Source of the DNA: Nannocystales bacterium
Lineage (GTDB): Bacteria > Myxococcota_A > Polyangia > Nannocystales > Nannocystaceae
Assembly (NCBI GenBank): GCA_050633305.1
Contig: JBOEGF010000007.1
Location: 32,001 to 96,000, forward strand
Direction of reading: 5' to 3'
DNA: 64,000 nt
In this document: in pieces, positions 1 through 64,000 of the stretch
How the letters are laid out: each line of letters opens with the position of its first letter
Numbering within the stretch: position 1 is the first letter of the stretch
Translations under genes and position numbers: made by a program
Notes under the pieces: generated by a model
Seen by the model: only the letters and a program-made list of their open reading frames with translations
The model's database searches: none
Told to the model about the DNA's origin: nothing

Positions 1-533
1 AAGCCGAAGACGTGCCGGTCTTGCACGGTCGAATATCGATGCCGGAAGTCTCGGTAGGCGAGCTGTCCCCACGCGAAGCAGGCGTTCGCCACCTGCATCA
101 GGAGAACGCCGGCCAGGACGCCCGACCACGAGACACCGCGATACTGAATCACGGCCGCACCGACAACCGCCAGTCCTGCCAGTGCCATCGGAGTCCACGG
201 GGCTCGCCGGGCACGCAGGGCATCGAGTCCTACGACGTACAGCGGGGTGAAGATCGTCAGCAAGGCGACGTGGTGACCTTCGAGGTACTGGAATGCGTAC
301 AGATACGTGCTGTAGGCGAGTCCGTACTGGATACCGCCGATGAGCAAGAGTTGCCCGATGTCCTTCGTTTCCAGACCTCGCAGCCGCAGGAACGGGAGGA
401 AGACGGGGAGGGTGAGGGCGAGTCGAGCGAAGCCGACGAAGGCGGGATGGACACCGCCGAGGTGGCCCTTGATCAAGCCAAACGAGAACGACCAGAGCAG
501 CGATGCCAGCAAGAGCTGGGCGATGCCCGTCAT
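1..533 (-). CDS. EamA/DMT family transporter (YigM/MadN-like); 3' end runs off the window
   Basis: Not in ORF track. Manual translation MTGIAQLLLASLLWSFSFGLIKGHLGGVHPAFVGFARLAL...GGIQYGLAYSTYLYAFQYL. ATG overlaps the upstream TGA (ATGA). Confidence 0.85.
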   Translation of the reverse strand, partial: MTGIAQLLLASLLWSFSFGLIKGHLGGVHPAFVGFARLALTLPVFLPFLRLRGLETKDIGQLLLIGGIQYGLAYSTYLYAFQYLEGHHVALLTIFTPLYVVGLDALRARRAPWTPMALAGLAVVGAAVIQYRGVSWSGVLAGVLLMQVANACFAWGQLAYRDFRHRYSTVQDRHVFG

Positions 534-1297
534 ACGCGAAGAACCTTCGCAAGCGCGGCTGTGAATGCGGGGGTCGTTCCGCAGCAACCCCCGACGTAGG
601 CCAGCTCGAACTCGCTCCGACAGCGCTCGATCGCGTCGACCACCTCCGCTTCGCTGGCACCAGAGGCGTCGAAGCCCTCCGCGATTGTCCGGGCGAGGCT
701 GGGGCGTACCGCGAGGACAGGGTTGTGCGAAGCGAGGTTGTGCAGCGCGGGCAGGAGACCCCCATGCTCGGTGCAACCCACGAACACCACATCGGCCGCC
801 AGCGGGACCTGCAGTGCGTCCCCGCCGAGGCTCTTTCCGTCTACGCCGCAAGCAAGTGCGACCCATACGGGGAGGCCGAACGGGCGCAGGGCGTCTACGG
901 CGAGGTGTGCCCCGGCCACGGATGTTTGGGTCTCAGCAAACAATGCCGCCGCGCCTCCGGCCTTCAGGGCCTGTCCAAGGGCTGTGTAGTGCTCGCGTTG
1001 CTCGTCGAGACTGAGCGACGGATCCGCCGGGCCCAGGCAACCAACACACGGGAGCTCGGGCGCGGCATGTCGCGCCAGCTCGACTGCAGTGGTGGCCAGT
1101 GCAGCGTGTTGGGCATCCAGACCGAAACTCGCGCTCACGAGAAGTTCGGCCCCAGCCGCGGCATAGGCAGCGTGAATGGCAACGACGAGCGCTGGCGAAT
1201 CTTCGATCGCGCGAGCGCCCCACAGCGGGGCGCGGAGTTCAAACCCTCGCTGGGCGAGCTGGGTGCCCATGGCACCGTCGAGGAGCTTGGTCAGCAC
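530..1297 (-). CDS. Homocysteine S-methyltransferase family protein
   Basis: LLDGAMGTQL N-terminal motif, AGAELL, C-terminal GGCCG Zn ligands. GTG start at 1297 overlaps the upstream stop. Confidence 0.85.
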   Translation of the reverse strand: MLTKLLDGAMGTQLAQRGFELRAPLWGARAIEDSPALVVAIHAAYAAAGAELLVSASFGLDAQHAALATTAVELARHAAPELPCVGCLGPADPSLSLDEQREHYTALGQALKAGGAAALFAETQTSVAGAHLAVDALRPFGLPVWVALACGVDGKSLGGDALQVPLAADVVFVGCTEHGGLLPALHNLASHNPVLAVRPSLARTIAEGFDASGASEAEVVDAIERCRSEFELAYVGGCCGTTPAFTAALAKVLRV

Positions 1298-1869
1298 GCG
1301 TCGCAAGAGTCTTGGCAGCAGTCCGGCATCAGGCAGTACGTCGGGTCGCCTTCTTCCGCGATGAGGGGGAAGTTGCGACAACCGTACTGGTCGCGGCTGC
1401 ATTGCGAGTCGGACGTGCACTGCGGCGCGCAGACCTCGAACAGCGGTGCCTGGCCGATGCAGTCAACGCCACCGGCGGGGTCGCACTGAGCGTCGTTGAG
1501 CGAGTACTTGCTTCCCTCGGGCAGCGTGCAGGTCTTGCTGCAGTAGCCGCCGGGAAGCTCGAAGATGACAGCCTCGGTCAGACACACGCCGCCCTCACCC
1601 AGCAACGCAACACACTCGCTGTCTTCGGTGCACGGCGCACCCCAGGTGACTTGCAGGTCGTCCTCGCCGCCACTGCTGCCGTCGGCCATGGTCGTCGGGT
1701 CCGAAGTCGCCGGCTGGTCCGTGGTGGTCGGCGTGTCGCTCGTCGACGCCGCCGTGTTGCTCTCGCTGCTGGCGGTCTCTTCGCCGGCCGAATCATCCTC
1801 GTCCGAGGGGCAGCCCGCGACGAGGGGCAGGGCCAGACAAACCGCGGAGATCCAAGCGAGACTCTTCAT
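1291..1869 (-). CDS. Cys-rich lipoprotein with Ser/Thr/Asp-rich linker
   Basis: MKSLAWISAVCLALPLVAG-C lipobox, acidic S/T linker, many Cys (GAPCTEDSEC, PGGYCSKTC). Confidence 0.75.
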   Translation of the reverse strand: MKSLAWISAVCLALPLVAGCPSDEDDSAGEETASSESNTAASTSDTPTTTDQPATSDPTTMADGSSGGEDDLQVTWGAPCTEDSECVALLGEGGVCLTEAVIFELPGGYCSKTCTLPEGSKYSLNDAQCDPAGGVDCIGQAPLFEVCAPQCTSDSQCSRDQYGCRNFPLIAEEGDPTYCLMPDCCQDSCDAC

Positions 1870-1930
1870 TTGCGAAACGGTAGGCGCGGCGCTCGATCGG
1901 GTCAAGCGCTCCACGCCTCCTCGCGGCGTT

Positions 1931-3142
<1,212 letters not shown>

Positions 3143-3198
3143 GATGATCGGGTATCACGCCCGAACCCTCGCTTCACGGATGACAACTCACGTCCGGC

Positions 3199-5034
3199 TC
3201 ACATGCGCTTGGGCGAAGGGATGCCCAGTTGCCACAGGCCCCACCGCAACGCTTCGTTGGCCGCGGTGACCAGCAGCAGGCGGCCTTGTAAACGCGCGCC
3301 ATCTTGGTCGATCACCTTGCACTGTTTGCTGGTGGAGAACCGGTTCACGGCTTTGGCAAGGCTGTGCAGGTAGGTACACAACAGCGAAGGCTTGAGGTGG
3401 CTCGCGGCATTGAAGACCGCGAGCCGAAGGCCGTCGAGTGCGCCGATCAGGTCTCGTTCCTCGGACTGAACGAGTTCGGCCCCCGCGGCACGAAGCGCGG
3501 CCGGGTCGTCCAGGATCGCCTCGTCGAGGTGCTTGCCTCCGTCGTTCGCCTTGCGAAGGATCGAGCCAAGTCGAGCCGCGGAATACTGAATGTACGGCCC
3601 CGTGTTGCCCTCGAGGTTCATCCACGCTTCGAGGTCGAAGACGATCTTCTGGTTCACGTCGCGGTTGAGCATCCCGTACTTGATGGCGCCCAACGCCAGG
3701 GCATGCGCGGTCTCATCGATCTCCTCGTCGCTCCACTCGCCGCGGTACTTGTCGAGATACGCCTCCTGGAGGTGACCCAACATGCGCTCTCGTAGCGCGC
3801 GGAACAAGATGACGGTGCCTTTGCGGGTCGACATGGCGCCTTCGGGGAGCTCGACCATCTCGTATGGCACGTGATGGCACTTGTCGGCCTGCTCGAAGCC
3901 CATCTTCTTGAGGGTCAAGAAGACGTGCTTGAAGTGGTCGCTCTGCCGCATGTCGACGACGTAGATCGAGCGGTCGATCGCAAAGTCCTTGAACTTCAGG
4001 TTGGCCAGCGCCAGGTCTTTGGTCGAGTACAGGCTCGTGCCGTCGCCCTTGCGGAGCATGAAGAACGGCATGTGCTTGATCTCCTCGTTGAAGATGCCAA
4101 CCGCGCCTTCACTCTCCACGAACACGCCCTTGTCCAGGTAGTCCGCGACGAGCTTGAGCCCAGGCTCATCGACCTCGCTCTCGTAGAAGACGCGGTCGAA
4201 GACGACCTTGGACCAATCGTAGATCTCGTCGAACTCTTCGAGCGACCACTGCCGAGTCTTCTCCCACACCGCGATCAGTTCGGGATCGCGGGACTCGAGC
4301 TTGAGCAGGATGTCGGTGGTGCGAGCCTTGGCAGCATCGAGCTTGGCCTGCGCGTCGGAGTCGCCGGCTTTTGCAGCGGCCTCCCAATCCACGAGTTGGT
4401 TGTTGGCTTTGGCGTACAGCGAGCCGAGCCACTCGCCCTTGGCCTCAGCGGGCGGCTGCTGCTCGTGCTCGGTCAGCACGTCGAGGTACCACCACAGGCA
4501 CTTCGCGATGTGGGCTCCTACATCGCCCAGATAGTTTGCCGCGACGACTTCGTGGCCGTGCGCGCGCAGCAACCGGACGAGCGCGTCCCCCAAGGACACG
4601 TTACGCATGTGCCCCACGTGGAACGCCTTGTGGGTGTTGGGCTGGCTGTACTCCACCATCACCTTCTCATCCCGCGTGACGACCGGCTCGCCCAGACCAC
4701 GGGCAAGCGTCGGCAGAACCGCCGAGGCCATGGCGGCAGGATCCAAAGTGAGGTTGAGGAACGGCCCCGCGGCGACGGCCTGCGCGATGATGCCGTCGGT
4801 GGGGAGCACCCCCGCGAGCTCGGCTGCGATCTTGGGCGGCGGAGCGCCGTCGTACGCAGGTCGGAGCCGGAAACAACCGAACGCGAGGTCGCCCATTTTC
4901 TTGGCGCGAGGGGGCGCGAGCATGCCTGCGACGTCATCGAGGCTCAGGCCCGCTTCGCTCGGGAGTACGGGGTGGAGCACGGCGGCGACGGCCTGCGCGA
5001 GGGCGGAGGTGGACCGGCTGTGAGCTTCAGGCAT
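3199..5034 (-). CDS. argS: Arginine--tRNA ligase
   Basis: VEYSQPNTHKAFHVGHMRN (HIGH), YLGDVG, MSTRKG, GPYIQYS, DALR-type C-terminus. Confidence 0.97.
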   Translation of the reverse strand: MPEAHSRSTSALAQAVAAVLHPVLPSEAGLSLDDVAGMLAPPRAKKMGDLAFGCFRLRPAYDGAPPPKIAAELAGVLPTDGIIAQAVAAGPFLNLTLDPAAMASAVLPTLARGLGEPVVTRDEKVMVEYSQPNTHKAFHVGHMRNVSLGDALVRLLRAHGHEVVAANYLGDVGAHIAKCLWWYLDVLTEHEQQPPAEAKGEWLGSLYAKANNQLVDWEAAAKAGDSDAQAKLDAAKARTTDILLKLESRDPELIAVWEKTRQWSLEEFDEIYDWSKVVFDRVFYESEVDEPGLKLVADYLDKGVFVESEGAVGIFNEEIKHMPFFMLRKGDGTSLYSTKDLALANLKFKDFAIDRSIYVVDMRQSDHFKHVFLTLKKMGFEQADKCHHVPYEMVELPEGAMSTRKGTVILFRALRERMLGHLQEAYLDKYRGEWSDEEIDETAHALALGAIKYGMLNRDVNQKIVFDLEAWMNLEGNTGPYIQYSAARLGSILRKANDGGKHLDEAILDDPAALRAAGAELVQSEERDLIGALDGLRLAVFNAASHLKPSLLCTYLHSLAKAVNRFSTSKQCKVIDQDGARLQGRLLLVTAANEALRWGLWQLGIPSPKRM

Positions 5035-5078
5035 GAGCGGCCGCCGAGGGTATCAGCCTGTGCTACAACGATCTTGCG

Positions 5079-5213
5079 ATGTTGCAGGTGTGGGGAATCG
5101 TGTCGTTCGTGCTGCTCTGGCTGTTCATCGGCGGATCCGCGCTGGCGATGGCGGTGGCGATTCGCCGCCTGGAGCGAGGCGTCGCCGAACAGAAGGCGCG
5201 TCAGGGCCTCTAG
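5079..5213 (+). CDS. Small single-pass membrane protein (44 aa)
   Basis: Not in ORF track. MLQVWGIVSFVLLWLFIGGSALAMAVAIRRLERGVAEQKARQGL*; TG-C-TACAAC -10-like element 9 nt upstream. Confidence 0.55.
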   Translation: MLQVWGIVSFVLLWLFIGGSALAMAVAIRRLERGVAEQKARQGL

Positions 5214-5394
5214 CAGCCTGTGGTGCGCAAGACGCGACCCGGGGCCCGGCGGCACGCCTGGACGGTGGGCGCGTCGACGCGCCGAAGTGTGGTGAGCCGC
5301 AGGCAGTGTTGTTTCCATACAACGGTCGGTTGGCCTCCGAGCGACGCAACCGTCTGAAATCCCGATCGGAACGGCTCGTGCACTTCTCTGGGCC

Positions 5395-6312
5395 ATGCGT
5401 GCGTGGTGGCAAGTGTTGGTGGTGGCGGCGGTCGTGGTGCTCGTCCCCGTGGGGGCCCAGGCCGGAGACCGTCTGAACGCGGCGCGGAAAGAAGCAGGGG
5501 CGTCCTCGCCCAGCCGCACCAGTTCGGGTTCGAGCTGGGGAACGGACTCGGACTCGGGGTTCGATGACGATGACGACGACGATGACGGGCTGTTGTCGGC
5601 GATCGTTGGGCTCATCGTCGGAGCGAGCGAAGACGACGACGAACTCGACTGCTGCGCGAGCACGGACAGCGTCGTGGACGAACGTCGCGGCTTCCTTCCG
5701 TTCCCCTATGCGAACCGCCGTCCCGGGTACATGGTTCGCGCGGCTCCGGACGCAGAGGTCGACGAGGACACCCGACACGTCGCCCTGCGGTTCGGTGCGG
5801 AGGGTGCCTTCCTCTACGATGACGTCTGGCGGACCTCCGCCCAGCTGCGGGTGATGATGCCGCGTTTCTACGTCGAGGGACGCTATGACCTCATGCTCGA
5901 GGGTCCCACTGCGAGGTTGGACGGGGACGTCGAAGTGCAGGGGAAGGTTCGCGATCGGCTGCACTTCGCGACGTTCGAGCTCGGGCCACAGTTCTCGCCC
6001 GGGGAGCGGCTCGCCGTGCGCTTCGGTGTGGTGGGCAATGTCATGTTCGATGACCAGCGCTCTCTTCCCGCCGACCCCACAGTCACGCCCGGCCTCGGGG
6101 CGGCGGCGGCTTTCGACCTGTATCCGATTCGACCGCTGATCGTCTCAGGACGCGGAGCCATCATGCGGTTGGGCGATACGGTGTTCATGGAGGCCCGGGG
6201 AACCCTTGGCGTCGCGCTCAACCGCGTGGAGGTGTTCGCGGGCTACGACCACCGCAAGGTCGGCGATGTCGCGTTGGGTGGACCCGTCGTTGGCGCCGCG
6301 ATCCGGTTCTAG
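5395..6312 (+). CDS. Secreted hypothetical protein, probable outer-membrane beta-barrel
   Basis: Signal peptide (AQA), poly-Asp linker, alternating beta strands, C-terminal Phe (AAIRF). Confidence 0.7.
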   Translation: MRAWWQVLVVAAVVVLVPVGAQAGDRLNAARKEAGASSPSRTSSGSSWGTDSDSGFDDDDDDDDGLLSAIVGLIVGASEDDDELDCCASTDSVVDERRGFLPFPYANRRPGYMVRAAPDAEVDEDTRHVALRFGAEGAFLYDDVWRTSAQLRVMMPRFYVEGRYDLMLEGPTARLDGDVEVQGKVRDRLHFATFELGPQFSPGERLAVRFGVVGNVMFDDQRSLPADPTVTPGLGAAAAFDLYPIRPLIVSGRGAIMRLGDTVFMEARGTLGVALNRVEVFAGYDHRKVGDVALGGPVVGAAIRF

Positions 6313-6346
6313 CAGGAGCTGCTGCATCGCTGCACGAGCATGCGAT

Positions 6347-6940
6347 TCAGAGCCTGAGCGTCTCGAGTCCGTCGTCGTCGTCATCTTCGGTCAGGTGAAG
6401 GAGCCCGACGACGTCGCCGGCCTGCACGAGCACAGGGGTGTCGAAGATGGGGTCGCGGGCGGCCGCGTGCTGTGCCGCGATGAGGTCGATGAACCGGCGA
6501 AGGTCGTCTTCATCTTGGGCGCCCGCGGTGACGTAGGCGTGGCCACGACATGGAAGACCGACCACGAGCATGTCGCCTTCGAGGCGCGACTCGAGCTCGC
6601 GCATGAAGGCGGGGTCGAGCACAGACTCGCTCGCGTAGTACGAGCCGTGAACGTCCAGGACCGAGAGCGTGTCGTAGCTCAGCAGGGTGAGATCGAACGA
6701 GAGTGCGGTGAGACTCGCCCGTGCGGCGGCGCGGAGTTCGACAAGTCGTGCGGGATCATCGGCGAAGAAGTCGAACTGGTCACCTCTATCGATGCCATAC
6801 GCGGCGTAGGGAAGCTCGACAGATTCGCTCCACTTCGTTGTGTCTCCGATCAGAGGCTCGCACAGCGCGGAGTCTGCACCGGGCCAGTGAGGCGGCTGCA
6901 GGCTCGGCAGGATGCGGCCGGGCGCTGTGATCTCGGTCAT
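6347..6940 (-). CDS. Hypothetical protein, DUF1444/YtpQ-like fold suspected
   Basis: YYASESVLD...LVVGLPCRG pattern; acidic, coding-like composition. Confidence 0.6.
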   Translation of the reverse strand: MTEITAPGRILPSLQPPHWPGADSALCEPLIGDTTKWSESVELPYAAYGIDRGDQFDFFADDPARLVELRAAARASLTALSFDLTLLSYDTLSVLDVHGSYYASESVLDPAFMRELESRLEGDMLVVGLPCRGHAYVTAGAQDEDDLRRFIDLIAAQHAAARDPIFDTPVLVQAGDVVGLLHLTEDDDDDGLETLRL

Positions 6941-6994
6941 GACTTGGGACCGATAGCGTAGCAACGCTCACCGCGACGTGCCTACGCTGCGTCG

Positions 6995-8137
6995 GTGGAG
7001 CGGCGGGGACGGGGACGGGCGGGGGCGTGGCTTGCGTCGGTCGCAGCCCACGGACTGCTTGGGCTCGCACTGTTGTCGTTGCCGGAGCGCCCCGAGCCCA
7101 AGCCGTCGCCGCTGCCGGACGCGATCGAGTTGGTGTGGTTGGACGAGGTCTCGGGAGCCGCGCCGGGGTCGACGGCGGTGGAGGGGGGGCCAGGCTCCTC
7201 TTCCACCCCCTCGGAGGCGTTGGGACCCGCATCGGCGGAGCCGGCCTCGCCAAGTCCTGCGACGAAACCGCTGGCTCGCGGACCTCTGTCCGGGCCCTCG
7301 GAGTCGAAGTCGAAGTCGAAGTCGGAGTCGAATCCGGGCTCCGCGGGGCCGCCGGGATCCGATGGGCTCGCGCTTTCGGGGCTTCGGGGTTCGACGTCCT
7401 CGCGGAAGGCGGGCTCTGGCGGGGTCGTGGTGCCCCCAGCGGCGCTCGTCCAGCCGCTGCCGCCGCCCGCGGGACCCAAGACCCGAGCTGCTCCACTGGG
7501 GCCCGTTCCACTTCTTCCCGACGACACGGAGCCCCGCTCGCTGGAGGCCGCGGGGTTCCGCAAACGGAAGGACGGATCCTACAAATTCGGCGGCCTGAGC
7601 TCGCCATTCGTGGTCATCATTCGTCCGAACGGTGAGGTGCGTTTCCGGGACCGCCTGGCCGTCGTGAGCGGGATCGCAGTCCGCCCGAACCTGCTCCCCG
7701 CTCAGAAGTTGGCGGGCGAGGAGCAGTTTCGCGGGCTCAAGACCAAGATCCTGCGACAGACCGCGGAGCTGCGCATGCAGATGGCCCGGTCCTGGTCGAA
7801 GAAACAGATTCGGGCTCAGCTCGCCGCACTCTCCAGGCAGCTGAAGAGCACCTGGGAGAAGCCGAGTTGGACGCTCGAGCGTCGCCGCAAGCAACTCTTC
7901 TTGCTGTGGGATGAGTGCGATGAGCCGCCCGAGGACGAGCCGGGCGCGGGCAGCGTGGAGGACACGTTGGAGCACGCCCGGAGTGCGGCGGGCTCGAAAG
8001 CTCGCGCCATGATCGTTGGTTTCATCCGGGACGAACTCCCCGCCGGGTCCGAGGAAGCCTATCCCGCTGCGGAGCTGCGCGCCCTCAACGGCATTCGAGC
8101 CAGCCGGCAACGCTTTGCGCCGTACGGCGCTCAGTGA
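6995..8137 (+). CDS. Membrane-anchored hypothetical protein with Pro/Ser-rich linker
   Basis: TonB-like N-terminal anchor (SVAAHGLL), low-complexity linker, helical C-terminal domain (LFLLWDEC). Confidence 0.65.
   Translation: MERRGRGRAGAWLASVAAHGLLGLALLSLPERPEPKPSPLPDAIELVWLDEVSGAAPGSTAVEGGPGSSSTPSEALGPASAEPASPSPATKPLARGPLSGPSESKSKSKSESNPGSAGPPGSDGLALSGLRGSTSSRKAGSGGVVVPPAALVQPLPPPAGPKTRAAPLGPVPLLPDDTEPRSLEAAGFRKRKDGSYKFGGLSSPFVVIIRPNGEVRFRDRLAVVSGIAVRPNLLPAQKLAGEEQFRGLKTKILRQTAELRMQMARSWSKKQIRAQLAALSRQLKSTWEKPSWTLERRRKQLFLLWDECDEPPEDEPGAGSVEDTLEHARSAAGSKARAMIVGFIRDELPAGSEEAYPAAELRALNGIRASRQRFAPYGAQ
7301..7330 (+). repeat. 6-bp tandem repeat (RAGTCG x5) encoding ESKSKSKSES
   Basis: gagtcg aagtcg aagtcg aagtcg gagtcg. 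Confidence 0.8.
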
Positions 8138-8138
8138 G

Positions 8139-10304
8139 TCAGGCCGCGTCGAGCGTGATGTCGACCGACGTCGCGCCGCGAACCTTCACCTCGACCGTGG
8201 CCGGGGCGAACCCGGGAGCGCTGGCTTCGAGGGTGTAGCGGCCCGGTCGGCTGAGCAGTCGGTCGAACCGGCCGTCCCGGGCACGTGATGTCCACCGCTC
8301 TGCCGCCCGGAGCTGGATCTCCTTGACGTGAACGGTGGCCTCGACCGGGGTGCCTTCGGCCGTCCGCACGTGGCCGGAGATTCGGGGTCCACTGTGAACA
8401 CGGCTGAGCAACGTCCGCCACAGGGGACGGGTGGACTCGATCGCACGGGTCCGGACTTCGAGGGAGGGATTGTGATGCGAGCCCTCGACGATGTACGCGA
8501 CCGTGCCGAAGGTGTGCATCAGCCAGTCTTGGTCGCTGCCTGAGACGGGGTAGCCGTTCGCCCGAACTTTGATGAAGCGGCCATTGGGTTGCTCGAGGCC
8601 GGCCTCTTCCATCTGCTTGGCGATGACGAATGGAACGTTGGGCGTCGGTGTCTGCGTGTCGCCAACGGTGTAGGGGACGAAGATCGCGTTGCCAACGGTG
8701 TGAAATGAAATCGAAGCCGCGAAGTGCTGGCGGTCGCTCAGCGATGCCATCGCCCAGGACTCCGGCTCCGAGAAGGGGTGGGGGCCGCGGTAGTACTTGC
8801 TCCCGATCACGCCGCTACTGCCCGGCGTGGTGCCCCAGCCAAGGCCATAGTTTCGGTTGAGGTCGATGCCTTCGAAGGGGTCGTGGAACCCGTCGAGGTT
8901 GGTGTCTCGACCGTTCTTCCGGCTGGCGAAGCGGGACTCTTCGAGGAACATCCAGTTGCCGTCGGGGTTGACCATGGGCACGACCCAGATCTCCATGCCG
9001 TCGACCCAGCGGGTCACCTCGCGGTCGCGCCCGTAGTTTTCGAGAAGCTGAGCCGCCGCGTCGAGGGGGTACTCCACCGAGAGCAACTCGCTGGCGTGGT
9101 GCGACCCGTTGAATAGGACGCTGGGTTCGGACTCCTGTGCGCTGGGGTTGTCGGAGATTTTGAGCCCCCAGATCGGGCGGCCTTGGTGGCTGCGCCCGAG
9201 TTCCACGAGGGTGCTGATGTCGGCGTACTTCTCGTGGTAGCCCCGGAGAATCGCTTCGACCATGTCCGCGTTCTTGTAGCTGAGATCCAGCTTGAACCCC
9301 CGCCGGGTCGCGACGGGGCCCTTGGCGGCTTGGACTCGGTAGTCCGGATCGAAGGTCTTCCATGGGACGTTCGAGTCTGCGGTGAGGACGGGGACCCCCG
9401 CTCGCTTGATGCGTTCAAACCCGACGGTGTCGGTGAACACGACCGCCTGGCGGGTGCCGTCGTCTCCGGTGAGTCGCGCCTTCACGTTCCGGCGAAGCTC
9501 TCGCGGGAGATCGCGGACCGAAGCCTCCGGAACGAACACGAAGCGGGTGTTGCCGAACGGTGTCGTCCCGGGGTCCGCATCGAGGCCGTAGCGCTTCGGG
9601 GCTCCTTGGCGACCCGAGCCCTTGGCCTTCGGAGCGGGAACTCGTGTGTCCATGACGGAGAGCAGGCCAAACTGCATGGCCTCTGCTCGTTTGCCGGCGC
9701 GAAACCCGACGCGCCCGTCGGTGTAGGTGGTCTCGTGCACCGCGAGCGAGCCGAGTCGGTCGAGGGACTCGCCGTCGTACACCGTCGCGATGATCTGCGG
9801 ACCGACGAGGTAGACGATGACCTCGAGCGTGTGGGTCCGCTGGAGCCGAGGAATCTCGAGAGGGGGTCCCACGGGAAGGACGGTCCCCTTGTCCCACCGC
9901 ATGAGCCGGGCCCCATCGGTGTCGAATGCCAACTCGTAGCCCGACAGCTCGCGCAGGTCGCTCCCGGCTTGGGCCCGAAAAATGACCGACCCGTCGATGC
10001 GCTTCCCGGGGCGGAGTCGGGCGCGAACGAGGCCATCGGCGACGTCCCGCACCCCCTTGCGAACCAGCCAGAAGCGGTTCCCGGTGCCCTCTTCGGCGCC
10101 GAGGTCCAGCTGCCCATCCTGCTCGGTCCAGGGCCCCGTGAGGTCTGCGTCCCCGGCGGTCGGGGCCTGCTTGGGCAGGGCTCTTCCGTGCAAGACCTGC
10201 TCCCGGTCGGGGTCGAAGTCAGGGAACCCGGAGGCGGATGCGACGCCGACCCACAGCCAACAGATCACTGCGGTCAGGGCAGCGACAGATCGGAGAGCAC
10301 GCAT
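8139..10304 (-). CDS. Secreted M14 zinc carboxypeptidase with N-terminal beta-sandwich and C-terminal CarboxypepD_reg-like domain
   Basis: GSHHASE, NPDG, RKN, GIDLNRN, FSEPE, SFHT motifs; signal peptide. Confidence 0.9.
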   Translation of the reverse strand: MRALRSVAALTAVICWLWVGVASASGFPDFDPDREQVLHGRALPKQAPTAGDADLTGPWTEQDGQLDLGAEEGTGNRFWLVRKGVRDVADGLVRARLRPGKRIDGSVIFRAQAGSDLRELSGYELAFDTDGARLMRWDKGTVLPVGPPLEIPRLQRTHTLEVIVYLVGPQIIATVYDGESLDRLGSLAVHETTYTDGRVGFRAGKRAEAMQFGLLSVMDTRVPAPKAKGSGRQGAPKRYGLDADPGTTPFGNTRFVFVPEASVRDLPRELRRNVKARLTGDDGTRQAVVFTDTVGFERIKRAGVPVLTADSNVPWKTFDPDYRVQAAKGPVATRRGFKLDLSYKNADMVEAILRGYHEKYADISTLVELGRSHQGRPIWGLKISDNPSAQESEPSVLFNGSHHASELLSVEYPLDAAAQLLENYGRDREVTRWVDGMEIWVVPMVNPDGNWMFLEESRFASRKNGRDTNLDGFHDPFEGIDLNRNYGLGWGTTPGSSGVIGSKYYRGPHPFSEPESWAMASLSDRQHFAASISFHTVGNAIFVPYTVGDTQTPTPNVPFVIAKQMEEAGLEQPNGRFIKVRANGYPVSGSDQDWLMHTFGTVAYIVEGSHHNPSLEVRTRAIESTRPLWRTLLSRVHSGPRISGHVRTAEGTPVEATVHVKEIQLRAAERWTSRARDGRFDRLLSRPGRYTLEASAPGFAPATVEVKVRGATSVDITLDAA

Positions 10305-10441
10305 GACCCTGTGAGCATGACACGGATCAGCACGAACCCCCCGCGAACTCGCCACAACCGAAAGGGCGGAGGAGAGGACGTGCGCGCCTCCAACCCCCTA
10401 CGGCACGGCGAAGATCGGGCCAGGGGGTGAGACGCCTGGAC

Positions 10442-12913
10442 TCACTCGTCGCCGGCGGGGAACCCAAGCAGGGTTACATCTCCGTGGTGCCCTGGGATGC
10501 GGTCTTCGAGCAGCTTGGGAATGCTGTCGTAGCCTTTGCGCGCGATCCGTTTTTGGTGGAACGGACCCCATGACACGCTGTGGTGCCAGTGCCCCGTCTG
10601 CTTGAAGCCGCCCCGGGAGTTGGTCTGTAGCACCACGCTTTGCCCGTCCATCGGCAGGCCGAGGACGTTGGCCCGGTAGGCGTCCGTGACGGTTCCTCCC
10701 CACGAGGAGGGGGCGTTGGATGTGTAGTAGACGCGCACGGGAATACCGAGCTTGTCCGCGGCTGCGCCGACCTTCGCCAACGCGCCGCCATCGCGGAGCA
10801 AGTCGCCACCGACGACGCGCAGTCGCCCCTGCTGGACCAGGGTACGGATGTACGCGTAGTTCTTGTCGTGCGCCAGCCACCCGTAGTCGCCGGCTTTGGG
10901 CTTGGCCTTTCGCTTCTCTTGGTAGTAGGGCGCGAGCTTGTCCGCGGTGGCCATGAATCCGGCCCGCTGCCGCTTCCGCATCGTGTCGTCGCTGAACGCG
11001 GCATCGATCACCTTGAGCGCCTTGGCCCGACCAGCGGGTGCGAAGAAGGCGATGAAGTCGTCTGCCGTCTCGGCCGCTTCGATCAGCGCGAAGACTCGGC
11101 GGTGGTTGTTCACGACCCGGGGGTCGTAGTCCATCACCCACGCCCACTGTGATCGCGCGGCGGCAATGGTGCTGTAGTTCTGGTCGGAACCAATGCCCAC
11201 GTAGCCCCCAGCCAGGTTCTCCACGTAGTCGTTCCACAGGTAGGAGCGTGGCTCGTTGGTCATGATGTAGGGGAAGGGATCGCGACACGTGGTCTCGGAC
11301 CGCCCCCCTTTGGCCTGCGCGTCGCCCCAGGTCTCGCGGACTTTGGCACCGCAGATTCGCTTGTCCTCGATCGGGTCGTCCTCGACAGCCTCAACGATCT
11401 CGAGCGAAGCTTTGGATGGGGGCTCGAGGGTGGCCGGCACGTGCCGCTGCGCGGTGAGTTGCGCGGGCGGGTAGGTGGTGAGGTAGGGATTCTCCGTGGC
11501 GCACCGCATCCCCAGCCGGTGACTTCCAGTCTTCAGCTTCTCCAGCCGTCGGTGCGAACCGCGGGTTCGATGCTTGGGCCAGTACCAGCTCCCTCCGCGA
11601 AGGATGCGCTGTCCCTTGCACGGAAACGCGCCGTCGCACAGTCCCTGGGGGTCGAGTCCGTTGCACGCCTCGCCGCACGCTTCGACGCTCTCGATCCCCG
11701 CGCTGGATGTCCACTCGTAGCCGTTGCCCGCCATCTCGTGCAGGCCATAATGCCCTGCGGGGAACGAGCCGACCGGTTGGGTCGCGTGTTCGTTGCAGTC
11801 CCAGCGGTGGGCCTTTCCCGCGTAGGGCTTGCAGCCGTAGGGCGCACATTCTCGGAAGACCGCTCGTTCGCAGGTCGGCTCCTCGTCGCCCCACGGGTAG
11901 AGTTCGCCGTCGGGTCCGCGGGCTGCTTTCTCCCACTCCCACTCGGTCGGCAGGCGCTTGCCCGCCCAGGCGCAGTAGCCCCGTGCACGGTGCCAGTCCA
12001 TCGGCATCGCGGGCTGATCGTCGGCGACGAACGGCTTCATGATGTTCTGGGTCCGGTTGATCCGGACCTTGCACGCCCCCGCTTCGTGACACGCGTCGTA
12101 CTGCGCGTTGGTCACTTCGTAGCGGTCGACGTAGACGGTGCTGACAATGAGCTCCCGCTGGGGCGCCTCTTCGGGAAGGCCGTCGTCGTACCCCACAATC
12201 GCCGGACCGCCCGGGATGCACACCATGTCCTTAGGGGCGGGGACACAGGGGGCGAACGCGAACGAGAGCACGGCCGTCGCGCCGGCTTTGGTCACCGCAG
12301 TCGATGCTTCGAGCAGAGTTTTCGCGGTTGCAGAGTCGAGCAGGTCGATCGCGACGGTGGGGCCGGCGCTCGAAAGGGCGCTCGCCATGGCCTCCAGGGT
12401 GTCGCCCGCGTCGGTGCGGGCGTCGTCGCGGTACAGGACCCACCCCGAGCCACGAGCACGGAGGATCGGCGAGGCGTCGTCGGCCGCGGGTCGGTTCACC
12501 ACGACGGCGTAAGCATCGAGCTTGAGCTGGATGCCGGTGCCAGGTGCGATCGTGCTCGCCCACACCTGCCGAAGTGCGCCCACCGTGCTGTCCGCCTCGG
12601 CACTGAGGATTCGTTCACGCGCGCCCGCGAAGGCGGTCTGCAGGTCGGGATGGTCGTAGACCGCTTGGTACGCGTCGTCTACGCGACCGGGTGCCTCGAT
12701 GGGGCGCAGGGGCACAGGGGGCTCCTCACCGATTCGAAGCTCGTTGCCCTGGAGTTTGAGCGTCACCACGTCCGGACGCACAATCGCGGGGGAGCTCTGA
12801 GAGTCCGCCTCTTGCGGGGTTGGGGCGGGGAGCTCGGGCTCGACCGCAGGCCGAGGCGCGGGCTCCTGGCAGGCGGCAGCGAGGGCGCAGAGCAGCAGCG
12901 AGGCGCGACGCAT
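10442..12913 (-). CDS. Lipoprotein with FGE-sulfatase (SUMF1/EgtB/PvdO) domain and an additional C-terminal domain
   Basis: LAAA-C lipobox; EVTNAQY, RLPTEWEWEKAARG, MAGNGYEW, RGGSW, GMRCA; C-terminal GGYVGIGSDQNY domain. Confidence 0.85.
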   Translation of the reverse strand: MRRASLLLCALAAACQEPAPRPAVEPELPAPTPQEADSQSSPAIVRPDVVTLKLQGNELRIGEEPPVPLRPIEAPGRVDDAYQAVYDHPDLQTAFAGARERILSAEADSTVGALRQVWASTIAPGTGIQLKLDAYAVVVNRPAADDASPILRARGSGWVLYRDDARTDAGDTLEAMASALSSAGPTVAIDLLDSATAKTLLEASTAVTKAGATAVLSFAFAPCVPAPKDMVCIPGGPAIVGYDDGLPEEAPQRELIVSTVYVDRYEVTNAQYDACHEAGACKVRINRTQNIMKPFVADDQPAMPMDWHRARGYCAWAGKRLPTEWEWEKAARGPDGELYPWGDEEPTCERAVFRECAPYGCKPYAGKAHRWDCNEHATQPVGSFPAGHYGLHEMAGNGYEWTSSAGIESVEACGEACNGLDPQGLCDGAFPCKGQRILRGGSWYWPKHRTRGSHRRLEKLKTGSHRLGMRCATENPYLTTYPPAQLTAQRHVPATLEPPSKASLEIVEAVEDDPIEDKRICGAKVRETWGDAQAKGGRSETTCRDPFPYIMTNEPRSYLWNDYVENLAGGYVGIGSDQNYSTIAAARSQWAWVMDYDPRVVNNHRRVFALIEAAETADDFIAFFAPAGRAKALKVIDAAFSDDTMRKRQRAGFMATADKLAPYYQEKRKAKPKAGDYGWLAHDKNYAYIRTLVQQGRLRVVGGDLLRDGGALAKVGAAADKLGIPVRVYYTSNAPSSWGGTVTDAYRANVLGLPMDGQSVVLQTNSRGGFKQTGHWHHSVSWGPFHQKRIARKGYDSIPKLLEDRIPGHHGDVTLLGFPAGDE

Positions 12914-12943
12914 CGCGCTTCGATACCACGGAGGCCGGCTTGC

Positions 12944-13714
12944 CTACTCGAACTTGGAGAAATCGGGGGCGCGCTTCTGGAAGAAGGCCTGCATGGCCTC
13001 CGCGGCTTCAGGTGATCGCAGTCGCTCCAGGAAGAGCTCCCCCTCGCGGTCCATGGAGGCATGCAGCATGTCGCGGTGGGCCCGGCTGATCAGGGACTTG
13101 GTCAGGCGTACCGATGCTGGGGGCAGGGCGGCGACCTTGAGGGCGACACTTCGGACCCGCTCGTCGAGGTCGCCGGGGGAGAGGACCTCGTTGACCAGTC
13201 CGATGTTCAACGCCGTCGCGGCATCGAAGGCCTCCCCGAGCAGCAGTAGCTCGGTGGCTTTCACGCGCCCGGCAAGTCGAGGCAGCAGGTAGCTCGAGCC
13301 AGCTTCGGGACACAAGCCCAGGGGGACGAAGGGCATCTTGAACTTCGAGCGGTCCGAGCAGTAGACGAGGTCGCAGTGCATCAGCAGCGTGGTGCCGATG
13401 CCCACGGCGACGCCGTTGACGGCGGCGATCACCGGTGTGCTCAGCTGTGGGAGCAGACCGAGAACTCTGCCGACCGGAGAGTCCATGGTGCTGGGCGGAT
13501 CTCGCATGAAGTCGCCGAGGTCATTCCCCGCGGTGAAGCTCCCACCCTCGCCTCGGATGACGACCGCCCGTACCGCGGAGTCTTTTTCGCCCTGCTGCAG
13601 CTGGCTGAACAGCGCGTCGTACATCGCCATCGTCAGCGCGTTCTTCTTCTCCGGGCGGTTGAACGAGATCGTGAGCACGTTCTCGGACAGCTCGTGGGTG
13701 AGCACTTCAGGCAT
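12944..13714 (-). CDS. Enoyl-CoA hydratase/isomerase
   Basis: NRPEKKNAL, FTAGND, AVNGVAVGIG, LGLCPEAGSS. Confidence 0.93.
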   Translation of the reverse strand: MPEVLTHELSENVLTISFNRPEKKNALTMAMYDALFSQLQQGEKDSAVRAVVIRGEGGSFTAGNDLGDFMRDPPSTMDSPVGRVLGLLPQLSTPVIAAVNGVAVGIGTTLLMHCDLVYCSDRSKFKMPFVPLGLCPEAGSSYLLPRLAGRVKATELLLLGEAFDAATALNIGLVNEVLSPGDLDERVRSVALKVAALPPASVRLTKSLISRAHRDMLHASMDREGELFLERLRSPEAAEAMQAFFQKRAPDFSKFE

Positions 13715-13844
13715 GGCCACGCAGGCTACCTGGGTTTTGGCCTGCAAAAGCCCCTGGCGGGCCTGCGCCACCTTCTGGGCGTGGTAGGCGCGGTCTCGGC
13801 GGCCGAATCCAACGCGGGAGACCGACCGCGGTAGAGTTGTGGAA

Positions 13845-15551
13845 GTGACGCAAGGCGCCGAGTCCTCCGCATCGAAGCCCCCGATTGTCGTCGAGCCTCC
13901 TGCGGGTGGGTTCGACCGACCCGGCATGCGGACGCTGGTGAAAGAATCCGGTCTGGCCAAGGTGATGCACGCGTACGTGCGCGCGCCGTTCGGACACACG
14001 GTCACGACGCTCGGGGCACTCGAGGCCGCGACGGAGTCGTGCGACCTAGCCCTTGCGGTCGGCGAGGCGATGCACGCTGCCCTGCTCGAAGACATCGCCC
14101 GCAGCGGCAGCTTGGCGATCCCAGAGCCAACCCTCGACCAGCGCTTGTTCATCGGCGCCTTCGCATTGACGGCGCTCGCGGATGAACTCTGCCCGCGGCT
14201 CGCCGAGATCGCGCCTGTGCCCGACCCCTCGTCGGACCTCGAAGCGGAGGGTCTGGAGACGCTGCTCGAGCACGCTCCGCGCGCGTTGTTGGAGCGTGTG
14301 TTGAAGATGGCGGCGCGATACGTCGAGGTGCAGCAAAAACGTCACGCGGGCGCAGGTGGGTCGGATTTGCTCGAGCGCCAAGCCTGGGTGGTCACGACGA
14401 TGCATGCGTTCGTTGTGCAGCTACGAGGGGCGGTGGAGCGCCTGACCCACGGCGGCCGACTTCGTCCTTTTGGTGTCGCCTTGGCACAGCGGATGGTGAC
14501 CGTCGGCACTCGTCGATACGAGGGGTTTCGGGCCCGACCGGTCGGAGACCCCGTCACCGACCTCAAGCCGATCGCGGTCGAGGACATCGTGGGCAACACC
14601 GATTACGTGGAGGCGGCGCTCAAGTTGGCGCGCGATGTGGCCGCGTACGACCTTCAGGCGGGCAGCAGCGCGAAGCGCATCAACCCGGTGTTGTTTGCGT
14701 TGGGTCGGCCCGGCTGCGGGAAAACCATCACCGCCCACGCGATCGGCAACTACTTTCTCGACTACTGCCGTCAGCGGGACATCCCCGCCCGGTTCCGGGT
14801 CATTCGTCGCACCGACTGGGCCAGCTCGTACCAGAACGCGAGCGCGTCCTCGTTGATCAAGATCTTCAAGGAGGAGGTCTATGGCTTCGATGGTGTGTGC
14901 GGCGTGTACTGGGCCGACATCGATACCGCGTTCGCGAGTCGAAGCAGTGGCGACCTCCGCATGGAGGAGAAGAACAACCTCGGCGCGGTGTTCGGCATCT
15001 TTGATGGGACCCTCATCCCGAAGGATGGAAAGTGGTTCATGATGTGCGACGCCAACTTCATGCAGATGGACGAAGCGACCACCTCGCGGATCGCCCAGAA
15101 CCCGTTTCGTGTACGCGGTCCCACGACGGCCGAGGACTACGTCCGCTTGCTGCGCGACGTCTTGCTGAGGGAGGAAACCGCCAACATCACGGCGAGCCCC
15201 GAGCAGTGGCTCGAGATCGGGGCGCAGTGTGTTCAGGCAGATCTCTCCGGGCGCGCGGTCGAGTCTGTGTCGGGGAACGTGCGGGCTGCGATCCAGGACT
15301 TCGAGTACCCGGACCACTACTTCGCCGCCGACTTCGAGACACGCCAGCGGTTGCTGAGCGAGTTGTCGGTCAAGGTCGATGCCGACGCCGTTCTCAAGGA
15401 GGTCAGTGACTACGTCGAGTTCCAGAAGGAGGCCGAAGAGTCGGCGGCCGCAAGTCGGTTCGAGCAAGAGGTGTCGCAGATGGTGGAGCGGCTCAACGCT
15501 GGCCGAGCGGCGGCGGAGCGCTTGGCCGCATCGGAGTCGACCTCGGATTGA
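13845..15551 (+). CDS. AAA+ family ATPase with atypical Walker B
   Basis: Walker A GRPGCGKT; Walker B position reads GVYWADID. Start could be GTG 13839 or 13845. Confidence 0.85.
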   Translation: MTQGAESSASKPPIVVEPPAGGFDRPGMRTLVKESGLAKVMHAYVRAPFGHTVTTLGALEAATESCDLALAVGEAMHAALLEDIARSGSLAIPEPTLDQRLFIGAFALTALADELCPRLAEIAPVPDPSSDLEAEGLETLLEHAPRALLERVLKMAARYVEVQQKRHAGAGGSDLLERQAWVVTTMHAFVVQLRGAVERLTHGGRLRPFGVALAQRMVTVGTRRYEGFRARPVGDPVTDLKPIAVEDIVGNTDYVEAALKLARDVAAYDLQAGSSAKRINPVLFALGRPGCGKTITAHAIGNYFLDYCRQRDIPARFRVIRRTDWASSYQNASASSLIKIFKEEVYGFDGVCGVYWADIDTAFASRSSGDLRMEEKNNLGAVFGIFDGTLIPKDGKWFMMCDANFMQMDEATTSRIAQNPFRVRGPTTAEDYVRLLRDVLLREETANITASPEQWLEIGAQCVQADLSGRAVESVSGNVRAAIQDFEYPDHYFAADFETRQRLLSELSVKVDADAVLKEVSDYVEFQKEAEESAAASRFEQEVSQMVERLNAGRAAAERLAASESTSD

Positions 15552-15583
15552 TTGCGCGACGAGCCGCGTGGCATGATCGACAC

Positions 15584-15979
15584 ATGGAGGAAGGGACGCT
15601 CGAGGGGATACCGCCGTCTGCAGCAAGTACGTTCTCCCGCTTGCTTTCCGTCGCGGCTCGCGATGCGGAGGTTCTACGTCGGTCCGTCGACCGCTACCTG
15701 GAGACGATCATCGAAGCGGCGCAAACCCGTACTCATCTCGACACCAAGCTGGCGGCAGCGATCGCCAGCAGCTGTCACGGGTTGATCGACGAGCTGCCCA
15801 CCGCGTCCGCCGAAAACGGCCGAAGGATCGTCGCGGCTGTCGAGTACTTCCTGCTTCCACGGGACGGCGAGGACGACCTTGCCTACATCGATGGGCTGGA
15901 CGACGACGCAATGGTCGTCACGGCGGTTGCTTCAACCCTCGGTCGCCCCGAACTCTCCGTTCCGATTCCTGTACGCTGA
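15584..15979 (+). CDS. YkvA/DUF1232-like protein
   Basis: AAVEYFLLPRD...GLDDDAMVV motif. Confidence 0.7.
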   Translation: MEEGTLEGIPPSAASTFSRLLSVAARDAEVLRRSVDRYLETIIEAAQTRTHLDTKLAAAIASSCHGLIDELPTASAENGRRIVAAVEYFLLPRDGEDDLAYIDGLDDDAMVVTAVASTLGRPELSVPIPVR

Positions 15980-15993
15980 CGCCGCGTCCTCTC

Positions 15994-17208
15994 GTGAACG
16001 CCCCGCTCAAGCCAGGAGACCGCTACGAAGACTTCGAGCTGCGCAAGCTGCTCGGCGTTGGCACATTTGCGTGGGTCTACGAAGCGACCTCGAGCAAGTT
16101 CCCCGATCCCGTTGCGCTGAAAATCTCGCGTTCGCCGGTGACCGATGAGGGCACCGCCCTGCGTGCCCTTCGGGAGATCAGGATCCTCAGCTCGCTGTCG
16201 AATGCCCACGTGGTGCATGTCTACGATCACGGGTTGGGCCAGGACGAACGCTGGTTTCTCGTGATGGAGCTGCTCCAGGGTCGAGACCTGGGAGCCCACC
16301 ACGACTTCGATGCTCCTCTTCCGCCCGACGAAGCGGTGCGCATCATCTATCAGGCGTGCCTCGGACTCGACGAGGCACACCGCAGTGGAGTTGTTCATCG
16401 GGACGTGAAGCCGGGGAACATATGGATCCAAGAGGACGGCAACGTGAAGGTGCTGGACTTTGGCCTCGCCCGATCGTGGGAGGGCGACTCCATCATGGCT
16501 GCCAACGCGACGCAGTCCCACATGCTGGTCGGGACCCCGCACTACGCCCAGCCCGAGCAGGTGATCCACGGAAAACTGTCGCCAGCGAGCGACGTCTATA
16601 GCCTTGCGTTCGTTCTTTACGAGCTGCTGACCGGGTGCACGCCGCTGTGGGCGGAGCGTCCGGTCACCGCCATCCGGCGGGAGATGGAAGGAGAGCCGTT
16701 GACGTGGCTGGGTGCGCACACCGAACGCCCGGCGGTCGACCTGGCTCACTATCCTCAGGGGCGCGCGCTCACGCCCGAGCTGCGCGCGCTGATGGCCGCA
16801 TGTCTCGACAAGGACCCCGCCAAGCGACCTGCCACTGCAGGGGAGTTTGCAAACCGCCTGTCCTGGGCTCTGCCGCCGGAGTACGGAGGGGTGCGGGGCA
16901 CCCGTGGCGTGGTGCTCGAAGAACATCGAGGCGGGACGGCGTTTCCCAGGCGTCACCTGCTGGGTCCGGGCCTACACCGGATTGGCCTTGGCGCGTGCTG
17001 CAAGGTCGAGTTGGACGCCGATGCGGTCGGTTGGATCTTCGCGGCCCTTCGCTGGGACGGGGGCGACTCGACGCCGATTCTCGAGCCGCGGCGGAACGAT
17101 GGCTTCGTTCAAGTCGATGGCAAGTCGATCACCAGCCCGACACGCCTACGCCCCGGAGCTACGCTGACCTTCGGCGAGTGGGCGCTATCGTGTCAGGGCG
17201 TCGCCTGA
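15994..17208 (+). CDS. Ser/Thr protein kinase with C-terminal FHA-like domain
   Basis: LGVGTFA, VALK, HRDVKPGN, DFG, GTPHYAQPE; C-terminal GFVQVDG...LRPGATLTFG. Confidence 0.9.
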   Translation: MNAPLKPGDRYEDFELRKLLGVGTFAWVYEATSSKFPDPVALKISRSPVTDEGTALRALREIRILSSLSNAHVVHVYDHGLGQDERWFLVMELLQGRDLGAHHDFDAPLPPDEAVRIIYQACLGLDEAHRSGVVHRDVKPGNIWIQEDGNVKVLDFGLARSWEGDSIMAANATQSHMLVGTPHYAQPEQVIHGKLSPASDVYSLAFVLYELLTGCTPLWAERPVTAIRREMEGEPLTWLGAHTERPAVDLAHYPQGRALTPELRALMAACLDKDPAKRPATAGEFANRLSWALPPEYGGVRGTRGVVLEEHRGGTAFPRRHLLGPGLHRIGLGACCKVELDADAVGWIFAALRWDGGDSTPILEPRRNDGFVQVDGKSITSPTRLRPGATLTFGEWALSCQGVA

Positions 17209-17258
17209 GTGCATCGGAGTCGAGCGCCGCGGGCTGCACCCGGATCGGTCGCGGCGAC

Positions 17259-18704
17259 TCATGGATTCGCGCGACGGTTCGCCACCAACAGCAGCGCCAG
17301 CCCCAACGCCGTGCTTCCGAGAATCGCCCACGCGGCGGATACGGCCGGGTTCGGGAGCACTCCGCTCAGATGCAGGCTGAAGTGCAGCCCCAAGGCGAAG
17401 GAGGACGCGAGCGCGACGGGGACGACCGGGAGCGCGTCCCGTCGGAGCACGCCGAAGACCAAGGGCACGAACGAGGCCGCGGCGAGGCCATAGACGCCCT
17501 TCTGGGCGAAGAGGCCGATCAAGGCCGGCGGATCGATCGCGAGCATGAACGCGATGAGGCCGATGATGACCACAGCCCACCGCGACGCCGCGAGTGCCTT
17601 CTGGGGGTCGGCGTCACGTCTGCGTCCTCGGAGGTACAAGTCATGGGTCACCATGGCCGAGACCGCGACCAAGATGCCGTCGAGTGTCGACATGCCCGCG
17701 GCGAGCAACGCGACGAACACCGCTGAGGTCAGGCCCTCGGCCAGCATCCCGCTGCCGAAGGCCGTGCTCACGTATGCGGTCACAATGTGGTCCTGACCAC
17801 CCTGCGGGACTTCGATCCCATCGAGCCGAGCGTAGAAGCCGACGAACAGGCACAGGCTAAACAGTGCTCCGACGCCAAACGTCGTGAGCAGGAACGTGCG
17901 CAAGTCCCTGTCCGAGCGCAGGTAGAGGACCTTGGTAAGGACATGGGGCTGGAGCATCAGCGCGAACGTGACCACGAAGCCGCTGACGAACACGGCGAAC
18001 ACGTCGCCATACAAGACGCTGTCGGGGTTGGCCACGGCGGCATAGCTGGGGTCGACGGCTCGCAGGCGGGAGAGGAAGCCGCCGTCCGAGATGTGCTCCC
18101 ACCCAGTGGCAAACAGGGCCACCGCGACAGCCATCATGAGGAACGCCTGGGCCGCATTGGTATAAGCGTGGGCGTAGGTGCCGCCCAACAACACGTACCC
18201 GAACACGACGACCACCACGGCGATCAGCGCAGGTACATGGCCCAACCCGGTGAGCTGCGTGAGGAGGATGGCGCAGCCGAACAGAATCAGCACGATGAAG
18301 GCGATGCTCAGCAGGTTGATGATCGCGAAGAACAGTCCGAACGCATCGCTGCCGTATCGTTGGCGAATCCAGTCTGGAATCGTCAGGGCGCCGATCTCAT
18401 CTCCGAACCGGCGGAAACCTCTGCTCACCGCGATCAAGCCGACGATCACCCCCGCTTGGGCAGCGACGCCATAGTGGAGGAACGCGGAGAGCCCGTCGGT
18501 GTAGACGAACCCCGGGTTGATGACGAAGGTCGCGGTGGAGGCGATCGATGAGGCCATGGCAACCCCGACGAGCACGGGGTTCATGTCGCGGTTGCCCACG
18601 GCGAAGCTCGACAAGGACGTTGTCTTCTTCATGCCCGCGACCCCAAGCCACGCGAGCAGTCCGAGGTACGCCACGAGGAGAACGGTGGTGACGAGGGTGC
18701 TCAT
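17259..18704 (-). CDS. Sodium:solute symporter (SSS family)
   Basis: Polytopic; FAVGNR, ASTATF, TIPDWIRQRYG, AAGMSTLDG. Confidence 0.9.
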   Translation of the reverse strand: MSTLVTTVLLVAYLGLLAWLGVAGMKKTTSLSSFAVGNRDMNPVLVGVAMASSIASTATFVINPGFVYTDGLSAFLHYGVAAQAGVIVGLIAVSRGFRRFGDEIGALTIPDWIRQRYGSDAFGLFFAIINLLSIAFIVLILFGCAILLTQLTGLGHVPALIAVVVVVFGYVLLGGTYAHAYTNAAQAFLMMAVAVALFATGWEHISDGGFLSRLRAVDPSYAAVANPDSVLYGDVFAVFVSGFVVTFALMLQPHVLTKVLYLRSDRDLRTFLLTTFGVGALFSLCLFVGFYARLDGIEVPQGGQDHIVTAYVSTAFGSGMLAEGLTSAVFVALLAAGMSTLDGILVAVSAMVTHDLYLRGRRRDADPQKALAASRWAVVIIGLIAFMLAIDPPALIGLFAQKGVYGLAAASFVPLVFGVLRRDALPVVPVALASSFALGLHFSLHLSGVLPNPAVSAAWAILGSTALGLALLLVANRRANP

Positions 18705-18706
18705 GG

Positions 18707-19609
18707 TCAGGCTCCAATCGGCGCGGCGGTTGTGCTGGGCAGGACTCGGTCGATGAACTCCAACACCGTGGTGTTCCAGGCGTCCGCGGCCTCGAACTGG
18801 GCGATGTGCCCTGCGTTTCGCAACACGGCCAGCTCGGTGTCAGGCATGCGAGGTAGCTCTGCGCGCACCAGTTCGGCCGCGGTGCCTCGGTGAAGCACGG
18901 GGTTGGGGATCAGCTTGTCGTCGTCCCCGAACAGGATCAGGGTCGGCGCCCCGAGGCGGCCGAGGTCGGCATGAACGGGCTCGTTGAGCATGCCGCGAAC
19001 GCTGTGCTTGATGACGTGGCAGTAGGCTCGGAACTTGCGAGCACTTCGAATCGCGATGCGGTCCGCCACGAGAAAACCCGCGTCGTCGGGCATGTTGTGA
19101 AAGTTCGCCTCCTGTCGGGCCCGGATCGTCGACTTCGTGGCGTAGCGTGTGAATCCAGGCGTGACCAGGGAGGCGATGAACGCGGACTCCGCAGGCCCGA
19201 ACGTCTCGATCCCGGCGGGGGAGGAGAGGACCAGCGCCGAGACACGCTCGGGCGCCTGGAGGGCGAGGTGCATGCTCACCTGGGCGCCCATCGAATGTCC
19301 GACGAGGATGGCTTGGGGGACTTGAAGCTTGTCCAGCAGTCCGCGGACCGTGTCGGCGAAGAACCGCATCGAGTAGCTCGCGCGTGGCTTGTCCGACTTT
19401 CCGTACCCCGGAAGGTCGAGTGCGATCACGCGGTGTCGCTGTGCCAACACCTCGATGTTCTTGCCCCACATCGGGATGTAGCCGCTGAGCCCATGAATGA
19501 GCACCAGTGGCACATCGCCGCTGCCCTCGTCGGCGTACGCGATCCGTAGGCCGTGGACGTCGGCCCATGCGACGTCGAGAGGGTAGTGGAGGTCCAGGAA
19601 CGATTGCAT
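18707..19609 (-). CDS. Alpha/beta hydrolase
   Basis: LIHG, DLPGYGKS, GHSMG nucleophile, DKLI, AGH. Confidence 0.92.
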   Translation of the reverse strand: MQSFLDLHYPLDVAWADVHGLRIAYADEGSGDVPLVLIHGLSGYIPMWGKNIEVLAQRHRVIALDLPGYGKSDKPRASYSMRFFADTVRGLLDKLQVPQAILVGHSMGAQVSMHLALQAPERVSALVLSSPAGIETFGPAESAFIASLVTPGFTRYATKSTIRARQEANFHNMPDDAGFLVADRIAIRSARKFRAYCHVIKHSVRGMLNEPVHADLGRLGAPTLILFGDDDKLIPNPVLHRGTAAELVRAELPRMPDTELAVLRNAGHIAQFEAADAWNTTVLEFIDRVLPSTTAAPIGA

Positions 19610-19626
19610 GGGTCAGATCCTCGGAC

Positions 19627-20661
19627 TCAGATGCGGCGTTTCGTGACAGGGAGGACCGTGGGGGCTGTGTTCCAACGCCAGGCCGTGCAGCCCATCGAAA
19701 GCCCGCCTCCGGTGGCGCAGAACACGACGAGCGCATCATCGTCCAACGGCGTTTTCGCAATCGCGTCGTCGAAGGCCGCGGGGATACAGGCGCTGCCGAG
19801 GTACCCCCACTTGTCCATCACCATGTGCGTTCGATCCATCGGGACATGCAGACGGTCCATCACGGTTTCGATCGTACGCGCGTTGAGTTGTGTGAAGATG
19901 AACAGCGAGACGTCCTCGACCGCACTTCCGGACTTCGCGAGCGTGTCGGCGATCAGTGTGGGCCAGCGATCCGCGTTGAACGTCGCCGGAAATTTTCGGA
20001 CGAAGCGGACAGTGGGTGGACCGGACTGGGCGACGTTGGTTGCGGTTGCGGGGCGTGCGGTGCCGCCGGTGTAGATGCCCAATGCGTCGTGGAACTGACC
20101 GTCGGCTTCGAGCTTGCCTCCGAGGTACCCGGGCTCCTGAGTCGCGCCCACCACGACGGCGCCCGCTCCATCGGCGAACAACGTCGCGGTCTTCTTGTCG
20201 TCCCAGTCGAGGTACCGCGTCATCCCGTATCCGCCGCACACGAGCACTCGGTTGATGTCGGTGTCGGTGGCGATGTAACGCGCGGCGATGTCGAGGGCGC
20301 TGACCCACCCCGCACAGGCGGCATTCACGTCGAAGACCCCAGCGTTCGGAGCTCCGAGTTTGTGCTGAACCACGGAGGCCGTCGAGGGGCTGAGGTAGTC
20401 CGGGGTGTCCGTCGCGACAATGATCAGATCGAGGTCGGTGGCGGAAACGTCGGCCCGTTCGAGCGCTTGCTTTGCAGCGTGGACAACTAAGTCTGAGGTC
20501 ACCTCGTCGTGCGCCATCACGTGGCGGGACTCGATTCCGACGTTTTGGACGAGCCAGTCGCTGACGGGTTTTTCGAAACGAGCGTCGAAGTAGGCGTTGT
20601 CGATACGCCGGGCTGGGATGTACCGCCCACTGCTGAGGATCTGCGCGTTGCGTCCAAACAT
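19627..20661 (-). CDS. KAS III (FabH-like) family protein with non-canonical catalytic residues
   Basis: GIESRH, TDTPDY, NAACAGW (Cys), LFADGAGA; FTQLN and WGYLGSAC where HQAN and GNTS are canonical. Confidence 0.88.
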   Translation of the reverse strand: MFGRNAQILSSGRYIPARRIDNAYFDARFEKPVSDWLVQNVGIESRHVMAHDEVTSDLVVHAAKQALERADVSATDLDLIIVATDTPDYLSPSTASVVQHKLGAPNAGVFDVNAACAGWVSALDIAARYIATDTDINRVLVCGGYGMTRYLDWDDKKTATLFADGAGAVVVGATQEPGYLGGKLEADGQFHDALGIYTGGTARPATATNVAQSGPPTVRFVRKFPATFNADRWPTLIADTLAKSGSAVEDVSLFIFTQLNARTIETVMDRLHVPMDRTHMVMDKWGYLGSACIPAAFDDAIAKTPLDDDALVVFCATGGGLSMGCTAWRWNTAPTVLPVTKRRI

Positions 20662-20685
20662 GACGAGTGGTTCATGTTTCATATA

Positions 20686-20803
20686 TGTTGCATCGCAGCA
20701 AGCCATTTCCTCGAACTCCGCACATCAGCAGCCGGACCACGAGTTCTTTCGAGATCTGGATGCCCGCTGTGTTGCGCTGCAGCAGGTCTATTGCCGTGCT
20801 GCA
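20686..20803. promoter_or_regulatory. Three TRTTGC-N3-GCWGCA boxes, PhaR-like operator
   Basis: tgttgcatcgcagca 20686-20700, tgttgcgctgcagca 20770-20784, tattgccgtgctgca 20789-20803. Confidence 0.6.
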
Positions 20804-21882
20804 GCGACGAGCAGTCGGTGGAAGTGGTGCACACCGCGCTCGTGCTCGGGGGCGTACCGACCGCTTCCGTAGGCCCGGCTGCGCACACCACGCGCACAGG
20901 CTTCGACCACGGCTTCGTCCTCGTACTCGACCTGGTCGAGTCCCGTGCCGACCCCTGTATCTGAAGCGTCCGGATCCCAGACGTATCGCCGGTACACCAC
21001 CTTGGTTCGGTGCGGGCCTCGAGGAAGCACGACGTTGACGGAGAGTCCCCAGGGGTAGACGTTGAGCATCGTGCCGGGGAACAGCCAGACGTAGTACGCC
21101 GCCACGCGCAGTCCATGGTCGGGGTGAGACTTGGGCAGGTCGAAGCACGGCTCGCCAGGTTGGGCCGAGGCGAGCTGTACAGAACCGTGGGCGAAGAGGT
21201 CGGTGCGGTAGAGCTTCCAATCGAGCGCCGCGTTGAGTCCGGGGTGCACGTAGGGGATGTGAAAGCCCTCGAGGTAGTTGTCGCAGTACAGCGCCCAGTT
21301 GGCGTTCATCTCGTAGTGGGGGCTTCGGGCCGCATCGAGGGTCATGACGTTGGGGACGACCGCTTCGAGGCGGTCGCGAACGGGGCCGAACAAGGTATCG
21401 AAAGAGACGTTCGGGTCCAGGCTGGCGAACAGCAGGCTCCTCCACCGATGGACGGTCGCGGCGCGAAGGCTGTCCGTCGGTTCCGGGAAGCTCGGGCTGT
21501 TCTCGAAGCCGGGGGCTGAGTGCAGCGCGCCGTTGAGCTCGAAGCGGCGTCCATGATAACGACAGCGAATCCCGGTCGCCGTACACGGTCGGTCGACCAT
21601 GACGAACCCCCGGTGCGTGCAGACGTTGGACACGCATCGCAGGGTGTCGCCGTCGTGGGTCAGCAGCAGCGGCTCATCCAGGGTTCCGGGCAAGAGCGTC
21701 CAGGGCACCTGCTCACCCTCCGCGGACGGGACGGTGTCCAGAGGGTACACGTGCCAGGTGCGCGGGAAGACGCGTTGCTGCAGTCGGGCGAACCAGTCTC
21801 CATCACCGTAGACCCAGCCTGGAAGTGTGCGCGCCCGCTCGATCTGGGCGTCGATCTTCAGCGCATCGAGGTCGTGGACCAT
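20788..21882 (-). CDS. Rieske non-heme iron oxygenase alpha subunit (choline monooxygenase-like)
   Basis: CTH...CRYH Rieske ligands; NW..YCDNYLEGFHIPYVH iron centre; EYED. Confidence 0.9.
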   Translation of the reverse strand: MVHDLDALKIDAQIERARTLPGWVYGDGDWFARLQQRVFPRTWHVYPLDTVPSAEGEQVPWTLLPGTLDEPLLLTHDGDTLRCVSNVCTHRGFVMVDRPCTATGIRCRYHGRRFELNGALHSAPGFENSPSFPEPTDSLRAATVHRWRSLLFASLDPNVSFDTLFGPVRDRLEAVVPNVMTLDAARSPHYEMNANWALYCDNYLEGFHIPYVHPGLNAALDWKLYRTDLFAHGSVQLASAQPGEPCFDLPKSHPDHGLRVAAYYVWLFPGTMLNVYPWGLSVNVVLPRGPHRTKVVYRRYVWDPDASDTGVGTGLDQVEYEDEAVVEACARGVRSRAYGSGRYAPEHERGVHHFHRLLVAAARQ

Positions 21883-21996
21883 GGACACGACGTACCACGG
21901 GTCGTCTGGCCGCGACGGCACCAGGCACCAGGGGTGCTGGATGCTGGCCGCCTTCGTCAGCGCGGGACGCTCTCGACGCTGGAGGCGTCGGGCCGT

Positions 21997-24207
21997 TCAG
22001 CGGGTTCGGGTCTCGCCGGGAAGCGGCTGCGAGAGCAGCAACTCCATCACCTCGTCGGACAGCGGCGTCACCGAGCCGCTGAACTTCCCCTCCGGAGGCG
22101 GCAGCAGGCGCAGGGGATAGCGCAGCCGGTAGATTTGACGATCTGCGACGCCCGCCGGCGCGTCCAGCCTCCACGCAGCGTCGGTGAGGCAGGTGTCGAG
22201 CTTGGGGTCTTTGCCGTCGAGCGTGCGCTCGGCAACCCGCGCCATCATGACCTCGCCTTTACCGACTTCGATCTCGAGGACGACGCGTCCGCTGAGCTCT
22301 GGCTCGCGGGTGAGGGCGTCATTGTAACAAGCCCGGGCGCGCGGGAGGACACGGGTGGTCAAGTAGTGTCGGAACACCTTCTGGTCCAGGAAACCGCGTT
22401 TCTTGTTTCGGCCGAATCGCCCCGCTTGAGCGATGCTGGCTCTTGCCTCCCGGTCCCACCGAGCGGTGTACCAAGGAGGTGCTGAGAATCCCTCGCGGAC
22501 CGCTTCGTCCAGCGGGGACCGACTCGTGGCAACGAAGGCATCGGCAGGATGAGGGGTCTGCGTGGGCTTGATCTTTCGGGTGACCTGCTTGGGTCCGAGG
22601 GTGCCGTTGACCCGAATCGACTTGGGGGCTGCGTCGAGGTAACGGCCGCGCAGCATCACGAAGCTTCCGGCTACGAGTCCCTCGGGGACAGGGTCCTCGA
22701 GCGTGACGCCGGGTGGCAGCTCCACGGCCAGGTTCCCCAGGACTCTCGGTGTGTTCAGAAGCTCGCCGGCCTGAGACCCATCAAGCTGAGCGATGCTCTC
22801 CAAGGAAATTCGTGCCCCCATCTTCGCTGCGACGCGCGCGGCGGGGTGTGTGGGGTGGAGGCCCGAGCGCTGCAGCATCGGCTCGTCGACGACGAAGACG
22901 ACCTCCGGTCGGTCCTTCCTGCCACCCAAGGCGACCTCGAACCCACGAGCGACCGCGTCGGGCGAAATGCTCGAGGGGAACATGCCGTCGGTCGCGACGA
23001 CGACGAGCGTTTGCCCCCGGCCTTCTCGGGAGCGGCGCGCGGCCTCGGACATCGCAGCCTCGAGGTCGGTCCCCTGGTCGCGAGGGACCGCAAGGAGGGC
23101 ATCGTGCAGCGCGGTACGGTCCTTGGGGGAGCCGGCACGGGGGAACGAGCTGCGCTCGGGGAACAGGGGGGTGACGGTTCGGTTGAATGCGAGCGCGTCG
23201 AACGTCGTGTTGGCCGGGAGCGTGTCGAGCAAGCCGTTGGCCATGCCCAGGACGTCTCGGTCGTGAGCCTTTGCGGTGCTCTTGGAGCGGTCCACGACGA
23301 AGAGCACATGCTTCGGCTGTGGAGCGGCGTCTTTTCCAAGCCGGAGGTACATCCGGATCGAGCCGTCATCGAATCCTGGTGCGCCAGGCTCGGTCTCGAC
23401 GTTGACCTCGAGCGCATCGGTGGAGCGGAGCTGCGAGGGCCACGACACCGTGACCGTGTCCGCGGCTCGGCTCGAGATCGCCGGTCGGCCCTCGTTGGAC
23501 TCTTCGTCGACGGTGAAGCCTTCTCCGCTCTTCAGGCCGCGGACGAGCACGCGTCGCTCGTCCGCCAACGAGAGTGACCCGACCCCGCGCGCGGGAAGGT
23601 CGAGCTCCCATGCGTCGCCGCGGAGTCGCGGGTAGACGCGGACGGAGATCTCCACTTGGAGGGTTTCGTCGGCTGCGAGGCCGTATGCGACGAGCTCCGC
23701 GCCCGGGTTGTCCCGGCGGTTGCGCGGGCTGATTCGGCGGACAAACACGCTGCCCGGCGCCCGTCGCGAGCGCTCCGCGGCCACGGTTGTGCCTGCGCCG
23801 TCCTGCCAGGCACCATCCTTCATCACCCGGACCCCTTCGACCTCGGAGACGAAGGGCAGCCCGATCGCGTGAACCACATCGCGCATGGACAGGCTGCTGT
23901 TGTGGAGCGCGGTGCGCAGCTTGAGGGTGGCGGAGTAGCCGCTGTCGGCCTCGACAATGGCCTCGAACGACAGCTCTTCCACGGCGACGTACCCACGCTC
24001 GCCCTCCCGCTGCTCTGCGCGCAGTTTGTCGGCGTGTGCTTGGGGCGCCGCGAACAGGGCCCAGACGCCCAGCGTCAATCCTGCCCATGCCCCACCCCGA
24101 CCACCGAACACGGTTTCAAGCGTAGCAGGCTGTTGCCGCTGCAGCTTGCGCTGAGCGGGATCGGGACGGGTTCCAGCACTGCGGCGGCGGTCGCGGGCAA
24201 GCGGCAC
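21997..24207 (-). CDS. VIT-like + vWA + AgmX/PglI (TonB-C-like) domain protein
   Basis: MIDAS DRSKS and TDG; C-terminal ARACYNDALTREPELSGRV. Start uncertain. Confidence 0.75.
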   Translation of the reverse strand: MPLARDRRRSAGTRPDPAQRKLQRQQPATLETVFGGRGGAWAGLTLGVWALFAAPQAHADKLRAEQREGERGYVAVEELSFEAIVEADSGYSATLKLRTALHNSSLSMRDVVHAIGLPFVSEVEGVRVMKDGAWQDGAGTTVAAERSRRAPGSVFVRRISPRNRRDNPGAELVAYGLAADETLQVEISVRVYPRLRGDAWELDLPARGVGSLSLADERRVLVRGLKSGEGFTVDEESNEGRPAISSRAADTVTVSWPSQLRSTDALEVNVETEPGAPGFDDGSIRMYLRLGKDAAPQPKHVLFVVDRSKSTAKAHDRDVLGMANGLLDTLPANTTFDALAFNRTVTPLFPERSSFPRAGSPKDRTALHDALLAVPRDQGTDLEAAMSEAARRSREGRGQTLVVVATDGMFPSSISPDAVARGFEVALGGRKDRPEVVFVVDEPMLQRSGLHPTHPAARVAAKMGARISLESIAQLDGSQAGELLNTPRVLGNLAVELPPGVTLEDPVPEGLVAGSFVMLRGRYLDAAPKSIRVNGTLGPKQVTRKIKPTQTPHPADAFVATSRSPLDEAVREGFSAPPWYTARWDREARASIAQAGRFGRNKKRGFLDQKVFRHYLTTRVLPRARACYNDALTREPELSGRVVLEIEVGKGEVMMARVAERTLDGKDPKLDTCLTDAAWRLDAPAGVADRQIYRLRYPLRLLPPPEGKFSGSVTPLSDEVMELLLSQPLPGETRTR

Positions 24208-24280
24208 GATCGTTGGACGGCTGCGTCCCGAAAAAGTTCCCACCCTGGCGTCGGACACGCCTCGGTGGCGGATCGACGGC

Positions 24281-25144
24281 TCAGCCCGCGGCCCCGGAAG
24301 GCTTGGTGCAAACCACGGTTTGTGACTCGCTCGCGGCATCGAGCGCGCGGCCCCGGAAGTCACCTTCGTGGCGCGTCACCTCAAAGCCCGCGACGCCGGC
24401 CAGGGCGCGAATCTCCTCGGGGTAGATCTGTCGGTGCGCGAGACGGACGAGGCGCTTGGGCTTGGGCGGCGGCTGGAAACGCCGGCCTTTGGGTGGCGGC
24501 TCGTCGTAGTACAGGCAGATATGACAGATCTGCGTCGCGTGGTCGTACCGATGGTTGGTCGAGTAGATCTCGACCTCGCCGGTCTCTGGGTGCGTGAACC
24601 GGGTTGCCGCGTGACGTTCGTCGGGGTCCCACAACAGCCACTCGATGTCCGGAAGTTGAACATCGAACGCGAACTTGCCGCTTGGAGCGAGCACGCGGAA
24701 CGCCTCCTCGAAACACGTCAAGAGGTCTCGCCACGTGTACAGGTGCATCAGCGCGTTGAAGGGCGCGATGACGAGTTCGACCGAACTGTCCTGTAAGGGC
24801 AGGTCGCGCATGTCAGCCTCGTGGACCGAGACGCGGTCCGCCAGGTCTGCTTCGTCCATCCGAGCCCGGAGCCCCTGAAGCATCGAGGGCATGAGGTCCA
24901 CCGCTTCGAGCTGGTGACCGTCGCGCGCCAGCGGGCATGTAATGCGCCCCGTCCCCGCGCCGAGCTCCGCGATGTGCCCTCCCTCGCCGAGATGCTCCCG
25001 TGCGAGCTTGCGATACCAACGGATGTCGTCGGTTCGTTCGCCGTACTCGAAGTCGTACAGCGCCGCGTCGATGTAGTGGTCCGTCGTGCCGCGCTTCAGC
25101 AGCCGCTCGAGGGCTGCCTGGCGTTTTTCGGCCCGGGTCGTCAT
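24281..25144 (-). CDS. Class I SAM-dependent methyltransferase
   Basis: ELGAGTGR, VDL..SML, ADMRD, PFNALMH. Confidence 0.9.
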   Translation of the reverse strand: MTTRAEKRQAALERLLKRGTTDHYIDAALYDFEYGERTDDIRWYRKLAREHLGEGGHIAELGAGTGRITCPLARDGHQLEAVDLMPSMLQGLRARMDEADLADRVSVHEADMRDLPLQDSSVELVIAPFNALMHLYTWRDLLTCFEEAFRVLAPSGKFAFDVQLPDIEWLLWDPDERHAATRFTHPETGEVEIYSTNHRYDHATQICHICLYYDEPPPKGRRFQPPPKPKRLVRLAHRQIYPEEIRALAGVAGFEVTRHEGDFRGRALDAASESQTVVCTKPSGAAG

Positions 25145-26496
25145 CCGTCGCTGGGCCGTGGGCGTCGGCCGTCTCCGCCGCCTCGTGGCTTTCGACGCTT
25201 GCGTCCGCCCCGTCGACGTCGACGTCGGTTGTTGTGCTCCGGCTCGGCACCGGCCTCAGGCTGCGCGGCGGCCATGCGTTTCCATCGCCCTAGCTCGCTC
25301 TTGCCGTCGCCGGTGGCCTGCACCGAGATGCCCAGGAAGATGAGCGCGTCGTGGAAGTAGTCTCGATCGGTGAGATCGGAGCGGCGCTTGCCGCTGGTCA
25401 CGAGCATGCGACGCGTCGCCATCAGAATCTGCCGCGCCATCTCGCGGTCGCGTCGAGCGATCCCCAGGGCGCTTCCGGCAGGTGCCATCAGCTGCTCGAT
25501 CCGGCGATCGAGTTGCTGCCGCGATTGAATCTCTTCGTCGGCGACAAGCAGAGGCGCGAACAACACGGCGAGCAACACCCCGTTGACCGGAACATGACCG
25601 GTGCCGCGGATGGTCATGTCGAGCGCGTCGAGGTAACGCCACAGCAGGCGCGCGGGCGTGGCCTGTTCGCCGGGCGGAAGGTCGTCTTCCGCTTCGATCA
25701 TCGCGTCATGCAGGGAGGTTCGGGCTTCGTGCATCGACGGGCCGAACAGCTTCACGTACGAGGGCAGGATGCCCTTGAGCAGCTTGGTCTCGAGCAGAAG
25801 CTCGAAGCTTCGGCGGGACGAGCCGCCGCGCAGGAGTTTGTAGACCTCCTCGAGCAGTCGAGCGCGCGAGCACTTCTCGATGTCGGGTGCGACGTCGAGG
25901 AGCGACTTCCAGGTCTCGAGTTCGAAGTCGAAGTCGAGACGAGCGGCGAACTTCACCGCGCGAATCATGCGGACCGGGTCTTCGCGGAAGCGAACCTCGG
26001 GTGTTCCGATGGTGCGGATGAGACCTTCGTCCAGGTCTCGCATGCCGTCCACGAAGTCGACGACGTTGCGGGCGTCCACGTCGAAGAACAACCCGTTGAC
26101 CGTGAAGTCGCGGCGCATCGCGTCGTCTTCGACGCTGCCCCACTCGTTGTCGGTGCGGATGAGTAGATCCTCGCCTTCGGCAGCTTCTCGTGGCGCGCTT
26201 CGGAAGGTGCTCGTCTCGATGATCTTCGGACCGAAGAACACGTGCGCGAGCTTGAAGCGTCGGCCGATGATTCGGCTGTTGCGGAAGAGTCGCCGGATCG
26301 ACTCGGGCGTAGCGCTGGTGGCCACGTCGAAGTCCTTCGGTTGTCGACCTAGGTAGATGTCTCGAACGCAGCCACCGACGAGGTAGGCTTCGTGGCCGGC
26401 GCCGAGCAGTCGACGTACGACTTTGAGCGCATCCGTATCGACTCGGCGCAGGAACCCATCGAAACCTTTTCTGGCCGCTGCCTGGCTGTCGGGCAT
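25141..26496 (-). CDS. pcnB: Poly(A) polymerase I
   Basis: VGGCVRD, DFD, PAP-specific IIGRRFKLAHV, RRDFTVN, EDPVRMIRAVKF; Arg-rich tail. Confidence 0.92.
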   Translation of the reverse strand: MPDSQAAARKGFDGFLRRVDTDALKVVRRLLGAGHEAYLVGGCVRDIYLGRQPKDFDVATSATPESIRRLFRNSRIIGRRFKLAHVFFGPKIIETSTFRSAPREAAEGEDLLIRTDNEWGSVEDDAMRRDFTVNGLFFDVDARNVVDFVDGMRDLDEGLIRTIGTPEVRFREDPVRMIRAVKFAARLDFDFELETWKSLLDVAPDIEKCSRARLLEEVYKLLRGGSSRRSFELLLETKLLKGILPSYVKLFGPSMHEARTSLHDAMIEAEDDLPPGEQATPARLLWRYLDALDMTIRGTGHVPVNGVLLAVLFAPLLVADEEIQSRQQLDRRIEQLMAPAGSALGIARRDREMARQILMATRRMLVTSGKRRSDLTDRDYFHDALIFLGISVQATGDGKSELGRWKRMAAAQPEAGAEPEHNNRRRRRRGGRKRRKPRGGGDGRRPRPSDG

Positions 26497-26582
26497 ATCG
26501 CGAGGTCCGTCTACCACAAGCGGGGGACTCGTTGAAAGACGCGTGATTTCAGGAACCTATCCTTTCGGGCTTCGGATCGGGT

Positions 26583-26631
26583 TTGCGCCGACGTTTTGAG
26601 ATGCTATTTCAATGTTCAGTGCACTGAACAT
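26583..26631 (+). promoter_or_regulatory. Putative sigma70 promoter (TTGCGC-N16-TATTTC, extended TG) followed by a perfect 20-bp palindrome
   Basis: ATGTTCAGTGCACTGAACAT at 26612-26631 in an AT-rich patch. Confidence 0.55.
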
Positions 26632-27532
26632 GGGTGGAGCATCTAACCAGGGCCTCGTGCCCCTCGCGCTGTGTGTCGTTCGCGGGTTCGCAACCTGCGA
26701 CGCCGAAGGCGTCGTGTTGGGCGTTCGGTCCTCAAGTCCTCGTTATTCGGGGTCTTTTTCTCCAGTGGGCACCGGATCCGCTCGGGTCGAAGAAGGCTCT
26801 GCAGCCCGTGGGCTCGCGGCGCTGCTTGGCGCGCGAGAGGCCGATGGCCATCGAGATGTCGCGGTCGTTCTCGAGCTGCATGGGGCGGGAGATCTTCATT
26901 GGGTCGCCGAGGCGATCTCCTGGTTGGCGCGTCATGGGCGAAAAACGGTCGTGCGGACCGACCGTGCGCTGCCGCGAGACGCCGTCGAGGCTGCTCGTGA
27001 TGCGCGGGCGGTTGTGCAGCTTCGGGTCGCGAGCTTCGACCCTCGAATTCAGGCTGCGTTGCTCGGTCGTGACGCCGACACCGCGGCACGTCTACTCCTC
27101 GGGGCTCAGCACCTCCGCGCACAGTCGGTTCGCGTCGGCGTGTTGCTCGCCCCGCTGATGCCTGTGGTCCATCGCGACGAAGTTCTCGAGTCGCTGACCC
27201 GCAACATCTGTGCGGCCGACGTCGGCGAGTTGTCGTTGGCGGTGGGTGGCTGGTCCGCGGCTCGTCACCAAGCGCTCGCGCCATGGCTCCCCACCGGAGG
27301 GGCCACTGCACTGGCCCGCGCGTACGGTGTGTTCGAGCCCGAGGCGGCGGTGGGACGGATTCGTCTGGGCCTACGCGAAGCCACGCTTCTGCAACGCCAA
27401 GCCCGGCGTATCGCGGAACACGCCGGGCTTTCGGTGGGGGGATGCGGCTGCGATGCGCAGTGCGATCTGGCGTCCGAGCCGCACGAACCGTTTCGCTCGT
27501 TGCTCGCGCCCGAGTTGTTCGCCGCAGTCTGA
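26630..27532 (+). CDS. Degenerate SPL/Rv2578c-like radical-SAM-fold protein lacking CxxxCxxC
   Basis: VASFDPRIQAALLG..TAARLL..VRVGVLLAPLMP resembles the SPL-like C-terminal core. Start could be 26612, 26630 or 26657. Confidence 0.6.
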   Translation: MGGASNQGLVPLALCVVRGFATCDAEGVVLGVRSSSPRYSGSFSPVGTGSARVEEGSAARGLAALLGAREADGHRDVAVVLELHGAGDLHWVAEAISWLARHGRKTVVRTDRALPRDAVEAARDARAVVQLRVASFDPRIQAALLGRDADTAARLLLGAQHLRAQSVRVGVLLAPLMPVVHRDEVLESLTRNICAADVGELSLAVGGWSAARHQALAPWLPTGGATALARAYGVFEPEAAVGRIRLGLREATLLQRQARRIAEHAGLSVGGCGCDAQCDLASEPHEPFRSLLAPELFAAV

Positions 27533-27656
27533 CTCGCCCGCAACGCTTGCCAGCGTGTTCGGCAGCCAGCCCCGGGCCGGTCGGCTTGGGCCGACGCGGG
27601 TAACCGAACTGGGTGACCGAGCTGAGGGACGGCCGAGGACAGGTCGGCCGCCGAGT

Positions 27657-27788
27657 TCAGGTCGCGCCGTCGGTCTCGTCGTCGCGATCGAGTTCGTTGG
27701 TCGTGTCGATGCAGGCCATGCCGCCGACTGCGATGGCCATACCGAACAGGACAAACAGGGCAAGGTACTTGCGAGTAATGCGGTTCAT
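27657..27788 (-). CDS. Micro-lipoprotein (43 aa)
   Basis: Not in ORF track. MNRITRKYLALFVLFGMAIAVGGMA-CIDTTNELDRDDETDGAT*; basic N-region, hydrophobic H-region, lipobox; starts 15 nt after the upstream stop. Confidence 0.65.
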   Translation of the reverse strand: MNRITRKYLALFVLFGMAIAVGGMACIDTTNELDRDDETDGAT

Positions 27789-27803
27789 GGGCTTGGGGAG
27801 AAG

Positions 27804-29705
27804 CTAGGGTTGGTCTGATTGAAGCCTGCGGGCAGCGTCGATGCGACGCTGAAGTGCTTGAACTCTGCCCGTGGGTGCCTCGTCGAGCGCGGCGGTCGCC
27901 GCATTCCACTGCTGTGAGGCCGCGGCAGTGTGGCCGAGATCGAGCTGGAGTTCTACCCCAGCCATCACTACGTCCCAACGTTCCGGATGCAGATCGCTTG
28001 CACGTGCGTAATCGCTGGCCGCCCCCTGGGGCTCGCCGAGTCGGTGGCGCAGCCGCCCGGACACGGCGAAAACCTCGGCGACATAGGGGGCCTCGCGTCT
28101 TGCGCGCTCCAACCCCTCAAATGCGCGCCGAACCCGCTGTTCGTAGGGGACCCCTGGGAGGTCGAGTGCGGTCGATGCCAGGGCAAGACGGGCGCGTTCG
28201 GGGCGGGTCGACATCCGCTTCAGCGCGCGCTCGAACGAGGCATGGGAGCGGGGCCAGTCTCGCTCGGCGGCGGCGAGCCTGGCCTCGCATAGGTGAGGGA
28301 GGGGACTCTTCGGATCGTAGTGGAGGGCCAGCGCGCAGTGTGTGCGAGCCCGCACGAGCAGGAGCGGACGGTCGAGGGGATCGGGCTGGTCCCGGAGGGT
28401 CGCCACCAACAGCTCGCCGACGATGGCGTGTCCCCGGGCGGAGTGGGGAGCTCGGCGGAGTGCGATCTGCCAAAGACGGCTGTCGGAGCGATACGCCGCG
28501 GTCACGCCCTGCGCGACCGAGCCTTGCAGCACCACCATCGCGATCCACGGGGCCAAAGGATGAAGACCCCACCGACGCTTCAGCCACGCCCCGGTGCGCA
28601 GCAGCGCGACAGCCATGCCCACACAGACTGGAACGCTGGTGAGGTAGACGAACCGGTCCGCCCGCATGTTGGGCATGGGTGCGAGGTTGCTGGTGGGTGC
28701 GGCCAGGATGAAGGCGGCGATGATGACCCAGGCGAGCAGCGGCGCGCGGCGGCCTCGGGCTGCGGCCAAAGCGAGGAGCGTGAGACCTGAGAACGCCAGC
28801 AGCGCGAGGACGGTTGCGGGCTCGCCCCATGCTGCGCCGTAGTCGACGTACTCCGGGCTCAGAGCCCTGGGCAACCACAGCTGCTGCAGGTAGCCCAGGT
28901 GAATCTGAGCGCTGGCAGCCAACACCGGGCCGAGCCCGACCCGATGTGCAAACACGCGTTCGCTCGCACCATAGGGGTCCAAGCCGTCGAGAATGATAGC
29001 TCGGAAGGCCACGACGGCGGCCACGCCCGCCAACAACGTCGCGGCCGGGAACAGCAACCGTCGCGTCGGAACGGGTGTGGCCCAAGGGGACAGGACCTTC
29101 ATCGCGACCCAGACCAAAGGGAGTCCTGCGACACTGAGCTTGGCGCCGCTCGCCAACGCCATCAGGACACCTGCGCCGCCGAGGTGAAGCCAACTCTTGG
29201 AGCGAAGAGATGCGCTCACAAGCACCGCCGCGCCCAAGCCCAAGGCGGCCGCGAGCAAGTCTTCGCGATACGAGACGACCGCGACGGCCTCTCCGTGAAT
29301 CGCCAGGACGCCGAAGAGCGTGGTTGCCGTGATCACCACGCGTCGCGGTGCACCTTCGCGGGCGAGCCACAAACCAACGAGGCCGGTCACGAGCACGTGC
29401 AGTAGGACCGACGTGATGTGGTGCGCGACCGGGGAGAGTCCGAACAGCGCGTACGTGAGCGCGTCGAAAACGACGAGGGTCGGGCGGAATGCATCGGGCA
29501 CGCCGGCCGCGGCTGCCTCGCGTCCGAGCAGCATCGGAAGGTTGCTCAGGTCCCTCAGGAACCCATTCCCCAGGAGCGTCCAGTGATCGTCGTAGACGAA
29601 GCCGAACGTCAGCGTGGAGCCGAAGACGAACGCGGTCAGCAGCAACACGCCGCCGTACAGCCATCGTTGGGGGACCCCGTCCCAGGGCTCCGCACGCTCA
29701 CCCAC
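27804..29705 (-). CDS. TMTC-like GT-C membrane glycosyltransferase with C-terminal TPRs
   Basis: GFVYDD, FRP, HGEAVAVVSYR, ADRFVY, LW motifs; many TM helices then TPR-like helices. Confidence 0.8.
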   Translation of the reverse strand: MGERAEPWDGVPQRWLYGGVLLLTAFVFGSTLTFGFVYDDHWTLLGNGFLRDLSNLPMLLGREAAAAGVPDAFRPTLVVFDALTYALFGLSPVAHHITSVLLHVLVTGLVGLWLAREGAPRRVVITATTLFGVLAIHGEAVAVVSYREDLLAAALGLGAAVLVSASLRSKSWLHLGGAGVLMALASGAKLSVAGLPLVWVAMKVLSPWATPVPTRRLLFPAATLLAGVAAVVAFRAIILDGLDPYGASERVFAHRVGLGPVLAASAQIHLGYLQQLWLPRALSPEYVDYGAAWGEPATVLALLAFSGLTLLALAAARGRRAPLLAWVIIAAFILAAPTSNLAPMPNMRADRFVYLTSVPVCVGMAVALLRTGAWLKRRWGLHPLAPWIAMVVLQGSVAQGVTAAYRSDSRLWQIALRRAPHSARGHAIVGELLVATLRDQPDPLDRPLLLVRARTHCALALHYDPKSPLPHLCEARLAAAERDWPRSHASFERALKRMSTRPERARLALASTALDLPGVPYEQRVRRAFEGLERARREAPYVAEVFAVSGRLRHRLGEPQGAASDYARASDLHPERWDVVMAGVELQLDLGHTAAASQQWNAATAALDEAPTGRVQALQRRIDAARRLQSDQP

Positions 29706-29719
29706 GGTCGCGGACTGTA

Positions 29720-29744
29720 GCAGCCTGTGCAGCAGCCTGTGCAG
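29720..29744. repeat. 12-bp tandem duplication GCAGCCTGTGCA x2 in the promoter region
   Basis: gcagcctgtgca gcagcctgtgca g. Confidence 0.6.
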
Positions 29745-29771
29745 TAGGGGCGGGGGAGCCCGGACCCGCGC

Positions 29772-30329
29772 CTAATGGGCTGCGGCTTCGAGGCACTCTT
29801 TGCGGCGGGACTTGATCAGCTCGCCACACTTGCGGTGGTCGATGCCGAGCACGATGGCGGTCAGGGCGAGTCCGGCCACAGCAAGCGCGGCGCCACCGAT
29901 CGCGACGCCGTTGAAGGCCTTGCCGCGGTCTCGCAGATCGGACTCTTCATTTCGAGAGAGTCCTTCGTTGTACCCGTCGTCGAGCTGGTTTTCGGTGATC
30001 TGCCCGGCTGCGCCGAAGCCGATCGCCATGGCACCGCCGAGCGCCGAGGCCACGACGCCGCCGACGAATGCACCCTTCCGCCTGCGCTGGTCCCTGTCCG
30101 TGTCGCTACCGTCGCTGAGGTCGTCGGACGTATCGATACGCTCGCCGGATGCGTCGGTTTGCTCGAACGTGGTGCGCTCGGCGAGCCGACCGACTTGGAG
30201 ATCGCTGGGGAGCGCGCGGGGGGTGGGTCGCTGCGTGTAGCTGAGTGCGGGGGTGCACCCGGTCAGCGTGGCGGCCGTGAGTGCGAGCGACGTGAGGAGC
30301 ACTGACGAAGTGGAAAGCAGCGTCTTCAT
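29772..30329 (-). CDS. Lipoprotein with two C-terminal hydrophobic helices
   Basis: LTG-C lipobox; SD-like AAGGAG upstream; ATGA overlap with the upstream gene. Confidence 0.7.
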   Translation of the reverse strand: MKTLLSTSSVLLTSLALTAATLTGCTPALSYTQRPTPRALPSDLQVGRLAERTTFEQTDASGERIDTSDDLSDGSDTDRDQRRRKGAFVGGVVASALGGAMAIGFGAAGQITENQLDDGYNEGLSRNEESDLRDRGKAFNGVAIGGAALAVAGLALTAIVLGIDHRKCGELIKSRRKECLEAAAH

Positions 30330-30886
30330 TCTGTGTCTCCTTCTGTGCCCCCGTCAGAGTCTCCGTCCGTGTCCCCGTCCGAGCCCGCGGTCGTCTCAGG
30401 AAGATCTTCGGGGATGCAGACACCTACGCCTGGGGGACAGATCTGGCCTTGACCGCACGCGCCGGCGTCGGTGGGATCGCACGTGGTCGCGCAAAACCCC
30501 GCGATGCAGAGCTCACCGTCGGGGCAGCTGTCCGCGGAGCATTCCTCCATGCACAGCCCCGCGCCGATCAGCTCGCTGACGGTTGGGATCTCCGTGCAGC
30601 TCTGCGATCCCGGACATGCATCGTCGTCCGGGCTGCAGGCGCTCACACAGACGCCGTTGATGCAGGCGAGGTGCTGGGGGGAGGTCCCGCAGTCCTCGTC
30701 GGCGGTCGCCATCGTGCACTCGACCTGACACAGCCCGGAGACGCACGAGGTGCCTTCGCCGCACTCGTTGTCGCTCCCGCAGGTGTTGCGGAAGTACGGC
30801 GGAGGAAGCCGCTCGGAGTAGCAACCGGTTCCCGTGCCGATTGCGCAAAGAGTGGCCAAGAGCGTGAGGGGGAGAAGTCGGGACAT
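30326..30886 (-). CDS. Cys-rich lipoprotein with acidic Thr/Gly tail
   Basis: GTG-C lipobox-like, repeated C-x-C modules, tail ETTAGSDGDTDGDSDGGTEGDTE. Confidence 0.75.
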   Translation of the reverse strand: MSRLLPLTLLATLCAIGTGTGCYSERLPPPYFRNTCGSDNECGEGTSCVSGLCQVECTMATADEDCGTSPQHLACINGVCVSACSPDDDACPGSQSCTEIPTVSELIGAGLCMEECSADSCPDGELCIAGFCATTCDPTDAGACGQGQICPPGVGVCIPEDLPETTAGSDGDTDGDSDGGTEGDTE

Positions 30887-30958
30887 GGCGTCGCTTCGCA
30901 TGAGCGTATGCCACGAATCCCCCACAGCGTCACCCGCAGCGGCCGAATTCGGCCGGGT

Positions 30959-32155
30959 TCACGGGGCGGCGGCAGCCGACAGCGTCGAGGGAGAATCGGG
31001 CCTTCGCATGGACCCCACGACGGCTCGGCGGGTTTCGCCATACTTCTCGTGCCATTGTGCCGGCGTTTCGAACGCGAGGACGGTGACCGAGTCTCGGTGT
31101 CCATCCCGCACGAAGTGAACGTGTCGGGCCATCTGGACCCCGTTGCGCTCCAGCGAATACACCACCGTCTGGACGTCCTCGCCATCGGAGCGGGATTCTT
31201 CTCGCAGATCGTTGGCGCGGCCGCCGGGGACGAGCGCCCGCAGCCTGTTGTTCTCGTACCAATGCTCGGCGTCCTGCGCATGCTCGCTCGGCACGGGATC
31301 GGCCGTGAGGACCACCATCCCCCCGGCGGTGGAGAATTCCCGTTCCCCAAGGGGGCCGTACCGAGGCCGCCAGCGGGATGGGACCTGGAGCGTGACCCCG
31401 TTGTCGAGGGCCACGGCCCGGCGCTTGTCTCCTCCGACGAGGTTCGGCGCCACAGCGATGGTTGCGATGCAGAACACGCCCGCGGCCACGAATCGCACCG
31501 GCCAATGCCGCTTGCGAGGCAGCCAGGGATAGTTGGGGAGGGCGATCGGGAGGAGCATGCCGCCGATGAGACCTGCGCAGAGCCCACCGAGGTGGCTCGC
31601 GTGGTCGACCCCGGGGTTCCGCATCCCAACGACAAAGAGGATGACCAAAAAAGGCAGTACCCAGATGCCGAAGTACCGCTGCACGCTCGCGGCCAGGCGA
31701 TCGTGGTAGCGCAGGCCGAACGTGACGGCGGCGCCGAGCACCCCGAAGACGATCCCGCTGGAGCCGGCCGAGACTTGGGGTGTTCCCAGAAGGCTCGCTA
31801 GGGAGGATGCGACGGCGGAAAAGAGGATGAGGGCCGCGTAGTCGCTGCGGCGGGAAGCGTGTTCGAGCGCGCCGCCGACGGTAAAGAGGAACACGAGGTT
31901 GAACACCAAGTGCAGCACCGACGTGTGCACGAAGTGGCAGCTGAGCAGTCGCCACGACTCCCCCACATCTGCGACCAGCGGCGTGCTTCGGCCCCCGAGG
32001 GCGATGACGTACAGCGCACTCCCGGTGTCCACGGTGCTCGCGCCGTGCTGCAGGATGTCGAGCAGCCACGCGCTGGCGTAGGCCACGGTCGCAATCGCGC
32101 AGACGACGAACGTGAGCCACGGAAAGCCGCGACGGTCCTGAGAAACACGCACCAC
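30959..32155 (-). CDS. Rhomboid intramembrane serine protease with soluble C-terminal domain
   Basis: WRLL, HLVFN, GSSG catalytic Ser, HLGG catalytic His. Start estimated. Confidence 0.88.
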   Translation of the reverse strand: MVRVSQDRRGFPWLTFVVCAIATVAYASAWLLDILQHGASTVDTGSALYVIALGGRSTPLVADVGESWRLLSCHFVHTSVLHLVFNLVFLFTVGGALEHASRRSDYAALILFSAVASSLASLLGTPQVSAGSSGIVFGVLGAAVTFGLRYHDRLAASVQRYFGIWVLPFLVILFVVGMRNPGVDHASHLGGLCAGLIGGMLLPIALPNYPWLPRKRHWPVRFVAAGVFCIATIAVAPNLVGGDKRRAVALDNGVTLQVPSRWRPRYGPLGEREFSTAGGMVVLTADPVPSEHAQDAEHWYENNRLRALVPGGRANDLREESRSDGEDVQTVVYSLERNGVQMARHVHFVRDGHRDSVTVLAFETPAQWHEKYGETRRAVVGSMRRPDSPSTLSAAAAP

Positions 32156-32313
32156 CTGTATAGGTTCGTAACGGGCGGACTTCGCGCGTCCAGACTGAAG
32201 TGATGCCGGATCTGAGCCGACTGGGCCGGTTGAGGGGTTGCTTTGACACGGCGCCGACTCGCGCGGATCCCGACCTGCGAGCACACACACGCACAGCAGG
32301 GCGCCTGAGCCGG

Positions 32314-32342
32314 TGGACGACGCTCAGGCCCCGTGATACCAA
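32314..32342 (+). promoter_or_regulatory. Putative rpsB promoter (TGGACG-N17-TACCAA, extended TG, GC-rich discriminator)
   Basis: Spacing counted directly; flanked by the inverted repeat GCCTGAGC/GCTCAGGC. Confidence 0.5.
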
Positions 32343-32358
32343 CCGCGCCTCATCAACA

Positions 32359-32440
32359 TGCGCCCCGAGGGATTCCCGGCGTGACCGCATTCGCGGTTTT
32401 GGGAAACCGACGACGGGCGCAAAAGCAAAACGCCGGAGAC
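32359..32440 (+). promoter_or_regulatory. Structured rpsB 5' leader (candidate S2 autoregulatory element)
   Basis: Nested stems TGCGCCC/GGGCGCA, TTCCC/GGGAA, GACCGC/GCGGTT; CCGGCGT complementary to ACGCCGG overlapping the SD. Confidence 0.65.
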
Positions 32441-32447
32441 AACCAAT

Positions 32448-33362
<915 letters not shown>

Positions 33363-33412
33363 ACGCGGACCCTCACCTCAGCCCAACCTTCACTTAGTCA
33401 GGGAAGCAAGCG

Positions 33413-34087
33413 ATGACACAAGTCACCTCTGGAATGATCAAGGAGCTCCGTCAGGCAACGGGCGCGGGCCTCATGGACTGCAAGAAGGCCCTCAAAGAAG
33501 TTGATGGCGACATCGACAAGGCCATGGAGTTCCTTCGCAAGAAGGGCCTCGCCAAGGCCGCCAAGAAGGCCGGCCGCGCAGCGACCGAGGGCGCCGTGCT
33601 CTCGTACATCCACCCGAACAACCGCGTGGGTGTCCTGGTCGAGATCAACTGCGAGACCGACTTCGTCGCCAAGAACGAAGACTTCAAGGGCTTCTGTGCC
33701 GACGTCGCCATGCAGATCGCTGCCATGGGTCCCGATGCGGTTCGCCGCGAAGAGATGGACACCTCGGCTGTCGAGAAAGAGCGCGAGATCCTGCGGGAGA
33801 AAGCACTCGGCGAAGGCAAGCCCGAGAAGATCGTCGACAAGATCGTCGAAGGTCAGATCAACAAGTTCTACTCCGAGCGCGTACTTCTCGAGCAGGTGTT
33901 CGTGAAGAACGGTCCCGACAACAACAAGCGGACCGTCGAAGAACTCACCAAGGAGATCATCGCCAAGCTCGGTGAGAACATCTCCATCCGTCGCTTCGCT
34001 CGCTTCGAGCTCGGCGAGGGCATGGCCAAGAAGGAAGAAGACTTCGCGGCCGAGGTTGCTGCGCAAGTCGCCGGCACCGCCAACTGA
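33413..34087 (+). CDS. tsf: Elongation factor Ts (short form)
   Basis: ELRQATGAGLMDCKKAL, NCETDFVA. Confidence 0.99.
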   Translation: MTQVTSGMIKELRQATGAGLMDCKKALKEVDGDIDKAMEFLRKKGLAKAAKKAGRAATEGAVLSYIHPNNRVGVLVEINCETDFVAKNEDFKGFCADVAMQIAAMGPDAVRREEMDTSAVEKEREILREKALGEGKPEKIVDKIVEGQINKFYSERVLLEQVFVKNGPDNNKRTVEELTKEIIAKLGENISIRRFARFELGEGMAKKEEDFAAEVAAQVAGTAN

Positions 34088-34124
34088 GCCCGCGCCTCGC
34101 GCGGAACGTGGCCGCGAGCCACAG

Positions 34125-34159
34125 ACGGGGAGTCCAAAGCGGGCTCCCCGTTTCTATTT
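34125..34159 (+). terminator. Intrinsic terminator after tsf
   Basis: CGGGGAGTCC-AAAGC-GGGCTCCCCG followed by TTTCTATTT. Confidence 0.8.
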
Positions 34160-34186
34160 GGGGGCTGGTAGGGTCCCGCTGCGCCA

Positions 34187-34906
34187 ATGGCAGAAGGCAA
34201 ACCGTTTCGTCGCATCTTGCTGAAACTCTCCGGCGAAGCGTTGTCCGAGGATGGACAGGGCATCACCCCGTCGGTCTTGGCCAACGTTGCGGAGGACGTT
34301 GCACCCGTCCTCGCGGCCGGCATCCAGGTTGGCATCGTCGTCGGCGCGGGGAACATCTTCCGAGGCATGAGCGACGCCGCTTCGACGATGCGTCGGCACG
34401 TGGCGGACTCGATGGGGATGTTGGGCACCGTCATCAATGCGCTCGCGTTGCAGGAGGCGTTTCTCGCCGCCGGGCTCAAGGCGAGCGCGATGTCTTCGGT
34501 GCCGATGCCGTCCGTGTGTGAGCCGTTCAACGCCGGCCGTGCACGCCGCCTGCTCGAGGGCGGGCACGTCGTGTTGTTCGGCGGAGGAACTGGAAACCCC
34601 TACTTCACCACCGACACGGCCGCTGTCCTGCGCGGACTCGAGATTGGCGCCGACGTGGTGATGAAGGCGACCAAGGTCGACGGCGTCTACGACAAAGACC
34701 CGATGCAGCACGATGACGCCGTCAAGTTCGACCGGCTCACCCATCTCGAAGTGGTCGCCAAGGGCCTCCAAGTGATGGATAGCACCGCGTCGACGATGTC
34801 TCAGGACGGCGGGCTTCCGATTCTGGTCTTCAACATGCGCACTCGCGGTAACATCCTGGCCGCGGCGCGTGGCGAGCCGGTGGGTACCGTGGTGGTGCCG
34901 TCCTAA
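34187..34906 (+). CDS. pyrH: UMP kinase
   Basis: LLKLSGEAL, GAGNIFRG, GNPYFTTD. Confidence 0.98.
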   Translation: MAEGKPFRRILLKLSGEALSEDGQGITPSVLANVAEDVAPVLAAGIQVGIVVGAGNIFRGMSDAASTMRRHVADSMGMLGTVINALALQEAFLAAGLKASAMSSVPMPSVCEPFNAGRARRLLEGGHVVLFGGGTGNPYFTTDTAAVLRGLEIGADVVMKATKVDGVYDKDPMQHDDAVKFDRLTHLEVVAKGLQVMDSTASTMSQDGGLPILVFNMRTRGNILAAARGEPVGTVVVPS

Positions 34907-34976
34907 GCCCCGCCGAACCTCTCGCATCCTCCACGAACTCAAGGCCGAGTACGGCCGGATCAAGGCAGACACCGAC

Positions 34977-35534
34977 ATGCTTGAAGACGCAAAAGAACTT
35001 GCAGCCGAAGGAATGGAAAAGGCGAAGGAGCGACTGCTCCGAGAGCTGGCCCGCATCCGCGCCGGTCGTGCAAACCCAGCGCTGCTCGATGACGTGAAGG
35101 TCGACAGCTACGGCTCGATGATGCCGCTCAAGCAGGTGGGCACCATCAGCGTGGGCGACGCTCGGCTGCTGGTCATCAAGCCCTTCGACCGCAACAACAT
35201 TGCGGCGATCGAGAAGGCGATCAACAACTCTCAACTCGGTCTCAACCCGCAGAGCGACGGTGTGATCGTCCGGGTCCCCATTCCTCCTCTCACCGAGGAG
35301 CGCCGCAAGCAGCTGGTCAAGCAGGCGGGCTCGGCGGGTGAGGACGCCAAGATCTCCATGCGGCAAGTCCGGCGTGAAGCCAACGACATGCTCAAGCAGG
35401 CGGAGAAGGACAAGGACATCAGCGAGGATGACCTCAAGCGGGGCTTGGAGCAGATCCAAAAGCTCACCGAGGCCGAGACCAAGAAGGTCGACGCCGTCGT
35501 CTCGGCCAAAGAAGCCGAGATCATCGACGGCTGA
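34977..35534 (+). CDS. frr: Ribosome recycling factor
   Basis: RAGRANP, IPPLTEERRK. Confidence 0.98.
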   Translation: MLEDAKELAAEGMEKAKERLLRELARIRAGRANPALLDDVKVDSYGSMMPLKQVGTISVGDARLLVIKPFDRNNIAAIEKAINNSQLGLNPQSDGVIVRVPIPPLTEERRKQLVKQAGSAGEDAKISMRQVRREANDMLKQAEKDKDISEDDLKRGLEQIQKLTEAETKKVDAVVSAKEAEIIDG

Positions 35535-35618
35535 CCCGCGGGGCTCGATTGCTCGGCTCCACGGCGGAGCTGCCTCGTCTCCAACCTCCGTTTGAGGGCC
35601 CGCCAAACACGCGAGCGC

Positions 35619-35694
35619 GACACCGCTTCCCTCGTGCATCATCGCGATGCTCGGAAGGAGGCGGTGTTCTTCGTGGGGACGGTACGCCCCTACG
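35619..35694. terminator. Paired hairpins between convergent frr and MTase genes
   Basis: ACACCGCTTCC...GGAGGCGGTGT with inner GCATC/GATGC, then CGTGGGG/CCCCTACG. Confidence 0.45.
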
Positions 35695-35703
35695 CGACGT
35701 CGC

Positions 35704-36546
35704 TCAGGACTTGGCGACCCTGAGCTTGGCGCGCTTCATCTTCTTGGCCGGTGGCGGAAGCTCGGTCTCGAAGCGTTGGATGCTGAGGTCGGCGTACTCC
35801 GCCTCTCGCTCGATGCCGATGTACCGGTGACCGGCACGAATCGCCGCGACGCCCGTCGTTCCGCTCCCGTTGAAGGGGTCGAGAACCACGGAGTCTTCGT
35901 TGCAGGAGGACTGGAGCACGCGCTCGAGCAAGCTCAGCGGCTTCTGCGTGGGGTGCTTGCCGTGCTCTTTCTCGCGTTTGCCGGGCGCGGTCATGCGCCA
36001 CACCGACTTCATCTGCTTGCCGCCGTTGATCTCTTTCATCAGCGGGTAGTTGAAGACGTGCTTGGATTTTCGGTCGCGCCCGGCCCACAGCACCGTCTCG
36101 GTCGAGTGGGTGAAGTAGCGGCACGAGAGGTTTGGCGGCGGGTTGGGCTTCTCCCAGACGATCTCGTTGAGCATCTTGAAGCCCAGTTGCTGCATCGCGA
36201 ACCCAACACTGTGGATCACGTGGCTCGTCCCCGAGACCCAGATCGTCCCGTTGGGGGTGAGCACTTGCTGGCACAGGGCGAGCCACTTCCGGTTGAACTC
36301 GTGGTTCTCGTCCACGCCGAGGCTTTTGTCCCACTTGCCCTTGTTGACCGAGGTCCGCTTCCCGCCTCGGCAGGTCGTCCCGCCGTTGCTCAGGAAATAA
36401 GGAGGATCCGCGAAAATGCAGTCAACCGAGCCGGGTTCCAGGCGTGAGAGAGCCTCGAAACAGTCGTCGTTGATCAGGGCGGTCCGCCCATCCGGAGAGG
36501 TCCAGTAGGGGGAGGAGTCCGCTTGAAGCGCGAGCGTCGATGCCAC
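35704..36546 (-). CDS. Orphan beta-class amino-DNA methyltransferase (DpnA/M2.DpnII-like)
   Basis: DPPY before DPFNGSGTT; LSNGG, VNKGKWD, KPNPPPNLSCRYFTHSTE, HPTQKP. Confidence 0.9.
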   Translation of the reverse strand: MASTLALQADSSPYWTSPDGRTALINDDCFEALSRLEPGSVDCIFADPPYFLSNGGTTCRGGKRTSVNKGKWDKSLGVDENHEFNRKWLALCQQVLTPNGTIWVSGTSHVIHSVGFAMQQLGFKMLNEIVWEKPNPPPNLSCRYFTHSTETVLWAGRDRKSKHVFNYPLMKEINGGKQMKSVWRMTAPGKREKEHGKHPTQKPLSLLERVLQSSCNEDSVVLDPFNGSGTTGVAAIRAGHRYIGIEREAEYADLSIQRFETELPPPAKKMKRAKLRVAKS

Positions 36547-36693
36547 GTGGCCAGGTTCCACACACCGACCGACCAAATGAAATTTTCGACGACCCGGATC
36601 GATCAACCCGTGCAGGCCTGATCAGGTGTCGGGGCTTCGTGCGTTGTTTGGTCGGTACGTACCGCCTCTGGTATGCAGGTCACCAGACCGGCC

Positions 36694-37449
36694 ATGTTCG
36701 ATCGTACGTGCACCATGCTGTTGGCGGGCCTCTTGGGGACCGTCGCGGGCTGTAAGGCCAAGGTCGAGATCAAGACCCTGTCCGACGAGTCTCCTTCGCG
36801 CCGCACAGCGGCCTCGTTCGTGCACTGCATCGAGGCGGGCACGGGTGCCTGTGTCAATCAGGAGAACATCTCCGGTGGCTGGGACGCGCTGTATCTGTTG
36901 CAGTGGATGGCCGACGGATCGCCGGTCTCGGTGATGTACGCGCTTCCCGGAGAGCTCGAGGCGCACGAAGACCCACGCCAAGTCGAGCAGCGGTTGGTCT
37001 CCGAGGTTGAGCGATACGCCAACGCCGTCCGCGGTGCGGAGTGCGACCCTGCGGACGCGCTGCAGATGACCCCGATGATCGATGAGGCAGCGAAACGTGC
37101 TTCGGACCGGCTCAGTCGGCTTGGCATGCTGGAGGGGAATCTCCGCGTGATCATCGATGGCCTCGCCGAAGAGGCTCATGAGGGCCTTGATGGCGGCGAG
37201 CTCGTGCGGCTCGATTGTCGCTTCGACCCCTACCGGTTGTACGTCGCCACGCGACGCTTCGATGATGGTGTTCAGCGCGTCCTGGGGTTGTCGACCATGT
37301 TTCCCGCTTCGCTTGGGGGAGATGTCCCGGGTCGTGACGTCGTGGACGAGCGTCTGCACTCGAGCTCGCTGGGCCTCGACTCCGTCCCTCCGCCTCTCGT
37401 TGAGGGCGGCATGAATGCCTGGCTTCCGTTCGAAGTGGAGTTGTTCTGA
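36694..37449 (+). CDS. Hypothetical lipoprotein
   Basis: VAG-C lipobox; stop overlaps the next ATG. Start uncertain (36673-36715). Confidence 0.65.
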   Translation: MFDRTCTMLLAGLLGTVAGCKAKVEIKTLSDESPSRRTAASFVHCIEAGTGACVNQENISGGWDALYLLQWMADGSPVSVMYALPGELEAHEDPRQVEQRLVSEVERYANAVRGAECDPADALQMTPMIDEAAKRASDRLSRLGMLEGNLRVIIDGLAEEAHEGLDGGELVRLDCRFDPYRLYVATRRFDDGVQRVLGLSTMFPASLGGDVPGRDVVDERLHSSSLGLDSVPPPLVEGGMNAWLPFEVELF

Positions 37450-38288
37450 TGCTCGCCAAACTCGCGCTCGCGCTCGTCACCCTGCTCCAACCCAGCACCG
37501 ATCCCCCCGGCGGGGCTTCCGTGTCGCTGGAACGGATCACCAACTTCTCCAATGTGGTGGTCAACCACATCAACGGCAGCATCGGGACGGAGGCGCTTCC
37601 TCAGGGCAGCGGACTCGCGGTCGACCCCGGCGTCTTCGTGACGATCGGCAGGAACAAGCTGCAGGTCTTCGACCGTGAGGTGGCGGTGCTCCAGGACGGG
37701 CTTGTGACCGACGGCACCGTCGCGCAGGAGTGCAAGAGCGGTTGCCCCGCGGTGCTGTTCGACGCGTTCCAGTACGAGTGGCTGAAGATGGCGGTCGAGT
37801 CGTCGTATCTCGACATCGACATTGCAACGCGGGTGGCGTTTGCTGCGGCGACGGATGTTCCCGCGCAGACGCTGCTGATGAGCGCGTATGCGGCCGCGGA
37901 AACTCGGCCCGGCGCGGTCCCTACGGTCTCGATTCTGGTCAACATGGCCGGGCGTGGGTTGCGAGCGCAGCCTGTCTTTCTGCTCCCGCCCGAAGGTCTC
38001 AAGCTCCAGCAGGGCTCGGCCGCGCTCGGTCTGACCATCGAGTTTGATGCTGAGACGTTCATCGTCAGCGGGTCCGATGCCACGCTCGGTCGAGGCAAGC
38101 GCGGCAAGTCCCTGGCGGATGTTCGACGAATCCTCGCGGCGGTTAAAAAACGATTCCCGGGCAAGGAGTCGATCATCTTGGTGCCGCGAGCCGGGGTCTC
38201 CGTCGGCCAGCTCATGATGCTGGTTCAGACGATCCGGACCAGCTATCCCAGGATTGTCCTGAGTCTCGGCCAAGACGTCGTCATCTAA
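37449..38288 (+). CDS. Exported protein with tandem ExbD/TolR-like domains
   Basis: RVAFAAATDVPAQTLL and KKRFPGKESIILVPRAGVSVGQLM segments. Confidence 0.6.
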   Translation: MLAKLALALVTLLQPSTDPPGGASVSLERITNFSNVVVNHINGSIGTEALPQGSGLAVDPGVFVTIGRNKLQVFDREVAVLQDGLVTDGTVAQECKSGCPAVLFDAFQYEWLKMAVESSYLDIDIATRVAFAAATDVPAQTLLMSAYAAAETRPGAVPTVSILVNMAGRGLRAQPVFLLPPEGLKLQQGSAALGLTIEFDAETFIVSGSDATLGRGKRGKSLADVRRILAAVKKRFPGKESIILVPRAGVSVGQLMMLVQTIRTSYPRIVLSLGQDVVI

Positions 38289-38339
38289 GGCCCTCGTTCT
38301 TGGGGCGACTCGCAGTACGAGCGCCGAGGGAGGTACTGT

Positions 38340-39035
38340 GTGTCGGTGCCCGCCCCGCGAGACGACGACGCGCTGCTTTTGCAGTGGCAGCAGGGGGATG
38401 ATGCGGCGGGCACGTTGTTGTTCGAGCGGCATTTCGACGCCATCGCCCGCTTCTTCCGGAACAAGACGGACGGTCCGCTGGATGACCTCGTCCAGCGAAC
38501 GTTCCTGGGCTGTCTCGAGGGCCGAGACCGAATTCGCGGTGACGCCGGATTTCGGGGGTACCTCTTTGGTGTCGCGCGGAACGTGCTGCGGACCTCGTGG
38601 CAAGCCCGGGCTCCGGATCGTTCGCTTGATGAGATCGATGATGCTTCGATCGTGGAGATGGGCGCATCGCCGGCCTCGGCCTATGCTCGGGACCGAACGC
38701 AGCTGGCGATGCTCAACGCATTGCGGCGGATTCCGTTGGAGGCCCAGCTCGTCCTGGAGCTCTGTTACTGGGAGCAGATGAGCGCGCGGGGGGTGGCGGC
38801 CGTGCTGCATGTGCCCCTGGGGACGGCCAAGACTCGGATTCGGCGCGCGCGGACGCTGTTGACGCGGGAGCTTGCAGCCGTGGCTGCCGGTTCAACGCCG
38901 CTACACTCCACGGCCACGCGATTGGACACTTGGGCCCGGGTTGTGCGAGCCCAAGCGCAAGACACGCATCCCCCGGAAAGAAATCCGACGCCGAACGCAA
39001 TCCGTTCGGGCTCTCATCGTACGTCGTCATCGTGA
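38340..39035 (+). CDS. ECF RNA polymerase sigma factor
   Basis: GDDAA..LF, DDLVQRTF, FRGYLFGVARN, VPLGTAKTRIRRAR. Confidence 0.92.
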   Translation: MSVPAPRDDDALLLQWQQGDDAAGTLLFERHFDAIARFFRNKTDGPLDDLVQRTFLGCLEGRDRIRGDAGFRGYLFGVARNVLRTSWQARAPDRSLDEIDDASIVEMGASPASAYARDRTQLAMLNALRRIPLEAQLVLELCYWEQMSARGVAAVLHVPLGTAKTRIRRARTLLTRELAAVAAGSTPLHSTATRLDTWARVVRAQAQDTHPPERNPTPNAIRSGSHRTSSS

Positions 39036-40696
39036 TGCACGAAGTGGAGGAGCCCGCGCTTCGGCCGGCCGTGAACCCGCCCGACGAGGCGGCGCTGGAG
39101 CTGACCCGCCTTCGACGGCATGTCCGAGCCCAGGTCTTTGGTGGTTCCGAAGAGGCCACTCGCATCGGCCGGTTTCGACTGCTCGAATGCATCGGCCGTG
39201 GTGGCATGGGGGTCGTGTGGTCAGCCCGGGACGAAGAGCTCGACCGAACGGTCGCCATCAAGCTGCTCCGGCCCGAGTTCTCGGGTCGCGATGTGACGGC
39301 GGAGGCTCGGGCGCTTGCCCGGCTGTCGCACCCGAACGTGGTGTCGGTGTTCGATATCGGGGTGCACGGCGAGCAGAGGTTCATCGCGATGGAATTCGTC
39401 CGCGGCCAGACGCTTCGTGCTTGGCAGCAGGCTTCCCGCGGCATCCCAGAGGTGGTCGCGCAGTTCATCCAGGCGGGCAGGGGGCTGGCCGCCGCGCATG
39501 CCGTGGGTCTGGTGCACCGCGACTTCAAGCCCGATAACGTGCTCGTGGGAGACGACGGACGCCCGCGTGTCCTCGACTTCGGACTCGCGCGGTCTCCGGA
39601 TGTTCACGGCGGTCCGATGCCCGTCCTGGAGCCGGGGACCGACCCGTTCTCCACGACCATGACCCACGCCGGACTGCTGATCGGGACGCCCGCATACATG
39701 GCGCCGGAACAGCATCTTGGCGAGCCAGCAGGGGCGCAAAGCGACCAGTTCGCGTTCGGCGTTTCGCTGTTCGAGGCCATCGTGGGCCGGCTTCCGTTTC
39801 CGGCGGATGACCTCCGTACGTTGTCGCTCAGTGTCGTGCGCGGACGCTTCGACCCTCCGCCGCCGCACACCGTCCCGGCCGGAGTCATGGCCGTGATCGA
39901 GCGGGCGCTGCAGGTCGAGCCCGAAGCTCGCTACCCGTCGGTGGAGGACCTTTTGACCGCGCTCGAGAACACCGAGTCCGACGCGACGCGGTTCGACACC
40001 CGGGGCGCGGACGCCGTCCTCAGCCGTGCCGCATCCTTGGCGGCGGCCGATTCCGGTCGACGCGGTCTGAGCGTCACCGAGTTGGAAGAGGTGGCTGCCG
40101 AAGCGGGCATCGAGCCTCGGTTCGCCCGCCTTGCAGCCGCAGAGGCGATTGCCCGTCCGGAGGTTCGTCCCGCCGTGACTCCCCCAGCCGAGGCGACATC
40201 ACCGCTCGACACGGCGGTCCCCACCGTGCGCGCCCGGCTGCCGCGTCTCCCACCCAGAGTGGTGGAGGTTCTCGTGGCGGAGATGGACCGGCGAGCAGGT
40301 CCGGGCAAGACGCGAGCATTGGGGGCCAGCACCGTGTGGGAGAGCCGCCGTGTGGAGATGCATCTCGATCCGACCGCCGAGGACACGCGGCTCGTGCTAA
40401 CGCGGAAGCCGGGGTTGCTCACGTGGACCCGACCGGTTCGGTACGCCGCGGTCGCCCTGGCGGTCGTTGTTTCGACGGTCGCCCCGCTGACCATCGAGCT
40501 CTTCGAGGACTTCGAAGGGCTCGTCGCGACGATCATCCTGTGCTCGATGATCTGGGGCGTGTTGATGGGGCGGAAGTTTGCGCGGCGTAGGGATGGGGTG
40601 CTCCACGAACGCAAGGTCGCGGAGCTCCAGCGCTCGGCAGCGCGCCTGCAGGTGTTGGCGGAGTCGAACCTGACCGGGCCTCCGCTCGACGGTTGA
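39035..40696 (+). CDS. Ser/Thr protein kinase with two C-terminal TM helices
   Basis: IGRGGMG, VAIK, HRDFKPDN, DFG, GTPAYMAPE; TGATG coupling to the ECF gene. Confidence 0.92.
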   Translation: MHEVEEPALRPAVNPPDEAALELTRLRRHVRAQVFGGSEEATRIGRFRLLECIGRGGMGVVWSARDEELDRTVAIKLLRPEFSGRDVTAEARALARLSHPNVVSVFDIGVHGEQRFIAMEFVRGQTLRAWQQASRGIPEVVAQFIQAGRGLAAAHAVGLVHRDFKPDNVLVGDDGRPRVLDFGLARSPDVHGGPMPVLEPGTDPFSTTMTHAGLLIGTPAYMAPEQHLGEPAGAQSDQFAFGVSLFEAIVGRLPFPADDLRTLSLSVVRGRFDPPPPHTVPAGVMAVIERALQVEPEARYPSVEDLLTALENTESDATRFDTRGADAVLSRAASLAAADSGRRGLSVTELEEVAAEAGIEPRFARLAAAEAIARPEVRPAVTPPAEATSPLDTAVPTVRARLPRLPPRVVEVLVAEMDRRAGPGKTRALGASTVWESRRVEMHLDPTAEDTRLVLTRKPGLLTWTRPVRYAAVALAVVVSTVAPLTIELFEDFEGLVATIILCSMIWGVLMGRKFARRRDGVLHERKVAELQRSAARLQVLAESNLTGPPLDG

Positions 40697-40727
40697 GCCA
40701 CGTGGCCCACACGCACGGCCGAGTGGC

Positions 40728-41903
40728 TCAGCTGCTGGCTTCGCCCGTGCCTGTGGACGGTCCCGCACCACGAGGGGCGCGCCGTCGTCGTCTGCGTCGC
40801 TTCTTCGCCGGGGCTTCCGAACCGGATCCGGCGGCGGCCTGCGGGTTTGGGTCTTTCACGGGGCCGCCTCCTGCAGGCTTGCGGCCTCGGCTGCGCCTAC
40901 GCTTCTTGGCTGGGTTCGCCGGCTCGGGTGCGGGCGCCGCCGGTGCGGCGGCGTGCAGGAGTCGAGTGCGTCCATCCCCTGAGCGGACGAGGACTTCGAC
41001 CTGGGGCTCAAACCCACGCTTGTCCTTGCGTTGGTCCTTGCGACCTCGGCGGCCGCGGGCCCTGGCAGGACGCGAAGCTTCGGTGCGGCGATCCGCGTCT
41101 CGCTTGGCGTCGCCGACGAGTTTCAGCACGCCTTTGGTGTCCGCCTTGCGTCGTCGGTCGCGGTACTGGCCGCGGAGAACCGTCTCGGGGGTGAGCTCGT
41201 TGCGCTCGAACAAGTCCCACATCTCTTGCGCGTACGGAGCGTTCGCGTGGGGAACCGAGCGGCTGAGAAAGCGATGCAGGTTGTCGACGTCGCGGATCAA
41301 CAGCTTGCGCGCCGTCGAGCTGCTCACGGGGTCGACGGCTTGGGGGAAGTCGATCACGACGGGACCCTCTGCGCCCATCAACACGTTGAAATCCGAGAGG
41401 TCGCCATGCACGACCCCTGCGCACAGCATGCGCACGACCTCTTGGATCAGCTGGTCGTAGACCTCGCGCGCGACCTCCGGCGAGAAAGTTAGATCACCCA
41501 GGCGGGGCGCCGGAAGCTCGTCCTCGTCGATGACCAGGTCCATCACCAGGACCCCCTCCATGAAGTTGTACGGCGCCGGCACGCGGACACCTGCGTCGCG
41601 AAGCCGATAGATCACATCAACCTCGGCGTTGCGCCAGGCGGCCTCGTCTTCCGCACGACCGTGACGGGTGCGCTTGTTCATCGCGCGGCGGTCCCGACTG
41701 TTGCGGACGTTGCGACCGTCGGTGTAGTCGGTGCGCTTCTGGAAGCTGCGCAGCGTGGAGTCTTTGTAGACCTTCGCGACCCGTTCCTGGCCCCCGGCCA
41801 CGACGATGTACACTTGGGCTTCCTTCCCACTCATCAACGGGCGCACCACCTCTTCGATGATGCCCATGTCCATGAGGGGTTCGAGGGCTGTTGGCACGCG
41901 CAT
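40728..41903 (-). CDS. RIO1-like protein kinase (PA4780 family) with Arg-rich tail
   Basis: SGKEA, VAKVY, HGDLSDFN, IDFPQAV. Confidence 0.92.
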   Translation of the reverse strand: MRVPTALEPLMDMGIIEEVVRPLMSGKEAQVYIVVAGGQERVAKVYKDSTLRSFQKRTDYTDGRNVRNSRDRRAMNKRTRHGRAEDEAAWRNAEVDVIYRLRDAGVRVPAPYNFMEGVLVMDLVIDEDELPAPRLGDLTFSPEVAREVYDQLIQEVVRMLCAGVVHGDLSDFNVLMGAEGPVVIDFPQAVDPVSSSTARKLLIRDVDNLHRFLSRSVPHANAPYAQEMWDLFERNELTPETVLRGQYRDRRRKADTKGVLKLVGDAKRDADRRTEASRPARARGRRGRKDQRKDKRGFEPQVEVLVRSGDGRTRLLHAAAPAAPAPEPANPAKKRRRSRGRKPAGGGPVKDPNPQAAAGSGSEAPAKKRRRRRRRAPRGAGPSTGTGEASS

Positions 41904-42057
41904 TAGGGCTCGAACGACGTGGGTAACACGGAATTCGCCGTCTTGTATTGCCCTTTGATTCCAGCTGCTTATGGGGTGATGTGAATTGGGGGGCGGCGCC
42001 CTCGGACACGGATGCGGGCCGGCGTGAGGCGCGGAGGGGCCCCGTGAACACGCCGCC

Positions 42058-43026
42058 TCAGCAGACCGTCACCTCGGGATTCATCGAGCAGTCGTAGTCG
42101 TCGCAGTCGACGAAGCCGTCAGCGTCGTTGTCGAGGCCGTCGACGCAGGCCGAGTTCGTGGACTCGGCGTTGGGTGAGGTCCCGTTGCAGACGGTGACCC
42201 CCGGGGACGAACAGTCGAAGTCGTCGCAGTCGATGAAGCCGTCAGCGTCGTTGTCGCCACCGTCCGAACATGCCGCGTCGGTGTTCTCGGCCCCGGGCAT
42301 CGGGGCTTCTGTGCACGCCGACACATCGCTGTTCATCGAACAGTCGAAGTCGTCACAGTCGGTGAACCCATTGCCATCATTGTCGATGCCGTCGCTGCAC
42401 AGGGCGTCGGTGTTCTCCACCATGCCTTCGCAGACCGTCACGTTTTCAGCCCGTGTGCAGCTGAAGTCGTCGCAGTCGGTGAAGCCGTTGCCGTCGTTGT
42501 CGATCCCATCGCTGCATGCGAGGTCGTCGTCCTCGGTCGGGATACACAGTCCGGCCTCAATGAACACCTCCCGGAGTTCGCGGCATAGTGTCTCGCCTTG
42601 GGGATCGGTTTGGTACTCGGCGGCCGAGGTGAGGCATTCCGTGGGTTGAGCCATCTGCATGCAGCACGATCGGAGCGCCTGACACTGGGCAGTGCCGTCG
42701 GAAGCGTCTGCTCCGGAGGCGCTTGCCGGATCAGCGTCGGTCCCGTCTCCTCCACAAAAACCGAGGTCTTGCGCGCCCGAGACCGCCGCAGCACAGCCCT
42801 GTGCGGCGGCGTCATGGTCGTCGAGTTCGAGGGCGGCGTCGTAGGACCGCTCGCAGGCCTCGGCGTCGGCGAGTTCGGAGCAGCACTCCAGCAAGTCGGT
42901 GCAGGCCGCAGGAACTTGCGTTCCGTCGGGGCCGCAACCGAGCGCAGCGACAACGAGTCCGAGGGCGAACGCGGCACGGATTCGAAGCAGGGCGAGCGAG
43001 GGGAGGGGACGGCAATGCAGAGTCAT
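42058..43026 (-). CDS. Cys/Asp-rich repeat lipoprotein
   Basis: ALG-C lipobox; two C-x3-L-x2-CC units; four C-x-DG-x-DND-x2-GF-x-DCDD-x2-C repeats. Confidence 0.8.
   Translation of the reverse strand: MTLHCRPLPSLALLRIRAAFALGLVVAALGCGPDGTQVPAACTDLLECCSELADAEACERSYDAALELDDHDAAAQGCAAAVSGAQDLGFCGGDGTDADPASASGADASDGTAQCQALRSCCMQMAQPTECLTSAAEYQTDPQGETLCRELREVFIEAGLCIPTEDDDLACSDGIDNDGNGFTDCDDFSCTRAENVTVCEGMVENTDALCSDGIDNDGNGFTDCDDFDCSMNSDVSACTEAPMPGAENTDAACSDGGDNDADGFIDCDDFDCSSPGVTVCNGTSPNAESTNSACVDGLDNDADGFVDCDDYDCSMNPEVTVC
42086..42533 (-). repeat. Four intragenic CSDGxDNDxxGFxDCDDxxC repeats
   Basis: Recurring cagtcgaagtcgtcgcagtcg...gccgtcgttgtcg blocks; boundaries approximate. Confidence 0.8.
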
Positions 43027-43131
43027 GGTCCAGCCACCGCGAACGTATCCCCGCCGGTGGTGGGGGCGGTATTGGCAGGATGACGGATGCCGCGTTGTGC
43101 GAACGCACGACCGGGACGTCTCGCGCGTCTG

Positions 43132-44982
43132 TTACGGCGTTGGGGGCAGGGACAGCTCGAGCACCGCGTCGGCGCGCTCTGAGAACCCCTCAGGGTCCTT
43201 GATCGGGGGGGAGCACGCATTGGCGGTGCACAGGTAGACCGCGGGCACGCCGATATCCGGATAGCGCTCTCCGGGCAGCGAGCGCTCCACATGACCGCGA
43301 GGTTCCGGGTAGGCGAGCGCAGCGTGGTGGAGGGCATCGGTCGTTGGGTCCTCCGCGGGGCCGACGACGGTGATGTCGACGCTAGGCTGCGTCAGTTCCT
43401 CGAGCGCGAGGACATAGGTCCCGATGATGCGGCCTTCGTCCTCCCGCAGCGGGGCCACGGCTTGCACCGCGCCGCTCGCCGCTTCGAGATAGGGGGTCGC
43501 TCTTGTGCCATGCACGTTCAGCGCACGATGGAGTCGGAGCAGTCCGCGTGCTGCCAAGGCATTCTCCTCGAGGGGCATGCGTCGCTCGGCCAGGATGCCG
43601 ACCGCAGCGGGGTCCGGAGTGTGGGCAAAGAACCCGCCCGTGTCGGGGTCTCGCAATGCAGCGAGCATGGCATCGGCCACCGCGGTGGCTTCCCGCACCC
43701 AAGCGTCGTCTGCGGTGGCCCGGTGCAGCGCCATCAAGGCCCACAACATCGCGGCCTGGTCGCGCAGATAACGGAGACTCTGCTCGTCGTCGGCCCCGTG
43801 GCGGAACAAGCCGCCCTCGTCCTGGTGTGTTTCGAGCAACCGGCGGGTGGTGGCCACCGCGTCGGCGAGGGCCTCGGGGTTGTTTGCGGCGATCGAGAAC
43901 TCCACGAGCCCGCGAACCATCAGGCCGTTGAGGTCGGCGTAGACGTTCGTGTCGATCCGAGGTGTTCCCAGCGCCCGGCGCTTGTCGTCGGGCATGGCGT
44001 AGTACTCGATCCCCGGCACCGCGTCGCCGTGACCGGGCCGATAGTCCGCATCCTGGCTGGTCGCGTAGCCGCCCGCGGGCGAACGCATGAACGTGTTCAT
44101 GTAGCCGCGGACTTGTTGCGCGGCATCGAGCCAGCGCGGGTCGGAGGTCACGCGGGCTCCGATGGAAAACGAAGCCAGCGCGCCCGCCTGAATCGCCGTG
44201 ATCTTCTCGTAGTGTGGGTGGTCCCAGTCGCCCCGGAGCGAGTACTGGTACATCCCGCCCCAGATCGGGTCGAGCAGCCGAGCCTGCCCGGTGAGGGTCT
44301 GGTTGGCGCGGGAGCGCCACACGGTCTCCGAGTGCAACCGATCGCGCCACAGTGCGTGTTCGAGGGGCTCGGAGAACGGATACTTCTGCTTCTGTCCCCA
44401 GCCGCCCTGGGTGGCCTCGTAGTACCGGTCGAGCTGGGCGACTGCGTCGACCCTCAGCGCTTCGAGATCGGCGGAAGCGGTGGCAACGGGCGTGGCTCGG
44501 GGTCGTGAACGGCGGCGTAGACGGCCCGCGTCGCGCTCGGCCACCAACTCGCGAAGCATGGAGGCAAACGCTTCCGGCTTCTGGAAACCGCGCAGCTCGA
44601 GGACCGGTTGGGCGGTCGGCGTCAGCACGGCCGTCGCGGGCCATCCCCAGGCTCGGTAGCGCTCCGCGATGTCCGGTCGCGCGTCCGAGTCCACCCGGAG
44701 TGTCACGAAGTGCTCGCGCAGGAGCGTTGCGACCTCGGGGTCGGCGTAGGTCTCCTCGTCCATGACATGGCACCAGTGACACCACGACGCGACGACGTTG
44801 ATCAGGATGATGCGCTCCTCGGCCTGGGCGCGCTCGAACGCCTCGGCGCTCCACGCAGTCCACTGCGTCGGTACGCGGTCAGCAGCCGCCGAAGGTGGGC
44901 TCGGGACCGGCGTGTTGGCCGTGGCGGCGCATCCGCCGAGCATCGCCGCCAAGGCGAGTGTCCTCCATCGAGCGGGTCCCAT
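43132..44982 (-). CDS. Thioredoxin-domain (YyaL/SSP411, DUF255) lipoprotein
   Basis: LGG-C lipobox; WCHWCHVM, GWP, PHYEK, AVYLC..CSPP. Confidence 0.88.
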   Translation of the reverse strand: MGPARWRTLALAAMLGGCAATANTPVPSPPSAAADRVPTQWTAWSAEAFERAQAEERIILINVVASWCHWCHVMDEETYADPEVATLLREHFVTLRVDSDARPDIAERYRAWGWPATAVLTPTAQPVLELRGFQKPEAFASMLRELVAERDAGRLRRRSRPRATPVATASADLEALRVDAVAQLDRYYEATQGGWGQKQKYPFSEPLEHALWRDRLHSETVWRSRANQTLTGQARLLDPIWGGMYQYSLRGDWDHPHYEKITAIQAGALASFSIGARVTSDPRWLDAAQQVRGYMNTFMRSPAGGYATSQDADYRPGHGDAVPGIEYYAMPDDKRRALGTPRIDTNVYADLNGLMVRGLVEFSIAANNPEALADAVATTRRLLETHQDEGGLFRHGADDEQSLRYLRDQAAMLWALMALHRATADDAWVREATAVADAMLAALRDPDTGGFFAHTPDPAAVGILAERRMPLEENALAARGLLRLHRALNVHGTRATPYLEAASGAVQAVAPLREDEGRIIGTYVLALEELTQPSVDITVVGPAEDPTTDALHHAALAYPEPRGHVERSLPGERYPDIGVPAVYLCTANACSPPIKDPEGFSERADAVLELSLPPTP

Positions 44983-45087
44983 GTGCCAAGGATACGGGGC
45001 ACTGACGCGATTGGATCGACTTCACAGCGGTCGGGGCTGTGGTGTTTCGTGCGCTCGCGCGGCTGCGCAGGTACCTTCGGCACGCAC

Positions 45088-45369
45088 ATGACCTGGGTGT
45101 TTCAGCTCGGCCTGGCCCTGTATGCGGTCAATCTCCTCGTGGGACTGGCCGCTCGCTTTGCGGGGGCCCGTTTTGGGCTGTGGCACCATGTGCTGTACGC
45201 GCTGGTTTTCGCGTCGGCGATCGCGGCTGCGATCTGGGCGTTTCACCCCGGGCTGCTGCTTACGCTCGTCGCACTCGCGGCGATCCCATGGCTTCCCACC
45301 CGGTCCGGTTGGCACCCCGCCCTCGCCACCTTTGGGTTCGCCGGCTACCTCGCTGCCGCCGCCCTTTGA
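45088..45369 (+). CDS. Small polytopic membrane protein (93 aa)
   Basis: MTWVFQLGLALYAVNLLVG...WHHVLY; ends 6 nt before the nitroreductase. Confidence 0.7.
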   Translation: MTWVFQLGLALYAVNLLVGLAARFAGARFGLWHHVLYALVFASAIAAAIWAFHPGLLLTLVALAAIPWLPTRSGWHPALATFGFAGYLAAAAL

Positions 45370-45375
45370 GCTCCT

Positions 45376-46173
45376 ATGGAATTTCGTGACGTCATCCTGC
45401 GCCGCCGAACCACCAACGGGCCCTTCGAGCCCACGCCGGTGACGCTCGAACATCAGCATCGGCTGATGGAGGCGGCGAGCCGCGCTCCGAGTCACTTCAA
45501 CTCGCAGCCGTGGCGTTTCGTCTTGATCACCGACCCGACCCTGCGCGGCACCATCTCCGAGATTGCGGGGCGCACGATGGGCGACCTCATGGGAGGCGGG
45601 CGATTCTTCACGCGCTACAAGAAGTACTTCCGGTTCTCGAAATCGGAAATGGACGAAAAGCGGGACGGCATCTTCATCGACCAGCTTCCCGGTCCGCTCA
45701 AGCCGTTCATCAAGCAGGTCTTCACGCCACTGGGCGCAAAGTTGATGAACAAGCTTGGGGTGGCCAAGACCCTTGGCAAGGACAACGCCAAGCTCGTGGC
45801 CGGCTCTCCTTTGCTACTTGCGGCGATGCTCACCAAGGAGGAGTACAAGAAGGAAGAACTCAGCGGGTTCTACAGCCTGCTGGGGCTCGGCATGGCGATC
45901 GAGAACATCTGGCTGACCACGGTGGACTTGGGGATGGGCATTCAGTTCGTATCGACTCCGATGGAGTTCCCCGAGGCTTGGGCTGAGATCGGGGACCTGC
46001 TTCACGTGCCCGACGACCTCGAGCTGATCGCCGTCTATCGCCTCGGCTACGTCAAGGAGGACGCCAAGCGACCGTCGATCGACTGGACCAGCCGACACCG
46101 CAAGCGGTTGGACCAGTATGTGTTCCGCGACACGTGCCGCACGCCCGAACCAGACCCCGAGGCTTCCGAGTGA
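45376..46173 (+). CDS. Nitroreductase family protein
   Basis: [27 protein letters not shown]. Confidence 0.9.
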
Positions 46174-47216
46174 GTGCTCGGGTACTCTCGGTGGGGACCG
46201 CGTGCCCGTCCCATACCGTGACGCAGGAGGAGTCCAAGGCGTTTGCGGCCAACTTCTTCGCAGGGAGTTTGCCCGCACTCGCTCGGCTGTTGCCTGCGTT
46301 TGACAACACGCGCATCGAGCAGCGGCACCTCGTGCGACCCGTGTCCTGGTACGCGCAACCCCACACGTTTGCGGAGAAAAATGCCGTCTACTGCGAGGCT
46401 GCGCTCGAACTCTCCACACGGGCCGCCGAGAAGGCGTTGGACCGGGCCTGCGTTGCGCCGGGTGATGTGGACTCGGTCGTGTTTGTCTCGAGCACGGGCA
46501 TTCGGACGCCTTCCCTCGATGGCGCCCTGATCGAGCGGCTCGGCTTGCCCAGGTCCGCGGTTCGATTGCCCGTGTGGGGCCTGGGATGCGCGGGCGGAGC
46601 CGCCGGTGTGGCTCGGGCGGCCGACCTCGTCGTCGCCCGCCGCAAGCCGGTGTTGCTGGTCGCGACGGAAGTCTGCTCCGCCACGTTCGTCCACGGCGAC
46701 CGCACTCGCGCGAACCTGATCGCAACCGCGTTGTTCGGTGATGGGGCCGCGGCTGCTGTCTTGGGCCCACAGGAGGGCGGGCTTCAAGTTACGGGCAGTG
46801 TGTCGCGTCTGCTCGAAGACTCCGAAGACGTGATGGGGTGGAGCGTGGTGAACGAGGGTCTGCGCGTCCGCTTCGCGCGGAGCATTCCGGGGATCGTACG
46901 CGCCGTCGTGCCGCAGCTTCGCGAGCAGGCCGCGAGCACGGTGGGGTTGGGGCCCGAGGCATTCCATCGCTTCGTCCTGCACCCCGGGGGGGCGAAGGTG
47001 CTGGAGGCCTACGAAGAGGCGCTCTGCGTGGATACGCACGCGCTTCACGACGCGTACGACGTCCTGCGCACCTGCGGGAACATGTCCTCCCCGACGGTGC
47101 TCTTCGTCCTCGAGCGTCTCCTTCACAACCTTCCGAACACCGCGGGGACCGGCCTCATGTTGGGACTCGGTCCCGGATTCTCTGCGGAGGGCGTGGTGCT
47201 GCAGTGGACTCCGTAG
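46170..47216 (+). CDS. Type III polyketide synthase (BpsA/SrsA-like)
   Basis: GLGCAGG (Cys), LFGDG, HPGG (His), GNMSS (Asn), GPGF. Confidence 0.93.
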
Positions 47217-47752
47217 AGGTCCTCCTTCTCGTGTTGCTTGCGGTGTTGCTCGTGCAACGCATGCTCGAGCTACGGGTCGCGAAGCGAAACGAGGCGTGGG
47301 CGCGGGACCAGGGAGCGACGGAGTTTGGCGCTGGCCACTACCCGTTGTTTTTCGTGCTGCACGGCGGGTGGATGGTGGGCTGGCTCATGGAGGGCTGGAG
47401 CTCAGCGACGCTCCCTGAGCTGTGGTGGGCGTGGGTGGGGGTCTTCGGCCTGGCACAGGGCCTCCGGTATTGGGCCATCGGGACCTTGGGTCGGAGGTGG
47501 AACACGCGGGTGTTGGTGCTCGCCGGGCGCGCACCGATCGCTCGCGGTCCCTACAGGTTCTTGCCACACCCCAACTACCTCGCGGTCGCGCTCGAGTTGG
47601 CTGCAGTTCCGCTGGCCGTCGGGGCATCTTGGACGGCCGTCGTAGCCACGTTTCTCAATGCGGCCCTGTTGCTTGGGATCCGGATCCCGTGTGAGGTGCG
47701 GGCGCTTCGCTGGGCCACCGAGGCCACACCAGCAGCGCCGGAAGAAGCGTGA
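47204..47752 (+). CDS. ICMT-family methyltransferase (BpsB/SrsB-like)
   Basis: QRMLEL, GA.EFG..HY, LRYW.I.TLG..WNTR, GPYR, HPNY. Confidence 0.9.
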   Translation: MDSVEVLLLVLLAVLLVQRMLELRVAKRNEAWARDQGATEFGAGHYPLFFVLHGGWMVGWLMEGWSSATLPELWWAWVGVFGLAQGLRYWAIGTLGRRWNTRVLVLAGRAPIARGPYRFLPHPNYLAVALELAAVPLAVGASWTAVVATFLNAALLLGIRIPCEVRALRWATEATPAAPEEA

Positions 47753-49790
47753 CGTCGGCGAGCAGGGCCAGCGCGATCACGGTGCTCCCCAAGCTGCCCA
47801 GAACGGCCAACGGAGGGAAGGCGCTGAGGGTGTTCACGGCGAGTCCGGTGGTCAGCACCGCAGAGGTCACGGCGATCGCCAGGCCCCGGGTCGCGACCGC
47901 ATGTGTTGCCGCGGCTGCAGGGTCGGCGCCTGCGGAGCGAGCTCGAACGAAGCCGGCCAAGATATGCAGCGTGTCGTCGACCGCGATGCCAAGGGCGACG
48001 GTGAGAATGACGGCCCCGATCGGGTCGAGCTCCAACGCGGCGAGACCGACCAGTGCGTAGCCGAGCAGGAGTGGCAGAATGTTGGGCAAGAGGCTACGCA
48101 GCGCGAGGCCTGCCGAACGCAGAAGGCCGCCGATCAGGATCACCACCACGAGCAAGACACCCCCGAGGCTGACGCGCAACGCGTCGGTGATGCGGTTGAC
48201 CCCGCGGTACGCGACCGATGCCGTCCCGGTGGTGCGTGCGTCCAGGCCAAGCTCGAGCAGCGCAGCGTCGGCATCTTCCTCGAGTCGCGCGAAGGCTCGC
48301 CCGCCCAGATCCGGGACGTGGACGACCAGGCGTGCCCACCGATCGAGGGTATCCGGCGGTCGGACCGCTCGAACATTGGGCAGGGCGCTGAGCGCACGAT
48401 GGGCCGTGGAGAGTTCGGGAGCATTCGCGGACCACGGGGTCGCGGACTCGAGTTCGACTTCGAGGGTGAGCGTTCCTCCCAGTTCGTCGTCGAGGAGGTC
48501 GGCCGCCTCGCGCACCGGGTGGTCCCCTCGCAACAACGCGCCAAGGTGGTTGTCGACCACGACGCTCCGTGCCGCGGGGATGCTCCCGAGGCTGAGGCCC
48601 AGCGCGACGGCGAGCACCCAGGTTGGCCGCCGGGTGCAGGCCTGGGCGAGGCGGCGCAGACGAGCGGAACCCTCAGGATCACCCGCTCCGACATCGACAT
48701 GGGAAAGCACCACCGGGAGGAGGGTCAGGACGACCGCGTAGCTTCCCGCAACCCCGAGCGCTGCCCACAGGCCGAAGGCCCGCAGAAGCGGCAGTTCGGC
48801 GACGAGCATGGAGGCGAAGCCGACCGCGGTGGTGACGGTGGTCAGCAGGCACGCAAACCCGACGTCGTCAAAGGCCTCCTCCAGGACGGCTCGACTCGTG
48901 GCGGGCAGGTTCAGCGCGGATGCGACCGCGCGCACACGAAACACGACGTGCACGGTGTCGGCGACCGCGATGATCGGAAGCAGCGTGAACAGGGCCTGGG
49001 TCAGGAGCCCGACGGGCGAGTCGGTGGCGCCCATCAGCCCGGCGAGGAGCAGGGGCGGAATGCCAGCGCCCACGGCTGCGACCCACGCGACCTGGGCCCT
49101 TCGGGTTGCGAGCCACAGCCCCGCGACCGCGATCAGCAGCGCGAGTGGGCCGAGGCGGGACTGGTCCTGGACGGTGAGCTCGAAGAACGCCGCTCGAATC
49201 GCAGGCACGCCGGCCAGCTCCAACGTGACGCCATCGTGCGGGGCCCGGAGGGCTTCTCGGACCTGGCCGACCACGTCCACAGCTGCGGCCAAGTCGTCGG
49301 TGCTGTCGTGGAGGGTGACCGAGACGACCGCGTTGCGATGATCACGGCTCAGCAGGAGCGGCACCGCATCACTGGCATCGAGCGCGAGCCGAGCCAGGGC
49401 GCGCTCCGGCTCGTCGGCGTCGTCCCAGCGTTGCGCGAATCCTTCGTGTGAACCGGGGGAGTGAAGCGAAGCGAGGGACGTGGTCGAGGCGACGGCGTCG
49501 GTTGCCAACAGCTGCTCCTCGATGTCAGAGAGCGTGGCCAGGCCGGGTGAGGTGAGCAGGTCGGCCTGCGAGCGTACGACCACGGCGAGCGTGCGGTCAT
49601 CGGGGCCCCAACGGTCGGTGAACGCCTCGAGTTCCGACACCGGTTCGGCATCGTCGCCGTAGAACGCCGTCGACGAGAAATCGACCCGGAGTTGAAGGAT
49701 GCCCAGCGCTGCGGTGGCGACGACGCATGCCCACACAACCCCCGCGACGCGCGGGTGTTGGAGCACAGTTCGGACGACCCGCGAGATCAC
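47655..49790 (-). CDS. MMPL/RND family transporter
   Basis: Two repeats with AVADTVH and GIAVDDTLH, TTAVGF; polytopic. Confidence 0.88.
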   Translation of the reverse strand: MISRVVRTVLQHPRVAGVVWACVVATAALGILQLRVDFSSTAFYGDDAEPVSELEAFTDRWGPDDRTLAVVVRSQADLLTSPGLATLSDIEEQLLATDAVASTTSLASLHSPGSHEGFAQRWDDADEPERALARLALDASDAVPLLLSRDHRNAVVSVTLHDSTDDLAAAVDVVGQVREALRAPHDGVTLELAGVPAIRAAFFELTVQDQSRLGPLALLIAVAGLWLATRRAQVAWVAAVGAGIPPLLLAGLMGATDSPVGLLTQALFTLLPIIAVADTVHVVFRVRAVASALNLPATSRAVLEEAFDDVGFACLLTTVTTAVGFASMLVAELPLLRAFGLWAALGVAGSYAVVLTLLPVVLSHVDVGAGDPEGSARLRRLAQACTRRPTWVLAVALGLSLGSIPAARSVVVDNHLGALLRGDHPVREAADLLDDELGGTLTLEVELESATPWSANAPELSTAHRALSALPNVRAVRPPDTLDRWARLVVHVPDLGGRAFARLEEDADAALLELGLDARTTGTASVAYRGVNRITDALRVSLGGVLLVVVILIGGLLRSAGLALRSLLPNILPLLLGYALVGLAALELDPIGAVILTVALGIAVDDTLHILAGFVRARSAGADPAAAATHAVATRGLAIAVTSAVLTTGLAVNTLSAFPPLAVLGSLGSTVIALALLADVTLLPALLVWPRWPSEAPAPHTGSGSQATGPH

Positions 49791-49880
49791 ATCGCGATGG
49801 TAGAGCGCATCCATTCTCGACGCCATGCGGCGCCGAGATGGATGCAAGGGGACTTGATTGTGAGTCTGGTGAGGTCCGGG

Positions 49881-50819
49881 CTAGACGATCTCGATCTCGT
49901 GCGTGATCGGTTTCCCCTTTCGCGACAGGGTGACATGCACGTTGGAGGCGCTGCGCAGCAGCGGAAGCAGAGCCAGGGCGTCGTCGATCGAGTCCAGCGG
50001 TTTTCCCCCAACCTCGGTCAGGACGTCGCCGTTCCGTAGCCCAAGCTCGTGGGCGAGCGTGCCCCGCCGGACTCCGGCGAGCTTGAAGCCGCCGCTCGAG
50101 GGAAAGGCCCGAAGGCCCCCGAGTTTGCTCGGATTGGACAAGACCTCCTGGATGACCGAGCGCTCGATGGTGCAGTGAGAGCCGGCGTCACACTTGACCC
50201 GGCCGGCGAGGGCCGAGGGGGGGTTGGAGCTGCTCGCGCCTGTTGGTTTTCGAGGTCGGGCCTTGGGGGGGGCCGGTGCCTCGGCCGGAGCGCCGACCTG
50301 CAGGACTCCGGTCGCGGCTCCCCTGGCATACGTGATGTGTCCAGGACCGATCGCCGCCAAGACGACTCCCGGCCCCAGCGCGTCGCCAAGCCCTGCGGCC
50401 CAAGTTCCGCGCAGTGGGTCGTAGACAGTGGCCAACGAGTGCTCCGGGTTGGTCGACTCCATCGTGGCGAGGATCTGCACGGCGGGCGGTGTTGTCGTCG
50501 CAAGTGCGGCAGGTGGAGGCGCACCCGGCGTGGTCTCTGTAGGAGGCGGCGGGCAGTCGTCGCAGAACGGGTTGTGCCCGAGAATCGTCGTGACCGCCGC
50601 CTCTCGGGCCCGTCTCCGCCGCTGTAGCTCGCCGTCCTCGTGGTCGGCGACGCTGGGGCTCTCCTCGTCCTCTTCGGCCAGCGCCCGGGCGGCGAGAGGG
50701 TTCGCGGGCTCAACCTGGTACAGGGCGCCGGTCCCTGCCGCAGTTGCGGTTGCGGACGCAAACAACCCAAGTGCGAGGGCGACTCCGCCAAGTCGGGCCA
50801 ACAACATCCACGTTCGCAT
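49881..50819 (-). CDS. GspC-like protein with PDZ domain
   Basis: N-terminal TM, HNPF, LATM, ERS.I..VL, GFKL..VRRG, LGLRNGDVL. Confidence 0.75.
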   Translation of the reverse strand: MRTWMLLARLGGVALALGLFASATATAAGTGALYQVEPANPLAARALAEEDEESPSVADHEDGELQRRRRAREAAVTTILGHNPFCDDCPPPPTETTPGAPPPAALATTTPPAVQILATMESTNPEHSLATVYDPLRGTWAAGLGDALGPGVVLAAIGPGHITYARGAATGVLQVGAPAEAPAPPKARPRKPTGASSSNPPSALAGRVKCDAGSHCTIERSVIQEVLSNPSKLGGLRAFPSSGGFKLAGVRRGTLAHELGLRNGDVLTEVGGKPLDSIDDALALLPLLRSASNVHVTLSRKGKPITHEIEIV

Positions 50820-51049
50820 GGTCCGGTACCAGTGCACGGGTGGACCCAAGCGCGGTCTCAATGTGATCCTGCAGACTTGGCGTCTCGATGCCGGTCGGTC
50901 CCCGACAGCCTGTCTCGTCGTCTCGAGGCCTGTGCCGATTCGTCACCCGTGTTGAATCGCGAGGGCGGCCTTCCGCCATAGGAAGGTGTCTGGTGGTGGC
51001 AGTCGCCCTCGACGTTGGACTTCGGCGGTCGACTGCTAGGGTCTGGGCG

Positions 51050-51493
51050 ATGGAGTTCGTGCACGCGAGCGTCTTTGAAGCGTCTGTCGAGGCCCTGTTC
51101 GCGTTTCACGAACGCGCGGACGTCTTCGAGTTGCTGATGCCGCCGTGGGAGCCGGTGCGCAACGTGCAGCCGGCGCCCTCTCTCGAAGTGGGGGCGGTGG
51201 CGCGGCTCGAGCAACGACTCGGTCCGATCTGGATCGAGGTCGTCGCGGAGCATGTTGCCTACGAGAAAAACGCGCTGTTCGTGGATGAGATGCGCAAGGG
51301 CCCGTTCGCATTGTGGCGGCATGAGCACCGCTTTGAACGCCACCGCGACGGCTCGCGGTTGGTCGACGCGATCACCTACGCCCCACCGCTGGGGGTTCTG
51401 GGTCGCATGGCGGCGCCATGGGTCGTGGTCCCACGGCTGCGGAAGATGTTCGAACACCGCCACCGCGTGACTGCAAACGCTCTCGCGTCCTAG
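51050..51493 (+). CDS. SRPBCC family protein
   Basis: LFAFH, L.PPW, FVDEMRKGPF..WRHEHRF, MF.HRH. Confidence 0.88.
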   Translation: MEFVHASVFEASVEALFAFHERADVFELLMPPWEPVRNVQPAPSLEVGAVARLEQRLGPIWIEVVAEHVAYEKNALFVDEMRKGPFALWRHEHRFERHRDGSRLVDAITYAPPLGVLGRMAAPWVVVPRLRKMFEHRHRVTANALAS

Positions 51494-51533
51494 AACGCTT
51501 GCGGATCGGACGCGCGCGGGCCATACCCGACCC

Positions 51534-52199
51534 ATGAACCGTGCGCTCATGCTCTTGGTGCTTCTGTCCGCCTGTGACTCCGGCACGGAGGGGCCCGAGA
51601 AAAAGGCGGGCGCGGCCAAGGTTGTGGCGGCCAAAGCCGATGACCCGAAGGCGGCGGCGAAACCCGAGGCCCAGGCCAACTCCAACGCCCCGAAGGCCGC
51701 CCAAGCGGAGGGCCCGGTCCTCGACCATACGGTCAAGACGATCAAAGGGGAGGACAAGAGCCTGGCCGACTTCCGTGGCAAGGCCTTGTTGGTGGTCAAC
51801 ACCGCATCCCAGTGCGGCTACACGCCTCAGTACGAAGGCCTTCAGGAACTCTATGCCAAGTACAAGGCTCGAGGCTTTGAGGTCCTTGCGTTTCCGAGCA
51901 ACGACTTTGGCGGGCAAGAGCCGGGATCCGAGGACGAGATCGCCGGTTTCGTCGACGAAAAGTACGGCGTGCAGTTCCCGATGTTTGCCAAGGTTGCGAC
52001 CAAGGGCGAAAGCAAAGCGCCGCTGTTCACCACGATTACAGAGCAGACTCCCGAGGGCATCAAGGGGGAGATCAAGTGGAACTTCACCAAGTTCCTCGTG
52101 GACCCCTCAGGCCGCGTGATCGCGCGTTACGAGTCCAACGTCGACCCGATGGACACCGACCTCACGGCGCAGCTCGAGGCTATTCTTCCCTCGGCCTAG
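51534..52199 (+). CDS. Glutathione peroxidase family lipoprotein (Cys-type)
   Basis: LSA-C lipobox; VNTASQCGYT, FPSNDFGGQEP, WNFTKFL. Confidence 0.92.
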   Translation: MNRALMLLVLLSACDSGTEGPEKKAGAAKVVAAKADDPKAAAKPEAQANSNAPKAAQAEGPVLDHTVKTIKGEDKSLADFRGKALLVVNTASQCGYTPQYEGLQELYAKYKARGFEVLAFPSNDFGGQEPGSEDEIAGFVDEKYGVQFPMFAKVATKGESKAPLFTTITEQTPEGIKGEIKWNFTKFLVDPSGRVIARYESNVDPMDTDLTAQLEAILPSA

Positions 52200-52200
52200 C

Positions 52201-52585
52201 GGAACCCCGCTTCAACCGAGGGCGACCGCTGGCCAAGACGCCTGCGACCCTGACAACCACAAGCGTCCCTTCATCATCGAGTGGGACGCCACAGACATGT
52301 CGAGCTTCGCTGCAAGCTGTCCGTCGTGGAGGAGGGCCGCAGCGAGAGCTTCCGAGGGGCGCAGGGCTCGTATCTGCCCCCGGAGTGGACCTCCGGATCG
52401 CTCGAAACCATCGACATCAGCTACGAGGGCGAGTTGTACGCGAAGCTTCCCCTGGGCAGCGCTTCGCTCGGTGGGCGCGTCAGCGGGGGAGAGAATACTT
52501 CGCCGCACAAGGGGCGGTGGATGCCAAAACGATCGATACCGTCGTGAAGGTGGACTTGGACAAGTACTGCGGCGGGCAGCGCTCA
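52201..52585 (+). pseudogene. Deleted and frameshifted relic of a myxobacterial secreted-protein gene
   Basis: Protein-like pieces in three frames: RPFIIEWDATDMSSF / CKLSVVE...GELYAKLPLGSASLGGRVSGGE / EYF...VKVDLDKYCG. Confidence 0.5.
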
Positions 52586-53842
52586 GGTGCGCCGTCTCGC
52601 GGCGAGCAGCACCAAGAACAGCCACAAAGCGGAGGGGGTCGGTGCATCGGCTCTGCAGTCGCAGTCTCCCCCGAACGGGTCGAAGGGATCTTCGCCCGGA
52701 GGGATCGTTTGCCGATCGAGTACGGCGTCCGGAGGAAGGTCGCCGTCCTCGTCGTCCCCGGTGCTTCCGAAGGCTAGGGTTTCTCCTTCGGTTTCCCACC
52801 CTTCGGTGTCGGTTTCTGTCCCTCCGTCGGTCTCCTCGGTCGAGTAGACGATCAGTTCCAGGATGTCGGTCGTGGTCGTGTTTCCGGCGGCATCGTAGGC
52901 GACGGCCTCAAAGTGGTAGGTCCCCGGCGGGGCTCCGGTCACCTCCCACGAAAACGGGGCAGCATCGTCGGCAGCGACGAGTTCTCCGGCTGCGAGGAGC
53001 TCGACCGCGACGACACCATCGTCATCATTGGCATCGACGGCGAGGACAAACGGTTCGCCCGCCGCGAACTCGTCACCGGACTGGGGTGCTGTGAATCGCA
53101 CGGACGGTGGGCTCATGTCCGCCGGCCGGGGACCGACGAATCGCATCAGCTCGGCATGGCCATTTTGCTGGTCGGCATAGCCGCAGGAACCCTCGTGTTG
53201 TTCCGTGCAGAGGATGCCGATTCCGGCCGCCTCGACGACCGGGTGGCACGTGTTCGTGAAGCCTGGGTCTCCGCCGTTGTTGTACGGGTACATCAGGTCG
53301 GCATCGTCGTCGACGTGCTCCAGACCATACGAGTGCGCGATCTCTTGGCTGACCGTCGTCGCGGTGGCGGCCGCCGTGAAACCGTCGTCGGCGTGATGGA
53401 ACGCGAACACGATATTGTTCGACGTCCAACTGTTGGCGCAGTCGAGCAGTGCAATCCCGAGCGACCCGTCGGTGAAGTTCGTGGGACCCACCATGACCAT
53501 CGTGTAGTCACCGGTGGTCGGTCTCGTGTCGGTGATCGTGGCGTTGAACGGGAGCCAGTCCTGACGCACAGCCTGCATGATCGCCGTCTGCTTCGGGCCG
53601 TCTCCGTACGCGTCGAAGGTTCCTTTCCAACCGATCAGGGTCCCGTTGTTGCGGGCGTCCTCCGCGTTGTCGTTGAGCACCGCGCCATCGAAGTTGAGGA
53701 ACAGCGTGGCTGGGACCGGGCCAGCCAGCTGGGGCCGGTTGATCTGTCCGAGGGCGGAAGCGGGCGGGAGACGGGGAGCTGCGCGGTACGGACGATCCGC
53801 GAGAGGCGGAGTCGTCGAGAGCGCGAGCGCGAGCACCAGCAT
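52583..53842 (-). CDS. Metzincin-like protein with Ig-like (Big) domain and MYXO-CTERM-type tail
   Basis: QEIAHSYGLEH and LMYP Met-turn; tail GGDCDC...LWLFLVLLAARRR. Confidence 0.8.
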   Translation of the reverse strand: MLVLALALSTTPPLADRPYRAAPRLPPASALGQINRPQLAGPVPATLFLNFDGAVLNDNAEDARNNGTLIGWKGTFDAYGDGPKQTAIMQAVRQDWLPFNATITDTRPTTGDYTMVMVGPTNFTDGSLGIALLDCANSWTSNNIVFAFHHADDGFTAAATATTVSQEIAHSYGLEHVDDDADLMYPYNNGGDPGFTNTCHPVVEAAGIGILCTEQHEGSCGYADQQNGHAELMRFVGPRPADMSPPSVRFTAPQSGDEFAAGEPFVLAVDANDDDGVVAVELLAAGELVAADDAAPFSWEVTGAPPGTYHFEAVAYDAAGNTTTTDILELIVYSTEETDGGTETDTEGWETEGETLAFGSTGDDEDGDLPPDAVLDRQTIPPGEDPFDPFGGDCDCRADAPTPSALWLFLVLLAARRRT

Positions 53843-53994
53843 GACTCGGACTTCGTCCGTCTGGGCCGCTTCTGCAGCCCGCAGCGTCGACCACGGCGCG
53901 CGGATGGGCGACGCGGCCCACATCGTGCCACCGGCTCGTCCGAACCCGAGCAGGGAAGCGCTCCGCGACGAAACCATCCTGCTACTGTGGATCC

Positions 53995-54720
53995 ATGGAT
54001 CGGGTGCAGTTTCAGGAGGCGTTGCTCGATGTGATGGAGCGAAAGGTGCACTGGGCGTGGCCGAGCTTTACCTCCGGGAAGGTTGCCGCCAGCCGTCTGC
54101 ACATCCACCTCGAGCAGGAGTACGCCGTCTACATTCGGGACTTTGCACAGCTGCTTGGACGCGCGTACGTGCGATGCCCGGTTGGCGCGGTCCGTCGGGA
54201 GTTGGCCGAGAACCTGTACGAAGAGGAGACCGGGCGCCTCACACGAGGAAGGCCGCATGCCGAGTTGTTCTTGGAGTACCCGCGCGGGTTGGGTATGGAT
54301 CTCGCCCGCTTTGAAGCGGTCGAACTCCTCCCCGAGGCTGCGAGCTACCGCGCGACGCTGGACGAACTGACGAACGAGCACGGCTGGGAGACGGCGACCG
54401 CAGTCACGACGATCTTCGTCGAGGGGACTCCGTTTGAACGCGGGGAACTCGATGCCTCGAAGCCCAAGCGCCCCGAGCCTCCGCTCGAGGACCACCCGCT
54501 GGTGAAGCACTATGGCCTCCCGCTCGAGGCGTTGGAGCTGACCAAGGTCCATCGGGAGGTCGAGGGCGAGCATCGCGCCTCGGCGTGGCACATCATTTTG
54601 GATCATGTAGGGGCGGACGCGCGCGCCGCTGCTGTGGCCGGGATGGAACGCGCCCTCGCGGATTGGTCACGATACCGGGACGCCGTGGCCGTGGCGTGCG
54701 GCCTGAGCCGCGCGGCGTGA
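53995..54720 (+). CDS. Heme-oxygenase-like diiron enzyme (CADD/PqqC/TenA superfamily)
   Basis: ENLYEEETG..HAELF, FVEG, HREVEGEH. Confidence 0.8.
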   Translation: MDRVQFQEALLDVMERKVHWAWPSFTSGKVAASRLHIHLEQEYAVYIRDFAQLLGRAYVRCPVGAVRRELAENLYEEETGRLTRGRPHAELFLEYPRGLGMDLARFEAVELLPEAASYRATLDELTNEHGWETATAVTTIFVEGTPFERGELDASKPKRPEPPLEDHPLVKHYGLPLEALELTKVHREVEGEHRASAWHIILDHVGADARAAAVAGMERALADWSRYRDAVAVACGLSRAA

Positions 54721-54799
54721 GGTCGTACGATGCGCTCTCGCCAGGCCGGTTGCCGCCGTGTCTGTGGATGTCGTAGGGTCGTTGCAGGAGTCCTTGTCC

Positions 54800-55942
54800 A
54801 TGATGCGATGGTGGTTGATGGGGTGTGCGGGCCTGCTTTGCGTGGCTTGCGATGATGGCGCGGCAACGAGTTCGGGCGGTGGGTCGTCCTCCGCAGGCGA
54901 AGCAGAGGCGGGGACCAGTGACCCGCAGCCGACGACGGCGCCGACGGGCGTCGACACGCAGGACTCCAACTCGGGCAACTCGGACCCGACGGACCCGACA
55001 GACCCGACGGACCCGACGGACCCCACCGCGGACGACTCGGGCAGCGAGAGCTCCTCGTCCACGACCGGAGAGCCGGGCGATACGGTGGTTCGGTTTATCG
55101 CGCTGGGCGATGGCGGCGAGGGGAACGACGGCCAATACGGGGTGGCCGATGTTGTCGAGCAGGTCTGCGCGGAGCGCGGTTGCGAGTTCGCGCTGTACTT
55201 GGGGGACAACTTCTATGACGTCGGCGTCGACTCCTCGATGGACGTCCAGTTCCAGGACAAGTTCGAGCTGCCGTATGCCGATCTCGACCTCCCGTTCTAC
55301 ATCACGCTTGGCAACCACGACTACGGCACGCTGGGCAACGAGTGGTTCAAGAGTCAGGCGCAGATCGACTACTCGCAGTTCAGCGACAAATGGACGCTGC
55401 CCAACGAGTGGTACGCGTTCGAGGCGGCGCACGTCACGTTCGTCTCGATCGACTCCGCACAGCTCTTCTGGAACCACAACGTCGGCGACCAGAGCGAGTT
55501 TCTGCAGGGCGTTTTGGCCGCGAGTGACAGCCAACACACCGTTGTGTTCGCGCACCATCCGTACATCTCCAACGGCCGGCACGGCAACGCCGGGAACTAC
55601 GAGGGCGTGTCCTTTGTCCCGATCGTCAACGGCGAGAACATCGAGGACTTCGTCAACGACGAGGTTTGCGGCAACGTCGATGTGTACTTCAGCGGTCACG
55701 ACCACAACATGCAGTGGCACCCCACGACCTGCGGGACGAACTTCATCGTCAGCGGTTCGGCGGCCAAGAACACCGACTTCGAGAATCGGGACAACAACCC
55801 GCCGGTGCTGTACCAAGACGATCAAACGCCCGGCTTTGCTTGGGTTGAGATCGACGGCTCCACGATGACCATGGCCTGGTACGACATGAACAACGCGGAG
55901 ACGCCCAACTACGAGAACTCGATCGAGCTCGGTGGCGGCTGA
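54800..55942 (+). CDS. Metallophosphoesterase (purple acid phosphatase-like) lipoprotein
   Basis: CVA-C lipobox; GD.G, GDNFY, GNHD, HHP, GHDH. Confidence 0.9.
   Translation: MMRWWLMGCAGLLCVACDDGAATSSGGGSSSAGEAEAGTSDPQPTTAPTGVDTQDSNSGNSDPTDPTDPTDPTDPTADDSGSESSSSTTGEPGDTVVRFIALGDGGEGNDGQYGVADVVEQVCAERGCEFALYLGDNFYDVGVDSSMDVQFQDKFELPYADLDLPFYITLGNHDYGTLGNEWFKSQAQIDYSQFSDKWTLPNEWYAFEAAHVTFVSIDSAQLFWNHNVGDQSEFLQGVLAASDSQHTVVFAHHPYISNGRHGNAGNYEGVSFVPIVNGENIEDFVNDEVCGNVDVYFSGHDHNMQWHPTTCGTNFIVSGSAAKNTDFENRDNNPPVLYQDDQTPGFAWVEIDGSTMTMAWYDMNNAETPNYENSIELGGG
54983..55027 (+). repeat. 9-bp tandem repeat x5 encoding (DPT)5
   Basis: gacccgacg gacccgaca gacccgacg gacccgacg gaccccacc. Confidence 0.85.
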
Positions 55943-56555
55943 GCCGCTTGCACGGGAATTCTTCGCGCGCGATGTCGTTGACGTCGCGCGCGATTTGATT
56001 GGGCGGACCCTGCACCACGAGTCGGTGGTTCTTCGGATCACCGAGACCGAGGCATACAAGTGGCCTCCCGACACGGCTTGTCATGCGAAGACGGGCCCAA
56101 CCGCGCGCAACCAGCCGCTGTTCGGTCCACCCGGCCGTGCGTACGTCTACCTTTGCTACGGCATCCACAATCTGCTCAACCTGGTGACGGGCGAAGACGG
56201 CCAAGCGCAGGCGGTCTTGATTCGGGCGTGCGAACCCGTGGATGGACTGGACGTGGTGACGACGCGTCGGGGCGGGCGCCGTGGCTCGACGCTGCTCGAT
56301 GGGCCCGGAAAGGTCGGCCAAGCGTTGGCGCTCGACACGAGCTGGTCCGATCACGACGTCACCACGAGGTCGGGGCTCGAGGTCGGCCCCGGATCGCCGC
56401 CTGCCGCACTGCTGGTGGGGCCGCGAATCGGTATCGACTACGCGTTGCCCGAGCACCGCGAGCTGCCCTGGCGGTTTGCGGAGGCTGACTCACGTTGGGT
56501 CGGCCACCGCCGGAGCTTGCGTCCGCTGGGCGCAGCCGCGACGATGCCGCCATGA
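55932..56555 (+). CDS. mpg: DNA-3-methyladenine glycosylase (MPG/AAG family)
   Basis: RITETEAY, YVYLCYGIH, AVLIRA, GPGK, PRIGI, PWRF. Confidence 0.93.
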   Translation: MAAEPLAREFFARDVVDVARDLIGRTLHHESVVLRITETEAYKWPPDTACHAKTGPTARNQPLFGPPGRAYVYLCYGIHNLLNLVTGEDGQAQAVLIRACEPVDGLDVVTTRRGGRRGSTLLDGPGKVGQALALDTSWSDHDVTTRSGLEVGPGSPPAALLVGPRIGIDYALPEHRELPWRFAEADSRWVGHRRSLRPLGAAATMPP

Positions 56556-57538
56556 CGCTCGACCTCCGCGAACGACCTCGTCGCAACCGCAAGTCTGCCG
56601 CGATCCGAGCGGCGTGTCGCGAGACCCACCTGGGCCCGGAGAACTTCATCTACCCGTTGTTTGTCCACGGAGGCGACGACGACCAGCCCATCACGTCGAT
56701 GCCTGGCTGCAGTCGGTTGAGTATCGCCGGACTGATGAGCGAGCTGGAGCAGGCCGTCGACGTGGGGGTCGGCATGGTCGCGTTGTTCCCGAAGATCCCC
56801 GATGAGCTCAAGACCAGTACCGGAGACGAGTCGTACAACCCCGCGGGGCTGATCCCCGACGTTCTCAAGCGCGTCAAAGATCGCTGGCCCGAGTTGATGC
56901 TCGTCACCGACGTCGCGCTGGATCCCTACTCCTCCGATGGACACGACGGCATTGTGGCGCCCGACGGTCGGATCCTGAACGACGAGACGATCGAAGTTCT
57001 GTGCAAGCAGGCGGTCTCGCAGGCACGCGCGGGCGCGGACATCATCGCTCCGAGCGACATGATGGACGGGCGTGTCGGGGCCATTCGCGATGCGCTCGAT
57101 GACGAGGGCTTCACCGAGGTCTCCATCCTCGCGTACACGGCGAAGTACGCGTCCGCCTTCTATGGTCCGTTCCGAGAGGCGCTCGATTCTGCTCCGCGCG
57201 GCGGTGACAAGAAGACCTACCAGATGGACCCCGCGAACGTGCGGGAGGCCGTCCGAGAGGCTGGCCTCGACGAGGACGAGGGCGCCGACATGCTGATGGT
57301 CAAACCGGCGATGGCGTATCTCGACGTCATCACCGCGCTGCGCGAGGCAAGCACGCTTCCCATCGCCGCCTACCAGGTCAGCGGTGAGTACGCGATGTTC
57401 AAGGCCGCAGCCGAGCGCGGCTGGCTGGATGAACAAGCGGTGGTCCTCGAGATGCTGACCTCGATTCGTCGCGCGGGAGCGGACGTAATCCTCAGCTACT
57501 ACGCCAAAGAAGCCAGCCGTTGGATGTCCGGGAGCTGA
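56552..57538 (+). CDS. hemB: Porphobilinogen synthase (Asp-type, zinc-independent)
   Basis: DVALDPYSSDGHDG, APSDMMDG, YGPFR, MVKP, AYQVSGEY. Confidence 0.97.
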   Translation: MTLDLRERPRRNRKSAAIRAACRETHLGPENFIYPLFVHGGDDDQPITSMPGCSRLSIAGLMSELEQAVDVGVGMVALFPKIPDELKTSTGDESYNPAGLIPDVLKRVKDRWPELMLVTDVALDPYSSDGHDGIVAPDGRILNDETIEVLCKQAVSQARAGADIIAPSDMMDGRVGAIRDALDDEGFTEVSILAYTAKYASAFYGPFREALDSAPRGGDKKTYQMDPANVREAVREAGLDEDEGADMLMVKPAMAYLDVITALREASTLPIAAYQVSGEYAMFKAAAERGWLDEQAVVLEMLTSIRRAGADVILSYYAKEASRWMSGS

Positions 57539-57543
57539 GCGCG

Positions 57544-59580
57544 ATGCCACAACCCCCTGTAGCCACCAAGCGCGCCCACTCGGTCACCACTCACGGCATC
57601 ACCCGCGAAGACCCCTATGCGTGGATGCGCGACCGAGAGGACCCGGAGGTCCGGGCCTATCTCGAGGCCGAGAACGCGTACACCGACGAAATGGTCGCGG
57701 GCTCGGCCTCGCTGCAGCGCGAGCTGTACGACGAGATGCTGGCGCGTATCGATCAGAACGACCAATCGGTTCCCGTTCGAGACGGGGCGTGGCTGTACTA
57801 CTCGCGCATGGTCGAGGGGCAAGACTACGCCGTGCATTGCCGCCGGCCCTTGGCACTGGGGCGTCCGGAGGAGGAAGCTGGCGAGGAGGAGGTCTACCTC
57901 GACGAGAACGAGCTGGCGGAAGGCACCGAGTTCTTCTCGCTGGGAGACCTCGACATTCGCACGACCCATGATCTCGCCGCCTACACGGTCGACCTCTCCG
58001 GCGATGAGCGCTACACGCTGTTCGTCCGGGACCTCGGAACGGGGACGACACATGCGACACGAATCGAGGACGTCGCGGATGAGGTGTTGTGGGCGATGGA
58101 TGGCACCTCCTTGCTATACCTGCGCATGGACGACGCGCACCGCCCCTACCAGGTGTGGCGGCACGTGCTGGGAACCGATACCAGCGCGGACACGCTGATC
58201 TACGAGGACCTCGACGAGTCGTACTTCGTGGGGATCCGGCTGACGCGGAGTGAGCGCTTCATCGTCATCGCATCCCACAGTCAGGTGACGTCGGAGGAAC
58301 ACCTGCTGGAGGCTCGGGAGCCCGCCAGCGCGCCGCGATGCGTCGCCCCTCGCCGTCAGAATGTCGAGTATGCCGTCGAGCACCACGGCGATTCGTTGTT
58401 GGTCCTCACCAACCTCGACGCCCCCACGTTCGCGATCCAGCGCGCCAGCGTCGACACACCGGGGGTCTGGACACCGATGCTCGAGTGCCGGGAGGATGTC
58501 ACGCTCGAGGATGTCGAGGCGTTCGAAGACTGGCTTGTGATCGTCCAGCGTCGCAATGCGCTGCGCGAGCTCGTCATTCGCCGGGTTTCGGACGGCTCGG
58601 AGCATGTCCTGGAGATGCCCGACCCCGTGTATGCCGCCTGGGTCGGCACCAACCCGAGCTACCGCACCCAAACCCTGCGGTTCGGTTACACCTCGATGGG
58701 GGTCCCCAGTTCGGTCTTTGACTACGACCTCCAGGCACGGACTCGAACCCTGCGCAAGCAGCAACCGGTGCACGGCTTCGACCCCGACACCGTGGTGACC
58801 GAGCGGCTGTGGGTGACCGCGCCGGATGGTGAACAGGTACCTGTCTCGATGGTCCGCCGTCGCGAAGACCTCGGCAAAGCGATTCCGGTGTGGGTCACGG
58901 GCTACGGAGCCTACGGTTCGAACAACGCCGCCTCGTTTAGCAGTACGCGCGTCAGCCTGCTCCGTCGCGGGATCGGGGTGGCCATCGCCCACGTCCGAGG
59001 CGGCGCCGACAAGGGCCGCGCCTGGTACGAGAACGGCAAGCTCCTCCACAAGACCAACACGTTCTCAGACTTCATCGCGGTCGCAGAAACGCTGCGCGAG
59101 CAAGGGATCGCGTCGAAAATCGCCATCTACGGCGGGAGCGCGGGAGGCCTGCTGATCGGGGCTGTGGTCAACGAGCGGCCCGAGTTGTTCGACGTTGCCG
59201 TCGCCGACGTGCCCTTTGTCGACGTGCTCAACACCATGCTCGACGAGACGCTCCCGCTGACGGTAGTCGAGTGGGAAGAGTGGGGGAACCCCAACGAACG
59301 CGAGGCGTTCGATCTTATCGCTTCGTATGCGCCGTACGAGAACGTGAAGGCACAGGCCTATCCGTCGATGCTGCTACTCGCAGGGTGGTCCGACCCCCGA
59401 GTGTCGTACTGGGAGCCCGCCAAGCTTGCCGCTCGGCTCCGGGCGGTGGGGACCGGGACGAACCCTCTGCTGCTGCGCACCCACTTCGAGGCTGGTCACG
59501 GCGGACCCTCGGGGCGCTACGCAGCGTACGAAGAGACCGCCTTCATCTACGCGTTCGTCCTGAACGCTCTGGACGCTTGA
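57544..59580 (+). CDS. ptrB: Oligopeptidase B (S9A)
   Basis: DPYAW, GYGAYG, HVRGG, GGSAGG, EWGNP, DPRV, GHGG. Confidence 0.92.
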   Translation: MPQPPVATKRAHSVTTHGITREDPYAWMRDREDPEVRAYLEAENAYTDEMVAGSASLQRELYDEMLARIDQNDQSVPVRDGAWLYYSRMVEGQDYAVHCRRPLALGRPEEEAGEEEVYLDENELAEGTEFFSLGDLDIRTTHDLAAYTVDLSGDERYTLFVRDLGTGTTHATRIEDVADEVLWAMDGTSLLYLRMDDAHRPYQVWRHVLGTDTSADTLIYEDLDESYFVGIRLTRSERFIVIASHSQVTSEEHLLEAREPASAPRCVAPRRQNVEYAVEHHGDSLLVLTNLDAPTFAIQRASVDTPGVWTPMLECREDVTLEDVEAFEDWLVIVQRRNALRELVIRRVSDGSEHVLEMPDPVYAAWVGTNPSYRTQTLRFGYTSMGVPSSVFDYDLQARTRTLRKQQPVHGFDPDTVVTERLWVTAPDGEQVPVSMVRRREDLGKAIPVWVTGYGAYGSNNAASFSSTRVSLLRRGIGVAIAHVRGGADKGRAWYENGKLLHKTNTFSDFIAVAETLREQGIASKIAIYGGSAGGLLIGAVVNERPELFDVAVADVPFVDVLNTMLDETLPLTVVEWEEWGNPNEREAFDLIASYAPYENVKAQAYPSMLLLAGWSDPRVSYWEPAKLAARLRAVGTGTNPLLLRTHFEAGHGGPSGRYAAYEETAFIYAFVLNALDA

Positions 59581-59592
59581 GCCGTACCGGTT

Positions 59593-59615
59593 GGGGCCTC
59601 GGTTCGCGGGGCCCC
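59593..59615. terminator. GC hairpin between convergent genes
   Basis: GGGGCCTCG-GTTCG-CGGGGCCCC; no U-tract. Confidence 0.45.
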
Positions 59616-61258
59616 TAGCGGGCCGGGAGCAGGCCCGGTCTCGACTTGCGCGACTTTCGAGACTCGTCGCGGTCGGCAGACAGGAACACGGAGTCTCGGC
59701 CCGCCTTGCGCGCAGGGGGCTCAGGTGGCGGCGCGGCGGCGGGGAGGGGGGCCGGCTTCGGTGCCTCGGCTTTTGGAACCTCGGGGGCCGGCGTTGCGAC
59801 GGGCTCGGGCGAGGCGGGGGGCGGCGTTGCATCGGGCGTTTGGGCGCGTCGACGACGACGACTGGACCTCGACTTGCTGCGTTGCGGAGACCTCTCGGCG
59901 GTCGCCACCGGCGTGGGTGCATCTTCTTCGTCTGGGACTTGCGCCGATGGTGCTGGTGTTCGAGCCGGCGGTTCCGCGGCGGGAATCGTCCGTGAGCTCA
60001 GCTGAGGAGCCTCGGAGCCAACGACCGAGTCCTTCGTGGGGTGCTCCTGTGCAAGTGGAACGACCGAGGACGGCGAGACGCTCGCAGCTGTCTCTTCCGC
60101 CGCTGTCGAGGGCTTCTCCAGGAAGGCGATCGCGGACGCGGTGACCAGCGGAACGAGTACCGCAAGGCCGATGATCGCGAGCCGTCGCATCGTGCGTGGC
60201 GGCGGTGCGTTCTCCCGCGTCGGCGCTTCTTCGGTCAGGGCACCCGACGGGAAACGAGAACTCGGGTTGACCCGGACCAACTCCATCAACCCGCTGTTTC
60301 CATAGCCTGGAGACCGGGAGGACAGCTCGGCGGTGGGGAGCCGGAACAGGGAAGCGGGCACCGAGTCGATCAATCGCTCCACAATGATGTTGGCGTCGAG
60401 GGGACGCCGCGACCGGTCCTTCTCCAGGCAGTCCGAGACCAGGGACAGCAGTGCCTCCGGAATCTCGCGGCCCTGTGGGATGACCTTTTCGAGCGCGGTC
60501 GGGACCTCGTCCAGCGTCTTGTACAGAAGCGTGGTGCTCTCTGAATCTGCGAACGGAAGCACGCCGCTGAGCATCTTGTAGAAGACGACGCCGATGGCGT
60601 AGACGTCGACACGGAGGTCGAGTTCCTCCCCCCGAATCGCCTCCGGGGCCAAGTAGCCTGCAGTTCCCAGCACGTGGCCCTGGGTGAGCTGAGGCTCTTT
60701 GCTGGTGAACTTGGCGAGGCCGAAGTCGAGCAACTTCACGAAGTTGGCGCGGCCCTTGCGGCAGCACAACATGATGTTCGACGGTTTGACGTCGCGGATC
60801 ATCATCTCTCGAAGGTGGGCGTGCCCCATGCCTTTGAGAATCTGCGCAGCGATGGGGACGAACTCGCGTAGCGTCAACGCCCCCTTGCGCTCCAGGTAGT
60901 CGCTCAGGGACTCGCCATCCACGTACTCCATGACGAGGTAGGGACGTCCGCGGTCGACCCCGCTGCCGTGCAAGCGGACGACGTTGGGGTGCTCGACCGA
61001 GCTGAGACGGGTTGCCTCTCGCTCGAAGCGGGCCACCGCGTCCGGTTGGTCGACCCATCGGTCCGACAGCATCTTGAGCGCGACGTTGGGTCGGTCGTCG
61101 TCGGTCGAGGCGAGGTAGACATCTCCCATGCCTCCTCGTCCGATGCGTCTCAACACGGTGTACCGATCTGCGATGACCTCGCCGGCTTGCGGCGCTCCGG
61201 CGCGAGCCTCCGGCCGCAAGGGAATGGGCTCCGCCGACTGGCTTCCGGGCTTGGTCAT
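59615..61258 (-). CDS. Membrane Ser/Thr protein kinase (IRD in place of HRD) with Pro-rich extracellular tail
   Basis: IGRGGMG, VALK, IRDVKPSN, DFG, APE; one TM. Confidence 0.9.
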   Translation of the reverse strand: MTKPGSQSAEPIPLRPEARAGAPQAGEVIADRYTVLRRIGRGGMGDVYLASTDDDRPNVALKMLSDRWVDQPDAVARFEREATRLSSVEHPNVVRLHGSGVDRGRPYLVMEYVDGESLSDYLERKGALTLREFVPIAAQILKGMGHAHLREMMIRDVKPSNIMLCCRKGRANFVKLLDFGLAKFTSKEPQLTQGHVLGTAGYLAPEAIRGEELDLRVDVYAIGVVFYKMLSGVLPFADSESTTLLYKTLDEVPTALEKVIPQGREIPEALLSLVSDCLEKDRSRRPLDANIIVERLIDSVPASLFRLPTAELSSRSPGYGNSGLMELVRVNPSSRFPSGALTEEAPTRENAPPPRTMRRLAIIGLAVLVPLVTASAIAFLEKPSTAAEETAASVSPSSVVPLAQEHPTKDSVVGSEAPQLSSRTIPAAEPPARTPAPSAQVPDEEDAPTPVATAERSPQRSKSRSSRRRRRAQTPDATPPPASPEPVATPAPEVPKAEAPKPAPLPAAAPPPEPPARKAGRDSVFLSADRDESRKSRKSRPGLLPAR

Positions 61259-61263
61259 TGAAA

Positions 61264-61848
61264 CTACTCGCTCTTTCCGAATCCTACGACGAAGTCACTG
61301 TTGACCGCTGCGGCGTGGCAGTCCTGGCAAAACTCGACCCGACCAAAGTGTGACGCCTCGTCTCCGCGGACACGGAGCCAGACCCAGTCCCCATACTCGG
61401 GGTCGTAGCCTTCGGGCCCCTTGAACATGATGTTGACGCCAAAAAGTTCGCCCTCCTCGTTGAAGTGTTCTTTGACGAACGTCGTACCGGGCTCGAACTG
61501 CACTGACTGGCTGGGGTCCATCGCGTCGATGGAATGGAACAAGTCTTCGACGTCTGCCGTCCCCCAGATCAGCACGCTCGCCGCGTCTGCATGGGTTTCG
61601 GCGTGTTCCGGTTCGCCCTCGTACGGGACGAGGTTGGTCCGATAGCCCATCAATTCGTCCGTGACTTCCTCCTCGTCGACCTCGACCTCAAACTCGTCGT
61701 CCGAGCTCTGCTCGATCTCGCCGTTGGCTCGCATCGCCCGATCGGGCTCGGAGCAGCCCAGGCAGAGAATCGACGCGAACAGGACCATAGGGCCGTGTCC
61801 CGGGGCGTCCTGCTGCCCCCGGGGCGTGTCGGGTTCGGCACCCTTCAC
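61264..61848 (-). CDS. Cytochrome P460 family lipoprotein
   Basis: CLG-C lipobox; PGTTFVKE, MFK...GDW, C-terminal CQDCH...DFV; GTGA overlap with the upstream gene. Confidence 0.8.
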   Translation of the reverse strand: MKGAEPDTPRGQQDAPGHGPMVLFASILCLGCSEPDRAMRANGEIEQSSDDEFEVEVDEEEVTDELMGYRTNLVPYEGEPEHAETHADAASVLIWGTADVEDLFHSIDAMDPSQSVQFEPGTTFVKEHFNEEGELFGVNIMFKGPEGYDPEYGDWVWLRVRGDEASHFGRVEFCQDCHAAAVNSDFVVGFGKSE

Positions 61849-62768
61849 TGGCCACCCCCGAGCACCGACTGGACAGGCACCTCGTCGTAGACCAGTTTGA
61901 CTGGATCCTCGGATTGGTAATAGGGGAGGTTCGCCGTCGTTTGCGCCACGATCTGGAGCTTCACGGTCCCGACGCCGTCGGGGAGAATGAGCCCCTGCTC
62001 TGCAGTAAGTCGATTGACGCGAGAGAGGCCCTGCGGAATGATGGATGTCTGATAGTCGAAGTTGCACTCAGGAAGACACCCTGGGACGTCAGAGTCGACG
62101 AAGAGGTGCACATATCCTTCGTGGTCCCCCGGGGTGGCCGAAGGCGCCATGAATCCCGGGTTGACGAAGGTGAAGTTCAACGCGGCGATCTCGATCTCCA
62201 TCTCGTCTTCACCGAGCTGCACCCTAGACGCCGGGGCGGGAGACAGGATCCCCACGTGCTCCTCTCCATCGTCCACCCAGAACGCGACGTGTGCCTCGGA
62301 TTCGGGGGATTCGAACCGTTCACCGGAGAGTCGGCGGGCCGACAGCACGAGGTGGTGCAGCCCTGGCGCTGTCGGGGCGGCCATGCCCGGCAGGTCGATC
62401 CCGCTCTCGAGCGTCCCTCCGGTAATCGCGTCGACGAGTTCTCCGTCCAGGTAGACTTCGATGTAGCCCGCATTTTGCGACTCGCCCTCCACCGACGTGA
62501 GTTCGAAGTTGCTCCCCCGGACGGTCAGGGGCACCGTGGTGCTCCCGATGTCGAAGATTTCGAGCATCGGAGGGTCGAGAATCTCGATACTGGGCCCGGT
62601 CAGGTCCTCCGTTGAGCGACATAAGCCTCCTGCGCACGAAAGACCGACGGGACACTCGATGTCCTCCTCGCAGACAAAGACCGAGGACACATCTGTGTCC
62701 AAATCGGCAGAGAAGCAACCCCCGACGAGGCAAGCTGCGATTGTGATGGCATGTACTCGCGAATACAT
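61845..62768 (-). CDS. Lipoprotein with Cys-rich N-terminus and two Ig-like domains
   Basis: VGG-C lipobox; CEEDIECP..C..GLC; GYIEVYLDG and GYVHLFVD repeats. Confidence 0.7.
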   Translation of the reverse strand: MYSRVHAITIAACLVGGCFSADLDTDVSSVFVCEEDIECPVGLSCAGGLCRSTEDLTGPSIEILDPPMLEIFDIGSTTVPLTVRGSNFELTSVEGESQNAGYIEVYLDGELVDAITGGTLESGIDLPGMAAPTAPGLHHLVLSARRLSGERFESPESEAHVAFWVDDGEEHVGILSPAPASRVQLGEDEMEIEIAALNFTFVNPGFMAPSATPGDHEGYVHLFVDSDVPGCLPECNFDYQTSIIPQGLSRVNRLTAEQGLILPDGVGTVKLQIVAQTTANLPYYQSEDPVKLVYDEVPVQSVLGGGQ

Positions 62769-63713
62769 TCAGAAGCTCCAACGGGCCTGGAGGGCGAGGG
62801 TCTGGGAAGAGAAGACGGGGGAAATACTGCGTAGTTGGGCGTAGTTGCGTTCGGTCCGGTCGAGCCGCCGACGGGCGATGACGGCCATGATGGCGCCGAC
62901 TCCGGCAAGTACGCCACCGGTCGCGATCGCGGCGACCTGCATGGCTTCGAAGTCCCGGCCTCGGGCTTCAAGATCTTCGGCCTCTCGGAGCGTGAGGCGG
63001 CCTGGGTTTTGGCCGGCCGACAGGTCATCAATTCGGTCGCTGTTCCGTCGCGCGACGATGCCGAATCCCACGCCACCGCCGACGGCGAGCGCGCCTCCCA
63101 GTCCTGCGAGCGTGACTCCAGCTGCGAACAGACGGGTTTGGCCGCGACGTTGGGCCTCGTAGTCTCGGTCAGCACGCGTGTCCATGCCGTCGGGGCGGGC
63201 CGAGGCCGTTGGCGAGTCGGGCGCGTCCTCCTGGACCAGTTTCCGGAGGACTTCGATGCGGTCTGCCGCCGCCGCCCGTTCCTCGAGCGGGATCCTCGGC
63301 TGCGTCACGAACTGCTCGTAGCGGAGGAGCGCCTCGGGCAGTTCCCCCATCTCTTCGTGAATCCGACCCATGTTGAAGAGGTCGGTCGAGTGAGGAGACA
63401 GCTCCATGGCGGCGGAAAACGCCTCCAGTGCACCTTCGTAGTCTTCCTCGAAGAAGCACTCCTCCGCGGTGGCGCGAAGCTCCTTGGCTTTGTCTGCATC
63501 GCTCTGGGCCTGGCTCGACGAATCCTGAGTGACGCCCACGGGGTCGGTGACCTCCCTGCTGAGCTGGGTGTCGTCCTCACCGCTGGTGGGCGATGCCGCG
63601 GCCTCGCCTGCTGTCAGACACGCGGTGATGTGAAGCGTGACCACCGCAAAACTGACCGAGACCCGTCGACCCCACGCGGATGGATTGAACTTCCTGTCTC
63701 TCCAATGACTCAT
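62769..63713 (-). CDS. TPR-containing secreted or membrane protein
   Basis: TPR (FFEEDYEGALEAF...LFNMGR), C-terminal hydrophobic helices, terminal WSF; ATGA overlap. Confidence 0.75.
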   Translation of the reverse strand: MSHWRDRKFNPSAWGRRVSVSFAVVTLHITACLTAGEAAASPTSGEDDTQLSREVTDPVGVTQDSSSQAQSDADKAKELRATAEECFFEEDYEGALEAFSAAMELSPHSTDLFNMGRIHEEMGELPEALLRYEQFVTQPRIPLEERAAAADRIEVLRKLVQEDAPDSPTASARPDGMDTRADRDYEAQRRGQTRLFAAGVTLAGLGGALAVGGGVGFGIVARRNSDRIDDLSAGQNPGRLTLREAEDLEARGRDFEAMQVAAIATGGVLAGVGAIMAVIARRRLDRTERNYAQLRSISPVFSSQTLALQARWSF

Positions 63714-64000
63714 TGTGGCCCCATCAGTGATTCGTCCAACGGGGCGCCCTCCAGGGTCCCCAAGAAGGCAACGAGCGCCTGCCGTTCGTGTGCGTCGAGC
63801 GACAATGGCCGGATCAACTCGTCTCGGGCGCCATCGAAGCTTCCGTTTGCTGAGCCCCCAAGGTCGTATTGTTGAATGACGGCCTCCAGGCTGGCGAAAT
63901 TCCCGGTATGCATGTACGGGGGCGTGAGGTTCACACTGCGTAGTGTGGGGGTCTTGAATGCACCCAGTTCTCCGCCCTCGAGGGTCTGCACCGCGCATTG
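63710..64000 (-). CDS. Di-heme cytochrome c peroxidase / MauG family, C-terminal part (5' end off the window)
   Basis: GAFKTPTLRSV..TPPYMH.G, LVAFLGTL. Confidence 0.85.
   Translation of the reverse strand, partial: QCAVQTLEGGELGAFKTPTLRSVNLTPPYMHTGNFASLEAVIQQYDLGGSANGSFDGARDELIRPLSLDAHERQALVAFLGTLEGAPLDESLMGPQ

Follow-up and report, generated by a model that had tools for sequence, protein, structure and literature searches.

Among the described counterparts of the enzyme family reported here are CerJ and ChlB3, known as KAS III-like acyltransferases with a Cys-His-Asp triad; CerJ moves the acyl group to a hydroxyl (PMC9573744). For PHB, a CoA-dependent cleavage to 3HB-CoA has been reported for granules, together with a PhaZa1-dependent thiolysis in C. 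necator (reviewed in PMC7147478), and the predator Bdellovibrio is described as hydrolyzing and consuming the PHA of its prey (PhaZBd; PMC4834554). Our literature search found no functional description of the Cys-Thr-Tyr (CTY) family analyzed here. Based on our data, the CTY gene, labelled FabH, probably represents a widespread, rewired sister family that helps predators and scavengers to feed PHB fragments into metabolism by an undescribed route.

The locus lies in a window of 64,000 nucleotides of Nannocystales bacterium DNA (the whole stretch that was analyzed) and comprises three minus-strand ORFs in tandem, encoding the CTY KAS, an alpha/beta hydrolase and an SSS symporter (Table 1). The tight operon described in the initial annotation was found again, with gaps of 17 nt (KAS III/hydrolase) and 2 nt (hydrolase/symporter). 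The KAS III ORF spans 19627-20706, with the frame open up to 20706 and a further in-frame ATG at 20682. Translation probably does not begin at the first ATG (20706), because residues 1-8 would then run across PhaR box 2, and the homologue lengths of mostly 343-351 aa agree with a start at 20661 or 20682. A Rieske gene upstream of the operon was ruled out as a module member, as the loci L019 and L020 have the module without it. The hydrolase is probably cytoplasmic, judging from the lack of an evident signal peptide. It scored below the cut-off of each of 25 listed NCBIfam families and also below those of intracellular PHB depolymerase models (i_nPHAscl NF050089, 76.8 vs. 300; TIGR02240, 60.1 vs. 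250.6), and we regard it as a candidate 3HB-oligomer hydrolase. The symporter, which may import 3HB or short oligomers, reached no specific NCBIfam cut-off. CTY relatives occur in at least 559 cases in GTDB genomes, 80 of which were inspected as genome loci; neighbors were counted by seed search in 80 genome loci, 80 metagenome loci, a set of 165 loci and 106 long loci.

Table 1. Features of the operon and its upstream region, with positions in the window.
Feature	Position	Strand	Remarks
CTY (Cys-Thr-Tyr) KAS III-fold enzyme	19627..20661	-	344 aa from ATG 20661; PF08545 and PF08541
Alpha/beta hydrolase	18707..19609	-	300 aa; PF00561; GHSMG Ser106, Asp230/231, His268
Sodium:solute symporter (SSS)	17259..18704	-	481 aa; PF00474
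PhaR box 2 (TGCATCGCAGCA)	20689..20700	+	Exact match to consensus TGCRNYGCASMA
PhaR box 1 (TGCGCTGCAGCA)	20773..20784	+	Exact match to TGCRNYGCASMA; directly after Rieske gene stop
Probable TetR-family operator (TGAAACATGAACCACTCGTCAT)	20660..20681	-	Common to PHB depolymerase genes; absent from the initial annotation

With regard to the active site, the motifs NAACAG, FTQLN and WGYLGSAC are all present in the CTY KAS, whose key residues are Asp85, Cys116, Tyr145, Thr257, Tyr287, Cys292 and Thr317. In a HMMER alignment with three solved FabH structures, FTQLN falls on PHQAN and KWGYLGSAC on (DH/KY/RY)GNTSAAS, which puts Thr257 at the FabH His position and Tyr287 at the Asn position with Cys116 retained, just as the first reading had proposed. 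Thr257 was found in 120 of 120 homologues, Tyr287 in 119 of 120 (one Phe), and Cys116 in all 120 close and 92 of 92 distant homologues. All 120 close homologues also have Cys315, two residues ahead of Thr317, whereas the distant ones vary at this position. The AlphaFold model (pLDDT 89.4) shares the KAS III fold with E. coli FabH (1ebl; Z 43.3, 2.0 Å, 317 residues aligned), the residue pairing being that of the sequence alignment, and near the top of the Foldseek and VIA lists there was no family besides KAS III, an outcome that does not count against any other family. In a quick tree, the family forms a branch apart from FabH (SH-aLRT 91, not starred).

An ordinary FabH that prefers unusual starters, or a catabolic acyltransferase acting on another prey ester or lipid unrelated to PHA, would fit the nearest solved structures, which are all FabH/KAS III, and the broad PRK09352 subfamily cut-off, which is barely exceeded (252.7 vs. 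249 bits). It would also fit the Lipase_2-like genes of the regulon described below and the iso-fatty-acid synthesis that the authors of PMC9548883 suggest for MXAN_0215, the likely M. xanthus orthologue; the M. xanthus protein ABF92307 (P0275) shares 58% identity with the window enzyme. Nevertheless, we consider this quite improbable. The TIGR00747 fabH cut-off is missed (225.5 vs. 292.1 bits), and a probable operator of the CTY gene also stands ahead of PHB depolymerases. Since His and Asn are replaced in 120/120 homologues, two canonical Cys-His-Asn FabHs are encoded elsewhere in the same genome and a MXAN_0215 knockout is reported, second-hand, to be without lipid change (PMC9548883), the non-FabH, non-decarboxylating chemistry suggested initially gains support and appears likely. 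A tblastn search with two ACPs gave 0 matches in the 165 CTY loci, a query that also missed other ACP-like genes in its own genome.

Besides the altered triad, we noted Asp85, which was not part of the initial annotation. At least 118 of the 120 close homologues carry it, as do 90 of the 92 distant ones, compared to 0 of 111 Cys-His-Asn (canonical FabH) relatives. By sequence alignment, it sits at the base position of HMG-CoA synthase, where the HMGCS-like protein of the same genome, itself under the TIGR01835 cut-off, has the Glu of its GTES motif. The Glu of the HMG-CoA synthase xTES motif is the catalytic acid. A Glu also aligns to Asp85 in 19/19 PRK06840-type KAS proteins from CTY loci, and PRK06840-type genes occur in 21/80 inspected genome loci. 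These alignments would suit an HMG-CoA-synthase-like reaction on the acyl-enzyme, in which Asp85 removes or adds a C2 proton and the outcome is either beta-elimination of an oligomer-CoA to crotonyl-CoA and 3HB or a retro-aldol cleavage of 3HB-CoA to acetyl-CoA and acetaldehyde; crotonases and Zn-dependent reductases in some loci are in line with this. However, we rate such a reaction as improbable: MaoC (33/165 loci) already makes crotonyl-CoA from (R)-3HB-CoA, no aldehyde dehydrogenase was recognized among the annotated recurrent neighbor clusters (some clusters being unannotated), and HMG-CoA synthase retains His and Asn, whereas CTY does not.

Regulatory sites upstream of the operon provide a link to PHA. 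Both PhaR-like boxes claimed at the outset fit the published consensus (PMC6201568) exactly, and a box at the position equivalent to box 2 is present in L017, L018 and L019. The consensus has 162 matches across the 11 Mb genome and forms five clusters within 250 bp; four of these each come from one palindromic site that matches on either strand, and the window pair is the sole cluster with two separate sites. Matches also precede the genome's phaR (PF07879, 94.5 bits, at C10) and a phasin-like ORF. The additional motif TGAAACATGAACCACTCGTCAT is a probable TetR operator with a presumed binding protein. In Myxococcaceae loci, such motifs lie upstream of tetR genes and of SDR genes; they also stand ahead of extracellular PHB depolymerase genes, both in Myxococcaceae and in the window's genome. 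In the latter, the CTY KAS has the third-best PWM match. The two that score higher stand before an operon of a Lipase_2-like gene and a barrel and before the gene of an extracellular sclPHA depolymerase, which reaches 295 with NF050058 (cut-off 150); the fourth-best (C14) is located between uncharacterized genes. The exact pattern gave 31 matches in 28 Myxococcaceae genomes and 0 in the control. Sixteen of the 31 are within 12 kb of KAS, a share that is partly built into the search pattern, six no more than 350 bp away from a depolymerase match, two within 4 kb of one and seven elsewhere. Weaker matches at C18 (15.6 and 16.9 bits) do not rise above the shuffled background (at 15.5 bits, 15 matches in the real sequence against 0-18 after shuffling) and are counted only because the genome G004 carries the motif at the same genes. 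A PDB sequence search at E 1 had no match for either of the two secreted Lipase_2-like proteins, and in the Atlas they led to Lipase_2 clusters only; a suspected resemblance to PhaZ7 was therefore set aside as unconfirmed.

The connection to depolymerases extends to gene content and expression. Within a Myxococcaceae sample, an extracellular PHB depolymerase was found in 74/76 KAS-positive and 27/75 KAS-negative genomes, a co-occurrence that is inflated by non-independent kin and by small MAGs without both genes. In L119, the genes form the unbroken run tetR-KAS-MFS-lipoprotein-barrel-hydrolase-depolymerase. In M. xanthus, MXAN_0214-0221 (7 genes), MXAN_0211 and the PHB depolymerase MXAN_0016 are up-regulated on S. 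meliloti prey (log2FC 1.3-3.7). Entries marked "#N/A on E. coli prey" were discarded as evidence: two beta-oxidation thiolases are also #N/A, so that they do not discriminate. The uptake-and-breakdown module suggested in the initial annotation, perhaps for PHA from prey, is thus backed by the operator shared with depolymerases, co-occurrence, physical linkage and prey induction, and we consider it likely that the module handles PHA-derived hydroxyacids and serves PHB scavenging.

Across phyla, the genes next to CTY encode CoA ligases, hydrolases and importers, along with SDR or MaoC enzymes. A CoA ligase gene directly follows KAS in 96/165 loci; among the 106 long loci, 91 have a ligase or CoA-transferase and 76 an SDR or MaoC. 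SSS genes are present in 8/80 inspected genome loci and 19/80 metagenome loci. PHA-specific genes within 7-8 kb are rare (PhaC in 8/80 genome loci, depolymerase in 2/80 metagenome loci), and PhaR occurs in 5/80 inspected genome loci. In L022, L023, L029, L038 and L050, KAS lies directly 3' of phaC in a phaE-ligase-phaC run. These five loci, the PhaR genes and the PhaR boxes in the window would fit a biosynthetic function within the PHA cycle of the cell itself, either by reverse transfer making 3HB-oligomer-CoA primers for PhaC or by acyl shuttling between CoA and granule proteins. Yet importers and hydrolases dominate the neighbors, and a PhaC-like gene, found in 48/76 KAS-positive Myxococcaceae genomes, was not matched in the other 28, which makes such a role very improbable.

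On genomic grounds, we propose that the operon is the intracellular part of a PHB-scavenging regulon. Secreted depolymerases would degrade PHB, whether it comes from prey, from dead cells or from granules of the cell itself, to (R)-3-hydroxybutyrate and short oligomers, which would be imported via outer-membrane barrels and the SSS, with the genes presumably controlled by PhaR and a TetR repressor encoded elsewhere (C18). The oligomer would usually be loaded on CoA first by an acyl-CoA ligase, and the CTY enzyme would act as a non-decarboxylating acyltransferase that splits its ester bond: Cys116 may take the distal 3HB unit with Asp85 as acid/base, and CoA would then free (R)-3HB-CoA, yielding two CoA esters from one activation. 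The product could proceed via a FabG/PhaB-like SDR or MaoC hydratase and an ordinary thiolase, a path on which no 3HB dehydrogenase would be needed, or be re-polymerized by PhaC. In fact, 3HB dehydrogenase (BdhA) scored over its cut-off in 1/5 genomes tested and under it in the window's genome; an SDR with 220 bits to BdhA (C32) sits in an unrelated cluster and was rejected as a module part.

We put forward this thiolysis of 3HB oligomer(-CoA) esters to (R)-3HB-CoA tentatively, at somewhat less than an even chance. One KAS-adjacent ligase has the long-chain-type PRK06187 as its best-scoring model (493 vs. 476), which suits oligomer substrates. In L123, however, an acetyl-CoA hydrolase/transferase takes the place of the ligase, a family that acts on short acids and is not known to act on oligomers. 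The window operon is without a CoA ligase, the best match to the MXAN_0216-type ligase being 34% identical in the window's genome and likewise 34% in G051, and its probably cytoplasmic hydrolase could simply hydrolyze the oligomers. Moreover, ester-to-thioester transfer is energetically uphill, most loci have no PHA-specific gene within 7-8 kb, and a His that could activate the Cys, as in CerJ/ChlB3, is missing from both FabH positions of CTY.

Within the same PHB regulon, CTY could instead be a non-canonical acetoacetyl-CoA thiolase giving two acetyl-CoA: the hydrolase would release 3HB, the ligase would form (R)-3HB-CoA, an SDR would oxidize it to acetoacetyl-CoA and CTY would cleave the latter, with the hydroxyls of Thr257 and Tyr287 as enolate oxyanion hole. 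This would complete a tidy pathway in Myxococcaceae, where the SDR gene has the same operator and MXAN_0211 is co-induced; it is also in line with SDR genes in 32/80 inspected genome loci and 37/80 metagenome loci and with the hydrolase and monomer-sized importer of the window. Nevertheless, we regard it as unlikely. A separate thiolase in 29/106 long loci would make a thiolase role for CTY redundant, the window's genome has eight standard thiolase matches, and 17/106 long loci have MaoC without SDR. Besides, the second (acid/base) Cys of the thiolase CxG loop and the GHP His, which we take to correspond to CTY positions 317 and 287, are replaced by Thr/Ser317 and Tyr287, and TIGR01930 scores 22.9 vs. 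240.6 bits.

If our proposal holds, many FabH-annotated proteins, with the GTDB relatives as a lower bound, would be mis-annotated catabolic enzymes, and the thiolase superfamily would gain Cys, Asp, Thr and Tyr as a new catalytic set. PHB serves microbes as an abundant store and is also a bioplastic, and the proposal addresses how degraders without 3HB dehydrogenase assimilate fragments. It also provides a testable job for MXAN_0214-0222, a predation-induced operon so far taken as lipid synthesis or uptake. In its boldest form, which we see as possible but speculative, CTY would be the signature enzyme of an unrecognized BdhA-independent PHB assimilation route over many phyla, a thiolase-fold "ester thiolase" that turns oligomer-CoA into two 3HB-CoA at halved activation cost and is switched on in Myxococcus eating PHB-rich prey.

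Compared to FabH/KAS III (E. coli 1ebl, N. meningitidis 4ryb, B. subtilis FabHA 8vd9), CTY has a like fold (Z 43-44, about 2 Å) and shares the active Cys and, in the CoA tunnel, the Gln-x-Asn-x-Arg stretch. In contrast, it has Thr for His, Tyr for Asn, Ser/Thr for Phe304 and the extra Asp85 and Tyr145, at about 30-34% identity and in a catabolic gene context. HMG-CoA synthase of the MvaS type has an acidic residue in the Asp85 column (ATDT vs. GTES), whereas CTY carries Asp instead of Glu, has lost His and Asn and scores 39.6 vs. 360 bits with TIGR01835. PRK06840 (NF005308), a "3-oxoacyl-ACP synthase", also has an acid at position 85 and, in two proteins aligned, Tyr at 145, but it forms a separate branch with His at the Asn position, and the window protein scores 151 vs. 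a cut-off of 315. The analogy to ChlB6/CerJ drawn in the initial annotation stands functionally, as CerJ, ChlB3 and ChlB6 perform non-decarboxylative acyl transfer on a KAS III fold via a Cys acyl-enzyme, as proposed for CTY. It fails for the triad: these enzymes tailor natural products, with Cys-His-Asp described for CerJ/ChlB3 (PMC9573744), whereas in CTY, aligned via FabH, this triad is absent, the next motif is GYLGSAC and ChlB3 is a weak sequence match (35.6 bits). Bdellovibrio resembles the proposed CTY role as a predator eating prey PHA, with the account in PMC4834554 centering on the depolymerase and leaving fabH/fadD unmentioned in the text considered. Canonical PHB catabolism (depolymerase, oligomer hydrolase, BdhA, acetoacetyl-CoA synthetase, thiolase) presumably shares its substrate with the CTY module, and in comparison with the PhaZa1 route of C. 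necator, the thiolysis proposed here would act on imported fragments and be carried out by a thiolase-fold enzyme.

The KAS III-fold protein of the window, with Cys-Thr-Tyr instead of the Cys-His-Asn of FabH (CTY enzyme), is a real, new variant among the KAS III-fold acyltransferases and probably belongs to a PHB-scavenging pathway. As the initial annotation had it, the gene leads three closely spaced minus-strand genes (gaps 17 and 2 nt); homologue lengths favour a putative start at 20661 or 20682, and residues are counted from 20661. Alignment with solved FabHs bears out the proposed altered triad with a kept cysteine: Thr257 takes the place of His and Tyr287 that of Asn, while Cys116 is retained. 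The predicted model has a complete KAS III fold (pLDDT 89.4), and the structural alignment with E. coli FabH proposed at the outset likewise points to this fold (Z 43.3, 2.0 Å). Because His and Asn are missing, malonyl decarboxylation is very unlikely. The same genome encodes two canonical FabHs besides this protein; that the CTY enzyme is itself a true FabH, or acts outside PHA metabolism, is improbable and ranked fourth among the readings.

Coordinates of the operon and of related or neighbouring features (G000, genome of the window; G040, comparison genome; C, contigs of G000; L, loci cut around KAS homologues or operator sites)
Feature	Location	Strand	Remark
KAS III (CTY enzyme)	window 19627-20706	-	first gene of three
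alpha/beta hydrolase	window 18707-19609	-	middle gene
SSS symporter	window 17259-18704	-	last gene
PhaR box 1	window 20773-20784	+	
PhaR box 2	window 20689-20700	+	
Exact PhaR-consensus match	window 31463		
Rieske ring-hydroxylating oxygenase alpha subunit	window 20788-21921	-	PF00355, PF00848; ends at PhaR box 1
Enoyl-CoA hydratase	window 12944-14152	-	3 kb from operon
FGE-sulfatase-like domain fused to DUF7790	window 10442-12913	-	
Standard thiolase	window 1931-3142	-	14 kb from operon
Paraliomyxa-type cluster, part	window		KAS-hydrolase-SSS
Paraliomyxa-type cluster, part	C10		phaR, SDR, phaE-like, ligase, phaC-like
Paraliomyxa-type cluster, part	C18		hydrolase, barrel remnant, tetR
Short piece matching Paraliomyxa-cluster outer-membrane barrel	C18 650200-650700 (L099 6216-6700)		only barrel-like sequence found before the hydrolase
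Extracellular PHB depolymerase, Lipase_2-like lipoprotein, probable outer-membrane barrel in a row	C40 (L100 1608-6030)	-	two strongest operator sites
Fourth operator match, 20.5 bits	C14:218848 (L101 near 4849)		between two uncharacterised secreted-protein ORFs
Zn-dependent dehydrogenase	G040, L110 288-1523	-	behind exact operator match; weak crotonyl-CoA reductase match (53.8 bits)
Paired CTY genes	L120 11615-19223		
PRK06840-family KAS III adjoining CTY enzyme	L075 3683-4723; L036 3793-4806		
Archaeal-type thiolase and DUF35/OB-fold partner adjoining KAS genes	L086 11732-13462		also in similar Chloroflexota loci

Conservation of Thr and Tyr, put forward for checking, is nearly complete, with Cys and Thr in 120/120 and Tyr in 119/120 of the best homologues listed. 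Among the best 150 representatives at 50% identity, 23 have Tyr, 111 are Cys-His-Asn and 16 partial or other; the Tyr287 count of the metagenome set was left out, as the search pattern already demands this residue. A quick tree with 51 rows (19 CTY, 26 Cys-His-Asn, 6 PRK06840) places the CTY rows on one side of a branch (SH-aLRT 91), a value that neither establishes nor refutes their separation. Carriers identified by name include Myxococcota, Chloroflexota, Ignavibacteria, Bacteroidota, Acidobacteriota, Caldisericia, Rhodothermus and Thermochlorobacter, the closest named records being Nannocystaceae (92%). Two CTY genes stand in tandem or in the same operon in L120, L160, L166, L168, L176, L179 and L180, with Cys, Asp, Thr and Tyr conserved in each copy; they possibly form a heterodimer or split specificity.

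The shared neighbourhood that was to be looked for across homologues is present. In 80 genome loci, of at least 559 relatives, we found a CoA ligase in 64, a hydrolase in 62, a short-chain dehydrogenase/reductase (SDR) in 32, an SSS/MFS/Liv transporter in 26 (SSS in 8), a thiolase in 22, a PRK06840 KAS in 21, TetR in 20, an outer-membrane barrel in 14, PhaC in 8 and PhaR in 5, and in 80 of 575 metagenome loci a ligase in 65, a hydrolase in 49, an SDR in 37 and SSS in 19, all counts being lowered by short contigs. The gene after KAS is a ligase in 96/165 loci, and MaoC is present in 33/165; the 106 loci of at least 9 kb hold a ligase or CoA-transferase in 91 cases, an SDR or MaoC in 76 and a thiolase in 29. 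A Chondrinema plasmid reads fabG-KAS-SSS-ligase-hydrolase-TonB receptor; on a Chloroflexota plasmid a CoA-transferase replaces the ligase, and thiolase and OB-fold genes are also present. In the window's genome the Paraliomyxa-type cluster is distributed over three contigs. In comparison genome G004 the lipoprotein and barrel ORFs are complete where C18 has a barrel fragment, and the C18 barrel is possibly decayed or deleted. The Rieske gene of the window reached the cut-off of no NCBIfam family and is not upstream of the module in L019 or L020.

Both PhaR-like boxes of the initial annotation agree with the PhaR consensus, taken from Bradyrhizobium as given in the accessible part of PMC6201568, and are the sole true two-site cluster among 162 matches in the genome; further matches stand before phaR and a phasin-like ORF. 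A second upstream motif (operator), presumably bound by TetR, lies across the KAS start; Myxococcaceae also carry it in front of tetR and SDR genes. When eight sites, all from other genomes, were combined into a matrix, the window's genome gave four matches of at least 20 bits versus 0-1 in 12 column shuffles: the strongest precedes an extracellular sclPHA depolymerase (NF050058, 295 versus a cut-off of 150), the second-best an operon of Lipase_2-like and barrel genes, and the third the window KAS. Judged from these sites, the C40 genes are a second arm of the putative regulon. A second PHB-depolymerase-family gene (TIGR01840, 155.7 versus 107.85) has a weaker site in front of it, likewise in G004, and an NF050058 depolymerase of G040 (305 bits) follows the motif too. 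Across 28 selected Myxococcaceae genomes (24 with KAS, 4 without), 14 hold 31 exact matches (reversed-pattern control 0), of which 16 lie close to KAS, 8 close to a depolymerase (no more than 350 bp away in 6 cases) and 7 elsewhere; the pattern was refined after the window site was known, so that the KAS-cluster matches are partly by construction, the depolymerase matches not. In 151 Myxococcaceae genomes, an extracellular depolymerase occurs in 74/76 with versus 27/75 without KAS and a PhaC-like gene in 48/76 versus 28/75, contrasts inflated by kinship and MAG incompleteness. That the CTY enzyme primes PhaC is the least probable reading.

The prey bacterium S. meliloti accumulates PHB. M. xanthus DK1622 encodes ABF92307 (P0275; 331 aa), which has the CTY motifs, shows 58% identity with the window enzyme, shares a 90% cluster with Pyxidicoccus CTY proteins and, from its length (996 nt) and the tetR-to-hydrolase gene order, is likely MXAN_0215. 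According to the available text of PMC9548883, this prey induces MXAN_0214-0221 (log2FC 1.7-3.7), the SDR MXAN_0211 (2.0-2.3) and the PHB depolymerase MXAN_0016 (1.3-2.4). The same text proposes a role of MXAN_0215 in iso-fatty-acid synthesis, cites unchanged lipids upon its disruption, and in its accessible main text mentions PHB for one depolymerase only (PMC9548883). The Zn-binding dehydrogenase MXAN_0222 shows late induction on prey; the E. coli-prey comparison was uninformative as evidence. We found no functional description of the CTY family or its regulon in the literature, where subscription journals lay mostly outside the search, so that a printed assay is possible.

The module combines import, hydrolysis and CoA activation with enzymes that typically handle (R)-3-hydroxyacyl-CoA and, in many cases, a thiolase of its own. 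A dehydrogenase for 3-hydroxybutyrate (3HB) exceeded its cut-off in one of five genomes tested, and in the window's own genome stayed below it. A CoA-bound 3HB oligomer would need splitting because its 3-hydroxyl is blocked, and the CTY enzyme would perform this step, for which the module holds no other candidate; ester thiolysis yielding (R)-3HB-CoA is therefore ranked first, as a tentative assignment falling short of even chances. CoA-dependent PHB cleavage has precedent (PMC7147478, in its accessible part), and CerJ-type enzymes of the same fold are described, in the part of PMC9573744 available, as transferring acyl groups between thioester and hydroxyl. Against ester thiolysis, the reaction is uphill, an activating His is at neither FabH position, and the window operon has a hydrolase but no ligase. 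A non-canonical acetoacetyl-CoA thiolase, ranked second, is unlikely.

Position 85 is Asp in at least 118/120 close and 90/92 distant CTY members and in 0/111 Cys-His-Asn proteins (Glu in one); PRK06840-type proteins have Glu in 19/19. Asp85 aligns with the Glu of the GTES motif in the HMG-CoA-synthase-like protein of the window's genome; in HMG-CoA synthase this Glu is the catalytic base. An elimination or retro-aldol of the HMG-CoA-synthase type, ranked third, is rather improbable. PRK06840-family KAS III proteins adjoin the CTY enzyme in L075, L036 and 19 further loci. These have Glu where HMG-CoA synthase has its base and His in place of the Asn, and they probably represent another catabolic KAS family that is mis-annotated. 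The thiolase and DUF35/OB-fold pair of L086-type loci may resemble the thiolase/DUF35/HMG-CoA synthase complex.
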